A stretch of 53,052 nucleotides of DNA from Candidatus Nomurabacteria bacterium (lineage in GTDB: Bacteria; Patescibacteriota; Minisyncoccia; Phycocordibacterales; UBA9973): positions 59,058 to 112,109 of the forward strand of contig JAPLXO010000010.1 in the NCBI GenBank assembly GCA_026396065.1. Direction: 5' to 3'. The position numbers were made by a program, and so were the translations under genes. The stretch's first letter is position 1. Each line of letters begins with the position of its first letter. Positions 1-53,052 of this stretch are shown here, piece by piece. The notes beneath the pieces are model-generated. The model did no database searches. It saw only the letters and a program-made list of their open reading frames with translations, and was not told the DNA's origin.

Positions 1-231
1 ATTATGCCACTACTTATATATCGGAAGTCTATAAGAGTGACACCAGACCGGCTCAGTTTATTAAGCGAGTGCTGGAACAAGTGAGAAATCAGCCATACTG
101 AAGTATGGAGAAAGCTTCTTGCCTAGAGTCAATTTTGCAATTAACATTTGAACGAAGTTTTACGAGATTACGTCCATTCTCGGCATGCATCAATAGCAAA
201 TATACCTCTTGTCTATGCCTTGCAGTCCCAA

Positions 232-678
232 TTATTTTTCTTTCAAAGTTCTTCGCACTTCGCGATCAGTATCACGTTTTTTTGTACTCTCGCGTTTATC
301 AAATTGTTTCTTACCTTTCACCAAAGCAATATTTACTTTGATTTTGGAACCTTTATTATACACTGAAAGTGGCACTATAGTCAAACTCTTATTTTTCTCA
401 CTTGCTGCGAGCTCGGCAATTTCTTTTTTAGTTAAAAGTAATTTTCTATTGCGAAGTGGGTCATAGTTAGCAGGTGCATTGGCTGGTTGGTAGGGAGGAA
501 TGTTTGAGTTAATAATATATGCTTCACCACCACGCACGATTACGAAAGCTCCTTCGAGAGACATTCGTCCACCACGTACAGACTTTACTTCCGTACCCAA
601 AAGCTCAATACCTGTTTCGTATTTTTCCAAGATTTCATAATCAAATCGTGCTTTTCTATTTTCTGCATAGTTAGCCAT
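232..678 (-). CDS. smpB: SsrA-binding protein SmpB
   Basis: NRKARFDY, GIELLGTEVKS, RKLLL and KGKKQFDKRE motifs. Confidence 0.97.
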   Translation of the reverse strand: MANYAENRKARFDYEILEKYETGIELLGTEVKSVRGGRMSLEGAFVIVRGGEAYIINSNIPPYQPANAPANYDPLRNRKLLLTKKEIAELAASEKNKSLTIVPLSVYNKGSKIKVNIALVKGKKQFDKRESTKKRDTDREVRRTLKEK

Positions 679-732
679 ATTTTAATACTATCATATTTTT
701 ATTTTTCTGTTTTTTGTGCTATTGTTTTACAT

Positions 733-2655
733 ATGGATTTTAATTTTTTAAAGAAGAAAGATGAGTCAAATAGTGGTAAGAAAAAAGGTGGGGAGCAACC
801 TAAGGGTCCTAATTTTACAAAGAGTATAGCTGGAATGTTGTTAATCTTTATGATTATCACGGCAGTATATTTGGCTGTATCTGGAAATATAAAAGATATA
901 ACAGAGGTTTCAATTTCTGATTTAGCAAAGAGTGTATCTCTAGGAGAAGTAAAGAGTATTGAAGTCTCAGGAGAGACTCTGACCGTTTCTTATAATAATG
1001 GAGATATAAAAGAAGCAAAAAAAGAAGTAGAATCATCTTTGTCTCAAACTTTATTTAATTATGGAGTAAAAGCCGATGTATTAGCAAAAACTGGCATTAC
1101 AGTAAAAAATGAAAGTGGTATTGGTTATTGGCTTTTGAATATTTTACCTTTTGCATTACCAATTTTATTTATTATATTTTTCTTTTGGTATCTTTCTCGC
1201 CAAGTAAAAGGTGCAGGAATGCAAGCATTTTCTTTTGGTCAATCAAAAGCACGTATCACTGACCCAAATGATAAAAATAATAAAGTCACGTTTAAAGATG
1301 TAGCAGGAAATAAAGAAGCTAAGCAAGAACTTTCTGAAATTGTAGATTTTTTGAAAAATCCAAAAAAGTTTCTCGACATTGGCGCACGAATTCCAAAAGG
1401 TGTAATGCTCACAGGTGCACCGGGAACAGGAAAGACTTTACTCGCTCGAGCAGTAGCAGGTGAGGCAGGCGTGCCATTTTTCCATTTATCTGGATCTGAA
1501 TTCGTTGAAATGTTTGTCGGTGTCGGAGCAAGCCGTGTACGTGATCTTTTCAAAATGGCAAAGAAAGCAGCTCCAGCAATTATTTTCGTAGATGAGATAG
1601 ATGCAGTAGGGCGTGTGCGTGGTGGAGGTTTTGGTGGTGGAAATGACGAACGCGAACAAACATTAAACCAAATACTCGTGGAGATGGATGGTTTCGAACC
1701 AAATGAAAAAGTAATTGTAATGGCTGCTACAAATCGCCCAGACGTCCTAGACCCAGCACTCCTTCGCCCAGGACGCTTTGATCGTCGTGTAATGCTCGAT
1801 CTTCCTGATCGTGCAGACCGTGAAGAAATTTTAAAAATTCATTCTCTTAAAAAACCATTTGCTGAAGATGTGAACCTTACAGTAATTGCCGAACGCACAC
1901 CTGGATTTTCTGGAGCAGATTTATATTCATTGATGAATGAAGGTGCAATCCTAGCTGCAAGGGAAGCTCGTAAAAAAGTACATCAATTTGATCTTATTCG
2001 CGCAATTGAAAAAGTAATGCTCGGTCCTGAAAGAAAAAGTCATTTACTTTCTAAAAAAGAAAAAGAGATTACTGCATATCACGAAGCAGGTCATGCTCTC
2101 GTAGCCTCTGTGCTTCCTTATGCTGACCCAGTACACAAAGTTTCAATCGTTGCTCGTGGCAGTGCTGGAGGTTATACATTGAAGCTTCCACTAGAAGATA
2201 GAAAACTTCAAAGCAAAAAAGAATTCATTGATGATATCGCTATGTCTATGGGTGGATATGTCGCTGAGAAAATGATTTTCGGAGATATTACTACAGGACC
2301 AAGTAGTGATTTACAAGTGGCATCACGACTCGCTCGTGCTATGGTAACTCGTTTTGGAATGTCTGACCTTATTGGCCCAGTGGTATTTGTCGAAGATGGT
2401 GGAAATTCAAAATGGGGAGGAAGTAGTGAAAAAGGATATTCTGAAGAAATTTCTGCACAAATTGATAATGAGGTAAATAGAATTGTTACTGACGGAATAA
2501 AATCTGCAGAAAAAGTTTTGACAGAAAATAGAAAAGCACTAGATGCTATAGCGAATGCCTTGATAGATGTAGAAACACTTGAGAGAGAAGATTATGAAAA
2601 GATAATTATTGCCAACGGAATTTTGCCAAAGAAAAAAGATGAAGTAAAAGTTTAA
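733..2655 (+). CDS. ftsH: ATP-dependent zinc metalloprotease FtsH
   Basis: Two TM helices, Walker [17 protein letters not shown], second region of homology RPGRFDR, HEAGH zinc motif. Confidence 0.98.
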
Positions 2656-2772
2656 CAAAACATTGTTTTTAATTAAAAAATAAGATAATGTTTTTATATG
2701 CGCCCTTAGCTGTTTTGGCTAGGCGAAAAGTGTTAGAATAGTTTTAGTTGTTTTCTATAATAAACAACATTT

Positions 2773-2846
2773 GCGCCCTTAGCTCAGTTGGTTAGAGCAC
2801 AGAGCTTATACCTCTGGGGTCCATGGTTCGAATCCATGAGGGCGCA
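2773..2846 (+). tRNA. tRNA-Ile (anticodon TAT)
   Basis: Full cloverleaf: acceptor GCGCCCT/AGGGCGC, D stem GCTC/GAGC, anticodon stem CAGAG/CTCTG with loop CT-TAT-AC, T arm CATGG-TTCGAAT-CCATG, discriminator A. CCA is not encoded. Confidence 0.93.
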
Positions 2847-2891
2847 CACGTTCAAAAAAGCAGACTGCTCTGCTTTTTTGAACGTGTGCGC
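2842..2891. repeat. Perfect 23-bp inverted repeat overlapping the tRNA 3' end
   Basis: GCGCACACGTTCAAAAAAGCAGA-ctgc-TCTGCTTTTTTGAACGTGTGCGC. Confidence 0.9.
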
Positions 2892-2991
2892 AGACGCAGG
2901 CATGTTTCGCCAGCAAGCGAAACGGCCGAGTCGGGGCTGAGAAATTTTATGAGCGACGGCGAGTAAAATATTCGTGGCGCACAATATATAG

Positions 2992-3021
2992 TTGACAAAA
3001 CTTATTTTAATATGTTAATGT
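2992..3021 (+). promoter_or_regulatory. Sigma70-like promoter of the orphan gene
   Basis: TTGACA (2992-2997), 18 bp spacer, TG-n-TAATGT (3016-3021). Confidence 0.6.
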
Positions 3022-3147
3022 AAAACTAATTTCGTACATTGAAAAGTATTTTTGAGTGCTGGTGTTCTTCACTTTTTTCGTAATACAGTTGCGAGTAAAG
3101 CGAAGAATATCATCAATAAATTAATTATTAATTTCAAAAACAATACC

Positions 3148-3516
3148 ATGTATTTAACAGAAGAAAAAATCAAACCAAATTCTTTCATAATGATAGAATT
3201 TGAAGATGGTACCAAAGAACCATATTTTGTAAATCGAAAAGGAGTTGGGTGCATTACTGAAGCAACTATGTTGCTAGGCAGAAGGCTAACTGACCTTGTA
3301 GCAGATCCTTCACTTTTTAAACCTTTAAACAAGACATCAGATCGTGTATGGTGTCCGGAAAGGTTTTATATTGAAAACAAAAAAAGAACAGGAAAGCACA
3401 CCGGGGTAAATGGTTACAGAAAGCTAAGGAAATCAGAAAAGAAACAATTAGCCCGAAAGGTCAGATTAATCCCTGAATTAAAAGTATTAGCAAAGGTAAT
3501 TTATTCTGTAAATTAG
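3148..3516 (+). CDS. Hypothetical basic protein (122 aa)
   Basis: ATG at 3148 preferred over the TTG at 3052 because the upstream part forms a leader hairpin. Has its own promoter and terminator. No family recognised. Confidence 0.65.
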   Translation: MYLTEEKIKPNSFIMIEFEDGTKEPYFVNRKGVGCITEATMLLGRRLTDLVADPSLFKPLNKTSDRVWCPERFYIENKKRTGKHTGVNGYRKLRKSEKKQLARKVRLIPELKVLAKVIYSVN

Positions 3517-3534
3517 CCACAGGAATTATTAAAC

Positions 3535-3570
3535 AAAAAGCCCCATTTATTTTTTGAATGGGGCTTTTTT
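3535..3570 (+). terminator. Intrinsic terminator
   Basis: AAAAAGCCCCATTT...GAATGGGGCTTTTTT hairpin followed by a U-tract. Confidence 0.8.
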
Positions 3571-3618
3571 ATTTTTCTATAAATTCCAGCTAGCGATACA
3601 ACGTGCTATAATCTAAAA

Positions 3619-5268
3619 ATGCAAAAAGTTCAGAAAAATGCATCAGATGTATTTGTAGAATGCCTTGAAAACGAAGGAGTTCAGTATGTTTTTGGTGTTC
3701 CGGGTGAAGAAAATCTCACTTTTCTAGAGGCAATTCGAAATTCAAAAATTACTTTTATTACTACTCGTCATGAGCAAGGAGCAGTTTTTATGGCGGCGAC
3801 AATTGGCCGGCTCACAGGAAAAGTCGGCGTAGCACTTTCTACGCTTGGTCCCGGAGCAACTAATCTTTTTACTGGAGTAGCGTATGCGCAACTTGCTGGA
3901 ATCCCACTTCTCGTAATTACAGGACAAAAGCCAATTAAAAAAAGTAAACAAGGGAAATTTCAAATTATTGATGTAGTAGAAATGATGAAGCCAGTTACAA
4001 AATTTTCTGAAACAATTATTTCAGGCGACAAAGTACCTAGTCTTGTACGCGAAGCGATTCGTCTCGCCGAAGCAGAACGTCCTGGAGCTGTGCATTTAGA
4101 ATTACCAGAAGATATTGCGCTAGAATCTTGTAAAGTAGATCCAATTATTCCTTATAATGCTCGTCGTCCTGTTGCAGATGCGAAATCAATCACAATGGCC
4201 CTAGAAGTAATTGAAAATTCTAAAAATCCTTTGATAGTAGTAGCTTCTGGGGGTAACCGTAAACTTGTCCGTAAGCAGTTGCAAATATTTTTAGAAAAGA
4301 CTGGTATTCCTTTTGTCTCAACACAAATGGGTAAAGGTGTTGAGAATGAAAATTCAAAACTTTATATTGGCACTACTTCTCTTTCTGATGGAGACTACGT
4401 ACACCAAGTGCTTCGTAAAGCAGATACGATAATAATGATAGGTCATGATATTAGTGAAAAACCACCAATAGTTTTGACACCAGAAAATTGTAAAGTAATT
4501 CATATAAATTTTTATCCAGCATTTTTGGATGATGTTTATATTCCTACTCTTGAAGTGGTAGGAGATATTTCACATACACTTTGGGCATTTTCAGAAAATA
4601 TAAAAAATAATCCTGCTTGGGATTTTAATTACTTTTTTAAAGTTCGAGATATGTTGAAAAAAGATATTGCAACTTTTTCAAATTCAAAAGATTTTCCAAT
4701 GCGACCAGAGCGTATTGTTTCTGATATTAGTAAAGTTTTACCAGACGATGGTATGCTCGCACTAGATAATGGCATGTACAAAATTTGGATTGCTAGAAAT
4801 TTTGTGAGTAAAGAACAAAATAGTATTTTATTAGACAATGCTTTAGCTACTATGGGCGCAGGATTACCATCTGGTATTGCATCAAAAATTCTTTATCCCA
4901 ATAAAAAAGTGCTCGTTGTGGCAGGAGATGGAGGTTTTATGATGAATATAGCAGAGCTGGAAACTGCTGTGCGCCTAGGTGTTAATTTAACCGTTTTAAT
5001 TTTAGATGATTCTGGTTTTGGTATGATTCGTTGGAAGCAGAAAGATATGAATTTGTCTGAATTTGGGCTTTCTTTTAAGAATCCAGACTTCGTTGTATTA
5101 GCAAAAAGTTTTGGAGCTATTGGTCACTTGGTTAAAAAAGCTGATGATTTAGTTACACTTTTAAAGAAAACGTTAAATGCAAAAGGTGTGCATATTATCG
5201 CTTGTCCTATTAATTATAAAGATGCAAATAAAATATTAGGTCTTATTAAAAGTAAAACAACCAAATAA
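3619..5268 (+). CDS. ThDP-dependent acetolactate-synthase-like enzyme (possible 2-oxoacid decarboxylase)
   Basis: FGVPGEEN, RHEQGA, GPGATN and ThDP-binding GDGGFMM motifs. Confidence 0.88.
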   Translation: MQKVQKNASDVFVECLENEGVQYVFGVPGEENLTFLEAIRNSKITFITTRHEQGAVFMAATIGRLTGKVGVALSTLGPGATNLFTGVAYAQLAGIPLLVITGQKPIKKSKQGKFQIIDVVEMMKPVTKFSETIISGDKVPSLVREAIRLAEAERPGAVHLELPEDIALESCKVDPIIPYNARRPVADAKSITMALEVIENSKNPLIVVASGGNRKLVRKQLQIFLEKTGIPFVSTQMGKGVENENSKLYIGTTSLSDGDYVHQVLRKADTIIMIGHDISEKPPIVLTPENCKVIHINFYPAFLDDVYIPTLEVVGDISHTLWAFSENIKNNPAWDFNYFFKVRDMLKKDIATFSNSKDFPMRPERIVSDISKVLPDDGMLALDNGMYKIWIARNFVSKEQNSILLDNALATMGAGLPSGIASKILYPNKKVLVVAGDGGFMMNIAELETAVRLGVNLTVLILDDSGFGMIRWKQKDMNLSEFGLSFKNPDFVVLAKSFGAIGHLVKKADDLVTLLKKTLNAKGVHIIACPINYKDANKILGLIKSKTTK

Positions 5269-5271
5269 TTT

Positions 5272-6639
5272 ATGGCAATACAATCAAAAAATCCAGCTAC
5301 AGAAGAAGTAATAAAAGATTATAAAGAATTATCTAACGAAGAGTTAGAGCAAAAAATACAAAATGCAAAAGAGTCTTTTCTTTCTTGGAAAGAAACTTCT
5401 TTTTTTGAACGTTCAAAATTAATGCATGCTCATGCTACATATTTAAGACTTCATGCAGAAGAAATGGCGATACTTGCAAGTATAGAAATGGGTAAAACAA
5501 AAAATGCAGCGCTTACTGAAATTGAAAAATGTGCATTTACTTGTGATTATTATGCTGAAAATGCAGAGCGTATTTTATCTCCAGAAAAACTAGACACACC
5601 TGCACAAGAAAATTATGCATCTTTTGAACCACTAGGTATTGTATTTGCTGTTATGCCTTGGAACTTTCCATATTGGCAAGTGTACCGCTTTGCTGTACCT
5701 GCATTAATGGCTGGTAACGTAGGACTTTTAAAACATGCATCAAATGTGCCAGGATGTGCTGAAGCAATGGAAAAAGCATTTTTGGAAACAGGTTTTCCTT
5801 CAGGGGTTTTTCAAAACTTATTTTTAAGTTCTTCTCGTGTTGAAAATGTAATTCGTGATTCACGTATAATAGCTGTCACTTTAACAGGTAGTGAAAAAGC
5901 TGGAAGAAGTGTAGCCTCTATTGCTGGAGATGAAATTAAAAAAACAGTTTTAGAGCTAGGTGGCAGTGATCCATTTATCGTTTTAGATGATGCTGATATT
6001 GAAGCAGCTGCTGACAGCGCAATGATTGGTAGAATGCAAAATAATGCAGGCCAAAGTTGTATTTCTGCAAAAAGATTTATTGTGATTGATTCTATTGCTG
6101 AAAAATTTACTAAAGCTTTTGTTTCTCGTTTTGAAAAATTAATAATTGGTGATCCGCTTTCATCTGAAACAAATGTCGGACCTTTAGCAAATGAACAGGG
6201 GCTTTTGGAAATTGAAAGACAAGTCAATGAATCAGTTTCTCTGGGCGCAAAAGTTTTATATGGAGGTAAAAGATTTGGAGATAAGGGATATTTTTATATG
6301 CCGACAATTTTATCTAATGTAGCAAAAGGAATGCCAGTTTATGATGAAGAAGTATTTGGGCCTGTGGCACCTATAATAGTAGTATCTTCAGAAGAAGATG
6401 CTATACGTATTGCTAATGATACTCCTTTTGGTTTAGGGTCTACTATATTTACTAAAGATTTAGAAAAAGCCAAAAAATTAGCAAAAAAAATAGAGGCTGG
6501 AAATGTATTTATTAATGGTTTTGTTCGCTCTGATCCACGTGCACCATTTGGTGGTATTAAGCGTTCTGGTTATGGACGTGAACTTTCTGACTATGGTATA
6601 AAAGAATTTGTGAATATTAAAAATGTGTGGATTGTCTAA
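5272..6639 (+). CDS. NAD(P)-dependent succinate-semialdehyde dehydrogenase family aldehyde dehydrogenase
   Basis: MPWNFP, TGSEKAG, LELGGSDP, catalytic GQSC, EEVFGP and PFGGIKRSGYGRE motifs. Confidence 0.92.
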   Translation: MAIQSKNPATEEVIKDYKELSNEELEQKIQNAKESFLSWKETSFFERSKLMHAHATYLRLHAEEMAILASIEMGKTKNAALTEIEKCAFTCDYYAENAERILSPEKLDTPAQENYASFEPLGIVFAVMPWNFPYWQVYRFAVPALMAGNVGLLKHASNVPGCAEAMEKAFLETGFPSGVFQNLFLSSSRVENVIRDSRIIAVTLTGSEKAGRSVASIAGDEIKKTVLELGGSDPFIVLDDADIEAAADSAMIGRMQNNAGQSCISAKRFIVIDSIAEKFTKAFVSRFEKLIIGDPLSSETNVGPLANEQGLLEIERQVNESVSLGAKVLYGGKRFGDKGYFYMPTILSNVAKGMPVYDEEVFGPVAPIIVVSSEEDAIRIANDTPFGLGSTIFTKDLEKAKKLAKKIEAGNVFINGFVRSDPRAPFGGIKRSGYGRELSDYGIKEFVNIKNVWIV

Positions 6640-6651
6640 ATATTAAATAAT

Positions 6652-7263
6652 ATGAAAAAAATAGTACTTTTTGATTTTGATGGAGTGCTCGTAGATACAT
6701 TGCTTATTTATTATGGAATAAGTAAACAAGTTAACAGTGACATGTCACTCGAAGAGTATAAAACTTTTTTTGAAGGAAATATTCATGATGCGATAAGGCA
6801 AGATGGAAGTATGAGAAAACCACATAAGGATTTTCATAGAGAATTTGAACCATTTATACGAGAAATAAAAATACCACAAATATTAAAAGACATTTTAAAT
6901 AATTTAGCTCACAAATACACTTTAATTATAGTGTCTTCAACACCTACAAATGCTATTAAACAAATTTTAAAAAATGAACGAGTTGAAAATTGTTTTACAG
7001 ATGTATTGGGCGCAGATGTACATACGTCAAAAATAGTAAAAATAAATAGTTTACTTGAAGAATATAAAATAGAACCAAAAAATGTATTATTTATTACTGA
7101 CACATTGGGGGATATACGAGAAGGAGAAAAATGTAATGTTCAATCTATCGCTGTATCTTGGGGTTTCCATGAAAAGGAAGTGCTCGAAAAAGGGAAGCCA
7201 TTTGCAATTATTGATAATCCTATAGATTTAGAAAATAAAGTAGATGAATTTTTTGTAGTATAA
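6652..7263 (+). CDS. HAD-family hydrolase (phosphoglycolate phosphatase-like)
   Basis: FDFDGVLVDT motif I, ITDTLGD motif IV, VSWGF. Confidence 0.9.
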   Translation: MKKIVLFDFDGVLVDTLLIYYGISKQVNSDMSLEEYKTFFEGNIHDAIRQDGSMRKPHKDFHREFEPFIREIKIPQILKDILNNLAHKYTLIIVSSTPTNAIKQILKNERVENCFTDVLGADVHTSKIVKINSLLEEYKIEPKNVLFITDTLGDIREGEKCNVQSIAVSWGFHEKEVLEKGKPFAIIDNPIDLENKVDEFFVV

Positions 7264-7271
7264 TTAGTTTA

Positions 7272-7856
7272 ATGCATCATAAATATCACACAGAAGGAAT
7301 AATACTAGGAAGTAATGATTTCGGAGAGACTGGAAAGTTTTACTCTATTTTTACGCGTGAATTGGGAATGATAAATGCTACAGCTCAAGGTGTGAGGAAG
7401 ATGTCTTCAAAATTGCGCTATGTTTTGCAGGACTTTAATTATGTGAAAGTCGACTTAGTTCGTGGTAAAGAATTGTGGAGAATTACTAGTGCTTCAAAAA
7501 CAAATGAGTTAGAGAAAATTTCTAAGACAAAAATTGGGTTGATAACTCTTGCAAATATTTCACGTCTATTAAAAAGACTTCTTTCTGGAGAAGAACAAAA
7601 TGAGGCTTTATTTGCAGATTTAATTGATGGTTTGCGTATTTTAGAGATAAAAGTAGAAAAAGGGGAAAATTTAAATAATATTGAGACTGTATTAGTTTTA
7701 AGAATTTTATATAATCTTGGATATTTTAGTAATGATAAAAATATTTCAAGTTTGATACTTTCTCCTTTCACAGAAGATGTATTATTATATGCAGAAAAAA
7801 ATCGTTCTATTATTTTGTCACAAATAAACAAGGCTTTAGGTGAAACACAAATGTAA
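7272..7856 (+). CDS. recO: DNA repair protein RecO
   Basis: TEGIIL..DFGE..FTRELG..AQGVRK..SKL N-terminal OB-fold signature. Confidence 0.85.
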   Translation: MHHKYHTEGIILGSNDFGETGKFYSIFTRELGMINATAQGVRKMSSKLRYVLQDFNYVKVDLVRGKELWRITSASKTNELEKISKTKIGLITLANISRLLKRLLSGEEQNEALFADLIDGLRILEIKVEKGENLNNIETVLVLRILYNLGYFSNDKNISSLILSPFTEDVLLYAEKNRSIILSQINKALGETQM

Positions 7857-7909
7857 CACCTGCCCCATAAAAGATTTTAAAATCTTGTTCGGGGTGTTAT
7901 AATTAAACA

Positions 7910-9838
7910 ATGGAAACAGACGAAGAAAAAGAAAAACTTCATCGCTTGGAAGATATGAAAACAAAGCTTTTCAGCAAGAGTTATAAATCTATTCTTGCCA
8001 AGCGTTCTGGGATTTTACATAGAACACATTATGACATCGCAGATGAATGGCAAAATGAAGAGCATGCTGAAAATTTAACAAGTAAGATATTTATGAAAAC
8101 TTCTTTATTTAAAAAATTCTTTATTTTTTCGATAGGTTTTTTCCTAATAGCACTTATTTTTGCTGGATATACTTTTTTCGGTGGAGGAAATACTGTTTCA
8201 AATGAAAATATAGATATACAAATTTTAGGAAATACCTTTACAGCAGGAGGAGAAGAATTACCGTTACAAATTGAAATTACAAATAAAAATAGTGCTGCTC
8301 TTGAGCTCGCTGATTTAATTGTAGAATATCCAAAAGGTTCATCTACTGATTTATCTCAAGATGTTAATCGTATTCGTGATTCTCTGGGTACTATTCCAGC
8401 AGGAAAGGTGCAGACAGATAATGTAAAAGTTGTTTTATTTGGTGAACAAGGAAGTACACGACCAGTAAAAATTTCTATCGAATATCGTGTAGAAGGAAGC
8501 AACGCAATTTTTGTTAAAGAAAAAGATTATTCTGTTTCTATTAGTTCTGCGCCAATAGATCTTTCTATAAATGCACCTGATGAAATGAGTCCAAATCAAG
8601 ATGTTACTTTTATTGTTAAAACAAATTTAAATGCAACGAAACCAATTTCAGGTTTATTGCTAAAAGTAGATTATCCAACTGGTTTTCAAATTACGACATC
8701 TAATCCTACACCAACAAATGGTTCCAATATTTGGGATTTAGGTGATCTTTCTCCTGGAGCAGAAAGAGACATTAGTATTACTGGAAAAATAATTGGAGCA
8801 GGTGAAGGTGAACAAAAAAGTTTTCATTTTTTTGTAGGATCTCCAAATGCTTCCGATAAATCATCTATTGGTGTAATTTTTAATTCTGTTGGGCATACTG
8901 TATTAATTAAAAAACCTTTTATTCAAGCAAGGCTTTTGGTTAATGGAGTTTATCAGAGTGAGTATGCATCTGATTCAAATACAAATATTTCTGGATCTAT
9001 TGAATGGGTTAATAATTTAACAACAAAATTAAATGATGTTTCTATTGTCGCTAAAATTTCTGGTAGTGCTTTAGATAAAAATAAAATAATTAGCCAAAAT
9101 GGTTTTTATAATTCACTAGATAATACTATTACTTGGGACAGAAATTCTCTTTCTCAGTTTACTCAGGTTGATCCTGGAGATACTGGAACTGTAGATTTTT
9201 CTTTACATCCAGTTTCACTTTTTTCTTCCGGAGGATTAGTTAGTGATCCATTAATACATATTGATGTTTCTATTAGTGGTAAACAACCACAAGAAGGAAA
9301 TACTGTAAGTATGTTGACTGATTCTGAATCTAAAACAATTAAAATAATTTCTGATCTTGGTTTTATAAATAAAGCACTTTATTATTCTGGAGCGTTTCCA
9401 AATACTGGACCTATTCCTCCAAAAGTAGGACAAGAGACCACTTATACAGTAGTTTGGTCTATTTCAAATACTTCAAATAATATTTCTAAAGCAAAAATAA
9501 GTTCTACTCTTCCTTCGTGGGCTAGATTTGTAGGGCCTGTTTCTCCTGCTGCTGAAGATTTGCAATATAATGCAAATACAAAAGAAATTGCTTGGAACAT
9601 CGGCATAATACCAAAAGGCACTGGTATTGCTGGAGGTACAAAAGAAGTTTCATTTCAAATTGCCTTCACTCCATCTTTGTCACAAGTGGGTACCGCACCA
9701 ATTTTGATAAATGACTCTGCTTTGACTGCTCACGATGATTTTGCTAATGTAGACTTGAGAGTAAATAAATCGTCTCTTACTACAAATCTTGCTAGTGATT
9801 CAGCGTTGCCTTCTGGTGGTGCTAGAGTAGTACAATAA
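7910..9838 (+). CDS. Membrane-anchored protein with multiple Ig-like (DUF11-like) domains
   Basis: Single TM helix at ~aa 70-90, then beta-rich repeats (WDLGDLSPG, AWNIG, GPIPPKVGQETTYTVVW). Confidence 0.7.
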   Translation: METDEEKEKLHRLEDMKTKLFSKSYKSILAKRSGILHRTHYDIADEWQNEEHAENLTSKIFMKTSLFKKFFIFSIGFFLIALIFAGYTFFGGGNTVSNENIDIQILGNTFTAGGEELPLQIEITNKNSAALELADLIVEYPKGSSTDLSQDVNRIRDSLGTIPAGKVQTDNVKVVLFGEQGSTRPVKISIEYRVEGSNAIFVKEKDYSVSISSAPIDLSINAPDEMSPNQDVTFIVKTNLNATKPISGLLLKVDYPTGFQITTSNPTPTNGSNIWDLGDLSPGAERDISITGKIIGAGEGEQKSFHFFVGSPNASDKSSIGVIFNSVGHTVLIKKPFIQARLLVNGVYQSEYASDSNTNISGSIEWVNNLTTKLNDVSIVAKISGSALDKNKIISQNGFYNSLDNTITWDRNSLSQFTQVDPGDTGTVDFSLHPVSLFSSGGLVSDPLIHIDVSISGKQPQEGNTVSMLTDSESKTIKIISDLGFINKALYYSGAFPNTGPIPPKVGQETTYTVVWSISNTSNNISKAKISSTLPSWARFVGPVSPAAEDLQYNANTKEIAWNIGIIPKGTGIAGGTKEVSFQIAFTPSLSQVGTAPILINDSALTAHDDFANVDLRVNKSSLTTNLASDSALPSGGARVVQ

Positions 9839-9852
9839 TTTTAACTAAAAAA

Positions 9853-11178
9853 ATGCAGAAAGAAAACAAAAAAGAAAATGAGTTGATGGAAAAAATAGTG
9901 AGCCTTTGTAAAAGACGCGGTTTTATTTTTCAAGGTTCAGAAATTTATGGTGGAATGGCCGGTTTTTATGATTATGGTCCACTCGGTACACTTCTTAAAA
10001 GAAATATTGAGAAATCGTGGATAAAGCAGTTTGTCGAGTTTAAAGAAAATGTATATTTGATTGATACGCCGATACTCATGCATCCTCGTGTATGGGAAGC
10101 ATCAGGGCATACGGCAGAATTCGCGGATCCTCTTGTGGAGTGTAAAAAGTGTAAAAACAAGTTTCGCGCTGATCAGTTAGATAGTGACAAATGCCCAAAT
10201 GATGGAGAAACACTTGGTGCTATTTCAAAATTCAATCTAATGCTTGAAACAAAAGTAGGAGCGTCAGAAGATACATCAATAAAAACATATCTTCGACCAG
10301 AAGAAGCACAAAATATTTTTATTGATTTCAAAAATATTGTAGATTCTTTTTCACCGAAACTTCCTTTTGGCGTGGCTCAAATCGGTAAAGCATTTCGAAA
10401 CGAAATTACCCCGCGAGATTTTATTTATCGTTTGCGTGAATTTCAAATAATGGAAATGGAATATTTTATTCACCCAGACATCGCATGGGAACCGATTTTC
10501 GATTCATTTTTGGCAGAACAAAAAGATTGGCTTGGCAGTATTGGAGTGGATATAGAAAAATTGCATCCAATGGAACATCCAGAATCTGGACGGGCGCATT
10601 ATAGTAAAAAGACAGTTGATCTCGAATTCGAATACCCATTTGGGATAAAAGAACTCACTGGCCTCGCACATCGTGGAGATTTTGATTTAAAAAAACACGA
10701 AGAATTTTCTGGAGAAAAAATGGGAATTATGGATGAGGAGAAAGGAGAAAGAGTTGTTCCTCACGTGATTGAACCGACAATCAGTGTTGATCGAGCAATT
10801 TTAGCGCTTATGGTTTCTGCTTATCGTGAAGAAATAATAGGAGAAGATACTCGTGTATATCTCAAATTTCCACCACACATCGCACCATATAAAGCGTGTG
10901 TTTCTCCGTTATTAAAAAATAAACCAGAATTACAAACAAAAGCGCGTGAAGTTTTTTCTATTCTCAAAAAAGAATTTGGTTGGATTACATATGATGACAA
11001 CGGCAACATCGGCAAACGCTACCGCCGACAAGACGAAATCGGTACACCTTGGTGTATCGTCGTCGATTTCGACACACTCACAGATGATACTGTCACTGTC
11101 CGTGATCGTGATACTGGAACTCAAGAGAGAGTGAAAGTAATTGATTTAGTTTCTTATATAAAAGAGAAGTTGAATTAA
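9853..11178 (+). CDS. glyQS: Glycine--tRNA ligase, alpha2 (homodimeric) type
   Basis: CKRRGF..SEIYGG, LRPE, GKAFRNEITP, PHVIEP and IGKRYRRQDEIGTP motifs. Confidence 0.96.
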   Translation: MQKENKKENELMEKIVSLCKRRGFIFQGSEIYGGMAGFYDYGPLGTLLKRNIEKSWIKQFVEFKENVYLIDTPILMHPRVWEASGHTAEFADPLVECKKCKNKFRADQLDSDKCPNDGETLGAISKFNLMLETKVGASEDTSIKTYLRPEEAQNIFIDFKNIVDSFSPKLPFGVAQIGKAFRNEITPRDFIYRLREFQIMEMEYFIHPDIAWEPIFDSFLAEQKDWLGSIGVDIEKLHPMEHPESGRAHYSKKTVDLEFEYPFGIKELTGLAHRGDFDLKKHEEFSGEKMGIMDEEKGERVVPHVIEPTISVDRAILALMVSAYREEIIGEDTRVYLKFPPHIAPYKACVSPLLKNKPELQTKAREVFSILKKEFGWITYDDNGNIGKRYRRQDEIGTPWCIVVDFDTLTDDTVTVRDRDTGTQERVKVIDLVSYIKEKLN

Positions 11179-11184
11179 AACTGA

Positions 11185-11643
11185 ATGAAAACCCTCACCC
11201 TCGCATTATTATTCCGTGACGAAAAAATTCTTCTCGCGATGAAGAAAAGGAAGTTTGGTGTAGGGAAGTGGAATGGGTATGGAGGAAAACTCGATGAAGG
11301 GGAAATGCCGATTGATGGACTCGTGCGGGAAATAAAAGAAGAAAGTAATTTAAATATACCGAAAGAACTTTGCAAAGAGTTAGGATATATCGATTTTTAT
11401 TTTAATGACAAAGAAGAATGGAATCAAAGAGTGATTATTTATCGTATTGATAATTTTGTTGGTGAGCCAGAAGAAACAGAGGAAATGATGCCGAAGTGGT
11501 TTCCAATTTCAGAGATTCCTTGGCATGAAATGTGGAAAGGGGACGACCAATGGATTCCATACGTAATTACAAATAAAAAATTCAAAGGAGAAGTTCATTT
11601 TTCTGAAGGTGGAGAGAAATTGGTAAGTTGTGTAGTGAAATAA
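11185..11643 (+). CDS. NUDIX hydrolase, 8-oxo-dGTP diphosphatase (MTH1-like)
   Basis: KKRKFGVGKWNGYGGK, Nudix box REIKEES, ETEEMMPKWF, MWKGD. Confidence 0.9.
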   Translation: MKTLTLALLFRDEKILLAMKKRKFGVGKWNGYGGKLDEGEMPIDGLVREIKEESNLNIPKELCKELGYIDFYFNDKEEWNQRVIIYRIDNFVGEPEETEEMMPKWFPISEIPWHEMWKGDDQWIPYVITNKKFKGEVHFSEGGEKLVSCVVK

Positions 11644-11653
11644 AAAAATCAGA

Positions 11654-13072
11654 CTATTTTTCAATAGCCTGATTATAGAATTTAATGAGTGCATCTGGAT
11701 TTATTTTTTCATATTTTTCCAATGCTTTTTTGAGTTGTGAAGGAATATTCGCATATGTTTTATACACAAGTAAAATATAACCTATGTATCCTTTTGCTTT
11801 TCCTTGGATACTACTATCTTGTAGTGATACATCTTGTTGTGCGTCAATGCAAGCATGATGCAAAGCAGAACGAATTTTCCTCTGTAATTTTTTAGGAATT
11901 GTTGGTCTAAAATAATACCAGGGCGTCCATGCTTTTAAGCAATGTCTCGCTCCAGCTATTTTGTCATCCACCATTTCTTTTAGTTCTGCTCGAGTTTTTC
12001 TGTGCCTCACTAAACGTAACCCCGTAACAAGTGGTACTTCAACTCCTACTTCGTAGATATGAATTTTCTTTTTATTGAATTTCCATATAGTAGTTTTTTC
12101 TATCGTAGCGATCACTTTACGCAATTCTTTAGAAAGCTTAACCTTGGAGAGATAAGAGTCAGTGCTAATAGTTATGTTATCAACATATACTGAAATACAT
12201 TGATGTGTGTCTGGGTAAGATTTTGGAGTTCTATATCTTAAAAAAGATTTGAAACTCGAAATCATTTTTGTGTGTGACAATACAAGTGCCATCGCAATTG
12301 GTGATGTGGGGGACCCCTGCACTAATTTGTTTTGATATGTAAGTACTTTGGACAAAATTTCAGCCATGTCATTACACAATTCGTACATTTCCTCTAGTCC
12401 GTTTGGTTTACGTATTTGAGCACGTAATGCCTTGTTTGCCTTGTTTGTGAACAATAAACGCCTTTTTTTGAATCGCAGATCTAGATAAGTTAAATCGTAC
12501 CGATTCTTACTTTCCCAGGCTTCAAAAATTGAATCGTTAGAGGTAATTTCACTTACTTTTTTGTCGACAAGTCCGTTGATTACTTCCTCGTCAACGGTGT
12601 CGTGTTTCTTTTTTAAGAACTCCCTGTGGTTTTTACTTCTCAGAAACTTTTTATATCTGAATTTGTAAAAACATAGTTCATCATATAGTAAATCTACTAG
12701 AGCATTTTTTAGTGAGAGCGAATCTACACAATGAAACGCATCTTTTAAGTCAACATCTATGATGAAGTTTGGAGTAGTGAAGACATGCGATTCTATACCT
12801 CCTAGTGTCGAGCGTTTCGGTACACCACCATAACAGTAATCGGCTATCATTGGACCTGTTGAGATCTTTGATAGGAAATTTTTGTAAATACTTTGTTGAA
12901 CTAATTTTGTTGTTTCTTTTGGTGCGTGAATAGTTCTTTTCCCGCCTGAACGTTTTGGTATCGTAAAAATTCGATATTTTTGATTCGAATATACTTCTTC
13001 CAAATGTTCGACTTTTGTGTTTGTAGCATCTGCAAGTATGCGAAATGCTTCCATAGATAGCTGTTTTTCCAT
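11654..13072 (-). CDS. Retron-like reverse transcriptase with atypical YVDN active site
   Basis: YRIFTIPKRSGGKRTIHAP, DLKDAF (aa108-113), QGSPTSP (252-258), YVDNITIS (296-303), FNKKK and the retron region-Y VTGL (349-352). Confidence 0.88.
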   Translation of the reverse strand: MEKQLSMEAFRILADATNTKVEHLEEVYSNQKYRIFTIPKRSGGKRTIHAPKETTKLVQQSIYKNFLSKISTGPMIADYCYGGVPKRSTLGGIESHVFTTPNFIIDVDLKDAFHCVDSLSLKNALVDLLYDELCFYKFRYKKFLRSKNHREFLKKKHDTVDEEVINGLVDKKVSEITSNDSIFEAWESKNRYDLTYLDLRFKKRRLLFTNKANKALRAQIRKPNGLEEMYELCNDMAEILSKVLTYQNKLVQGSPTSPIAMALVLSHTKMISSFKSFLRYRTPKSYPDTHQCISVYVDNITISTDSYLSKVKLSKELRKVIATIEKTTIWKFNKKKIHIYEVGVEVPLVTGLRLVRHRKTRAELKEMVDDKIAGARHCLKAWTPWYYFRPTIPKKLQRKIRSALHHACIDAQQDVSLQDSSIQGKAKGYIGYILLVYKTYANIPSQLKKALEKYEKINPDALIKFYNQAIEK

Positions 13073-13093
13073 TTATTTGGGTTTTACATATTT

Positions 13094-13290
13094 GTTTATT
13101 TATTTTTCAAAGAAAACCGGTCGCCGCAGATGTAGAACACCTGCGGCTCAATTCATTCTATGCACGTAGTGCATGCCTTGGTTAATATGGCATCATACCA
13201 CAACCATCTGACGTTCAAATCCATAGCTAGAAACTAACTACTTGAAATAAAGAACTATTCAATGAAATGTTCATTAATAGAAACCGGGTT
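13094..13290 (-). ncRNA. Candidate RT-associated structured ncRNA (msr-msd-like)
   Basis: Non-coding leader between the promoter and the RT ATG, with hairpins at 13255-13280, 13173-13193, 13160-13174 and 13123-13147 and imperfect terminal inverted repeats. Boundaries are approximate. Confidence 0.6.
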
Positions 13291-13296
13291 GTTTTT

Positions 13297-13325
13297 ACAA
13301 TAAACTTTTTTATATTATTTGTCAA
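13297..13325 (-). promoter_or_regulatory. Sigma70 promoter for the ncRNA-RT unit
   Basis: Minus strand TTGACA (13325-13320), 17 bp spacer, TATTGT (13302-13297). Confidence 0.7.
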
Positions 13326-13365
13326 TATTATATAATAAAGAAAATTTTATGATAGAATAGTCAGC

Positions 13366-14634
13366 ATGAAAGCTAAAAAAACAATTTTAAAAAATGGTTT
13401 GCGAGTGATAACTATACCAATGAAAGAAAGCCCGACGGTAACAGCTTTGGTATTAGTGGAAACAGGTAGTAAATATGAAACAAAAGAGATAAATGGTTTA
13501 TCTCACTTTTTGGAGCATATGTGCTTCAAAGGGACAGTGAAGCGTCCTACTGCTCGTGATATTACTACAGAGCTCGATACCATGGGCGCACAATACAACG
13601 CTTTTACTGGTCAAGAATACACAGGCTACTATGCGAAAAGTGATGCGAAACATTTCAAAAAGATTTTTGATGTAGTGAGCGATGTGTATTTAAATTCCAC
13701 TTTTCCAGAAACTGAAATGGAAAAAGAAAAAGGTGTGATTATAGAAGAAATAAATATGTATGAAGACTTACCAATGCGTCATGTGCAAGATATGATAATG
13801 GAAGTTTTGTATGGTGACCAGCCAGCCGGATGGAATATAGCAGGTCCAATAGAAAATATTAAAAAAATGAAACGCGATGATTTTGTAAAATACAAAAAAG
13901 AACAATATGTGCCGAAAGCTACGACTGTCGTCATTGCAGGTGGGGTTAGTGAGAAAGATATGATGACTGAAGTTAAAAAATATTTTAACCATTTAAAAAA
14001 TGATAAAAAATCTGGAAAAATAAAAACTATCGAGAAACAAACTACACCAAATGCAAAAATAAAATTTAAACAAACAGACCAAACACATTTTGTTTTAGGT
14101 TTTCGTTCGCTCAATGCTTTTGATAAAAAAAATGCAGTGAATTCCATGATGGCTGGGGTCCTCGGGGCAGGGATGAGCTCAAGACTTTTCCATAAACTTC
14201 GTGAAGAAATGGGTGTGTGTTATTACGTGCGTGCGAATACTGACCTGTACACTGACCATGGAGTTTTTCAAATTTCTTCTGGCGTAGACAATAAAAGAGT
14301 AAAAGAAGTTATCACTGCAATTCTTAAAGAATGTGAAAAATTAAAAAATGAACTTGTCGGAGATAAAGAATTAGCGAAAGTAAAAGAGATTTTTATTTCT
14401 GGAATGAAAATGGGGTTGGAAGCGACAGATGATGTAGCAAATTTCTACGGGGGACAAGAAGTAATGGTAAAAAAGATTGAAAGTCCTGAAGACAAAGCAA
14501 AGAAAATAAAAGCTGTAACATCCAAGCAAATCCAAGCAATGGCAAAACAAATATTCCAAAACAATAAGCTAAACCTTGCACTAATTGGTCCGTTTAATGA
14601 TCAAAAAGAATTTTTGCCGATTTTAAAGATCTAG
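13366..14634 (+). CDS. M16 family zinc peptidase (pitrilysin-like)
   Basis: GLSHFLEHM inverted zinc motif (HxxEH), NAFT, SSRLF..LREE. Confidence 0.94.
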   Translation: MKAKKTILKNGLRVITIPMKESPTVTALVLVETGSKYETKEINGLSHFLEHMCFKGTVKRPTARDITTELDTMGAQYNAFTGQEYTGYYAKSDAKHFKKIFDVVSDVYLNSTFPETEMEKEKGVIIEEINMYEDLPMRHVQDMIMEVLYGDQPAGWNIAGPIENIKKMKRDDFVKYKKEQYVPKATTVVIAGGVSEKDMMTEVKKYFNHLKNDKKSGKIKTIEKQTTPNAKIKFKQTDQTHFVLGFRSLNAFDKKNAVNSMMAGVLGAGMSSRLFHKLREEMGVCYYVRANTDLYTDHGVFQISSGVDNKRVKEVITAILKECEKLKNELVGDKELAKVKEIFISGMKMGLEATDDVANFYGGQEVMVKKIESPEDKAKKIKAVTSKQIQAMAKQIFQNNKLNLALIGPFNDQKEFLPILKI

Positions 14635-14646
14635 TTATATATAAAT

Positions 14647-14688
14647 CCCCCCTCTCCTTATTAAGGAGAGGGGGTTAGGGGGTGAGGT
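14647..14688 (+). repeat. BoxC-like palindromic repeat, copy 1
   Basis: CCCCCTCTCCTTA-T-TAAGGAGAGGGGG stem followed by tail TTAGGGGGTGAGGT. Confidence 0.85.
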
Positions 14689-14720
14689 GAATTTTGAGCT
14701 CTCTATGCTATAATATTCTC

Positions 14721-15800
14721 ATGCAAGAAAACAACAAAAGTATGGCTATTTCTATTACTACCAGCACGATGATTCGCATTGTTTTGGTTTTACTTGGTTT
14801 CTTTTTACTTTATTATTTAAGAGATTTAGTGCTTGTGATTTTGACATCTATTGTAATAGCTTCTTTTATCGGGTCTGCAAGTATTCGTATGAAAAGAATT
14901 GGTATTGGAAGGGTTTTTGGTGTAATTTTGCTGTATGTAGTAGGCCTTACTTTTCTATCGGGAGTGTTTTATCTTTTTGCACCGTTGCTCATTACAGAAA
15001 TTTATAATTTTTCTGCATTAATTTCAAATTATTTCCCAGATTCAGGTATTTTGAATTTCTTCCATAGTGATACATTTTCTGGAGCAAAAGACGTAGTGGC
15101 TAATCTTCAAAATAATTTATCTATTAGTACATTACTTACTACTTCTAAAGCTTTTGTTTCAAATTTATCTAGTGGATTTTTTAGTACATTATCTTATGCT
15201 TTTGGAAGTATTTTCAACGTAGTATTAATTGTCATAATTTCTTTTTATCTTTCTATACAAGAAAATGGTATTGAAGGATTTTTACGTGTAGTTGTACCAC
15301 AATCACATGAAGATTATGCAGTAGAACTTTGGGAACGTGTTCGCCATAAAATTGCTCTTTGGATAAAAGGACAAATGGTATTAGGTTTTATTGTAGCTAT
15401 TTTAGTCTATCTTGTGCTTTCAATTATGGGTATAAAATATGCTTTGCTTTTGGCTGTTCTTACAGGGCTTTTTGAAATCGTACCTTATGGAATGATCGTA
15501 TCTATGGTGCCGGCTATTGGCCTTGGTTATCTCTCTAGTGGATTTTCAGGGGCATTAATGGTAGGTGGTGCCTATTTTATAATTCATCAATTTGAAGCTT
15601 ATCTTTTAGCCCCACTTATTGTGAAGCGTGTTACAGGTCTTTCACCTCTACTTGTTATTTTATCTCTTTTGGTTGGTTTTGAATTGGCTGGTTTTTGGGG
15701 AGTAATACTCGCTGTTCCAGCTGCCGTATTTACAATGGAGCTCGTTAACGATATTGAAAAAAGAAAAGTATTTCTTCGAACTAGTCATGAGCAAAAATAA
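14721..15800 (+). CDS. AI-2E family transporter (PerM-like)
   Basis: Multi-TM protein with WIKGQ, IVPYG, QFEAYLLAP and GFWGVILAVP. Start moved to the ATG 6 nt after TGCTATAAT. Confidence 0.88.
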   Translation: MQENNKSMAISITTSTMIRIVLVLLGFFLLYYLRDLVLVILTSIVIASFIGSASIRMKRIGIGRVFGVILLYVVGLTFLSGVFYLFAPLLITEIYNFSALISNYFPDSGILNFFHSDTFSGAKDVVANLQNNLSISTLLTTSKAFVSNLSSGFFSTLSYAFGSIFNVVLIVIISFYLSIQENGIEGFLRVVVPQSHEDYAVELWERVRHKIALWIKGQMVLGFIVAILVYLVLSIMGIKYALLLAVLTGLFEIVPYGMIVSMVPAIGLGYLSSGFSGALMVGGAYFIIHQFEAYLLAPLIVKRVTGLSPLLVILSLLVGFELAGFWGVILAVPAAVFTMELVNDIEKRKVFLRTSHEQK

Positions 15801-17241
15801 TTTTTACATTACTACTACTCTTCCATATGTAAATGCAGATCTTCATATGGGCCATGCACTAGAATTTGTGCGTGCAGATATTATTGCGCGATATAAAAAA
15901 TTGCAGAGTTTTGATGTATTTTTTAATACTGGTACAGATGAACATGGAATGAAAATATATGAGAAGGCTGTGGCTGAAGGGAAGACGGCTCAAGAATTTG
16001 TAGACCAAAAATTTTTACATTTCAAAGATTCAGTAAAAATTTTTGGCATGTACGAAAGTACTTTACATTTTGCTCGCACGACAAATGAAAATCATATTCT
16101 CGCAGCGCAAGAATTTTGGAAAAGAGTTTATGACAATGGTTATATTTATAAAAAGAATTATGAAGCGAAATATTGCGTAGGTTGCGAAGAGACAAAAAGT
16201 GATTCTGAATTAGTAAACAATGAATGTCCTATCCACCCTGGGCGAGCACTCGAGACTATTGCTGAAGAAAATTATTTTTTCAAATATTCTGAATTCACAG
16301 ATAAACTTTTGGATTTCTATAAAAAGAATCCAAATTTCGTCGTTCCTGATTTTAGATATAACGAAATAAAATCTTTCGTAGAAAGAGGATTGCATGATTT
16401 TTCTATTTCTCGTTTGAAAGAAAAAATGCCATGGGGCATACCTGTGCCAGGAGACGAAAACCATGTGATGTATGTATGGTTCGATGCTTTGACAAATTAT
16501 ATTTCTACACTTGGGTGGCCAGAAACTTCAGGAGATTTTGAAAAATATTGGGTAAATGGAAATCCTACACAATATTGTGGTAAAGATAATCTTCGTTTTC
16601 AATCTGCAATGTGGCAAGCGATGCTAATGGCTGCCGATTTGCCAAATTCTCATCAAATAGTGATCAATGGTTTTATCACAGCTGATGGAGGAATAAAAAT
16701 GTCCAAGACATTAGGTAACGTAGTTGACCCGAAAGAAATTGTAGCTGAATATAGCACAGACGCGCTTCGATTTTTCCTTGCTAAAGAAATTTCTTCTTTT
16801 GAAGATTCACCCTTTACTATGGAGCGTTTTAAAGATTCTTATAATGCAGGACTTGCGAATGGAATAGGAAATCTCACTAGTCGTATTATGAAAATGGCAG
16901 AGACAAATTTGGAAAGCCCTACTGAAATTCCAGAAATGAAAATCTCTGAAGATTGGGAGCCAGCAATAATTGCCATGGAGAATTTTAATATTCAAGAAGC
17001 GATGAGTGTGATATTTAAACATGTGTCCGAACTCGATGAAACTATTCAAAGTAAACAACCATTTAAACTTGTAAAAACAAATAAAGAAGAAGCTGTAGAA
17101 ATTATAAAAGATTTAGTTATAAAACTTCACAATATTGCAGTGATGCTCACACCTGTGCTTCCAGAAACAAGTAAAAAAATTATCGAAATTACAAAATCCG
17201 GCAAAATGCCAGAACAACCACTCTTTTTGAGAAAAGACTAA
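15787..17241 (+). CDS. metG: Methionine--tRNA ligase (short form)
   Basis: YITTTLPYVN, HMGH, GTDEHG, YVWFDAL and KMSKT motifs. ATG at 15787. Confidence 0.96.
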   Translation: MSKNNFYITTTLPYVNADLHMGHALEFVRADIIARYKKLQSFDVFFNTGTDEHGMKIYEKAVAEGKTAQEFVDQKFLHFKDSVKIFGMYESTLHFARTTNENHILAAQEFWKRVYDNGYIYKKNYEAKYCVGCEETKSDSELVNNECPIHPGRALETIAEENYFFKYSEFTDKLLDFYKKNPNFVVPDFRYNEIKSFVERGLHDFSISRLKEKMPWGIPVPGDENHVMYVWFDALTNYISTLGWPETSGDFEKYWVNGNPTQYCGKDNLRFQSAMWQAMLMAADLPNSHQIVINGFITADGGIKMSKTLGNVVDPKEIVAEYSTDALRFFLAKEISSFEDSPFTMERFKDSYNAGLANGIGNLTSRIMKMAETNLESPTEIPEMKISEDWEPAIIAMENFNIQEAMSVIFKHVSELDETIQSKQPFKLVKTNKEEAVEIIKDLVIKLHNIAVMLTPVLPETSKKIIEITKSGKMPEQPLFLRKD

Positions 17242-18026
17242 TGAAGTATATAGATATACATTCACATTTGAATTTGGAACAGCTAAAAGTTGATCATGAG
17301 AGTGTAGTTTTTCGTATGGTAGAAAATAATGTTAGCACTATCACTATCGGTGTGGATTACGAGACTTCGAAGGAAGCTATAGAAATAGCAGGGAAATATG
17401 ATTTCATTTGGGCTGGAGTAGGACTTCATCCTACAGATAATGCGAATGAAGATTTTGATATAGAAAAATATGAAGTATTAGCACAACATAAAAAAGTCGT
17501 TTGTATTGGCGAATGTGGACTAGATTATTTTCGTGTAGTAGATGAAGCTACAAAAGAAAAACAAAAAGAGTTATTTAAGAGTCATATTGAAATTGCATTA
17601 AAAGTAGGGAAGCCACTCATGATTCACGCACGTCCATCAAAAGGAAGCCAAGATGCATATGAAGATGCACTTGAAATTTTAGAAAATTATAAAAAAGAAA
17701 ATAATTCTTTGAGTGGTAATTTTCATTTCTTTGTAGGAGATATCCCTATTGCAACACGAGTACTCGCTATTAATTTTACGATGTCTTTTGATGGACCCAT
17801 CACATTTACTAGTGATTATGATGAAGTAATAAGGTTTATACCAATAGAGTCTATAATGTCTGAGACGGATTCACCATTCGCTGCACCAGCACCATATAGA
17901 GGTAAAACTTGTGAACCATATATGGTTAGGGAAGTAGTAAAAAAAATCGCTATTTTAAAAAATTTAACCGAACACGAAGCCTCTGAAGTTATTTTTACTA
18001 ACGCAAAGCGCACCTTTCACATTTGA
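17241..18026 (+). CDS. tatD: TatD family hydrolase/DNase
   Basis: DIHSH, GLHP, IGECGLD and ETDSPF motifs. Follows metG as usual. Confidence 0.93.
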   Translation: MKYIDIHSHLNLEQLKVDHESVVFRMVENNVSTITIGVDYETSKEAIEIAGKYDFIWAGVGLHPTDNANEDFDIEKYEVLAQHKKVVCIGECGLDYFRVVDEATKEKQKELFKSHIEIALKVGKPLMIHARPSKGSQDAYEDALEILENYKKENNSLSGNFHFFVGDIPIATRVLAINFTMSFDGPITFTSDYDEVIRFIPIESIMSETDSPFAAPAPYRGKTCEPYMVREVVKKIAILKNLTEHEASEVIFTNAKRTFHI

Positions 18027-18149
18027 CAATAAGGCTTTTTCTTGCTAATTTGAATAGGTATGTTCGATATGGCGGTCATCCATATCGCATTTGCCACATT
18101 ATTATTAAAGGCAATTGTCCACAATATACATTAATTATAAATATTAAAA
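18023..18149 (+). promoter_or_regulatory. Promoter and structured leader of rpsF-ssb-rpsR
   Basis: TTGACA at 18023, 17 bp spacer, TAATTT. Hairpins CGATATGG/CCATATCG and TTGCC/GGCAA. Confidence 0.5.
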
Positions 18150-18635
18150 ATGGAAGAAAAAAACATTGATGTTGAAGTAGCAGAACCTCGTGTCTACGAA
18201 GTTGGCTATCTTTTGAGTAATGCTATAGAAGAAGCAGAAGTTCCAGTCGAATATGGTAATTTAAAAGATTTTGTCGCTTCTTTTGGGGGAGTGATTATTT
18301 CTGATGAAATGCCAAAAAAGATTGATCTCGCTTACACTATCGAAAAAGTTATAAAAAATATAAAACATAAATTTGACTCTGCATATTTTGGTTGGATTAA
18401 ATTTGAAATGACTCCTGAAAAAGTGCTTGAGCTTAAAAAGAAATTGGATCTAGATATTAAGATTGTTCGATTTATTATTATAAAGACTGTCCGTGAGAAT
18501 ACTCTCGCTGTTAAAAAGTTTGTTCGTAGTGATATCAAGAGACACACTCCAAAACTTCGCGCAGAAGGTGAAGAAGCTCCAGAAATAAATAAAGAAGAAA
18601 TCGATAAAGAAATCGATGCTATGGTGGAAGTTTAA
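18150..18635 (+). CDS. rpsF: 30S ribosomal protein S6
   Basis: YEVGYLL, LAYTI, AYFGW and VRFIIIK motifs. Synteny with ssb and rpsR. Confidence 0.9.
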   Translation: MEEKNIDVEVAEPRVYEVGYLLSNAIEEAEVPVEYGNLKDFVASFGGVIISDEMPKKIDLAYTIEKVIKNIKHKFDSAYFGWIKFEMTPEKVLELKKKLDLDIKIVRFIIIKTVRENTLAVKKFVRSDIKRHTPKLRAEGEEAPEINKEEIDKEIDAMVEV

Positions 18636-18688
18636 TATTATAAGTTAATTAAACTACATCTCAGATGTAGTTTTACTAAAACAAACAT

Positions 18689-19138
18689 ATGTATTTAAAC
18701 AAAGCAATCGTCATAGGAAATTTAACAAGAGAGCCAGAACTTAAATCATTACCATCTGGTATGAAAGTTTGTTCATTCTCTCTAGCTACAAATCGCGTTT
18801 GGAAAGATAAAAATGGTGCAAAACAAGAAGCTGCAGACTTTCACAATATTGTAGTATTCGGCCGACAAGCTGAAACTACTGCTCAATATCTTCACAAAGG
18901 AAATAGTGCACTTGTAGAAGGCAGAATGCAGACACGAAGTTGGGATGATAAAGAAGGTGTTAAAAAATACCGCACTGAAGTCATTGCTGATCGTGTGCAA
19001 TTCGGACCAAAAGGTGGAAGTGGAGGTGAAGCACCTTCGACAGGGAAAATAGCCACAGGACCAAAAGGTGACGAAAATGAAGCAGATATGATCGATTACC
19101 CAGAGGAAGATATTAACCCAGAAGACATTCCATTCTAA
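18689..19138 (+). CDS. ssb: Single-stranded DNA-binding protein
   Basis: LNKAIVIGNLTREPE, VEGRMQTRSW and C-terminal DIPF. Confidence 0.97.
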   Translation: MYLNKAIVIGNLTREPELKSLPSGMKVCSFSLATNRVWKDKNGAKQEAADFHNIVVFGRQAETTAQYLHKGNSALVEGRMQTRSWDDKEGVKKYRTEVIADRVQFGPKGGSGGEAPSTGKIATGPKGDENEADMIDYPEEDINPEDIPF

Positions 19139-19166
19139 ATTAAAAATTAACTAATAATAAATTAAA

Positions 19167-19367
19167 ATGAAACAAGATTACTTTTCATCAAACAATATAA
19201 AATTCATCGATTATAAGGATATTGAAATTTTAAAGAAATTCATTAATCCTAATGGCAAAATAATGAACCACAAGCGCACAGGTGTGACTTCAAAGAACCA
19301 ACGTTCTCTAGAAGAAGCTATTAAACGTGCTCGTTTTATGGGTCTATTACCATTCGTAGCTAGATAA
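19167..19367 (+). CDS. rpsR: 30S ribosomal protein S18
   Basis: IDYKD, GKI..RTG and AIKRARFMGLLP motifs. Confidence 0.96.
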   Translation: MKQDYFSSNNIKFIDYKDIEILKKFINPNGKIMNHKRTGVTSKNQRSLEEAIKRARFMGLLPFVAR

Positions 19368-19371
19368 AAAT

Positions 19372-20130
19372 ATGGAAAATATAAATAACAATGTAGAAGT
19401 AACACCAAAGGTAATTACTTTTAGTTCTCTTTTTATGGAAAGTTTACAGGTCTGTAAATCTTTGTTTAAAGATTATACTTCAAATGTATTACTTTTGTTG
19501 ATATTACTTATGGTACCAATTGTAAATCTTTTTGTTGCACCATTTATCATGTTTATAATTGGTAGAAAAATACAAGGAGAAAATAATCCATTTACTGGAT
19601 CTGTTAAATTATATTTTAGTAAATTTTGGAATATAGTTTCACTTATGTTTGTTTATTTAGGAATGATATTTTGGAAGACAATTATTTGGATTTTATTACC
19701 AATAGTATTTTGGGGATTATTAAAAGTTATAGGTGTACATTCTGCAATCATGAGTAGTATCCTAAATACATTGATACCAATACTTATTATAGTATTTCCT
19801 CTTATCTTTATGTTGAAGTATTTCTGTGGTTGGAGATTTGCTGTAAATGTATTACTCTTTGAAGATAAAAAAAATAAAGATGCATTAAATAGAAGTTGGG
19901 AACTTACTGACAATCGTAAATGGGATATCTTTTTTTATTTTTTAATATTAGGACTTATTGCTGTTATTTATTCTGTTATTCTAATAGTAACTATTAGTTC
20001 TATATTTAGATTGGATTCTGTTTTAGATAAACATACTCTCTCTATTATTAGATCAGTAATAACTTCTCCAATATCATTTATAATTACTACCTTCTTTACT
20101 ATTTTATATTTTAAATTTAAAAATAAGTAA
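19372..20130 (+). CDS. Multi-pass membrane protein (DUF975/GDPD membrane-domain-like)
   Basis: About 5-6 TM helices and ALNRSWELT motif. Confidence 0.7.
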   Translation: MENINNNVEVTPKVITFSSLFMESLQVCKSLFKDYTSNVLLLLILLMVPIVNLFVAPFIMFIIGRKIQGENNPFTGSVKLYFSKFWNIVSLMFVYLGMIFWKTIIWILLPIVFWGLLKVIGVHSAIMSSILNTLIPILIIVFPLIFMLKYFCGWRFAVNVLLFEDKKNKDALNRSWELTDNRKWDIFFYFLILGLIAVIYSVILIVTISSIFRLDSVLDKHTLSIIRSVITSPISFIITTFFTILYFKFKNK

Positions 20131-20160
20131 TATTTATTAAATTAATTTATAAAATTCACA

Positions 20161-20202
20161 AAAAAATCCCTTTCAGCTTGTTTAGAGCTAAAAGGGATTT
20201 TT
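20161..20202. terminator. Bidirectional intrinsic terminator
   Basis: AAAAATCCCTTT-CAGCT...AGCT-AAAAGGGATTTTT between convergent genes. Confidence 0.75.
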
Positions 20203-20224
20203 ATTTTTGATAGGAGAGGTTAAT

Positions 20225-20746
20225 TTAATTCTCCTCCTGTTTTTCCATGAAAACATGGCTACCTATTAAGAGCAAATGCCCCATATTTAATTGCAAAACC
20301 ACAATTACCAATTTACTTTGGGAATCTGTGATTAATGATAAACGGTGAAGTTTCTCGTTTATTAAAACATAAACATGAGCATTGGTATTATTCTTGTTCA
20401 TACCTTTTTTCACGAAATTTTTAATAATTGATATTCCTTCAAAATAATTGTAAAGTTTGTGCACTCCTTTGTCTTTAGATTCTTCTATCACTGTCCTGTG
20501 TGATACACCATCTACAACTGGGCTGTAGCTGTCAGTTACAAAACCATCAAATTTTGGAATTATCTGACCATCAAATGGTTCGTACACATTCTCTGCAATA
20601 AAGAGATCGTATTGCTCAGATACCTCTTTGAAGAAGCAATGAACGTTTTCTTTACTAATTTTAAAGTCTTTAGTTTGACCTTCGATCCTTAGTTGTCCTA
20701 TGGGAACTAAAGTACCAGTTTCTGGGGAAAAGATTTCTTCTGCCAT
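20225..20746 (-). CDS. Hypothetical protein (173 aa)
   Basis: Open ORF with its own promoter (TTGACT 20944-20939, TATAAT 20922-20917) and leader hairpin. No family recognised. Confidence 0.7.
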   Translation of the reverse strand: MAEEIFSPETGTLVPIGQLRIEGQTKDFKISKENVHCFFKEVSEQYDLFIAENVYEPFDGQIIPKFDGFVTDSYSPVVDGVSHRTVIEESKDKGVHKLYNYFEGISIIKNFVKKGMNKNNTNAHVYVLINEKLHRLSLITDSQSKLVIVVLQLNMGHLLLIGSHVFMEKQEEN

Positions 20747-20954
20747 GATTTTTGCTTGTTAAATTTGTTTTTAATTATTAGTATTTATCAACCTTAACTA
20801 AGGTAAACAGCTTCTATAATACAAATATAGGGGAGCACACTGGAAAGAATTTTTCCATCCAAAGTGCTCACCATATTTGAAAACAAATTATTTTTCAAAG
20901 TTCTTTATTTTACGTTATTATATAGATAAAATGGAAAAAGTCAATGTATCTTAA

Positions 20955-20991
20955 AAACAAAAAAACTCCCAACTGAGAGTTTTTTTTGTTT
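20955..20991 (-). terminator. Intrinsic terminator after efp
   Basis: AAACAAAAAAACTC...GAGTTTTTTTTGTTT inverted repeat. Confidence 0.65.
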
Positions 20992-21006
20992 ACTTTTTTA
21001 TATAAT

Positions 21007-21585
21007 TTATGCTCTTTCTACGTAGTCTCCAGTTTCGGTATTTATTACAATAGTATCACCTTCATTTATAAACATTGGAGCAGTGACTGATGCGCCGTTT
21101 TCTAGAGTAATATATTTATTTCCACCTTTTGAAGTATCTCCGCGGACTGCAGGAGGGGCTTCTTTGACTTTGAAATTCATTTTGATAGGAAGCTTCAAAC
21201 CAATTGTTTGCTCTTCGCCATCATTATCCCAAACCAAAGCTGTGACATTTTCATTTTCTTTTAAAAATTTAGTTGTGTTGCCAAGGAGTGTTTCATCGAG
21301 TTTGAAACGATTTGCTTTGTTACCAATTTCACAAAACCAATATTCACCTTTATTGTGATAAAGGAAAGTGACTTCACGTTTTTCGATTTCAGCTTCGTCT
21401 GCTTTATCAGAGACGTGATAAGTAGCAGGGAAGACCTTACCAGAAATGAGACTACGAAGCTTCACTTGGTTTTGAGGTTTTCTTTGTTGAGTACGAGCTA
21501 CGTGTGATTCTACCACTTCACATGGTTCATCATCATGTAATATTATCTTTTTCTCTCTTATTTCACTGTATTCTAGTGTTGCCAT
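21007..21585 (-). CDS. efp: Elongation factor P with divergent tip loop
   Basis: VKLRSLISG, FLKEN, PAVRGDT, LENGASVTAPMFINEGD and TETGDYVERA motifs. Confidence 0.93.
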   Translation of the reverse strand: MATLEYSEIREKKIILHDDEPCEVVESHVARTQQRKPQNQVKLRSLISGKVFPATYHVSDKADEAEIEKREVTFLYHNKGEYWFCEIGNKANRFKLDETLLGNTTKFLKENENVTALVWDNDGEEQTIGLKLPIKMNFKVKEAPPAVRGDTSKGGNKYITLENGASVTAPMFINEGDTIVINTETGDYVERA

Positions 21586-21602
21586 AAATGTATTTACCCC
21601 AA

Positions 21603-21650
21603 AACCCCACCCCTAGCCCCTCCCCAAATTTGAAGATTTTAGAGAGGGGA
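21603..21650 (-). repeat. BoxC-like palindromic repeat, copy 2 (left flank of DUF559 gene)
   Basis: Reverse complement: TCCCCTCTCTAAAAT...ATTTGGGGAGGGG followed by tail CTAGGGGTGGGGTT. Confidence 0.85.
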
Positions 21651-21658
21651 ATATTGTG

Positions 21659-21997
21659 TTAACATTTTTTAATTTCAATTTTTATTTTTGCTAAAACTTT
21701 TTTTAGATTATTTTCTACTTCAGAATTCCAGAATCTAATAACTTTTATATTTTTTGAATTCAAGTATTCTGTACGCATTTTGTCGTATTCTTGATTTTCT
21801 TTATGAATTTCACCATCTAGTTCTATTGCGAGTTTTATTTTCGGTGCATAAAAATCTAAGATAAATTTATCTATTGGGTGCTGTCTTCTGAATGTTATTC
21901 CAATTTTATCTTTACGTAATTCTTCCCAAAGAATTTTTTCTGCTTCAGTTGCTTCTTTTCGTAAGTAACGAGCCTTTGGAACTATTGTCACTTTCAT
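21659..21997 (-). CDS. DUF559 / Vsr-like endonuclease domain protein
   Basis: ARYLRKEATEAEKILWEELR, FRRQHPI, ILDFY, IELDGEIH and VIRFWNSEV motifs. Confidence 0.92.
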   Translation of the reverse strand: MKVTIVPKARYLRKEATEAEKILWEELRKDKIGITFRRQHPIDKFILDFYAPKIKLAIELDGEIHKENQEYDKMRTEYLNSKNIKVIRFWNSEVENNLKKVLAKIKIEIKKC

Positions 21998-22016
21998 GAT
22001 TTAATTATAGCATTCA

Positions 22017-22062
22017 CCCCTCTCTATTTTTACAAAAAATGGGGAGGGGCAGGGGTGGGGTT
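22017..22062 (+). repeat. BoxC-like palindromic repeat, copy 3 (right flank of DUF559 gene)
   Basis: CCCCTCTCTATTTTT-ACA-AAAAATGGGGAGGGG followed by tail CAGGGGTGGGGTT. Confidence 0.85.
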
Positions 22063-22074
22063 GAATGCGTTGGG

Positions 22075-23130
22075 TTATTCCCCAGCACTAGTGACTTGGA
22101 TTTCTCCGAAGCGGTGTTCGATTTCTTTCTTGATTTCTTTAGCTACTTTAGTATTTTCTTTTAGCCATGTGCGTGTAGCATCATAACCACGTCCCATTGA
22201 AATTTTATTTCCTTCTTTATCTTTCATACTGTATGAAGCTCCGGACTTTTCAATAATGCCGAGCTTTTCACCGAGAGCCATAAGTTCACCTTCGTGTGAA
22301 ATACCTTCACCGTATATAATATCAAATTCTGTTTGCTTGAATGGAGCTGCTACTTTATTCTTCACTACTTTCACACGAGTGCGTCCGCCGACTACTTCTT
22401 CACCTTTTTTAATTTGCGCAATTCTGCGAATATCCATACGCACTGATGTGTAGAATTTTAACGCCTTTCCTCCTGGTGTAGTTTCAGGATTTCCGAACAT
22501 CACACCGATTTGCATACGAATTTGGTTTATGAAGATTACGACAGTTTTAGATTTTGCGACGATAGCAGTGAGTTTGCGAAGCGCGTGACTCATCAATCGA
22601 GCTTGTCTTCCTACATGAGCTTGGCCCATATCACCCTCTATTTCATCTTTTGGAGTAAGTGCTGCTACGGAGTCGATGACGATGACATCGATTTTTCCAG
22701 AGCGGACTAATGATTCAGTAATTTCTAAACCTTGTTCACCTGTGTCTGGTTGAGACAGGAGTAGATCATCAATTTTTACACCGAGTGCACGAGCATATAC
22801 AGGATCCATTGCATGTTCTGCATCAATATACGCACATACACCACCTTTTTTTTGTGCTTCAGCTACGATGTGTAGGGCTAGTGTAGTTTTTCCAGATGAT
22901 TCTGGACCAAAGATTTCAAGGATTCTTCCACGAGGTACTCCACCGATACCGAGAGCCATATCGAGGCCGAGAGAACCAGTAGGGATGACGTCTACATCTA
23001 CTTTTGGCTTTTCACCAAGCTTCATTATAGAACCTTCACCGAATTTTGCTTGAATCGCTTTGAGTGTATCATCGAGTCCTCGGTCGTTCATTGTCTCACT
23101 ATTGCCTGCTTTTTTTGGTTTTTTTATCAT
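22075..23130 (-). CDS. recA: Recombinase RecA
   Basis: [31 protein letters not shown] and VKNKVAAPF motifs. Confidence 0.99.
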
Positions 23131-23137
23131 TTGATTT

Positions 23138-23482
23138 TTAATAAATTAACTTATAAATTTTCTCATCACTATGCCCAAACTTGTCGACTGCTTTTATCTC
23201 TATTATATTATAACCAGAAAGTAAGGCAATTGTTTCATTAAAATCACCTTTTTGATCGACTGAAATTTCTCTACCGTCTAGTATTACTTGGGTAGCATTT
23301 TTTGCGTTTCCTGTAATGTTTACTATGTTATTTTCTACTTTTGCACCATCTACTAAATTCACATTTCTAATTTTTACTCCAAAAATCAAGTCTTTTGACC
23401 GAAAAAAAACAAAAATAAGTATAAAAACAAATAATAGTACAAGAGAGCTAATTTTTAATATTTTTTTTACACCTTGTTTCAT
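23138..23482 (-). CDS. Small membrane-anchored Ig-like protein
   Basis: N-terminal TM helix and beta-rich domain ([25 protein letters not shown]). Start placed at the ATG just after the ftsK stop. Confidence 0.7.
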
Positions 23483-23483
23483 A

Positions 23484-25709
23484 TTACATATCACTCATAC
23501 TATTATTTCCATCAGAATCTCTATTTATTTTCTCTAAAATTTCTCTAGGTTTTGCTCCATCTCCAGCGCTGATTACTCCTCGTTCTTCAAGTATATCCAT
23601 TAGTCGTGCTGCACGAGCATAACCAAGTTTTAATTTTCTTTGTAAATATGAAGTACTTGCTTTTCCAGCTTCTATGACACAAGCTCGTGCTTCTTCATAC
23701 ATTTCGTCTTCATCAGCATTATCATCTAGACTACTTTCAAAAATGCTTTTATCGTGATTAATACTTTCAGAAGATAAAGAAATTTCATTTGTTATTTCAT
23801 CAGAATAACTATCTGCTAAGTATTTTACTACTTTTTTCACTTCACTTTCTGAAATAAAAGCAGATTGCAGACGTTCTGGTTGGGCATCACCTGAAGAGTA
23901 AAGCATATCTCCTTGACCTAAAAGTTTTTCTGCGCCTGTAGCATCTAATATAGTACGTGAATCAATACCAGAAGAAACTTTTAGCGCAATACGTGCAGGA
24001 ATGTTTGCTTTGATTAGACCAGTAATGACATTTACTTCAGGACGTTGAGTAGAAAGAATAATATGAATACCGACAGCACGAGACATTTGTGCGAGACGTA
24101 CGATAGCACTTTCAAGCTCACGAGGGTAAGCAGTCATAATATCTGCAAGTTCATCTATAATTATGACTATATATGGTAGTCTGTCTGGCATTTTCGCCGT
24201 CACATCTTCTTTTTCTTGTGTTTTATCGTAAGTTTTTCTTAATTTTGGTAGTACGGTCTCATGGTATGAGGTAATATCACGCACCGATTCTTCTTGGAGG
24301 ATGTCATATCGTCTGTCCATTTCTTTTGCTGCCCATTTGAGTGCAAGAATAGATTTTTTTGCATCTGTAATAACTGGAGTGAGTAAATGAGGAATTTTAT
24401 TGTACAAAGTTAGCTCCACACGTTTTGGATCAACCATAATAAATTTCAAATCGTCTGGTCCATTTCTATATAGAAGGGAAGTAATGACAGAGTGAATGGT
24501 GACAGATTTTCCAGATCCAGTAGTACCAGCTATGAGTGCGTGTGGCATCTTTGCTAGGTTCGCGAATGTGGCCTTGCCAGAGATTCCACGACCGAGTGCT
24601 ATAGTGAGTGGCTTTGCAGAGTTTTCAAATTTTTCATCAGCTAGGAGTGTCGCTAGTCCGACTGTAGATTTTACTTTATTTGGAATTTCAATACCGACGA
24701 GTGATTTACCTGGTATAGGAGCCTCGATACGTATAGGGTGTGCAGCAAGAGCTAAAGCCAAGTCTGGTTGTAGTGCAACAATACGAGAGAGTTTCATTCC
24801 TTCGGCTGGTTTCAAAGCATAACGTGTGATACTTGGTCCTACTGTGATCTCATCCATTTCTACTTCGATACCGAAATTTTGCAGAGTCCTTTTTATGATA
24901 TTTGCATTTGCTTTTATATCTCCAGTATTTGGTTTTCCTTTGTCTTCCTCAAGGAGTGAAAGTGGTGGTGGTACGTATGCATGAGACACATATTTTTTAC
25001 CTACTGGTGGTGGTAGGTCTTCATCTGCTACTTTTAGTTTTTTTGTGCTCTTTTTTTCTTGAATTTCTTCCTCTTCATCCTCATCGTTTTCATCTATTTC
25101 TTCCGGCTCTCCCTCATCTATATTATCTGTCTCAAATTCTTCATTAATATCTTCGATTATCTTTTCACTATAACCAAATAATTTTCTTATACCATTCCAA
25201 ATTTTTTCTAAATAGGGAAGTAGTACTGGTTTCGCATCAAACATTACTAAAAGAGAAATTATTAAAATTGCTCCTAGAAAAATTATACTTGCATAAATAT
25301 CAAAAAGTCCTACGAATGGTTTTGCTACAAATTCTCCTAAAAGTCCTCCCGCGTGTTTTTTTGAAGCAATTTCAAAAAGCCCGAGTCCAGATAATAGAAA
25401 AAAAGTTCCAGAAATTGATCTAGTAAGACCGATATCAGGACGTTCAGATTTTATAAAAGAAGACCCAAGTAATACTAAAAGAATTGGTAATAAAATATAT
25501 CCAACCCCTAGTAAAAAATAAAAGAAATCATAAAAAAATTTTCCTACGACACCCGCTGATCCAAATGCAGACATTATCAAAAATAATGCTAATACAAAAA
25601 ATATGACTGCCCATATTCCGTGTTTTGTTTCTGTTTTTAATTTTCTTTTTCCACCCTCTTTATCTTCTTTTCTTTTTGAATTGTTTTTAGAATTTTTTTC
25701 GTTTGCCAT
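23484..25709 (-). CDS. ftsK: DNA translocase FtsK/SpoIIIE
   Basis: 4TM N-terminus, AGTTGSGKS, DPKRVEL, IDELAD, TQRP and gamma domain LQRKLKLGYARAAR. Confidence 0.97.
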   Translation of the reverse strand: MANEKNSKNNSKRKEDKEGGKRKLKTETKHGIWAVIFFVLALFLIMSAFGSAGVVGKFFYDFFYFLLGVGYILLPILLVLLGSSFIKSERPDIGLTRSISGTFFLLSGLGLFEIASKKHAGGLLGEFVAKPFVGLFDIYASIIFLGAILIISLLVMFDAKPVLLPYLEKIWNGIRKLFGYSEKIIEDINEEFETDNIDEGEPEEIDENDEDEEEEIQEKKSTKKLKVADEDLPPPVGKKYVSHAYVPPPLSLLEEDKGKPNTGDIKANANIIKRTLQNFGIEVEMDEITVGPSITRYALKPAEGMKLSRIVALQPDLALALAAHPIRIEAPIPGKSLVGIEIPNKVKSTVGLATLLADEKFENSAKPLTIALGRGISGKATFANLAKMPHALIAGTTGSGKSVTIHSVITSLLYRNGPDDLKFIMVDPKRVELTLYNKIPHLLTPVITDAKKSILALKWAAKEMDRRYDILQEESVRDITSYHETVLPKLRKTYDKTQEKEDVTAKMPDRLPYIVIIIDELADIMTAYPRELESAIVRLAQMSRAVGIHIILSTQRPEVNVITGLIKANIPARIALKVSSGIDSRTILDATGAEKLLGQGDMLYSSGDAQPERLQSAFISESEVKKVVKYLADSYSDEITNEISLSSESINHDKSIFESSLDDNADEDEMYEEARACVIEAGKASTSYLQRKLKLGYARAARLMDILEERGVISAGDGAKPREILEKINRDSDGNNSMSDM

Positions 25710-25740
25710 TCTTGTATTTTAGCATAATTTTTTTTATTTA

Positions 25741-25832
25741 CCCTCTCATTAATAAGGAGAGGGTAAGGGTAAGCGTGAGGTAAATTTAATTAAGAACCTA
25801 ATCCCAGCCTTCTCCTTGTAAAGGAGAAGGGG
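25741..25832. repeat. Tail-to-tail doublet of BoxC-like repeats (copies 4 and 5)
   Basis: CCCTCTC..GAGAGGG-TAAGGG..GTGAGGT (25741-25781) and inverted ACCTAATCCCAG-CCTTCTCCTT-GTA-AAGGAGAAGG (25796-25832). Confidence 0.8.
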
Positions 25833-25882
25833 AAGAAATACCCTATTGCATTTCTTTGTCCTTTATATATAATGGACTCATC

Positions 25883-26740
25883 ATGTTAGATGAAAATAAT
25901 AATCTAAAAGACTCCACTTCAGACGTTGCAAATTCATATAGGACAGATGTTTCTTTATCTGTTTTTAACTTGTCCTATAAAAAGACAAACAAGCTAATAA
26001 GCGCATTGTATATGGTTACAGACATAATGGACAGAGAAGAGCCATTAAGAAATAAATTAAGAAACATTGGTAGTAATATTGTATCAGACATCCATACTTT
26101 ATCATTAAAAACATTTACCGAAGCAGTACAGGCAGTCTCTGTTACAAAAGAAAGAATCTCTGAAATTGTGTCTTTTTTAGATATAGCATCTTCTGTAGGA
26201 ATGATTTCGGAAATGAACTGCAATATCTTAAAAAAAGAATTTTTTGAATTAAAACAATCAATTATAGACCACTCACAAAACAATAACATATCTCTTTCTA
26301 ATTTTTTTGCTCAAACAGAATCGATCTCTGATTTACCTGCTGTTTCTGATAAAAAAATAGACCACTCTAACGGACAACTTTTTAAAAGACACACTCCAAT
26401 AATACCACCAGTAAATAGCCAGACTTCTACTAGGATTGGTGTCCAAAAGGGAAGCACTTTACTTAGAGCTATTTCAGAAAAAATTCCAGTTGTTCATAAT
26501 AATCAAAATTTCGATTCTCTTAAAAAAGAAAGAAGAGATATCATACTTAAAATAATAAAGGACATGAAGGATGTTCACCCAGAAGCAGGCAGAGCTACTA
26601 TCAAGGACATCAAAGACAAGGCATTTGGATCACTACTTTCTTGTGGAGAAAAGACTTTGCAACGTGAGCTTGTCTCTATGATAAAGGACAAGCTTCTCAC
26701 TAGAAAAGGGGAAAAAAGATGGTGCAAATATTCTATTTAA
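25883..26740 (+). CDS. Hypothetical protein, helical N-terminus plus C-terminal winged HTH
   Basis: C-terminal TIKDI..CGEKTLQREL..GEKRW resembles a DeoR-like wHTH. ATG 9 nt after TTGCAT..TATAAT. Confidence 0.7.
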   Translation: MLDENNNLKDSTSDVANSYRTDVSLSVFNLSYKKTNKLISALYMVTDIMDREEPLRNKLRNIGSNIVSDIHTLSLKTFTEAVQAVSVTKERISEIVSFLDIASSVGMISEMNCNILKKEFFELKQSIIDHSQNNNISLSNFFAQTESISDLPAVSDKKIDHSNGQLFKRHTPIIPPVNSQTSTRIGVQKGSTLLRAISEKIPVVHNNQNFDSLKKERRDIILKIIKDMKDVHPEAGRATIKDIKDKAFGSLLSCGEKTLQRELVSMIKDKLLTRKGEKRWCKYSI

Positions 26741-26879
26741 ATTCTCTTTTGTGCATCATTTCAATGCTCTACGTTCTATAATCTTTGCCAGAAAATTTTA
26801 TTGCATTTTAGACTAAAACATGATAAGATTTACCGAGTGGATTTATTGCCTTTTAATAGGGTTTATCCACAGTAATATT

Positions 26880-27295
26880 TTGATGTTTCATACGTCAGAT
26901 ATTATAATACTAGTATAGATTTGTATTCACGATTATTTCGTGTAATTACGTATCTATATATTGTATTTGTTTCGCTCACAATTTCGTCGAAAAAATTTTG
27001 AGTAAAACAAGGAAAGGTCATTGAAAACTAAATATATAGATTCTTACGGATTTAATTCTGTAAGAAAAAAATGTTTACGTTTTCAGTTTTTTTATTGAGA
27101 GTTTTGTCTCTTAATAAAAGTTTAAAGTATATCTGTCCACTGTTTTTATTTTCGTTAAAAAGGAGATGAGAATAGTGATAGAAAAAAATTGTATAGTTCT
27201 TAGTTTTGTCGAAACTAATTAATGACTATACGAACCTGATAAATAATTTTTTAAATAAAAAATAAAAAACTTTTATCAGAATTAAAATTAATTTT
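26880..27295 (+). promoter_or_regulatory. Promoter and ~380 nt multi-hairpin 5' leader
   Basis: TTGATG, 17 bp spacer, TATAAT (26880-26908), followed by six or more stem-loops. Confidence 0.6.
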
Positions 27296-29191
27296 ATGAG
27301 TAATTTATTCAAAACAAAAATCTTTCTTGGAATGATGATTGTTGCAATAATGTTCGTAGGTGTTTTTGCTCTTAATACAGCAAAGGCTACAACAGATTGT
27401 ACAGTCGTAGCTACAATGAATATCGGTTCTAGAGGAGCAAGTGTTACTTGTCTTCAAAACAAACTTGGAATGACACAAGTAACTGGTTATTACGGTTCTA
27501 TTACAAAGGCAGCTGTTACTGCTTACCAAGCAGCACACAGTCTTCCTACAGTAGGAATCGTAGGACCACTTACAGCAGCTTCATTAAACGCTAACACAAC
27601 TACAACTACAACTACAACTACAACTACAGGTGCGCTTTGTCCAAATGGCAACTTGCTATCAAACAACTGTGCAGCTTCTACTACTACAACAACTACAGTA
27701 GCACTTTGTCCAAATGGAATGACATTGGCAAGTAACTGTATGACTGGTGCAGGTACAGTAAGTACAAGTGGTGAAGGTGCAGTAACAGTAACTTTTGATG
27801 CTACTCCTATAAACTCTACTACTGTTAACAGAGGAGAGAATAAGGCAGTTATGGGTATCAAAGTAAAAGCTACTGGTTCTGATATGAAAGTAACTCGTCT
27901 TTGGTTAGACATCGGCACTCGTGTCTGGTTGTCTGCTGATTCTGTTACTTTGATGGATGGATCAACAGTTCTTGCTACTCTTCCATTGACATCTTCTACA
28001 GTTACTGAAGTTACTGTAGGTTCTGCATGGAGATTAGAATTCAACGGTCTAAACGTTACTGTTCCAAAAGATACTACAAAAGTATTGACAGTAAAGGTTG
28101 GACGTCCAACAGCTACAGTAGCTGATACAGATGTTGTTGTTGCAACAACAAGTTCACTACGTGCTGTTGATATGGCTGGTATTACAGATACATACACATT
28201 TTCTGCTCTAGGAACTCGTACTTGGGATCTTGCTGCTTCTAACGCTGCACAAGGTACACTTACAGCTACTTTGAGTTCAACTTCACCAGTAGCTCAATCA
28301 GTTTCTGGCCTTAGTGCTACAGCTGGTACTACAACAGATGTTAAGCTTATGGATTTCGATCTTAAAGCAACAGATGGAGCTATCAATGTTACTGACATCT
28401 CTGGTTTAATTACTACAGACGCTGGTACATGTACACAAGCACAATGTTTATCAACAGTTGAACTTCGTGATGGTACAACCGTCCTTGATTCAGTTGTTGG
28501 TGCTTCTACTTTTGACTTCGCTGAACAAGATATTACTATTGCTGCTGGTGCGACAAAGACATTGTCAATCTGGGCTAAAGTAAATCATGTTGCTGGTTCA
28601 TTCGTAGTTGCTGGTGATGCTCTTCACGCTGTTATAAACAACGTGGACGGTACAACTGGTACTAGTTACACTGATGCAAGTATTACTCCTACAGTTACAG
28701 GAAACGCACAATACTTCTTCCGTTACGCTCCTACTATTACAGTAGCAGCTGGAACTATTGGAACTAGAGTATCAGATGGTACTTCTACAACTCCAAACTT
28801 CGGAGGTGATTACAGTTTAGTATTTACAGTTGCTGCTCCGTCAACTAGTGATATTTTTGTTAAGACTCCAGCATTTGCTGTCGGTCAACCAACAGTACCT
28901 ACTAAGACTACAGTAGCATTAGGAGGAGTTCTTACAAATTCTACAGCTGTATCAGGAGCAACTCTAAAAGGTTCAACTCTTACAACTTGGGATAAGATTC
29001 CTGCTGGTCAATCTAGAACATTCACTATCACTTCTAACATTCCACATGGTGGAACTGCTGGATATGTAGGTGTTACTCTAGCTACAAATGGTATTAACTG
29101 GTCATCATCTGAATCAGATAGTACAGGTACTACACAAACTTGGGGTCTTTCAGAAATAAAGACAAATACTGTTCTAGTAACAGCTAACTAA
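27296..29191 (+). CDS. Secreted Thr-rich surface (S-layer-like) protein with peptidoglycan-binding domain
   Basis: Signal peptide, PG-binding motifs (GYYGSITKAAV, GIVGPLT), poly-Thr linkers, beta-rich body and strongly biased codons. Confidence 0.8.
   Translation: MSNLFKTKIFLGMMIVAIMFVGVFALNTAKATTDCTVVATMNIGSRGASVTCLQNKLGMTQVTGYYGSITKAAVTAYQAAHSLPTVGIVGPLTAASLNANTTTTTTTTTTTGALCPNGNLLSNNCAASTTTTTTVALCPNGMTLASNCMTGAGTVSTSGEGAVTVTFDATPINSTTVNRGENKAVMGIKVKATGSDMKVTRLWLDIGTRVWLSADSVTLMDGSTVLATLPLTSSTVTEVTVGSAWRLEFNGLNVTVPKDTTKVLTVKVGRPTATVADTDVVVATTSSLRAVDMAGITDTYTFSALGTRTWDLAASNAAQGTLTATLSSTSPVAQSVSGLSATAGTTTDVKLMDFDLKATDGAINVTDISGLITTDAGTCTQAQCLSTVELRDGTTVLDSVVGASTFDFAEQDITIAAGATKTLSIWAKVNHVAGSFVVAGDALHAVINNVDGTTGTSYTDASITPTVTGNAQYFFRYAPTITVAAGTIGTRVSDGTSTTPNFGGDYSLVFTVAAPSTSDIFVKTPAFAVGQPTVPTKTTVALGGVLTNSTAVSGATLKGSTLTTWDKIPAGQSRTFTITSNIPHGGTAGYVGVTLATNGINWSSSESDSTGTTQTWGLSEIKTNTVLVTAN
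27596..27628 (+). repeat. ACAACT tandem repeat (5.5 copies) encoding poly-Thr
   Basis: Read directly from the sequence. Confidence 0.85.
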
Positions 29192-29229
29192 CCCAATAAT
29201 TCTGGTCTAATACGCCTTAAAAAGTATTC

Positions 29230-29260
29230 AAAAAACCACTCCCGAAAGGGGTGGTTTTTT
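29230..29260 (+). terminator. Intrinsic terminator
   Basis: AAAAAACCACTCC-CGAAA-GGGGTGGTTTTTT. Confidence 0.85.
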
Positions 29261-29298
29261 GTTTTTATTTTTTTATATTAATGTATAATATGTATTAT

Positions 29299-31317
29299 AT
29301 GAATAAATATATTAATAATATATTAAATTATTTTAGTTACTTTTTAGTATTTCTTTTGCCAATTTTTTATATTGGTCACACATTTGTTCCGTATATTAGC
29401 TCAAGAACTTTTCTATTTTATGGTTTTGTAGAAATTATGACAGCTTTTTGGATTTATGCTCTAGTTACAGATCCATCATATAGATTAAGTAAAAAAACAT
29501 TATTATATTTTTTACCAGTATTTTCTTTTGTATTTTGGATGATTATTTCAGGAATGTTAGCAATTAGCCCAATGCTTTCATTTTGGTCGTCAATAACTAG
29601 AGGGACAGGATTACTCACTTTATTCCACTGTGTATCACTTTCTTTAATAATTACATCTTTAATAAAACATAGTGGATTTCAGTATCTTTATAGATTAATG
29701 CACTGGTTTATTAATGGTGGTGTTATTTTAGCTATTTCTATTTGGCTTAGTGCTATATTTAATATCTTTCAAGACAGTGTAGGAGGTGGTTTAATTGGTA
29801 ACTCTTCTTTTGCAGGAGCGTATTTACTTTTTGTTATAGCTTTTATTTTGTTTCTTTTTGTATCTAAAACTAATAATAAAAAAGAAAAGATGTGGCTTGG
29901 AATTAAGACTGCAATTATATTATTTTCACCAGTTTTTATAAATATTTATGGATTATTTACTGGAAGTGGAATCTTGGGTACTGCTCGTGGAGCAATTATT
30001 GGAGTCATTGTAGGTTTGATTACTGCTTTTGTATTTTATTTACTACTTTCTGTTAAGAAGCGTATTCGTATTTTTGCAATTATATTAATTATTCTTGGTG
30101 GAATAATTTTTTCTATTGGTTGGTCAAAACTAATGAATCCAAATACAGTATTACATAAATCATTTGTGCAAGTTGCTGGTGGTGCAAGATTTATTTTTAT
30201 GGATGTAGCACAAACCTCGATGGATAAGCATCCATATTTTGGTTATGGTCCAGAGAATTATCCAATTGCATTTCAAGAAAATTTTAATCCAAAAATATTA
30301 CTTCCAGAATATCATGGTGAAGTTTGGTCAGATCGTTCACATAATATATATTATGATATTGGTGTATCTGGTGGTTATCCTGCTATATTTCTATATATAT
30401 TATTTATTTTATCTATAATATATGGTCTTTATAATTTGAAAAATAAAGAGATATTTAGTCGTACACAAATTTCTATTTTAGCTGGTTTAGTCGTTGGATA
30501 TATCTTTCAAAATTTATTTGTTTTCGACTCATTAGTATCATTGATGGGGTTGTTTATTTTAGCTAGTATTATTTTTGAATCTCAAGATTATTTAATTAAA
30601 CAACAAAAAGACATTTCTTTCCAAGTTGGTGATTTTGTTAAGAATATTACTATAATTGTTTTAATTATATGTTGCTCTACTTCTTTGATATTTTTTGTTT
30701 TTATGCCATTAAAAAAAGTATCTAATTATTACAGAATTGTACAAATGCCTATAGACATTCGTGTTAAACATTACAATGATTTATTGAATGGGTCATCAAT
30801 AGGGAATCAACTAGATGTAAGTGAAATATCTGATGCAATGTATAATCTTTATAATGCCAATTTAGTTGATATAAAAAATGACCCTAAATTGTTACTAGAT
30901 GTTGAAAGTGATATAAAAGGATTAATTGTCTACCTTGAAAGAAGTAGAGAAAAAAATAAATTTATAGATGTTAGATTAAATACAGGTATTGTTTTTTTAT
31001 ATAATACACTTCATTTCTTAAATGAAGAACCTTACGACCCAGTTACAGGAGATCATTTATTTAATCTTTTAGACAATACAAAAACATTCTCACCTAAAAA
31101 TCCAGAAATTTATTGGGCAATGGCTCAGATATATTATTGGAAGAAAGACTCTTATGGAATGATAGATTCTTACAAAAAAGTGATTGATATAGAGCCAGGT
31201 ATTCCTGAGTCATATAACTTTTTACTTAGACTAGCAAAGATTACACAAGATAGTAAATTGTATAATGAATTCTTAGAGAAGGCCAAAATTCATATTCCAG
31301 ATTTTGTTCCGAATTAA
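29299..31317 (+). CDS. O-antigen ligase / O-oligosaccharyltransferase-like protein with TPR-like C-terminus
   Basis: About 12 TM helices, GNSSF, ARGA, GYGPENY and DRSHN (Wzy_C-type motifs). Start codon uncertain (29281, 29290 or 29299). Confidence 0.82.
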   Translation: MNKYINNILNYFSYFLVFLLPIFYIGHTFVPYISSRTFLFYGFVEIMTAFWIYALVTDPSYRLSKKTLLYFLPVFSFVFWMIISGMLAISPMLSFWSSITRGTGLLTLFHCVSLSLIITSLIKHSGFQYLYRLMHWFINGGVILAISIWLSAIFNIFQDSVGGGLIGNSSFAGAYLLFVIAFILFLFVSKTNNKKEKMWLGIKTAIILFSPVFINIYGLFTGSGILGTARGAIIGVIVGLITAFVFYLLLSVKKRIRIFAIILIILGGIIFSIGWSKLMNPNTVLHKSFVQVAGGARFIFMDVAQTSMDKHPYFGYGPENYPIAFQENFNPKILLPEYHGEVWSDRSHNIYYDIGVSGGYPAIFLYILFILSIIYGLYNLKNKEIFSRTQISILAGLVVGYIFQNLFVFDSLVSLMGLFILASIIFESQDYLIKQQKDISFQVGDFVKNITIIVLIICCSTSLIFFVFMPLKKVSNYYRIVQMPIDIRVKHYNDLLNGSSIGNQLDVSEISDAMYNLYNANLVDIKNDPKLLLDVESDIKGLIVYLERSREKNKFIDVRLNTGIVFLYNTLHFLNEEPYDPVTGDHLFNLLDNTKTFSPKNPEIYWAMAQIYYWKKDSYGMIDSYKKVIDIEPGIPESYNFLLRLAKITQDSKLYNEFLEKAKIHIPDFVPN

Positions 31318-31338
31318 TATATATTGTTGTTAAATAAA

Positions 31339-33411
31339 ATGAAAAAAGTATTAAAAATATGTTTATTAGCACTTGCGTTTACCCCTGTTATAACAGATAA
31401 CTCTATTTTTTATGCTTCCAATAGCACAGAAAGTATTTTTCTTAGGTCAATTATCCTTCTAGTTAGTGTTCTTTTTTTGTTCAACTTTTTTTATAAAAAA
31501 AGTTTTAAAGATGAAATAATTCAAAAAGTTAATAAATATATTAAAGACCCTATTAGTATTTCTATTATTTTTTTTATTTGTACTTTAATCATAAGTACAA
31601 TTTTTGCAGTAGATAAATATAGTGCTTTTTGGGGTACAGTAGAAAGGTCTGAAGGGCTAATAGGCATAATCTATATTTTTTCTTTTTTTGTTTTTAGTTT
31701 ACTTATTTTTGAAAAAGAAGATTGGATTTGGTTTTTCAAGTTAAGTTTGTTTGCTTCTTTGATTTTAATCTTTAAAGAATTTTTTGATATATTTGGTGGA
31801 ATTGGTAAAAGAGGTTCTTTTTTGGGTAATTCTGCATTTCTATCTGGATATTTATTGTTTGCAATCTTTTCTTCCATTATTGTTTTTAGTGAAATAAAAA
31901 AGAATTTTTGGAGATATTTTTCTTCTATTATTTTTATTTTATCTATTTTATCTATTTTTATTATGGAGACGAGAGGAACAATTGTGGCTTTGGCGATTTC
32001 TTTTGTTTTTTTACTAATCTTTTTTATTATAAAAGGTAAAAATATTTCGTACAAGAAATTAAATTTACGGATCATAGCAATTATTACTTTATGTTTAATT
32101 ATTGTTTTTTCAATTTTCTTTATTTCCACAAGAAAAAGTGAGATATGGCAAAAGGTTCCAGGACTATCTAGATTGGCTGTTATAGGCCGTAATAACGCCT
32201 CTACAGAGACTAGATTGATTATGGTAGGGGTAAGTATGAATGCTGTTAATCCTATACAAAATGGCTGGAAGAAGTTTTTAATAGGCTGGGGACCAGAAAA
32301 TTTTCGACTTGCTTATGGACAATATTTCAACCCACAGCAGTTTAATTATGAAGTTGGTTGGTTTGATAGGGCACATAATAAACTTCTAGACCTATTGGTT
32401 ATGAATGGTTTATTTGGGCTTTTAGCATATTTATCTATATATTTCTTTTTATTTAATACAATATTAAAAAGAATTAATAATAAAAAAGAAGACGAATTTT
32501 CTTTAATTAATACAGGTTTACTTTTTTTTGGAATTTCACTGTTCATACATCTTTTATTTATTTTTGATCAAATAACAACATATATTTCCCTTTTCTCTGT
32601 ATTAGCTTTTGGTCTATATTTAAAGTTTTATGATCACGATTCTTTTAATAAAGAATATAAAATATACAAGCTAAGCTATATTTTTATAGCTACATTTTTT
32701 TCAATCTTGATCTTATTTTTAACTTTTGTTTTTTTAAAAAATGATTTGTTTTCTTATATAGAATTAAAAAGGTATGCAAGTTTAAGAGAGAAGAGTGAAG
32801 TTCCTGTAATGGTAAATAGAATAGGTGAAGTGTTTGAACCATTTACCATTGCCCAAGAAAGAATTCGATATGATTTTTTGTCTTTTGTGATTAAAAATTA
32901 TGATGCAAAAAACGAAGAAATAGTAAAGTTGTCAGACATAGCTATTTCAAAAGGGGAAGATTATATAAATAAAAGACCTGATAACTTACAATTTATTAAT
33001 TTATTAGCTTTAACTTATACAAATCAGGGACATAAAATAGAAAATTTTGAATTCTTAAAAAGAGGAGAAGGTTATTTCAATAAAATTCTTTTAATCGCAC
33101 CAAATAAACAAGATTTTAATTATGGATTAGCTTTAAATTATCTTTATCAAAAAAGATTTAATGAATCTTTTGTTAAGTTTGAAAATATCTTTGATGTAAA
33201 TCCAAAATATTTCTCACAAGAGGGTGGTGGACCTGAAGGAATCTATACTCTTTTTATAAAACATTTTTATGAAGTAAGAGATAAAGATAATTTTATTAAA
33301 ACAACTAAAAGATTAAAAGATAATAATTATTTTGATTCAAATAAATTAGATCAGATTCTTAACTTAATACAAAAGTATAATGTTTGGCCAAACATTAACT
33401 TTAAACAATAA
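31339..33411 (+). CDS. Second O-antigen ligase / O-oligosaccharyltransferase-like protein
   Basis: FLGNSAF, TRGT, GWGPENF and FDRAHN motifs. Confidence 0.82.
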   Translation: MKKVLKICLLALAFTPVITDNSIFYASNSTESIFLRSIILLVSVLFLFNFFYKKSFKDEIIQKVNKYIKDPISISIIFFICTLIISTIFAVDKYSAFWGTVERSEGLIGIIYIFSFFVFSLLIFEKEDWIWFFKLSLFASLILIFKEFFDIFGGIGKRGSFLGNSAFLSGYLLFAIFSSIIVFSEIKKNFWRYFSSIIFILSILSIFIMETRGTIVALAISFVFLLIFFIIKGKNISYKKLNLRIIAIITLCLIIVFSIFFISTRKSEIWQKVPGLSRLAVIGRNNASTETRLIMVGVSMNAVNPIQNGWKKFLIGWGPENFRLAYGQYFNPQQFNYEVGWFDRAHNKLLDLLVMNGLFGLLAYLSIYFFLFNTILKRINNKKEDEFSLINTGLLFFGISLFIHLLFIFDQITTYISLFSVLAFGLYLKFYDHDSFNKEYKIYKLSYIFIATFFSILILFLTFVFLKNDLFSYIELKRYASLREKSEVPVMVNRIGEVFEPFTIAQERIRYDFLSFVIKNYDAKNEEIVKLSDIAISKGEDYINKRPDNLQFINLLALTYTNQGHKIENFEFLKRGEGYFNKILLIAPNKQDFNYGLALNYLYQKRFNESFVKFENIFDVNPKYFSQEGGGPEGIYTLFIKHFYEVRDKDNFIKTTKRLKDNNYFDSNKLDQILNLIQKYNVWPNINFKQ

Positions 33412-33555
33412 TATTTATTAATTATTATTTGATTACAAAAAAGTGTATAGTAAATAAAATTTATGTTTTTATGATATAAATCGGTGTTAAGCTGATTCAA
33501 AAATTGATTAATTCATATTTATGGTGTATTATTATGTACAGTTTCAAAAGAATTT

Positions 33556-34410
33556 ATGAAAAATAAAGTAGAAAAAATCAAATGGATTTATAGAGAAGAA
33601 GGATTGAGATCAGTCATATCCTATAGTGCCAACTTTGTACTTGCAAAAATGGGATGGTTTCGTGATCAATGGATATTTGGGAGATTGGTGGAAATCTTTG
33701 GCAATAAAGTCCACTTAAATGGATGCACTTTTAGTGTAGACAGCCCTTTTATTTTAACTGTATTTAAATGTCGTTTTATTTTAGGTAGATATGAAACAAA
33801 AGAAAGACAAACTGTAGTACGTTTTTTAGATCCTTCTTTACCTGTTGTTGAGTTGGGTTCATCTATTGGTATAGTCTCCTGTATAACAAACAAAAAGCTA
33901 ATAAACCCTAAAAATCATGTAGTAGTTGAAGCAAATCCAAACCTAATTTCTTTATTGAAAACTAATCGTGATTTAAATAATTGTCAGTTTAAAATAATAA
34001 ACAAAGCATCAGGTTACGGAAGCAAAGAGGTAATTTTTTATCAACATGATAGATTTACAAGTGGAGGGTTACAAAGACCGACCAACAAGCCTATATCAGT
34101 AGAGTCAATTAGTTTAGAAGAAATTTTAACTGATAATAATTTTGAATATTCTAATCTTATTTGTGATATTGAGGGTGGAGAAATAGATTTGATTGCACAT
34201 GAAAAAGATTTTATAGCAAAAAGGATTTATCAAATTATTTTTGATTTACATCCTTCAATAGTCGGTGAAGAAAAAATACATTTAATGTGTGAAGAACTAA
34301 AAGCTGCTGGTTTTAATCAGATAAAGACATATATTTATGGTGGTGTAACTTACGGTGATGTTTTATTGTTTGAAAATAGTAATATTAAAAAAATATTACA
34401 TAAAAAATGA
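33556..34410 (+). CDS. FkbM family methyltransferase
   Basis: VVELGSSIG, VEANP and CDIEGGE motifs. Confidence 0.88.
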   Translation: MKNKVEKIKWIYREEGLRSVISYSANFVLAKMGWFRDQWIFGRLVEIFGNKVHLNGCTFSVDSPFILTVFKCRFILGRYETKERQTVVRFLDPSLPVVELGSSIGIVSCITNKKLINPKNHVVVEANPNLISLLKTNRDLNNCQFKIINKASGYGSKEVIFYQHDRFTSGGLQRPTNKPISVESISLEEILTDNNFEYSNLICDIEGGEIDLIAHEKDFIAKRIYQIIFDLHPSIVGEEKIHLMCEELKAAGFNQIKTYIYGGVTYGDVLLFENSNIKKILHKK

Positions 34411-34416
34411 TTTTCT

Positions 34417-35712
34417 ATGGTAGATAAAAACTATTTTTTAAAGTCTAAAATTAAAAATTTTTTAAGGAAAACAGAAAAATATACTAAAACTGATATGGTT
34501 TATATTGCCCAAGGAGGATTTTGGACATTATTTAGTCAAGTTATTGGTAGTCTGTCTTCTTTTGCAGTGGTTGTAATTTTGGCAAATATATTAACGAAAG
34601 AAGATTTTGGTCAATACCGCTTTGTTATTTCAATAGTTTCCATACTTATAATTTTTACTTTACCAGGTTTAAGCACTTCTATTACAAGATCTGTTGCCAG
34701 GAAACAAATTATTGATTTTAGTAAAATCATAAAAGCCAAAATTTATTGGGGTTTTATTGGATCACTTGCGACTCTTTTGGTAGCAGGATATTATTTTTAT
34801 AATAGTAATATAGAAATAACTTATGCATTAATATTGTCAGCATTATTTTTACCTTTTATTGAACCGTTTGCTATTTATTCAGCTTATTTTAAAGGTAAAC
34901 AGGATTTTAAAACTACAGCAATATATGAATCAATTTCTAGAGTATTTCAAGCACTGGTTATTATAGCTATTGCTCTTATTACACATAGTATATTAGCTTT
35001 ACTTTCTGCTTATTTCATTGGGCAAATAATCGCGCGTTTATTTTTTTACAGAAAGACATTAAAGGATGAAAAAACACAAAATATAGAAAAAGTTATTCTT
35101 GAAAATAAGTCTGATGATACCATTAAATATGGTAAGCATTTATCAGCAACACAAATAATAAATACTATTACAGCTAACATAGACAAATTACTTGTTTGGC
35201 ATTTTCTTGGGGCAGAGATTCTAGCTATTTATTATATTGCTCTTACAATACCCAAAAATATTGTATTACTATGTAATATTATACCCAGAATTGCACTCCC
35301 AAAATTTTCTCAAAATACATGGGATCAAGAAGAGCGAACAAAAGTTATTAAAAAATTATTTAAATTTTTCTATATACTTATAATACCAGCCCTAATGTAT
35401 TTCTTTTTGGTACCATTTGTTTTACCATTTATATTTAAGAATTACAGCACTTCAGTTTCAATTGCAATTATACTATCATTCTTAATTATTTTAGCTCCAA
35501 TGAATACAATGATAGGTCAAATTCTTCAGTCTATGAAATCTATTAAAAAAATAATTTGTTTACAAATTATTTCCCTGATTACTTTTATAGCCACATTCTT
35601 TATATTATATATAGTCTTTGGAGCTAGCCCTGTAGTTGCAGCAACAGCACTTGTTGCAAGTGAAGCAAGTGCTGTTCTTGTTGGTGTCTTTTTAATAAAA
35701 AAAGAATTATAA
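34417..35712 (+). CDS. Wzx-like oligosaccharide flippase
   Basis: About 12 TM helices, LTKEDFGQY and IDKLLV..LG..LAIY motifs. Confidence 0.88.
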   Translation: MVDKNYFLKSKIKNFLRKTEKYTKTDMVYIAQGGFWTLFSQVIGSLSSFAVVVILANILTKEDFGQYRFVISIVSILIIFTLPGLSTSITRSVARKQIIDFSKIIKAKIYWGFIGSLATLLVAGYYFYNSNIEITYALILSALFLPFIEPFAIYSAYFKGKQDFKTTAIYESISRVFQALVIIAIALITHSILALLSAYFIGQIIARLFFYRKTLKDEKTQNIEKVILENKSDDTIKYGKHLSATQIINTITANIDKLLVWHFLGAEILAIYYIALTIPKNIVLLCNIIPRIALPKFSQNTWDQEERTKVIKKLFKFFYILIIPALMYFFLVPFVLPFIFKNYSTSVSIAIILSFLIILAPMNTMIGQILQSMKSIKKIICLQIISLITFIATFFILYIVFGASPVVAATALVASEASAVLVGVFLIKKEL

Positions 35713-36780
35713 AGTTTTATATAAATCATTAATTATTTTTAAAAATGAATTTAAATAAGCCTGACTTGTGTAATTAATCGCAATTTCTTTTGAGATTTTT
35801 GATCCATTTTTTAATAAATCTTCAGATAAATTTTCAAAATAGAAAAATGTTTTTTGTAATTCTACAGCATCAATATTTTCAAGGGTGATACCATTAATAT
35901 TACTTTGCACAATATCAAAACTTGCACCAACTTTTTTTGATGTTATAAGCTGCATTCCGCACGCTGCGGCCTCACATACCACAGTGCCCCAGTTATCATC
36001 TCGACTTGGTAGTACCAATACCTTTGCTCTATTCATCTTGTCTGTAATTTTTTCTGGTTGATCAAAATCTTCAAGTATAATTCCATCTCCATGGCAGATA
36101 CTTTGTAATGGTCCACTTCCTACAATTCTTATGTTCCAAGTTCCACCTGCATTTCGATAGCTTCTAAAAGCTTGTAATAATAAATCAACGGATTTTCGAT
36201 GTATAAGTTGTCCAACAAACAAAAATTCATTATTTCTTTTTTCAATTGGAGTAGTCTCTTTAAATATACCTTCATATGCACCATATAAACCAGTATAAAT
36301 TCTATTTTCTTTCATTCCTAAAAATTTCATTAATTTCTTGCCTTGTTTACCTGGTACAAGGGCACCATCAAAAAATTTTCTTAAATAGATTCTGAACCAT
36401 AATGCTCCAAAGTATTGTCGTAAATCTCCTCTATATCTATTGTCTACTTGAACAATTGTTTTAGCATTGCAATGTTTTTTCATATAGCGGTCATATTTGA
36501 GCCACCCACTATATTTCCAACCTGTATGTATTATTAGATTTCTATAGCCAAATTCATCTTTCCTATTCCAAATATCATTTGCATTATCAAGCCAAATAAT
36601 ATTATGACCTAAAATCTTTTCTAGGTTCTCATAAGGAACTTTTGATTTTGTTGCAACAACGACAATATCATCTTTATATTTTTCTACTACTTTTTTTATT
36701 AGAAGTCCACAAGCAGGGAATCCATCCCAAAAAAGCAGTATTCTAATATTAGGAATATTTTTTATATTCAAATCGTTCAT
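35707..36780 (-). CDS. GT4 family glycosyltransferase
   Basis: FVGQLIHRK and LPSRDDNWGTVVCEAAACG motifs. Confidence 0.88.
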   Translation of the reverse strand: MNDLNIKNIPNIRILLFWDGFPACGLLIKKVVEKYKDDIVVVATKSKVPYENLEKILGHNIIWLDNANDIWNRKDEFGYRNLIIHTGWKYSGWLKYDRYMKKHCNAKTIVQVDNRYRGDLRQYFGALWFRIYLRKFFDGALVPGKQGKKLMKFLGMKENRIYTGLYGAYEGIFKETTPIEKRNNEFLFVGQLIHRKSVDLLLQAFRSYRNAGGTWNIRIVGSGPLQSICHGDGIILEDFDQPEKITDKMNRAKVLVLPSRDDNWGTVVCEAAACGMQLITSKKVGASFDIVQSNINGITLENIDAVELQKTFFYFENLSEDLLKNGSKISKEIAINYTSQAYLNSFLKIINDLYKTL

Positions 36781-36784
36781 AAAA

Positions 36785-38311
36785 TTATTGTGTTGCCCAC
36801 TTTCCTTTTGCTATATTTATTGCGGTATCAATTATTTTTAAAATAAAAGTAACCCCAAATTTAAATCCTGGTCTATTTATCATTATTTCTGTTTTTGCTG
36901 GTAGTTGAATAATTCGTCTCCATGTAGATTTTCCAATTCTTTTTCCTGCTACAAAATAATTTCCTTTTTCTAGAATTTTAAATTCTGGTAAGTCATCTTC
37001 ATAAGCAATACAATAATTACCCCAAATAATCGAGCCTAAAATTGGCTTCGGCTCTATACCGTTTTTAATTAAATTACCAGCATCTTCTCCAGAATATAAT
37101 TTATGAGCAATATTTAAATTTCCCCATGTAGTATCTCCTATAAGTACGACAGGTTTTCCTGCATACGACGCTTCTACACCGATAAGAGAAGCAAATACCA
37201 CTACTACATCAGCTCTTAGCATTAATGCATAGGTGTCTCTTGAAGACAGAGGTTTTTCCACTTCAACATGAGTATACTTATTTGCAAGGCTCGTATATCT
37301 ACCAATCGTGTCTTCTGCTGTATGTTCTTGATTTGGATGCATTTTTACTATTATTAAATATTCTTCTGGAGGTAGAGCAATTGCTATTTTTTCAATTTCA
37401 GCAACTTGGTCCTCTGGGACATGTCCATCCCATTCCTTGCCGATAAATTTATACTCATCATCTGTAGTAGGGTACACAGTTATAACTTTTTTTGTAGTAT
37501 TTTTAACCCTTTCTGACAAGCTACCTTTTTTTTGTTTTATTGTATAAAGAGGATCACCAGTTTCTTTGTTTGCAAATTTTTTTGCGAAAAAAATCTTAGC
37601 ATTATTTTCTGCCAATTTCTTATCTTTCTCGTAAGAAGCAATAGCCCTTTTTGTATTTCCCGCAATAGAGTGAACGAGCTCATTTACAAAGACTACTTCG
37701 AGGGTTGTTCTTTTTAATTCACTTAGTCCAAATCCAATTTCTGAATCTTTTGTTGCTTGAAGTACTGGTTTTACATCTCCAAATCTACCATTAAACATAA
37801 AAACAAAATCATATTTCTCTTTTTTTATTTCATCGATAAAAAAATTATAAAGTTTTTTTGCGCTTAAAAACATATTATCATACGCGGCAAGCCATTTTTG
37901 GCTTAATTCTTCTTTTGATTGAGCTTTTAGTATTGAAGCAAAAGAAGACATTACTGCCATTTCTAAAATAGATAATATTGTTTTTGAAACGTTAGTAGAT
38001 ATTTTTTCTAAATTTATAATTTTTAATTCTACATCTAACCCCTTTAATGCATCTTTTGCTCTAAACATTTTAAATCGTTCTATTGAACGACGGTTAAATG
38101 GGTTATCCATTGGAGAAGAAAAAGAGCTATCACAAATATATGCTGTAACCTTATTTCCACGTTTTAGTAAATCTCGAACTAATGCCAAATGAAGTTCTAA
38201 TGGAGGAGATATTGATGCCATGTTGAAATAAATAGCTACGTTTCTGTCAATTATTTCATTCTTATCTTTTATATCTTTTGAGTGTTTTGTTTTTGTGTTA
38301 ATTGTAAGCAT
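36785..38311 (-). CDS. Capsule biosynthesis protein (KpsS/KpsC-like GT-B, possible nonulosonate transferase)
   Basis: FNGRF, KMHPN and ASLIGVEA..GKPV motifs. Adjacent to the neu genes. Confidence 0.6.
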   Translation of the reverse strand: MLTINTKTKHSKDIKDKNEIIDRNVAIYFNMASISPPLELHLALVRDLLKRGNKVTAYICDSSFSSPMDNPFNRRSIERFKMFRAKDALKGLDVELKIINLEKISTNVSKTILSILEMAVMSSFASILKAQSKEELSQKWLAAYDNMFLSAKKLYNFFIDEIKKEKYDFVFMFNGRFGDVKPVLQATKDSEIGFGLSELKRTTLEVVFVNELVHSIAGNTKRAIASYEKDKKLAENNAKIFFAKKFANKETGDPLYTIKQKKGSLSERVKNTTKKVITVYPTTDDEYKFIGKEWDGHVPEDQVAEIEKIAIALPPEEYLIIVKMHPNQEHTAEDTIGRYTSLANKYTHVEVEKPLSSRDTYALMLRADVVVVFASLIGVEASYAGKPVVLIGDTTWGNLNIAHKLYSGEDAGNLIKNGIEPKPILGSIIWGNYCIAYEDDLPEFKILEKGNYFVAGKRIGKSTWRRIIQLPAKTEIMINRPGFKFGVTFILKIIDTAINIAKGKWATQ

Positions 38312-38319
38312 ACTTTTTA

Positions 38320-39252
38320 TTATACTAAAGAACGTATTTGACCGAAAGGGAATAGATTACAATCGTATCTAGGCAGGGAATGTTTGTTGTATTTTATATC
38401 TTTTTTACTTACATCTCTTGGTTTTACATCTAAAGAAAATAAAGATCCAGATTTTTTTAAAATTTTTAAAGTTGTTTTGTTAAAAGATAAGGATCCACCA
38501 TATGGATGGCAATAAGTTCTTATATTATTATCTAAAATGTCTTCCAAGAATTTAAAACATGGGTATATTTCTTTTTCTTGAGCTTTTTCGGATAGTTTGC
38601 TCATAACTGGGTGATTTACCGTATGAGCTCCAAATATCATACCAGCAAATTGCATTTTTTTAATTTCTTTACTGTTTAAATAGTATTTTTTTACAAGTTT
38701 TTTTTCATTCGGATAGTATTTTTGCATAAGCTTATCTACTAGACCCTCACGATATTTTTCAGAAATATAGTAATTTAAAATACGTTTTGTTTCAGTGGCA
38801 GAATCTTCATCTTTGAAATCTTTGTATGTTTTTGTTTCAAATTTTTTCTGGTATTCTTTAACTATCATTTTTTTTAATACTATTTTTGTAAGTGATGTAA
38901 AGATTTTTTTACCACCAAATTTACCAAGTAACATGTGTATACGATGTGGACCAAGAAGCTTATTTCTTTCACTTGGATTGTAATTTATGTAAAATATACC
39001 CCAAAGACCCCTTTTTTTTAGTTCTGGTAATACGTATTTATAGTGATCTTTTAATCCATCATCAAAAGTGAGAACAACACCATTAGGAATTTTTCCATTT
39101 TTAAATGTATTTAAAAATTCATCTTTTTTAACGAAACCAAATTTTTTTTCGAAATAATCTAGTTGTTTTTTAAAGTCCTCAATATGAAGATATTTTAAAT
39201 ATGGTAAATTACTAGAGTTTTTTCTGACATAATGATACATTATTATTTTCAT
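38320..39252 (-). CDS. Polysaccharide deacetylase family protein
   Basis: IMYHYV, LTFDDG, GAHTVNH and HPYG motifs. Confidence 0.9.
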   Translation of the reverse strand: MKIIMYHYVRKNSSNLPYLKYLHIEDFKKQLDYFEKKFGFVKKDEFLNTFKNGKIPNGVVLTFDDGLKDHYKYVLPELKKRGLWGIFYINYNPSERNKLLGPHRIHMLLGKFGGKKIFTSLTKIVLKKMIVKEYQKKFETKTYKDFKDEDSATETKRILNYYISEKYREGLVDKLMQKYYPNEKKLVKKYYLNSKEIKKMQFAGMIFGAHTVNHPVMSKLSEKAQEKEIYPCFKFLEDILDNNIRTYCHPYGGSLSFNKTTLKILKKSGSLFSLDVKPRDVSKKDIKYNKHSLPRYDCNLFPFGQIRSLV

Positions 39253-40079
39253 TTTAATAAATCAGTTAAACTTGGGTTTTCTACAATTGGTGATTTTTGC
39301 AACCTTTCATTAATTTCGGATAAATATTTTTCTACCATCCCATTGTTAAAATTATTATAAAGTTTTTCAACCGATTTTTCATCATAATCTTTTTGCTTGC
39401 AAACTTTTTCATCATCTGGAACTTTTGGCTGAGGCATAGTGCGAAGGGAATCAACATTTTTTACTATTGCTTGATAGGTAGGTATTATATCTTTAATTAG
39501 ACGATTACCAATAGAAGAAGGTGTATCACCCCAAGTTATTCTAGCTCTGATTTGATGTATAATATCACCAGTATCAATTCCTGCATCAATATACATAAAA
39601 GTTGCACCGACAAACTCTGGCTCATTGTTTACAAGTGGCCAATAATTTGTACCGCTACCTCTATAGTAAGGAGAAAGACCAAGATGAACATTTAAAAATC
39701 TTTTTGGAAAAGCAGAAAGAAGTGGTTCTTTTATTAATGAACAGCCGTAAGCTATAATTAAGTCTGGCTTCAAGTTAATTATTTTTTCAGTATATCTTAA
39801 GTTATTAATTTCTCCTTTTGGTAAAAAAACAGGATTAGAAAGATCTTTAGATGTTTTTACAAATACATTAAAAAAATCTTTTTCAGATTCTTCTCTCGCT
39901 TTTAAGTGTTTTAAACGCATTACTGTGTCTGTCTCTTTTTCGATAAAAGCACTTAGACTTTTCTCAGTTCCTTCGCAGAATGTTTGAATTACGTCTATTT
40001 CAGGATCTAAGGCAAAAAGTTTTCTAAAAAAGTCATGTCTTAGTTCACTTCCTGTTAGTATTATTACCCTTTTTTTCAT
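39249..40079 (-). CDS. Formyltransferase family protein
   Basis: LNVHLGLSPYYRG and IDAGIDTGDII motifs. ATG 6 nt after TGTTATTCT. Confidence 0.88.
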   Translation of the reverse strand: MKKRVIILTGSELRHDFFRKLFALDPEIDVIQTFCEGTEKSLSAFIEKETDTVMRLKHLKAREESEKDFFNVFVKTSKDLSNPVFLPKGEINNLRYTEKIINLKPDLIIAYGCSLIKEPLLSAFPKRFLNVHLGLSPYYRGSGTNYWPLVNNEPEFVGATFMYIDAGIDTGDIIHQIRARITWGDTPSSIGNRLIKDIIPTYQAIVKNVDSLRTMPQPKVPDDEKVCKQKDYDEKSVEKLYNNFNNGMVEKYLSEINERLQKSPIVENPSLTDLLK

Positions 40080-40182
40080 TACTACAGAATAACAAATCAT
40101 GCTTACAATGGCAAATTTGATAGGTTTGTGTTATTATAGCGATATTAATCAATGATATATTTAAGATATAATTATTATTTTT

Positions 40183-41226
40183 ATGAAACCCTATATTCAA
40201 ATTGGAAAAAGAAAAATTGGTTCTGATTTTCCACCTTTTGTAATCGCAGAAATTGGCATAAACCACGAGGGAAACTTTCAGAAAGCTAAAAAAATGATTA
40301 AAGACGCTGCCCTTGCTGGAGCTGAATGTGTTAAATTCCAATCTCATATTGTAAGTGACGAGATGGTCCCTATAGCCAAAAAAATAATACCAGGACATAC
40401 AAATAAATCTATCTGGGATATTATGGAGCGTTGCTCTTTTACTGAGAAAGAAGACAGAGACTTAAAAAAATATGTTGAAAGTTTTGGAATGATATATCTA
40501 TCAACCCCATTTTCTCGAGCAGGAGCTGATCATTTAAACAAAATGGGTGTCCAAGCCTTTAAAATTGGATCTGGTGAATGTAATAATTATCCATTAATAG
40601 AGCACATAGCTAAATTTGGAAAACCAATTATAATTTCTACTGGAATGAATGATGTATCTTCTGTAAAAAAAACAGTTGCAATTTTTCGTAAATATAAAGT
40701 ACCTTATGCACTTTTAAATTGCACATCAATGTATCCAACTCCATATGACAGAGTGCGATTAGGTGGAATAAACGAGCTACAAAAAGCTTTCCCTGATGCT
40801 GTAATTGGTCAAAGCGATCATTCACTTAGAAATTATACGTGTTTTGCTGCTGTTGCACTTGGTGCTTCAATACTAGAAAAACATTTTACTTCAGATAAAA
40901 AATGGAAAGGCCCAGACATTTTTATTTCTATTGATCCATATGAATTAAAAGAACTTATTACTGGAACTAAAGCCATAAAACAGGCCATCGGAGGGAAAAG
41001 GACAATTCTAAAAGAAGAGGGTGATATCATAAATTTTGCTTATGCTTGTGTTGTCTCTATCAAGGATATTAAAAAAGGTGAAAAATTTACTAAGGATAAT
41101 ATATGGGTTAAACGTCCGGGAAATGGAGAAATTAAAGCTGTTCAGTATAATTCGATTTTAGGGAAAGAAGCATCTTGTGATATTGTAGCGAATGTACAAA
41201 TTAAGATTAAGGACATAAAAAAATAA
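40183..41226 (+). CDS. neuB: N-acetylneuraminate synthase
   Basis: EIGINHEG, KIGSGECNNYPL, SDH, EKHFT and a SAF/antifreeze-like C-terminus (WVKRPGNG). Confidence 0.94.
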   Translation: MKPYIQIGKRKIGSDFPPFVIAEIGINHEGNFQKAKKMIKDAALAGAECVKFQSHIVSDEMVPIAKKIIPGHTNKSIWDIMERCSFTEKEDRDLKKYVESFGMIYLSTPFSRAGADHLNKMGVQAFKIGSGECNNYPLIEHIAKFGKPIIISTGMNDVSSVKKTVAIFRKYKVPYALLNCTSMYPTPYDRVRLGGINELQKAFPDAVIGQSDHSLRNYTCFAAVALGASILEKHFTSDKKWKGPDIFISIDPYELKELITGTKAIKQAIGGKRTILKEEGDIINFAYACVVSIKDIKKGEKFTKDNIWVKRPGNGEIKAVQYNSILGKEASCDIVANVQIKIKDIKK

Positions 41227-41227
41227 A

Positions 41228-42394
41228 ATGAAAATAAACAAAATTAAAAAAAGAAAAATACTTTTTGTTACAGAACGACGAGCTGACTATAGTCGCTTAA
41301 AACCAATTATGAAACTTGTAAAAGAGAGCAATAAACTCACATTGCAATTGGTAATTACTGGACTTCACTTATCAAAGGAATTTGGGGACACTAGCCAAGT
41401 AATTGAAAAAGATGGTTTTCATGTGGATGCTTTTTTGCCTGTTTATAAAAAAGGAGATGCAGATGATGGTGTGGCAATGTCACATTCTTTTGGTTCCTTT
41501 GTTCATGTGTTGACAGATGCAATCTCCAAATTAAAACCAGATGTTGTTTTTTGTGGTTTTGATTTAGGGGCACATTTAGCAGCAGCAATTGTCGGTATGC
41601 ACTTAAATATTCCTGTTGCTCATATACAAGGAGGTGAAAGAAGCGGTACAATTGATGAAGTAATTCGTCACGCAACAACAAAATTTTCACATATTCATTT
41701 TGTGGCAACAAAAGAAAGCAAGAAGAGAGTAATCAAATTAGGAGAAGATCCAAAATATGTTTTCCTAGTCGGAAGCCCAAGTTTAGATACTATACATTCA
41801 ATTAAATATCAATCTCGTAATAAAGTTTTTAAAAAATATGGAATTAATCCTAAGAAATTACTTATAATATTTTCGCAACATCCTGTAACTACTGAAGTAG
41901 ATGAAGTAGTAAAACAAATAAAAGAAAGTGTTGAGGCACTTAGTTACTTCAAGAAAGAATATAATGCAGAAGTTATTGCTATATATTCTAATAATGATAG
42001 TGGTGGAAAAAGGATTGTTAAAGAATTACAAAAATCAGATTTTAAAGTTTTCCCTCATATTGTTTACGAAGACTATCTTAGACTGTTAAAAGTAGCAGAT
42101 GTTTTAGTCGGAAATTCTAGTGCCGGTATTCACGAAGCTCCATCTTTTGGTTTACCTGTTGTAAATATTGGTACTCGTCAACAATTTAGAGAAAGAGGTG
42201 TTAATGTTATAGATGTTTCTTGTAATAAAAATGAAATAAAAAATGCAATTACAAAAGCACTCCTCGATAAGAAATTTATTGTAAAAGTTAAAAAAGGTAA
42301 AAACCCTTATGATTTTGGAAAAGCTGCACCTAAAATTATAAATGTTTTAGAGAAAGTAGTTTTGCCTTCTGTTCAGAAGGTTATATATTATTAA
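41228..42394 (+). CDS. neuC: UDP-GlcNAc 2-epimerase (hydrolysing)
   Basis: RADYS, HIQGGE, DEVIRHATTK, GNSSAGIHEAP and GTRQ motifs. Confidence 0.92.
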   Translation: MKINKIKKRKILFVTERRADYSRLKPIMKLVKESNKLTLQLVITGLHLSKEFGDTSQVIEKDGFHVDAFLPVYKKGDADDGVAMSHSFGSFVHVLTDAISKLKPDVVFCGFDLGAHLAAAIVGMHLNIPVAHIQGGERSGTIDEVIRHATTKFSHIHFVATKESKKRVIKLGEDPKYVFLVGSPSLDTIHSIKYQSRNKVFKKYGINPKKLLIIFSQHPVTTEVDEVVKQIKESVEALSYFKKEYNAEVIAIYSNNDSGGKRIVKELQKSDFKVFPHIVYEDYLRLLKVADVLVGNSSAGIHEAPSFGLPVVNIGTRQQFRERGVNVIDVSCNKNEIKNAITKALLDKKFIVKVKKGKNPYDFGKAAPKIINVLEKVVLPSVQKVIYY

Positions 42395-42397
42395 TAT

Positions 42398-43222
42398 ATG
42401 AAAAAAGATAAAATAATTGTAATTGGTGGAAATGGTTTTATTGGTGGATACTTAGTCAAAGAGCTTAAAAGGCAAGGCAAAAATGTTTACATTTTTGATA
42501 AAAATTCTAAGAACACTCTTGAATTAGAAATATCTGGTTCCTCATTCGTTGCTTATTTAGCATCACCAGATCAAAACCTACTCAAAAATACACTTAAGGT
42601 TATTTCAAAAGAAAAAAATATAACTTTTTTATATACCTCAACTTTACTACTCTATAAAGAAAAAAAAGAAGCAATAAAAGAAGATCATAAGTTGTCGCCG
42701 GCCACTCTTTATGCAAAAAACAAACTAAAAGAAGAAGAATTAATAATTAATTTCAAAAAAAAATATCCAAAAGTAAATATAATTATAGCTCGTTTGGCTA
42801 ATGTATATGGAGATCCTAAAAATAAAGGATTTATTGGTATTGTGTTAGAAAAAATCTTAACTAAAGATAATAAAAAAACATTTATAATTAATGGTGATGG
42901 TACACAAATACGAGATTATATTTTTGTTGATGATGTTGCTAAAATATTAGCTAGACTTCTTTTTAGTAATTTAAAATTTAACATTATCAATGTATCGACT
43001 GGTATAGGCACTACGCTTATTCAATTAATTCAATATATAGAAAAAATAACACACAAAAAACTTACTTATAATTTTGGATCTAAAATCCCAGAAGCATATT
43101 CATTAATAGGTGATAAAACAAAACTTAGTAAATTTTTTAAATTAACAGAGCAAACTCCTCTATTAAAAGGTTTGCTAAAAACATATAAACGTTATATTAT
43201 AAAGCTTAGTAGTAATAAATAA
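42398..43222 (+). CDS. NAD-dependent epimerase/dehydratase
   Basis: GGNGFIG, YAKNK, NVYG and GDGTQIRDYIFVDD motifs. Confidence 0.88.
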   Translation: MKKDKIIVIGGNGFIGGYLVKELKRQGKNVYIFDKNSKNTLELEISGSSFVAYLASPDQNLLKNTLKVISKEKNITFLYTSTLLLYKEKKEAIKEDHKLSPATLYAKNKLKEEELIINFKKKYPKVNIIIARLANVYGDPKNKGFIGIVLEKILTKDNKKTFIINGDGTQIRDYIFVDDVAKILARLLFSNLKFNIINVSTGIGTTLIQLIQYIEKITHKKLTYNFGSKIPEAYSLIGDKTKLSKFFKLTEQTPLLKGLLKTYKRYIIKLSSNK

Positions 43223-43228
43223 ACTTAA

Positions 43229-44272
43229 ATGAGTATTCTTAAAGGTAAAAATATATTAATAACTGGTGGAACTGGATCGATCGGTACAAATATTATAAAG
43301 GAGCTTTTGGCTTTTCATAAACCAAAACAAATTCGGATTTTTAGTCGTGACGATACAAAACAATTTGATTTAATGCAACAACTTCCAAAAGATGCACCAG
43401 TAAATTTTTTAATTGGAGATATAAGAGATAAAAACAGGCTTATGATGGCCATGGAGGATATTGATATTGTTTTTCATGCTGCTGCTATGAAACATGTCTC
43501 GCTTTGTGAAAGAAATCCTTTTGAAGCTATGAATACAAATATAAATGGAACACAGAATGTGATAGAGTGTGCTCTTTCTGCTGGTGTTGATCGTGTAGTT
43601 TATGTTTCGACTGATAAAGCTGCCAACCCAACAAATATTATGGGAACAACAAAACTCATGGCAGAACGTTTAATGCTTACAAGTTATTTTTATAAAGGTA
43701 AAAAGAAAACAAAATTTTGTTGTGTACGATTTGGAAATGTATTATGGAGTAGGGGATCAGTCTTACCACTTTTTTTAAAGCAGATATATGAAGGTGGACC
43801 AGTCACACTTACTGATCCTTTAATGACTCGTTTTTTTATGTCTCTTCGTCAAGCTGCAAGTTTGGTTATAAAAGCTGCAGAAATAACTAAAGAAAATGAA
43901 ATTTTTGTTTTAAAAATGCCAGCAGTTAGAATGGGGGATGTGGTTGATGTTATTCAAGAAATAATGGTTGAAGAAAAACTTATAAAAAAAACAGTACCTA
44001 TAGTGATCATAGGTCCAAAAGAGGGTGAAAGAACTCACGAAAAACTTCTTACACAAGAAGAATCTGAAAATGCTCTTGAAACAGAAAAACTTTTTATTAT
44101 TAAACCAAATAGTAATATTATTCCTTTTAAAAAATCTAATATTTTACATTATGATGGAGCAAAAAAAGCAAAAGTTGGAGAGTATAATACTACTACAACA
44201 ACCTTATTAAATAAGAAAGAACTTAAAAAACTTATAAAAGAAGGAGAATTTTACAAAAATTTTAAGAAATAA
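43229..44272 (+). CDS. UDP-GlcNAc 4,6-dehydratase (PseB/CapD/FnlA family)
   Basis: TGGTGSIG, FHAAAMKHV, STDKA, RFGNV and MTRF motifs. Confidence 0.9.
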   Translation: MSILKGKNILITGGTGSIGTNIIKELLAFHKPKQIRIFSRDDTKQFDLMQQLPKDAPVNFLIGDIRDKNRLMMAMEDIDIVFHAAAMKHVSLCERNPFEAMNTNINGTQNVIECALSAGVDRVVYVSTDKAANPTNIMGTTKLMAERLMLTSYFYKGKKKTKFCCVRFGNVLWSRGSVLPLFLKQIYEGGPVTLTDPLMTRFFMSLRQAASLVIKAAEITKENEIFVLKMPAVRMGDVVDVIQEIMVEEKLIKKTVPIVIIGPKEGERTHEKLLTQEESENALETEKLFIIKPNSNIIPFKKSNILHYDGAKKAKVGEYNTTTTTLLNKKELKKLIKEGEFYKNFKK

Positions 44273-44277
44273 ATTTT

Positions 44278-44955
44278 ATGAAAATACTTGCTATTATTCC
44301 AGCACGTGGTGGTTCAAAGGGGATTCCTCATAAAAATAAAATTAATATTGCGGGGAAACCACTTATAGGATGGACTATAGAAGCTGCAAAAAACTCTAAG
44401 TTCTTAAATAAAATAGTCGTTTCTTCTGATGATTTAGAAATTTTATCTACTGCTCAAAAATACAAGGTAGATGTCATTAAAAGACCTAAAAAATACGCCT
44501 TGGATAATGCACCATCTGACGTTGTAATATTTCATGCGATAGATCATTTAAAAAATAAAGAAAACTATGTTCCAAATATAATAGTTATATTACAACCAAC
44601 TTCTCCACTTAGAACTTCTGAGGATATTGATAAGGCTATAGAACTTTTTTTAAAAAACAAAGCAGGTGCCGTGATTAGTGTTATGGAGGGGGACAATAAA
44701 CACTTGAAATCCTTTTTTATTGAAAAAGGATTTTTACAAGGAATTGTGAATAATGAATTTCCATTTACTAATCGTCAAGCACTTCCAAAAATTTATATGC
44801 CGAATGGCGCACTCTACGTCATCTACGAAAAAGAATTTCGAAAAGAAAAAAAGTTATTTTCAAAAAAAACTATAGGATTTCTAATGAAAAAAGAGCGAAG
44901 TATTGATTTGGATACACCTGACGATATACCTATAATAGAGAGTTATTTAAAATAA
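44278..44955 (+). CDS. neuA: Acylneuraminate cytidylyltransferase
   Basis: IPARGGSKGIPHKN, LQPTSPLR, RQALP..NGALY and SIDLD motifs. Confidence 0.93.
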   Translation: MKILAIIPARGGSKGIPHKNKINIAGKPLIGWTIEAAKNSKFLNKIVVSSDDLEILSTAQKYKVDVIKRPKKYALDNAPSDVVIFHAIDHLKNKENYVPNIIVILQPTSPLRTSEDIDKAIELFLKNKAGAVISVMEGDNKHLKSFFIEKGFLQGIVNNEFPFTNRQALPKIYMPNGALYVIYEKEFRKEKKLFSKKTIGFLMKKERSIDLDTPDDIPIIESYLK

Positions 44956-45012
44956 TTCTTTTGTTAAAATATTTATATGGCGGTTCAATTAGCTTGATGA
45001 TATGATAGATTT

Positions 45013-46227
45013 ATGGCCAAAAAGATTTTATTAATAAATACGACATTTACAAATGGTGGTGCTTCGGGTGTGGCACGGTCTTTGTTTTTTGATTTAAAAG
45101 ATCAAAATATAAGTATGTATTTTGCGTATGGCAGAGGAGAAAAATCATTAGAAAAAAATACTTTTAAATTTGGTAATAGTTTTGAAACTATTTTACATAT
45201 TTTATTTGTCCGTTTTTTAGGGCTCGAAGGATACGGTAGTTATTTCTCTACTAGAAAATTAATTAACTATATTAAAAAGGAAAAGTTTGATGCTGTTAAT
45301 TTGCACAACTTACATGGGTATTATTTGAATTATTTTTATTTTTTTAAATTTTTAAATAAATCTGGTATTCCTATTATTTGGACACTTCACGATGAATGGC
45401 CTCTCACTTGGCTTCCAGCACATAGTATGGGTTGTAATCATTGCAAGACCGGTGTTGGTAATTGCACAAATTCATATTCATATCCTAAAACCTACAACAA
45501 GCTTTTTTTAAAATTCTTCTTAAGAAGAAAACAAAATTTACTTTCATCAATTAATAATATTATTTTTACACCAACACCAAAATGGCTTAAAGATGAAATT
45601 AGTAAATCATATTTAAAAGATAAAGAGACTCGGGTTATTTATTATGGTGTAAATCCCGATTTATTTTCACCAAGTAATAGAAAAATAGAAATTAGAAAAA
45701 AATATAATATTCCAAATAATAAAAAAGTTATTTTGTTTTCTGCCGCTAATTTAAATGATGAAAATAAGGGTGTTGGGGATGTCTTAAAAGTTGCTGATAT
45801 ATTGGTCAGCAGGGAGTATTTTTTTATTGGTATTGGTAAGGGGGTGTTGCCTAAAAAAGAAAATGTTATTACTGTTGGCTATATAGATAACAATAAATCA
45901 TTATCAGAACTATTTGCCATAGCCGATTTATTTTGTATTACTTCTCGTGCAGAGACTCAGCCACTTGTGGTCTTGGAAGCTTTTTCTTCCGGTGTACCTG
46001 TAGTAGGTTTTGATATTGTTGCCTTGCGTGAACTTGTAAATAATAATGTAGGAGATTTGGCGTCTTTTAGTGATATACAAAAACTTTCAGATATTATTGT
46101 TTCTAACTTAGTAGAATCAGTACATAAAGAAAAATCTCAAAATGCAAGAAATCTATCAACCACCACATTTTCTAAAGATATATTTTTAAAAAATTATTTG
46201 GAAATATATAACGAAATATTAAGATGA
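45013..46227 (+). CDS. GT4 glycosyltransferase (WcaC-like)
   Basis: LHNLHG, WTLHDEW and ETQPLVVLEA motifs. Confidence 0.88.
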   Translation: MAKKILLINTTFTNGGASGVARSLFFDLKDQNISMYFAYGRGEKSLEKNTFKFGNSFETILHILFVRFLGLEGYGSYFSTRKLINYIKKEKFDAVNLHNLHGYYLNYFYFFKFLNKSGIPIIWTLHDEWPLTWLPAHSMGCNHCKTGVGNCTNSYSYPKTYNKLFLKFFLRRKQNLLSSINNIIFTPTPKWLKDEISKSYLKDKETRVIYYGVNPDLFSPSNRKIEIRKKYNIPNNKKVILFSAANLNDENKGVGDVLKVADILVSREYFFIGIGKGVLPKKENVITVGYIDNNKSLSELFAIADLFCITSRAETQPLVVLEAFSSGVPVVGFDIVALRELVNNNVGDLASFSDIQKLSDIIVSNLVESVHKEKSQNARNLSTTTFSKDIFLKNYLEIYNEILR

Positions 46228-46964
46228 AAATCTCTATAATAACTACATCTTTAAATAGTGAAAAGACTATTGAAAATACTATAAAAAGTGTATTATCTCA
46301 AAACTATTCTAATATTGAATATATTGTTGTCGATGGTGGATCTACCGATAAGACTTTGGAAATAGTCAAAAAATATGAAAATAAAATAATAAAAATTATC
46401 TCTGAAAAAGATAATGGATTGTATGATGCAATGAATAAAGGTATTAAATTGGCTACTGGTGACATTATTAGTATTTTAAATTCAGATGATTTTTTTAATA
46501 ATGATAAGGTATTGTCTGTAATAGCTGAGTCATTTAAAGATGAAAAAATTGATGCCGTGTATGGTGATATTAGTTATTTTTCTGATGATATAAGTAAAGT
46601 TACTAGGTATTGGCATGTAGGTGAGTATAGTGAAAAGAAGTTAAGTAATGGATGGATTGTTCCACATCCAGCATTATTCCTACGAAAAGTTGTCTATGAC
46701 AAATGTAGTTATTTTAATATAGATTTCAAAATTGCAGCTGATTATGAATTTATTTTGAGACTTTTAAAAATTTATCATATAAAAGTAAAATATATTCCTA
46801 TTATTCTAGTCAGAATGTATAATGGTGGAATTTCAGCTAGTAGTTTACATCAAAGAATCAATGGTTGGAAAGAATTAAAAAGGGCGTGGATTGTTAACAA
46901 TTTAAAGATACCACTTTTTTTTATTTTTCGGAGAATATTTTTTAAATTGTCTCAGTTTTTTTAA
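46224..46964 (+). CDS. GT2 glycosyltransferase (WcaE-like)
   Basis: VDGGSTD, GLYDAMNKG, LNSDD and AADYE motifs. Confidence 0.92.
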   Translation: MKISIITTSLNSEKTIENTIKSVLSQNYSNIEYIVVDGGSTDKTLEIVKKYENKIIKIISEKDNGLYDAMNKGIKLATGDIISILNSDDFFNNDKVLSVIAESFKDEKIDAVYGDISYFSDDISKVTRYWHVGEYSEKKLSNGWIVPHPALFLRKVVYDKCSYFNIDFKIAADYEFILRLLKIYHIKVKYIPIILVRMYNGGISASSLHQRINGWKELKRAWIVNNLKIPLFFIFRRIFFKLSQFF

Positions 46965-48253
46965 TGCGTAAAAATTATTTGAATTGTTTTTAATATGATA
47001 CCAAAGTCTAGAAAAATATTTCTATTCTTTATGTAATATAGGTCATATTCAAATTTTTCTTTTGAAGATTCTATTGTATTTGCATAACGGTATTTTATTT
47101 GTGCCCAGCCGGTGAATCCTGGGCGGATGATATGGCGGAGTTCATAATGGGGGATGGATTGCTCGAGGGGGGTGACGAATTCTGGCCGTTCAGGACGAGG
47201 GCCTACAAGAGTAATATCTCCTTTTATAATATTTATCATTTGTGGAATTTCGTCGATGTGTAATTTTCTAATTATTTTTCCAATTGGTGTAATGCGAGAG
47301 TCATTTGTGTGTGACCACATTGCTCCATCTTTTTCCGACTCTATTATCATTGATCTTAATTTATGAAGTTTAAATATTTTTCCGTTTAAGCCTACTCTTT
47401 CTTGGGAATAAAAAATTTGTTTATGATCATATAAGTAAATACAAATTGCACTGATAATTAAAAATGGAGATGTAAGTACTAGTATAGTTATTGCTATTAT
47501 TATAGATATAATCCTAGAGATTACATCATACAATAAATCCTTTTTAGTATTTATATTTTTCACTATCCAAGATTGTGAGATATATCCTACAGGAATTTTT
47601 ACTAAATATCTTTCATAAGCTTCAGCGACGTCTATGATTTCCGTTTTATTTTCATAAAGCTTCACTATATCTTTTTTTGGTATTTCTTGCTCAATGCTTT
47701 CAAAAATAAACACAGCATTTTGTGTTTCAGAATATTTTTCTAATGCTTCGTGTAAGTTCGGTGTGTATGAAATAATCACAAGTCCTAATTGTGGATTTGT
47801 TGTTATTGTATTATATAGTTCTTCTGCATATTTTGTTTTTCCTACAATTATTACTGGTCTGGTAATTTGTTTTGAAAAAAGAATGTAAACAATTCTTCTC
47901 AATACAAAAGATATTATTCCAAATCCTAATATTTGGAATAATAGGTTTGTTTTTGGGGCGATTCCAAAAATTGGAATAAGGTAGAAAAATAATGCACCGA
48001 CAATAAAACAAATTAGTAAAGCAAGACCAAAACGTTTAATATGGGGAAGAGTTGGTTTTATATTTAACAAATCGTAAAGTCCAAATAAGAAAAAAGTTAG
48101 AACCCAAGAAATGTATAAAATTATAAAAGGAAGAGTATGTGTTTGTGCAGTGTTTGAGTTTAGCAACCCTCCAAATCTTAAATCAAGTATTATAAAAAAT
48201 GATACCCAAAAGGATATAAGGTCCCCAAAAACGATAAGCCAAGTTCTATTCAT
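46961..48253 (-). CDS. Priming polyprenyl-phosphate glycosylphosphotransferase (WbaP/WcaJ-like)
   Basis: KLRSM, DSRIT, DEIPQ, VGPRPERP and PGFTGWAQ motifs. Confidence 0.93.
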   Translation of the reverse strand: MNRTWLIVFGDLISFWVSFFIILDLRFGGLLNSNTAQTHTLPFIILYISWVLTFFLFGLYDLLNIKPTLPHIKRFGLALLICFIVGALFFYLIPIFGIAPKTNLLFQILGFGIISFVLRRIVYILFSKQITRPVIIVGKTKYAEELYNTITTNPQLGLVIISYTPNLHEALEKYSETQNAVFIFESIEQEIPKKDIVKLYENKTEIIDVAEAYERYLVKIPVGYISQSWIVKNINTKKDLLYDVISRIISIIIAITILVLTSPFLIISAICIYLYDHKQIFYSQERVGLNGKIFKLHKLRSMIIESEKDGAMWSHTNDSRITPIGKIIRKLHIDEIPQMINIIKGDITLVGPRPERPEFVTPLEQSIPHYELRHIIRPGFTGWAQIKYRYANTIESSKEKFEYDLYYIKNRNIFLDFGIILKTIQIIFTH

Positions 48254-48443
48254 ATACTATAGTATAGTACTTAAATATTTTGTTATAGTAAAGTCTTTTT
48301 ATTTTTGATTTATAAATGTTATAATAAATTTGTGAGTCACTTTTTTAAAATATTATTTACTTTTATATTTATCATATTTATCGGCCTTTTAGGGGTGTTT
48401 TTAAGTGGGGATTCTGATGCTGTGAATTCTATAAAGTCGGTAT

Positions 48444-48598
48444 TTGCAAAATAAGATCTTTGTGATATAGTATATCTGCTGCAAAGAAGATAGGGGAGGA
48501 GTGAAAACCTCATAATTCCTGTCTAGTGGTCGATTCCTATTCAATTAGGAAGCAACGCGGCGTAAGCCGCTTTTTTAGTTAAAAAAATAAAAACAAAT
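48444..48598 (+). promoter_or_regulatory. Promoter and candidate L10 leader/attenuator
   Basis: TTGCAA..TGATATAGT, then stems AGATAGG/CCTGTCT and TTCCTA/TAGGAA, and GCGGC-GTAA-GCCGC-TTTTTT upstream of rplJ. Confidence 0.6.
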
Positions 48599-49081
48599 AT
48601 GTTATTAAAATCAAAAAAAGCAGAAATAATAAAAGATTTGGAAGGTGCTATAAAAGGCTCTGAATCTGTAGTTTTTGTAAACTTTCATGGTTTAACTGCT
48701 CAAAACGAAACAATGTTACGACGCAGTTTACGTGATGGTGGAGTAAATTACAAAGTATCAAGAAAGACATTATTAAAGCGTGCTCTAGCTGGAAAAGCAG
48801 AAGGAGAAATCCCAGAGCTTTCCGGAGAAGTAGCTCTTGCTTATAGTACTGACATGATAGCTCCAGCTCGTGAAGTATATAACTTCGCAAAAACAAATAA
48901 AATCAGTCTGAACATTTTAGGTGGAATTTTTGAAAGTCATTTCGTTGACGCTCAAAAGATGATGACTATCGCTACTATTCCTCCACGAGAAGTTCTTCTT
49001 GCTCAATTTGTTAATCTTATCAATTCTCCTATACAACGCTTTGCTGTCGTATTGAATGCAATTGCTGAGAAAAAAAGTTAA
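48599..49081 (+). CDS. rplJ: 50S ribosomal protein L10
   Basis: FHGLT..LRRSL..VSRKTL, ILGG and IPPREVLLAQ motifs. Confidence 0.94.
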   Translation: MLLKSKKAEIIKDLEGAIKGSESVVFVNFHGLTAQNETMLRRSLRDGGVNYKVSRKTLLKRALAGKAEGEIPELSGEVALAYSTDMIAPAREVYNFAKTNKISLNILGGIFESHFVDAQKMMTIATIPPREVLLAQFVNLINSPIQRFAVVLNAIAEKKS

Positions 49082-49107
49082 TTATTAGAATTTAATTAAA
49101 AATTATT

Positions 49108-49470
49108 ATGGAAAAATTTAAAGATCTTATAGAAAAAATAGATAGTATGTCAGTATTAGATCTTCACGAGCTCGTGAAGGCATTAGAAGAAAAGTTCGGA
49201 GTATCTGCTGCAGCAGTTGCAGTAGCTGGTCCTGCTGCAGGCCCAGCGGCTGAAGAAAAGGATTCATTTACAGTTATGCTTACATCAGCTGGTGAACAAA
49301 AAATCGCAGTTATGAAAGTAGTAAAAGAAGCTCTAGGTCTAGGACTTAAAGAAGCTAAAGATTTAGTGGACGGTGCTCCAAGTAAATTAAAGGATGGAGT
49401 AAAGAAGGCTGAAGCTGACGAAATGAAAAAGAAAATCGAAGAAGCTGGTGGTAAAGTAGAACTTCAATAA
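49108..49470 (+). CDS. rplL: 50S ribosomal protein L7/L12
   Basis: [22 protein letters not shown] and EEAGGKVEL motifs. Confidence 0.97.
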
Positions 49471-49491
49471 TTTGAAGATAAAAATACTTTA

Positions 49492-49524
49492 AAAAGCGCC
49501 CCGACGAAAGTCGGGGCGCTTTTG
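49492..49524 (+). terminator. Intrinsic terminator
   Basis: AAAAGCGCCCCGAC-GAAA-GTCGGGGCGCTTTT. Confidence 0.88.
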
Positions 49525-49580
49525 TTTTTAATGCTGAATAACCACTTGTCTTTTGTTTTAAAAACACTATAATAACGTTT

Positions 49581-50162
49581 ATGGAAATTCTTGGGAAAAT
49601 ATTAGGTAATCCGGCACGAGTAAAGATTATGCGCCTTTTTATGTTGAATAATTCTAATGTTTTTGAAAATAAAGACATAGTAAAAAGAAGCCGGGTTAAC
49701 CCAGAAACAGTGCGTAAAGAAATAAAACTTTTAGCTTCTGTCGGTTTTGTTAAAAGCAAAAAAACAGGTTGGAGTTTTAATCAATCTTTTAAATATGTTT
49801 CAGAATTTGAAAATCTTTTAGTCGGTGCTGATACGTTAGACAAAAATGCTATAGCTGAAATTTTCAAGAAATCTGGCAAGGTAAAGCTATTGGCCGTAGC
49901 TGGTACATTTATAAAAAATAAAGAAAGCCGTGTAGACCTATTAATAGTAGGAGATAAAATTAAAAAAACTATTGTAGAGGAGGGGATTAGAAAATTGGAA
50001 GCTGAGATGGGTTCCGAGATTTCATATGCTATTTTTGAGACTGCTGAATTCCTTTATCGTTTAAATATGTATGATAAATTGGTTCGCGACATACTTGACT
50101 TTCCACATGAAGTTGTTATTGAATCTAAAGAGTTATCCACACATTCTTTAAAAAAGAACTAG
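49581..50162 (+). CDS. Winged-HTH plus nucleotidyltransferase-like domain protein
   Basis: N-terminal ArsR-like RVKIMRLF and C-terminal GTF..SRVDLLIVGD. Confidence 0.7.
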   Translation: MEILGKILGNPARVKIMRLFMLNNSNVFENKDIVKRSRVNPETVRKEIKLLASVGFVKSKKTGWSFNQSFKYVSEFENLLVGADTLDKNAIAEIFKKSGKVKLLAVAGTFIKNKESRVDLLIVGDKIKKTIVEEGIRKLEAEMGSEISYAIFETAEFLYRLNMYDKLVRDILDFPHEVVIESKELSTHSLKKN

Positions 50163-50243
50163 AAATTGCTATAATCTAAATAGAGCTTTACAAGGTCGAA
50201 ACTTTAAAGTCTTTATTAATATTAGTTTAAGTAATTATAATTT

Positions 50244-50936
50244 ATGAGTAATATTTGGCTTACATGGGGTGACGTTTTTAATGCATCACTTCAAAGTTTA
50301 TGGTGGGGATTTATTCAATTCGCTCCAAAATTAATTTTGGCGATTGTATTTTTTATCATCGGTTGGGTTTTAGGTAATTTGGTTGCAAAGGCATTTGATA
50401 ATGTAATCGCTACTTTAAAACTTGATAGACTTTTTCAATCTATTGGTTTAGAAGGAATGCTTATGAAAATGGGCCTCAAGCTAAACGTTGGATATTTTAT
50501 TGGACAAATTGTAAAGTGGTTTATTTTAATCGCTTTCCTTTTGCCTTCATTATCTTTGATGGGTCTAGACACAGTTACATCTTTCTTGAAAGACGACGTC
50601 TTGGCATTTTTGCCTAGAGTAATAGTAGCTGCATTTATTCTTATTATTGCTACTGTAGTAGCTGAAGCTATTTCTCGAGCAATTTCAGGAGGTGCAAAGG
50701 CTATGAACTTACGTTCAGCTAATATGCTTGCTTCAATCGCTCGCTATGCTATTTGGATCTTTGCTTTCATTATTGCACTTGGTCAACTAGGAGTTGCACC
50801 AGCTTATATGCAAATAATGTTTACAGGGGTAGTAGGTATGCTTGCAATAGCCGGAGCTTTGGCTTTCGGTTTGGGTGGTAAGGATGCAGCAGCCCGACTT
50901 ATTGAAAATATTCGTAATGACACTCGCCACGAATAA
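50244..50936 (+). CDS. TM-helix repeat protein (CmpX/MscS-like)
   Basis: Repeated PKLILA/PRVIVA helices and ALAFGLGGKD. Confidence 0.82.
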   Translation: MSNIWLTWGDVFNASLQSLWWGFIQFAPKLILAIVFFIIGWVLGNLVAKAFDNVIATLKLDRLFQSIGLEGMLMKMGLKLNVGYFIGQIVKWFILIAFLLPSLSLMGLDTVTSFLKDDVLAFLPRVIVAAFILIIATVVAEAISRAISGGAKAMNLRSANMLASIARYAIWIFAFIIALGQLGVAPAYMQIMFTGVVGMLAIAGALAFGLGGKDAAARLIENIRNDTRHE

Positions 50937-50958
50937 CTAATTTAAAAAAGTTATTTTA

Positions 50959-50989
50959 AAATCAGCCCCGCCTTCGGCGGGGCTGATTT
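50959..50989 (+). terminator. Intrinsic terminator
   Basis: AAATCAGCCCCGCC..GCGGGGCTGATTT hairpin followed by a T-rich tract. Confidence 0.85.
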
Positions 50990-51045
50990 GTTTTTACCTC
51001 TGCATAACTAATTAGTCAAATTGTCTAGGGGCTGTATTGTTTTGC

Positions 51046-51092
51046 ACCCCCCCCCCAACCCCTCCCCATTTTTTATAAAAATAGAGAGGGGA
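51046..51092 (-). repeat. BoxC-like palindromic repeat, copy 6
   Basis: 51059-51091 matches the reverse complement of 22017-22049 at 32 of 33 nt. Confidence 0.88.
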
Positions 51093-51133
51093 GAATCTTG
51101 ACAATAAGTATTCATTTGTATATACTTTTGAAT

Positions 51134-51361
51134 ATGGATACAACAATATTAATTAAAACTAAAAAGGACATAAAATTACAAGCTCAAAGTTTAGCGCATG
51201 ATCTCGGGCTTTCTTTGGCTGATGTGGTGAATGCATCCTTGCGACAATTTGTGATAAATCAAGGTATCACTATTTCTAAATTGCCGACTGAAAGTATTGA
51301 TGCTTATATCAATAAAAAAGAAATTCTTTCTGCTTATGAGCAATCTCTAAAAGAATTTTAA
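51134..51361 (+). CDS. RelB/DinJ-like antitoxin
   Basis: RHH-like ILIKTKKDIK..LGLSLADVVNASLRQFV. ATG 7 nt after TTGACA-17bp-TATACT. Confidence 0.75.
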   Translation: MDTTILIKTKKDIKLQAQSLAHDLGLSLADVVNASLRQFVINQGITISKLPTESIDAYINKKEILSAYEQSLKEF

Positions 51362-51365
51362 ATTT

Positions 51366-51578
51366 ATGATTTTATTAAAGACAAAGAATTATAAGAAAAG
51401 TATAATTTCTTTACCAAAAAAAGATAAAGAACTTCTTTTGAAACAAGAAAAGTTTTTAATAAAAGATATATTTTCTTTTAGAATTACCAGAGCCTACAGA
51501 GGCATTTTTCGCTTAAATGGCGAAAATGTTATTTTATTTGCCATTGGCCATAGAAAGGATATTTACCAAAATCTATAG
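51366..51578 (+). CDS. RelE/ParE-like toxin, apparently internally deleted
   Basis: FSFRITRAYRGIF and AIGHRKDIY motifs. Only 70 aa. Confidence 0.7.
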   Translation: MILLKTKNYKKSIISLPKKDKELLLKQEKFLIKDIFSFRITRAYRGIFRLNGENVILFAIGHRKDIYQNL

Positions 51579-51718
51579 ATGTGCATAACTAATTAGCAAA
51601 AACCTTGCGGGGGGGGGGGTATACTTATCTGTAAGATATAGGAGTATAATACGCCTATATAAGTATCGGCAATTTATTAGGTTTATTAACATATTGAGAT
51701 CAATCTCAATACAAATTT

Positions 51719-52828
51719 ATGAAAAAAATATTAGTTAGTTTAATGGTTTTAGGTTTTATGTTTAGTTTTGCAGCGAATATTAGTGCCATGGGCGCTGATC
51801 ATGGTCAAGAAATTACTCCAGTTTTAATTACAAGAACTTTAATTGCTGGCCAAAAAGGTAACGATATAAAATATCTTCAACAACTTTTAATTCAAAAAGG
51901 TTTTCTCGTTGGTAATGCTGACGGAAGTTTTGGTCCAAAAACAAAATTAGCAGTTATGGCTTTCCAAAAAGCCAATAATCTTTTTGCTGATGGAAAATTT
52001 GGAATGAAATCTCGTGCATTCATACAACCTATTTCTTCAGAAAATTGTGGTTTCAATGGAGAGCTTTGTGCACAAAATAACCGTCCTTTAGTTTCTTGTT
52101 CTCCTACCAACCCAGCTTCAATAATAGTTACATCTCCAACAGCTGGACAAACTTTTAATCCAGGACAACATGTAAATGTTACATGGACAAATTGTAATAT
52201 ACCAACAAATACACATATTAGTATATTTTTGGATGGTTTTGAAAGTGCAAACAGTCCTTATGTATGGAATTCATTTGCTTCTACTGGTTCATATAATTGG
52301 ACTGTTCCAAGTAGACCAATGGCTAGTATTTCATCTTATGCTTTAGGTTTTAATGCAAATGGAGTTATTGGACATAGTGGTGCTTTTATAATAAATTCTA
52401 CTTCTGCAAATAATAATCGTTCAGCAGTTTCTACTTGTTTGCCGACAGACCCAGCTTCGGTACATTTAATTTATCCAAATGGAGTAGAAAGTTTCGATGT
52501 AAATCAAAACTTACCATCTCTTACTATAAAAATCTCTTGGTCAATGTGTAATATTCCTACACATCAAGCTAAGGTTGAACTTAAGCAGGGTTCACATACA
52601 TATCTATTTAATAGTAACAGTAATATAGTTCTTGATACTCCAGCAGCTGGGCCAAATGAATATGCTAATCTAGATGAAATAAATAATGCTTTATCAACAT
52701 TATCTTCATTAGGCTTTACATCAGGTGGTGGATATAAAATATTCATTACAGATAGTATGAACCCAACTCTTAATGATTCAAGTGATAATGCTTTTTCGAT
52801 TAATTTTGATTCTTTTATAAAATCTTAA
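51719..52828 (+). CDS. Secreted peptidoglycan-binding domain protein with two Ser/Thr-rich Ig-like modules
   Basis: Signal peptide, LQQLL..ADGSFGPKTKLAVMAFQ..ADG and repeated C-x-PT-x-PAS...P-x-G...W-x-x-CNIPT. Confidence 0.82.
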   Translation: MKKILVSLMVLGFMFSFAANISAMGADHGQEITPVLITRTLIAGQKGNDIKYLQQLLIQKGFLVGNADGSFGPKTKLAVMAFQKANNLFADGKFGMKSRAFIQPISSENCGFNGELCAQNNRPLVSCSPTNPASIIVTSPTAGQTFNPGQHVNVTWTNCNIPTNTHISIFLDGFESANSPYVWNSFASTGSYNWTVPSRPMASISSYALGFNANGVIGHSGAFIINSTSANNNRSAVSTCLPTDPASVHLIYPNGVESFDVNQNLPSLTIKISWSMCNIPTHQAKVELKQGSHTYLFNSNSNIVLDTPAAGPNEYANLDEINNALSTLSSLGFTSGGGYKIFITDSMNPTLNDSSDNAFSINFDSFIKS

Positions 52829-52848
52829 AAAGTATCATATAAAAATTT

Positions 52849-53052
52849 ATGCAAAACAAAAATACAATCGTCATAATTCTGTTAGTAATAATAATTTTAA
52901 TTCTTGGCTACGTGGCTTTTTTGAAACCACAAAATGCGAATAAAAATGATGTTAGTGATACGCAAATTCCTGTAACAAATATTCCAGTACAAAATCCTGT
53001 TGTTACAAATTCTCCACAAAATAATTTACCAGTAAATACAAATAATCCTGTT
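52849..53052 (+). CDS. Partial membrane-anchored protein (runs off the window)
   Basis: MQNKNTIVIILLVIIILILGYVAFLKP followed by a Pro/Asn/Thr-rich linker, open to the end of the window. Confidence 0.7.
   Translation, partial: MQNKNTIVIILLVIIILILGYVAFLKPQNANKNDVSDTQIPVTNIPVQNPVVTNSPQNNLPVNTNNPV

Follow-up and report, generated by a model that had tools for sequence, protein, structure and literature searches.

The reverse transcriptase (RT) encoded in the window, i.e., the whole 53,052-nucleotide stretch of Candidatus Nomurabacteria DNA analysed here, has YVDN at motif C, and this motif appears to represent one side of a two-residue swap that selection has maintained, in which the change at position 299 is compensated in a manner unlike drift. 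Taken with a conserved structured RNA encoded directly upstream, the protein is probably an active, rewired polymerase that belongs to an effector-less retron-like module. The last Asp of YxDD customarily serves as the mark of a live RT, and proteins without it are routinely regarded as inactivated. As the natural variation described below shows, this Asp is exchangeable in one retron-like clade, though only in combination with one particular partner, and this cautions against declaring an RT of this kind dead on the strength of its motif. Neither the coupling of residues 106 and 299 nor the upstream RNA had been noticed in an earlier, sequence-only reading of this DNA.

A retron-type RT outside the defined retron types

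The features of the RT gene that are referred to below are the following:

11654..13072 (stop codon included), minus strand: intact retron-type RT gene, ORF of 472 aa
12785..12802, minus strand: region X, GGIESH (aa 91-96), at the retron NAxxH position
12755..12757, minus strand: codon GAT of D106, which lies two positions ahead of the motif-A Asp and covaries with residue 299
12728..12751, minus strand: motif A, D108-L-K-D-A-F113-H-C, with the catalytic Asp and an aromatic residue at +5
12338..12721, minus strand: insertion between motifs A and B, about 125 aa long (aa 118-245) and helical
12299..12319, minus strand: motif B, Q252-G-S-P-T-S-P258, with Q252, G253, T256 and S257 invariant
12176..12187, minus strand: motif C, Y296-V-D298-N299, codons TAT GTT GAT AAC
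12065..12076, minus strand: motif D, N333..K336, both residues invariant in the family
12020..12028, minus strand: region Y, V349-T-G351 (VTGLRLV in the window), the retron VTG triplet
11647..11674, minus strand: terminator-like 12-bp hairpin and T-run over the RT stop codon, from a consensus scan only

By sequence and by fold, the protein is a retron-type RT. Pfam RVT_1 matches aa 227-340 (6.1e-10), PADLOC ranks retron RT models first (RT_III-A, 2.7e-26; RT_VI, 3.9e-25), such models making up 25 of the 25 PADLOC families among the matches listed, and all 13 solved sequences that match are named as retron or retron-type RTs. The AF2 model (pLDDT 94.2) has retron RTs as its nine top structural matches, with Z scores of 18.7-21.1 over about 290 of the 472 residues. 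NCBIfam retron_St85_RT is matched at 4.8e-23 with 81.8 bits, below its cutoff of 235, and the scores lie under the cutoffs of all named types, which places this RT outside every defined retron type. The insertion is all-helical, as DSSP assigns helices to residues 118 to 244 of the AF2 model; ESM Atlas holds no informative look-alike for aa 116-246 (best feature score 0.81, TM at most 0.43), and returns only RT thumb/maturase-like models for the C-terminus (aa 356-472).

Within motif A, the family shows no variation at D108, D111, A112, F113 and C115. Region X had been described from the sequence as altered: GGIESH does stand at aa 91-96 and N92 is absent from the window, which has G92-I93, and yet the region is less altered than claimed, H96 being kept in 17/17 family members (N92 in 10/17, A93 in 0/17). 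In the portion available of Mestre 2020, the region-X His is the most conserved residue of the retron NAxxH, and the VTG triplet of region Y is given as a retron RT feature. G351, the last residue of that triplet, is invariant in 72/72 rows of alignment A4.

Sequencing support for the YVDN motif

The tetrapeptide itself was read correctly at the outset: the minus strand at 12187..12176 is TAT GTT GAT AAC, i.e., Y296 V297 D298 N299, which departs from canonical YxDD at the fourth position. The ORF at 11654..13072 on the minus strand is, as had also been stated, intact and stop-free over its 472 aa, with both D108 and D298 present. The family profile aligns the tetrapeptide with the YADD of the retron Ec67 RT, identifying it as the true motif C.

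As was pointed out from the sequence alone, a single transition separates AAC (N299) from GAC, and this would suit a private recent mutation, an incipient pseudogene or an assembly error. Such an origin is extremely improbable, given that the last Asp is also absent from 12 of the 16 full-length homologs, that the change at 299 is matched by one at its partner, residue 106, and that the ORF is unbroken, 49 columns remaining invariant among sequences of 33-52% identity. The contigs of two samples agree as well: a contig of run X1, the likely source, spans 11600-13395 with 0 differences (word depth 16.1), and a 291-nt contig of run X2, from another sample of the same study, covers 12132-12422, again with 0 differences (depth 2.4), the sequencing support for the YVDN codons being made up of these assembled contigs. 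The earlier suggestion of a recent mutant or a sequencing error is contradicted by the homologs and by the second-sample contig, which reproduces the codons; close homologs that all bear YxDD were looked for, and the 16 homologs are not of this kind. YVDN is thus neither an assembly error nor a private mutation.

Residue 299 and the active site among relatives

Full-length homologs of the window RT number 16 and are 33-52% identical to it. In the resulting family of 17, position 299 is N in seven members, G in three, S in three and D in four, that is, non-Asp in 13/17, while Y296, D298 and D108 are invariant in 17/17. In a wider set of 182 relatives retrieved, motif C could be aligned in 107, in which residue 299 is D in 72, N in 27, G in four, S in three and E in one, and the third motif-C position is D in 107/107. 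Gly and Ser are residues unable to bind a metal at this position. A separate, well-supported clade of nine proteins is entirely YxDN, and on a 72-row tree the switch between D and non-D at 299 occurred at least seven times. A full-text literature search returned no description of a YxDN-, YVDG- or YVDS-type RT or retron in prokaryotes, Patescibacteria/CPR included.

The remainder of the active site is as well conserved in the non-Asp relatives (n = 35) as in the Asp relatives (n = 72), dNTP-binding residues included. Among the former, K40 and R46 are each kept in 27/27, D108 and F/Y113 in 28/28, Q252 in 34/35, G253, D298 and G351 in 35/35, and K336 in 34/35 (72/72 in Asp relatives); Y296 is kept in every non-Asp relative that is aligned.

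A paired exchange of residues 106 and 299

Residue 106 covaries with residue 299. Mutual information between column 106 and the D/non-D state of 299 is 0.82 bits, against 0.47 for the next column. In the 72-row set, K/R106 goes with D299 in 35/35 rows and D/E106 with N, G or S299 in 17/17; K/R106 with a non-Asp 299 and D/E106 with D299 were each met in 0 cases of the 72 rows. The window pair is D106 with N299, and the 106/299 pairs are distributed as K/D 20, R/D 15, Q/N 10, E/N 7, D/N 4, D/G 3, D/S 3 and M/N 1, the remaining 9 having Q, N, T, H or C together with D. The coupling is perfect in the 18-row family clade, and five independent contrasts all point in the same direction, a number with which the sign test cannot go below p = 0.0625. 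Beyond the 72-row set, the rule fits 9/9 evaluable RTs of other Patescibacteria, a count that leaves out L027: K106 occurs with D299 in three (L020, L021 and L023), A106 with D299 in one, and N299 in five, where residue 106 is Q, Q, S, G and C.

The covariation suggests that the side chains of residues 106 and 299 touch, the canonical pair possibly forming a salt bridge, and the derived pair a hydrogen bond or a contact through a relocated carboxylate. The last Asp of YxDx would then be dispensable as a metal ligand in this RT clade, with catalysis carried by D108 and D298. More specifically, and only as a tentative proposal, the third carboxylate may have moved from motif C to the motif-A strand (D/E106), or have been dropped (Q106/N299), in a retron-type RT lineage common in CPR bacteria, leaving a polymerase that would work with a rewired metal site, perhaps with another preference for metal or nucleotide, and that would act with its ncRNA alone, its product or the RT-RNA complex being the effector. 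In the Q106/N299 clade the third carboxylate is gone, so that catalysis would rest on two Asp only.

A polymerase-dead, domesticated RT that binds and perhaps chaperones or senses the ncRNA, its palm serving as an RNA-binding scaffold, is unlikely. It would agree with the loss of the last Asp of YxDD, which in HIV-1 RT disrupts metal binding, D186N being a mutant used for this purpose at the polymerase site (PMC1976467, in the portion available), and with the Gly and Ser found at position 299, the lack of an evident branching G in the ncRNA and the lack of an effector in the loci compared (see below). However, K40, R46, D108, F113, Q252, D298 and K336, which matter only for dNTP binding or catalysis, are equally conserved in non-Asp and Asp members, and the change at 299 looks compensated, unlike drift. 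In addition, the YVDD members (4/17) have the same architecture and, at locus L005, the same ncRNA, which makes a functional split inside the family unlikely. A polymerase-dead RNA-binding RT is accordingly less likely than an active, rewired polymerase.

A conserved structured RNA upstream of the RT gene

The region directly upstream of the RT gene contains the following features:

13111..13296, minus strand: structured ncRNA of 186 nt, directly upstream of the RT on the same strand
13287-13282 with 13122-13117, minus strand: closing helix P1, 5-6 bp
13280-13255, minus strand: ncRNA stem-loop SL1
13241-13223, minus strand: ncRNA stem-loop SL2
13212-13175, minus strand: ncRNA stem-loop SL3
13174-13160, minus strand: ncRNA stem-loop SL4
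13147-13123, minus strand: ncRNA stem-loop SL5
13160-13152, minus strand: invariant 9-mer UAGAAUGAA, unpaired in 6/6 ncRNAs
13297..13325, minus strand: promoter-like TTGACA-17-TATTGT, 10/12 consensus, which would put the transcript start beside P1

The ncRNA is kept upstream of the RT at six loci. RNAalifold gives 38 pairs, 20 of them with compensatory change, the structure being derived from all six loci, the same ones in which covariation is counted; in P1 these changes are CCGG/CCGG, CTGG/CCAG and CCGA/TCGG. Overall, pairing extends to 93% of cells, sliding lowers this figure to 21-44%, and the observed values were reached by 0 of 500 shuffles. The ncRNA of the window has a minimum free energy of -60.6 kcal/mol (z -5.06). 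Searched with its covariance model, the 800-kb genome contains a single copy and 13 other loci, including other CPR RT loci, give no match, and Rfam has no family for the region, returning only chance-level matches (E 4.9-8, searched to E 10). Pairing of AAUGAA in the 9-mer with UUCAUU in SL1 was considered by eye as an alternative fold, and is unsupported in L002.

The TTGACA of the promoter-like element is aligned in the window and in L001, and L006 has TGACA at the same columns; such sites show no enrichment across the region, where 6 occur and 7.0 would be expected. At the other end of the gene, the terminator-like hairpin is common to the RT and the convergent NUDIX gene. In the most likely reading of this arrangement, ncRNA and RT would be transcribed together as a self-contained two-part module, an intact and selected retron-type RT behind its own structured ncRNA of about 186 nt. 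The RT most likely still copies part of this ncRNA into DNA in the manner of retrons; any role in phage defence would be a further conjecture.

The bases that follow the closing helix in the window are UCUAUU, without a G, and an invariant G12 lies inside the helix. This apparent lack of a canonical branching G would be in keeping with an enzyme that is active through altered chemistry, in which metal (e.g., Mn2+), nucleotide, priming (protein-primed or de novo) or templating has changed, as would the coupled swap, which shifts charge around the metal site, and the existence of two-component RT-ncRNA systems with unusual products, such as DRT9 as far as its available description goes. Such a reading, in which UAGAAUGAA, invariant and unpaired in 6/6 ncRNAs, would serve as a short template or initiation site, seems rather unlikely. 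None of the specific alternatives has positive support, the 25 PADLOC families listed include no DRT model, NCBIfam gave no Drt match, structural Z scores are 13.8 for DRT2 and 12.2 for DRT9 against 21 for retrons, and a stop-free frame crosses the ncRNA at 0/6 loci. The active, rewired polymerase working on its own ncRNA remains the preferred reading.

Genomic setting and search for an effector

The NUDIX gene, the RT and the ncRNA form one block:

11179..13365, no strand assigned: 2.19-kb block of NUDIX gene, RT and ncRNA, between the genes for glycyl-tRNA synthetase and an M16 peptidase

In G284 and G256, two congeneric genomes, the orthologous synthetase is followed by the peptidase with gaps of only 20 nt and 2 nt, respectively, and neither yielded a member of the RT family (E<=1e-30); the block, absent from both, is therefore read as an insertion. 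The RT family is small and comes from candidate-phyla-radiation (Patescibacteria) bacteria. When its profile was run against 401 Patescibacteria genomes, the genome of the window alone was matched at E<=1e-30, so that this search contributed no extra loci to the ncRNA alignment, and viral contigs yielded no relative of the family.

No conserved effector gene or fused effector domain was found among the loci compared, and neighbours differ in every locus. These are mostly housekeeping genes: Gly-tRNA synthetase, NUDIX and M16 peptidase in the window, and elsewhere Ala-tRNA synthetase and SWIB, a PriA-like gene, or ScpA and a class II tRNA synthetase. The NUDIX gene was considered as an effector and rejected, as it is not conserved beside the RT in other loci; queried with its protein, G284 gave no match and G256 gave one at another place (38% identity).

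This module, an RT with a new structured ncRNA, effector-less and set amid housekeeping genes in an 800-kb genome, would add an uncharacterised retron-like system to bacteria whose defence repertoire is poorly known.

Comparison with known systems

The closest relatives by sequence and structure are the retron RTs Ec86/Eco1, Ec67/Eco2, Ec78, Eco7, Ec83 and Eco8, with which the window RT shares the VTG triplet and the region-X His; as in retrons with their msr-msd, the same strand bears a structured ncRNA with a terminal closing helix directly upstream of the RT gene. Unlike retrons, the window RT scores far under every curated type cutoff (81.8 versus 235 bits for retron_St85_RT), has an additional helical segment of about 125 aa that separates motif A from motif B, combines YVDN with D106, and has GIESH at the NAxxH position. 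The a1/a2 repeats of typical retrons are longer than the 5-6 bp of the closing helix, which is thus short, and a branching G is not evident in the window ncRNA. In contrast to the tripartite retron defence systems (types I-XIII), no conserved effector lies beside the window RT.

In this last respect the module resembles the orphan (msr-msd)-RT cassettes without associated protein described, in the portion available, for RT clades 2 and 11 and for Retron-Eco5 (Mestre et al., 2020, PMC7736814), as it likewise consists of an RT and an ncRNA. Those cassettes differ in being branches of classified proteobacterial retron clades. With PADLOC RT_Ec107-like, the window family has a weak match (1.1e-15).

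DRT2 and DRT9 likewise pair a single RT gene with a cis-encoded structured ncRNA and no separate effector. However, the window RT is of a different class, with no DRT model match and Z scores of 12-14 versus 21 for retrons. An endless ORF in the manner of DRT2, running through all of the RNA enclosed by P1, was rejected, at least one stop being present in every frame of 6/6 ncRNAs.

As for motif C itself, nematode belpaovirus (Bel/Pao) RTs show the same natural exchange of YxDD for YVDN; according to the portion available of the preprint, they natively carry YVDN in an element with identical LTRs, and these elements look recently active (bioRxiv 10.1101/2021.11.23.469668). They are, unlike the window module, eukaryotic Gag-Pol-Env elements, which have the RT fold alone in common with the window RT. 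Non-segmented negative-strand RNA viruses have active palm polymerases with GDN for GDD at motif C. The window RT resembles these in a motif C that ends in Asn, by analogy only, as they are RNA-dependent RNA polymerases.

The YVDN motif of the window RT

11654..13072, minus strand: RT gene, an open frame of 472 aa
12187..12176, minus strand: motif C codons TAT GTT GAT AAC, translated as Y296-V-D-N299

The sequence-only reading had reported YVDN at the catalytic motif of an otherwise intact RT, and this is confirmed at the level of the codons, with D108 and D298 retained and the frame intact. The tetrapeptide is a genuine motif C, since the family profile aligns it with YADD of the retron Ec67 RT, and the Pfam RVT_1 match (aa 227-340) includes it. 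Sequencing support for this region comes from assembled contigs of public runs rather than raw reads: the probable source run contains a single contig across 11600-13395 (word depth 16.1) and another sample of the same study a 291-nt contig across 12132-12422 (depth 2.4), each with 0 differences. As contigs of two samples thus agree, YVDN is upheld and is unlikely to be an assembly error.

Residue 299 among relatives

A homolog search among 5.8 billion proteins retrieved 16 full-length homologs of the window RT (33-52% identity, E 7e-146 to 3e-79), followed by a gap, with the next matches only from E 1.5e-7. Y296, D298 and D108 are invariant across the resulting 17-protein alignment. Residue 299, window included, is Asn in seven members, Gly in three (the window's nearest relatives), Ser in three and Asp in four. 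Asn at this position therefore recurs in the family, though beside other residues, and the idea of a private mutation fails, 13 of the 17 members having N, G or S; a private change or an error as the source of N299 is extremely improbable.

When 1.84 billion representatives were searched exhaustively with HMMER, 12 proteins passed E<=1e-30 and 105 passed E<=1e-10. Motif C could be aligned to the family profile in 107 of the 182 proteins retrieved by both searches, the alignment of the 75 uncounted ones covering the N-terminal half only. Asp occupies its third position in 107/107, and the fourth position holds 72 Asp, 27 Asn, 4 Gly, 3 Ser and 1 Glu. In a quick IQ-TREE phylogeny of 72 full-length rows, computed with the trait columns excluded, the family forms an 18-row clade that includes P0040 (SH-aLRT 100), and a separate 9-row clade (support 100) has YxDN throughout. 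At least seven D/non-D changes at 299 are required on this tree, in which 25 of 69 inner branches are poorly supported, so that events within the family cannot be ordered from it. Among 401 sampled Patescibacteria genomes, 10 besides the window genome also have retron-like RTs, whose motif C often ends in Asn.

Table. Motif C and residue 106 in retron-like RT loci of other Patescibacteria genomes
L018, L019: YVDN, Q106
L022: YGDN, S106
L024: YADN, G106
L026: FADN, C106
L020, L021: YADD, K106
L023: WIDD, K106
L025: YADD, A106

Coupling of residues 106 and 299

Of all profile columns scanned for association with the state of 299 (D or non-D), position 106, which lies two residues N-terminal of D108, was the strongest, with a mutual information of 0.82 bits (maximum possible 0.91), the second-best column reaching 0.47 bits.

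Table. Residue pairs at 106 and 299 (of 72 rows)
K106 + D299: 20
R106 + D299: 15
Q, N, T, H or C106 + D299: 9
Q106 + N299: 10
E106 + N299: 7
D106 + N299: 4
D106 + G299: 3
D106 + S299: 3
M106 + N299: 1

Within this alignment, K or R106 is found in none of the 28 non-Asp rows, and D or E106 in none of the 44 Asp rows. The 18-row family has no exception, with K106 and D299 in 5 rows and D/E106 with N, G or S299 in 13. The rule also holds in 9/9 evaluable RTs of the 401-genome sample, all outside the 182 proteins (L027, not evaluable, was left out). Phylogenetically independent contrasts number five on well-supported branches and seven on all branches; the partner shifted the same way in an average of 4.6 and the opposite way in none, the sign test having a floor of p 0.0625 set by so few pairs. 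V108 of HIV-1 RT, the equivalent of residue 106, adjoins the YMDD hairpin; from this placement and the covariation, we infer that side chains 106 and 299 would touch.

The rest of the active site

Table. Active-site residues in 35 non-Asp and 72 Asp relatives (counts are of sequences aligned at each position)
K40: non-Asp 27/27, Asp 43/43
R46: non-Asp 27/27, Asp 41/43
D108: non-Asp 28/28, Asp 45/45
F/Y113: non-Asp 28/28, Asp 45/45
Q252: non-Asp 34/35, Asp 70/72
G253: non-Asp 35/35, Asp 72/72
Y296: non-Asp 35/35, Asp 68/72
D298: non-Asp 35/35, Asp 72/72
K336: non-Asp 34/35, Asp 72/72
G351: non-Asp 35/35, Asp 71/72

Judged from these alignments, the active site other than 299 is kept in non-Asp relatives. 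In RTs, the set from K40 to G351 serves dNTP triphosphate binding, deoxyribose selection, catalysis and the primer grip. A polymerase-dead RT that only binds RNA would have no evident need for such residues, and we consider this reading unlikely, even though Gly or Ser at 299 cannot ligate metal and HIV-1 RT D186N is described as a mutant used to disrupt metal binding at the polymerase site (PMC1976467). YVDN has a natural precedent: nematode belpaovirus RTs natively carry it, as the window RT does, in an element with identical LTRs (bioRxiv 10.1101/2021.11.23.469668). On balance, the window protein is rather likely to be a functional RT of the retron type, in complex with the ncRNA of its own locus, in which D108 and D298 would hold the metals and residue 299, paired with 106, would play a structural role.

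The upstream ncRNA

The gap 5' of the RT, on the same strand (~265-370 nt), is conserved in sequence in the window and five independent loci: L001 (Saccharibacteria MAG), L002 (Nomurabacteria MAG, whose sequence recurs in a metagenome as L004), L003, L005 and L006. Trimmed to 186-211 nt, the six sequences share a consensus fold in which compensatory changes occur at 20 of the 38 pairs. In this fold, derived from all six loci and hence having no independent test set, 93% of cells are paired, versus 21-44% with partners slid by 1-3 columns, and 0/500 shuffles reach any of five observed measures. The window ncRNA has a folding energy of -60.6 kcal/mol (z -5.06).

13287-13282 with 13122-13117, minus strand: closing helix, 5-6 bp, covarying (CCGG/CCGG, CTGG/CCAG, CCGA/TCGG)
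SL1 and SL2, minus strand: sequence-conserved hairpins
SL3 and SL4, minus strand: variable hairpins
13160-13152, minus strand: 9-mer UAGAAUGAA between SL4 and SL5, invariant and in the same position at every family locus
SL5, minus strand: covarying hairpin of 10-14 bp stacked on the closing helix, then a U-rich tract

The working RT would copy part of this ncRNA, with a start probably at SL5, beside the closing helix's 3' strand. Altered chemistry, in which metal, primer or template would differ and the 9-mer might be the template, seems to us quite unlikely. In the window fold the 9-mer is unpaired apart from its first U, which closes SL4; its AAUGAA repeats the SL1 5' strand, so that both could be competitors for the 3' strand of SL1. 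An endless ORF of the DRT2 kind, running across the entire ncRNA, is excluded.

SL5, the closing-helix 3' strand and the U-rich tract (13111-13147, minus strand), seen in the window, L001, L002 and L005, resemble a leaky terminator, at which the ncRNA could end about 40 nt upstream of the RT start codon; a consensus scan made no call there. A promoter-like TTGACA-17-TATTGT site beside the closing helix, a consensus match alone, would place the transcription start next to that helix. The ncRNA matched no Rfam family, and its covariance model has a single hit in the 800-kb genome and none in 13 other loci. Upstream of the RTs of L018 (1160-1443) and L019, from genomes G036 and G008, lies a ~280-nt gap with several GC-rich hairpins, to which the model has no match; these RTs belong to a different Patescibacteria retron-like clade with Q106 and YVDN fixed.

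Genomic context and rarity

Window: glycyl-tRNA synthetase, MutT-like NUDIX gene, M16 peptidase
L001: alanyl-tRNA synthetase, SWIB protein
L002: PriA-like protein, small unknown ORFs
L005: ScpA/ScpB, class II tRNA synthetase
11185-11643, plus strand: MutT-like NUDIX hydrolase gene, inside the 2.19-kb insertion
Flanking aminoacyl-tRNA synthetase genes: window 9853-11178 and 15754-17241; L001 1942-3723; L005 3170-4594 and 4832-5545

Neighbours of the RT-ncRNA pair differ at each locus and are mostly housekeeping genes, and no conserved or fused effector was found at the family loci examined. Synthetase genes flank the module in three loci (window, L001, L005), probably by chance, these genomes being so small. 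Two other genomes of the genus have the peptidase gene right behind the synthetase gene (spacing 20 nt in G284, 2 nt in G256); by this comparison, the 2.19-kb block of NUDIX gene, RT and ncRNA is an insertion in the window genome. The NUDIX gene and the RT gene are convergent; 10 nt separate their stop codons, and they share a terminator-like hairpin. The window NUDIX query had no match in G284 and found the gene at another place in G256, and at no other family locus does such a gene adjoin the RT; a nucleotide-pool hydrolase beside an RT may or may not be coincidence.

The family is rare: it occurs in 1/401 sampled Patescibacteria genomes, the window genome itself (E<=1e-30), and pattern-based scans gave two loci in a species-genome collection and four among metagenome contigs, viral contigs yielding none. 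Given the patchy distribution and the insertion among core genes, the module possibly has an accessory, perhaps defensive, role. Stand-alone (msr-msd)-RT cassettes are known from two classified retron clades (PMC7736814). The window genome also carries a second RT of 343 aa with canonical YADD, at a locus (L007, G000:C7:45040-48681) that is probably a diversity-generating retroelement (DGR).

1279-2310, plus strand: second RT of L007, YADD
905-1249, minus strand: small ORF of L007, 114 aa, DGR Avd model match at 1.6e-17, below cutoff

Comparison with known systems

All 25 families listed by PADLOC for the window RT are retron RT models (best RT_III-A 2.7e-26, RT_VI 3.9e-25 and RT_II-A 4.3e-24), with no DRT model among them; NCBIfam retron_St85_RT matches at 4.8e-23, its 81.8 bits lying below the cutoff of 235. 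The 13 distinct solved sequences matched by the family profile are all named retron or retron-type RTs. For an AlphaFold2 model built from a 72-sequence alignment (mean pLDDT 94.2, pTM 0.91), the best structural matches are the retron RTs Ec78, Ec86, Eco7, Eco2 and Ec83 (Z 19-21, ~290 residues aligned), followed by a DGR RT (Z 18), group II intron RTs (about 16), DRT2 (13.8) and DRT9 (12.2). Among the residues unaligned to retron RTs is a predicted all-helical insertion between motifs A and B (aa 118-245), for which the structure search gave no informative look-alike; the C-terminus is similar to the thumb of RTs or to a maturase domain.

Retron RTs are described as carrying a VTG triplet, Gly being most conserved, and NAxxH, His being most conserved (PMC7736814). 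V349-T-G351 is present in the window RT and invariant in the family. Region X had been read as altered, which is true in part: aa 91-96 are GGIESH as reported, with G92-I93 in place of N-A, but H96 is kept and family-invariant (N92 is found in 10/17 members, A93 in 0/17).

Full-text literature searches turned up no description of prokaryotic RTs with YxDN-type motifs, nor any of CPR retrons, the belpaovirus paper being the sole relevant match. The ncRNA is laid out as in retrons, in that its ends pair, its 5' hairpins are conserved and a 3' hairpin varies, but its closing helix is short and no G follows the helix, where the retron branching G lies. The module, which has no effector, is of a known, retron-like kind, and what is new in it is the rewired motif A/C pair together with the ncRNA.

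Follow-up and report, generated by a model that had tools for sequence, protein, structure and literature searches.

A small nuclease gene of the DUF559 family, located between efp and recA in a Candidatus Nomurabacteria bacterium, is bracketed by inverted copies of a repeat with the layout of the BoxC/triplex-motif (TM) family, and comparison of the sequences across genomes suggests that the DUF559 enzyme likely spreads this repeat. The gene and its two ends, ~455 bp in total and referred to here as the cassette, lie in a window of 53,052 nucleotides, the whole stretch of DNA that was analyzed, on contig C6 of an 800 kb genome (G000). That the cassette is a mobile unit we consider highly probable, and that the nuclease acts on its own ends is a prediction that we regard as probable. 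The pairing joins two orphans, the BoxC/PIT/TM repeat and DUF559/YcjD, a protein with a solved structure and, in the literature covered, no demonstrated substrate. To our knowledge, no partner protein has been known for the BoxC repeat since the 1990s.

The recA gene, the DUF559 gene, and efp are all encoded on the minus strand, with the DUF559 gene in the middle. The original prediction described this gene as bracketed by inverted hairpins with G-rich tails facing outward, and both points hold: the efp-side end lies 9 nt from the stop codon, the recA-side end lies 19 nt from the ATG, and the two G-rich tails are on opposite strands, each with its 3′ end outward. Read on the strand whose 3′ end points off the gene, each end consists of a 9-nt C-arm, a 15-nt inner stem-loop, a 9-nt G-arm, a linker (3 nt at the efp side, 2 nt at the recA side), and a 9-nt G-tail. 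At both ends the G-tail mirrors the G-arm, and two T:G wobbles per end fall on the G-tail strand (minus at the efp side, plus at the recA side). This order of C-stem, loop, G-stem, linker, and mirrored second G-stem is the BoxC/TM layout and bears out the kinship with BoxC that had been proposed. Together, the ends make up an inverted pair of 44 nt with 70% complementarity, which rises to 82% in the outer 22 nt.

Features of the cassette, its surroundings, and related repeat copies in the same genome. Positions are those of the window unless a contig is given.
Feature	Position	Strand	Remarks
efp	21007-21585	-	host gene downstream of the cassette; ORF call and Pfam
recA	22075-23130	-	host gene upstream of the cassette; ORF call and Pfam
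DUF559 (YcjD-type) Vsr-fold nuclease gene	21659-21997	-	112 aa; Pfam, predicted fold, conserved residues
Downstream (efp-side) end	21605-21649	-	tail 21605-21613, hairpin 21617-21649; pattern, folding, alignment
Upstream (recA-side) end	22017-22060	+	hairpin 22017-22049, tail 22052-22060; pattern, folding, alignment
7-bp inverted pair around the recA-side end	22010-22016 / 22062-22068	.	GCATTCA / TGAATGC
Extended -10-like motif TGCTATAAT	22004-22012	-	6 nt ahead of the DUF559 ATG
Solo copy of the recA-side end	51045-51091	+	hairpin one base off that of the cassette
Solo copy of another repeat subfamily (short-loop type)	14647-14687	-	G000 C6:73704-73744
Gene-less mini	G000 C3:16411-16516		both end types of the cassette, arranged as in the cassette
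Pair of the cassette's end types enclosing an unrelated 81-aa ORF	G000 C5:44955-45490 (L064)		ORF without a Pfam match

The hairpin pattern matched three times in the window and not once in 100 shuffles. A literal version of the pattern with a gap of 0-12 nt gave 0 matches because the two 9-nt arms stand 15 nt apart. The recA-side end folds with a z of -5.7 on the plus strand. Folding is only weak at the efp-side end, where the better of the two strands reaches z -2.05; a purine-motif intrastrand triplex is predicted for this end. The 7-bp inverted pair said to enclose the recA-side copy is present as described. It is absent from six other aligned ends and is therefore likely local to this copy. 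The motif TGCTATAAT might serve as a leaderless promoter for the DUF559 gene; it was not listed by a sigma-70 promoter scan, and a similar spacing was seen in only 14 of 49 Patescibacteria cassettes. A check for a terminator role of the ends returned no terminator-like site within 21500-22200, and the four matches of an Rfam search of 20700-23200 were weak and did not come close to a gathering score.

The 112-aa ORF matches Pfam DUF559 (PF04480) with an E value of 1.1e-33 (115.8 bits against a cut-off of 20.6), and its other Pfam matches are to related nucleases only. Its 80.7 bits against PRK09767 lie below the NCBIfam equivalog cut-off of 218 bits. The structure model (pLDDT 90.7) is closest in fold to NGO0050 (PDB 3hrl; TM-score 0.76, sequence E 1e-18), followed by the catalytic domain of I-Bth0305I (3r3p; 0.62) and, more weakly, by Vsr (1vsr; 0.48), in keeping with the earlier description as a Vsr-like nuclease. 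Among 151 sequences chosen by similarity, residues E20, D48, E59, D61, H65, D72, and R75 are conserved in 150-151, with D48, E59, H65, and R75 invariant (151/151), and the catalytic residues are intact in all 28 of the 28 in-frame fusions described below. The D48-to-H65 spacing of 17 residues equals that of D196 to H213 in I-Bth0305I, and the predicted site of VsrA (E73/D102/D115/H119/D124) maps by spacing on E20/D48/D61/H65/D72. A homodimer prediction scored 0.08 against a mark of 0.42 and does not count as evidence either way. By fold match and residues, the protein is a predicted PD-(D/E)XK-type Vsr-fold nuclease and not a HUH/Y1 transposase.

The association of gene and repeat was assessed on 145 DUF559 loci, comprising 36 from this genome and its relatives, 80 from an all-species scan, taken as the best of at least 598, and 29 from a 201-genome phylum draw; leaving out 5 duplicates and 8 loci with short flanks gave 132, the window included. 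A motif-free inverted-end score was obtained by aligning the upstream flank to the reverse complement of the downstream flank, with a threshold of 30. This threshold was reached, across phyla, by 88 of the 132 DUF559 loci, which are best-scoring relatives, rich in CPR, and not independent, as against 2 of 28 GIY-YIG loci (30 fetched, 2 left out for short flanks) and a single one of the 124 control windows displaced outward by 700 nt. The remaining 44 loci, a third of the set, scored below 30 and have no inverted pair. When each end was ranked against all 132, its own other end came first in 44 cases and among the top five in 75. Several of the small GIY-YIG control genes (L083-L112) gave inverted-end scores of 26-34, which fits Ssn-like hairpin flanks. 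A tail-and-hairpin detector found both ends in 15 of 34 cases and one end in 31 of 34 and recovered only 16 of 30 GIY-YIG genes; it was conservative and was therefore replaced by the motif-free test. Applied to the 716 ORFs of G000, this conservative detector reported an inverted pair only at the DUF559 gene of the window.

The association is also seen at the level of whole genomes, in favor of the original prediction. Of the 23 genus genomes in which DUF559 has a strong match, 19 show the strict repeat pattern, compared with 5 of the 14 that lack such a match (p 0.006, with kin not independent). These five of the 37 genus genomes hold 1 to 6 copies each, and four of the 37 have a DUF559 gene without the strict pattern. 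Strong matches are patchy (25 of 61 genomes), and all nine of the 61 genomes with at least 7 repeat copies carry one. At 28 of the 132 loci, the DUF559 domain is part of a long ORF; 24 of these reach the inverted-end threshold of 30. The 27 long-ORF hosts scanned include leuS (3), riboflavin synthase (3), tgt, thrS, cysS, and purL, as well as recG, Elp3, ygiQ, and methyltransferases. Riboflavin synthase carries an in-frame cassette in three separate genomes (L198, L246, L194) and is a possible recurrent target. In E. coli, the 3′ end of the homologue is marked by a degenerate hairpin, and a strict TM follows ~185 nt downstream, with none upstream; the repeats at the Neisseria homologue are in direct orientation. 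A DNA search of E. coli genomes gave no match, a phage search gave two weak matches, and a plasmid collection gave 44 records, of which at least four among the 20 listed were of chromosome size.

The ends track the lineage of the nuclease. Ends were shared by 82% of the 49 pairs with at least 70% protein identity and by 1% of the 2835 pairs below 40%, and end similarity correlated with protein identity (Mantel rho 0.20, p 0.001). For genomes that hold several cassettes, ends were compared within and between genomes, and the cassette of the closest protein from a different genome surpassed the best same-genome cassette in the likeness of its ends in 17 of 19 cases. Such comparison shows common descent of gene and ends, which speaks for apparent joint travel and neither for binding nor for specificity. 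The relation between tail and arm was examined on a set of 151 cassettes, which yielded 61 non-redundant ends. The tail mirrors the arm at 8/8 positions in 41 of these 61 (mean 7.52 against 6.46 when permuted, p 0.0005), mirror orientation prevails over direct orientation by 40 to 2, and diagnostic tail and arm positions covary in 26 of 27 copies in G000. This covariation is what a putative triplex would require. Stem T:G wobbles number 21 on the G-tail strand and 1 on the other strand, and those on the G-tail strand are equal at upstream (10) and downstream (11) ends. As the bias is present at both ends, though the sense strand differs, it points to the DNA strands of the element and not to mRNA; after clustering of the proteins at 60% identity it amounts to only 7 to 1 (p 0.07). 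Perfect stems were found in 27 of 42 and 32 of 47.

A pattern search identified 37 copies of the repeat in G000, belonging to several subfamilies, most of them solo and intergenic. In-frame copies lie in topA, atpG, ileS, ligA, uvrA, rsmA, rnhA, valS, and a phosphoglucosamine mutase-like gene. Six of these genes were aligned with 3 to 5 orthologues each, drawn from five relatives, which revealed that the repeat copies are absent from the relatives and are placed in variable stretches. Several in-frame copies take the place of host codons rather than adding to them; the net gain is ~0 to 13 codons at six sites and larger at the compound atpG site, the distance to the five relatives being too great for junctions to be placed at single-base resolution. 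The ligA loops of two relatives, G029 and G027 (L118, L121), contain other short inserts, which are alike and unrelated to the repeat, and one of them occupies the same loop as a G000 copy. Two further arrangements of the cassette's end types are listed in the table, the gene-less mini on C3 and the pair around an 81-aa ORF on C5, the latter being a possible cargo swap. The sole other strong DUF559 gene of the genome (C4:50511-50882) is 39% identical to that of the window and is framed by a different repeat subfamily. The G-tail strand showed no preference for leading or lagging strand in G000 (13 vs 20, p 0.30). In four DNA sequencing runs, one joint skips the DUF559 gene; its 12 linker letters match the mini on C3, and the joint is therefore not independent evidence.

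The recA-efp spacer provides a view of how such cassettes come and go. Among 30 loci examined, G000 included, recA stands directly before efp in 21 genomes, 8 of which hold such hairpins in the spacer, compared to a background of 25 in 703 spacers in G000; many of the remaining recA-efp spacers measure only 22-66 nt. A DNA search of 212 genus genomes gave three close relatives (G305, G306, and G387) in which the efp part is 94-98% identical. Sites without the cassette, which the original prediction had named as a check in relatives, were found here. The G305 spacer contains no DUF559 gene; immediately behind the recA stop it carries a solo hairpin, which is in the same orientation and comes from another subfamily. 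In G306 and G387 (L251:1727-2925, L252), short palindromes in the spacer frame a Y1 (IS200-like/RAYT-type) transposase gene; this unit also has a 137-aa ORF and represents a hairpin element of another kind at this hot spot. All three relatives have a common 61-nt spacer before efp, of which G000 retains ~10 nt, leaving ~50 nt of host spacer missing at this site. No target duplication was detectable at the recA-efp site by comparison with the three relatives.

The sister of the window's nuclease (support 95/90; 77% identical over the core) is found in G305 at another site, where G000 has another gene. Since matching ends accompany the closest relatives of the nuclease at different sites in related bacteria, the gene likely travels together with its ends as a unit. 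Arrival at one site appears to have been repeated: a clade of the three same-sense recA-efp cassettes was rejected (p-AU 0.025), and another six cassettes occupy this spacer in the opposite sense, in a tree that is elsewhere mostly unresolved (4 of 28 branches starred). The metG-tatD spacer, empty in this window, holds cassettes of four nuclease clades in relatives. The 54 cassettes with both ends defined show neither target duplication (direct flank match 4.5 for own flanks vs 4.2 for crossed flanks, p 0.25; a single 18-nt match falls within a nested repeat) nor fixed terminal bases, nor a fixed motif outside the ends. The cassettes thus lack these two marks of an IS or MITE with a DDE transposase, such as ISL3. 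Two unpublished genomes, G312 and G313, were left out of all claims. Three spacers in the 13 kb from a glyS-like gene to recA (~9850-23130) take 17 of the 46 cassettes of the tree; glyS and M16 peptidase are what we take to be the names of such sites. A search for an origin or terminus mark near this cluster located dnaA on another contig and found no dif site.

Based on these findings, our current hypothesis is that the nuclease cassette moves as a unit, the enzyme recognizing the folded single-stranded end of its own lineage and cutting nearby, with insertion left to host repair; we consider this reading somewhat more probable than not. When single-stranded, the strand with its 3′ end directed outward would fold into a hairpin with a third strand, and the single-stranded state could arise from replication, transcription, or DNA uptake. 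The DUF559 protein would then bind and nick at the folded end, and host recombination or microhomology repair would insert a cassette, a mini, or one end, deleting some host bases in the process. Solo repeats would be non-autonomous by-products. We know of no way for a hydrolytic nuclease to rejoin DNA, and host repair would for this reason be needed to finish the insertion. Insertion by host repair fits both the lost host bases and the missing target duplications. To the specific route, a single-strand nick followed by host repair, we give a little less than an even chance.

Other explanations place the nuclease in a different role. In a homing scheme, the enzyme would make double-strand breaks at or beside solo or gene-less repeats, and recombination between repeats would copy the cassette in, as I-Bth0305I does for an intron, this enzyme being the second-best fold match with the identical 17-residue D-to-H spacing. 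The re-use of sites is in line with this, both the enrichment of hairpins in the recA-efp spacer and the four nuclease clades at metG-tatD, as is the G305 solo directly past the recA stop in the same orientation; however, that solo belongs to another subfamily, and the re-use is unspecific, with a Y1-transposase unit at the same place in two close relatives. The 112-aa protein also has no counterpart of the N-terminal DNA-binding region described for I-Bth0305I, double-strand cuts at 37 genomic copies would presumably be costly, and in-frame solos in genes that are empty in relatives go unexplained. We judge homing rather unlikely. Alternatively, the DUF559 gene could be cargo, with ends that form a MITE-like element moved in trans by an IS transposase (e.g., of ISL3) or a Y1/RAYT enzyme. 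In its favor, the unrelated 81-aa ORF on C5 is enclosed by both end types of the cassette, and Y1 transposases do occur in the genus at the recA-efp site. Against it stand the 54 cassettes without target-site duplication or fixed terminal bases, the ends that follow the DUF559 lineage across hosts, and catalytic residues kept even in in-frame fusions; in addition, TM repeats are without a link to transposons, phages, or plasmids in the account of Holder et al. 2015 (PMC4666352) as covered here. These observations make cargo a very unlikely explanation.

The nuclease could also be a host repair or maintenance enzyme, which performs Vsr-like T:G nicking or resolves folded repeats, and around which repeats gather or are kept in check rather than spread. 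Caulobacter VsrA, which has a DUF559 domain, causes an SOS response in the absence of a cytosine methyltransferase (PMC12907096), modulation of transformation by SsnA is of use to the host (PMC11893778), and the cassette stems carry T:G wobbles, the mismatch on which Vsr acts. Most stems are perfect, though, so that T:G is not required, and a resident repair function sits poorly with a gene that is patchy among genomes, occupies many sites in both orientations, and arrived independently at one site. In-frame insertion in leuS, tgt, thrS, purL, cysS, and riboflavin synthase argues in the same direction. We hold a host repair role to be quite unlikely and continue to favor spread of the repeat by the DUF559 enzyme.

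The closest described repeat is BoxC/PIT/TM. Holder et al. 2015 (PMC4666352) define TM/BoxC as a C-stem, a loop, a G-stem, a loop, and a second G-stem, and count 3610 copies in 262 genomes with no function assigned; the TMECO triplex formed in vitro by CD and NMR, and a stable triplex in vivo was unsupported. In the text of PMC4666352 covered here, no partner enzyme is named ('nuclease' and 'ycjD' have 0 word-start matches). The ends of the window follow the stem-loop-stem-linker-second G-stem plan of TMECO and resemble BoxC/PIT/TM in their dispersed copies, inverted pairs of two end types, patchy copy number, and variable flanks. Unlike in TMECO, the stems are longer and A/T-extended, and copies also lie in frame in genes, whereas TMECO is described as always intergenic in E. 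coli K-12 (PMC4666352). The strict TMECO consensus, with a first loop of 3-6 nt, gave 0 matches in G000, and the repeats are of the same class and a different subfamily. In Rickettsia, palindromic elements are found in frame in surface loops of housekeeping proteins. The repeats described here are much shorter (~36-45 nt) and are linked to a candidate nuclease, and whole gene cassettes insert in frame as well.

For the mechanism, SsnA is the best published model. Binding of this 94-aa nuclease to its flanking hairpin requires ssDNA and is restricted to one strand, and cleavage takes place next to the hairpin (Chenal et al. 2025, PMC11893778). As in Ssn-NTS/SRM, a small single-domain hydrolytic nuclease gene is flanked by its own hairpin repeats, with many solo copies and lineage-specific ends (PMC11893778), and by analogy we infer the same logic, including strand-specific recognition of ssDNA, for the DUF559 cassette, with another fold and a triplex end. 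For site-specific cutting of ssDNA near its own repeat, the strand-biased wobbles and the co-descent of ends and nuclease offer support that is only indirect. The two systems differ in that Ssn is a GIY-YIG protein (cd10448) and the cassette nuclease has the Vsr-fold PD-(D/E)XK domain without a GIY-YIG domain, in the mirror tail carried by DUF559 ends, and in that activity is demonstrated for Ssn and predicted here. DUF559, Vsr, and triplex have 0 matches in the covered text of PMC11893778.

The original prediction had likened the cassette to a RAYT-REP system, and this analogy is loose. Like RAYT/TnpA-REP (Quentin et al. 2018, PMC6006769), the gene lies between inverted hairpins with one repeat family per enzyme type, and there are many genomic copies, here solos and paired copies, where REPs are found as many solos and doublets (PMC6006769). 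This part of the comparison, cognate inverted hairpins in many copies, stands. It fails in that no HUH/Y1 transposase (PF01797) is among the Pfam matches of the Vsr-like protein, the GT[AG]G guide at the hairpin foot is absent at both window ends, and the DUF559 cassette appears to move as a unit, unlike REPtrons, which are reported to be immobile as a unit (PMC6006769). Ssn-SRM is the closer published model, and the cassette is a member of neither system.

With EDxHD homing endonucleases such as I-Bth0305I (Taylor et al. 2011, PMC3239194), the nuclease has in common the catalytic fold, a similar Asp-His-Asp placement, and selfish behavior. Unlike these enzymes, it is a stand-alone 112-aa ORF in a spacer, with no N-terminal DNA-binding region, intron, or intein, and unlike I-Bth0305I as described there, it is bounded by repeats and has many target sites. 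YcjD, NGO0050, and Caulobacter VsrA (PMC12907096) belong to the same DUF559 family. VsrA is tied genetically to a cytosine methyltransferase in Caulobacter, and its account in PMC12907096, as far as covered here, does not mention flanking repeats of the kind described for the window cassette. In addition, DUF559 was reported as enriched among predicted inversion targets (PMC9881135).

A search of largely open-access literature, at the level of titles and abstract openings, returned no report of DUF559 paired with these repeats. If the proposed pairing is correct, intrastrand triplex DNA would gain a biological role, and hairpin-repeat systems would have a third enzyme chemistry, after HUH and GIY-YIG. 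It would also explain why housekeeping proteins contain short in-frame inserts and DUF559 'domains' and would reveal a family of tiny nucleases with lineage-specific targets. More speculatively, and with considerable doubt on our part, DUF559 cassettes may constitute an undescribed, transposase-free mobile class, in which a lineage-specific, triplex-guided, single-strand nuclease of 110 residues would read a three-stranded DNA fold at its own ends. Through break-and-repair, it would spread cassettes, minis, and single ends, also into essential genes and in frame, with BoxC/TM repeats as the footprints.

Other features of the region include a 472-aa reverse transcriptase (window 11654-13072, minus strand; Pfam RVT_1) with a weak, below-cut-off match to the retron St85 RT. 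The ~290-nt spacer upstream of it (13073-13365) could hold a non-coding RNA. Upstream of the window, C6 contains a run of N that is read as X in the ORF at C6:56883-57305, and the ORF just after this run has a start that resembles a serine recombinase.
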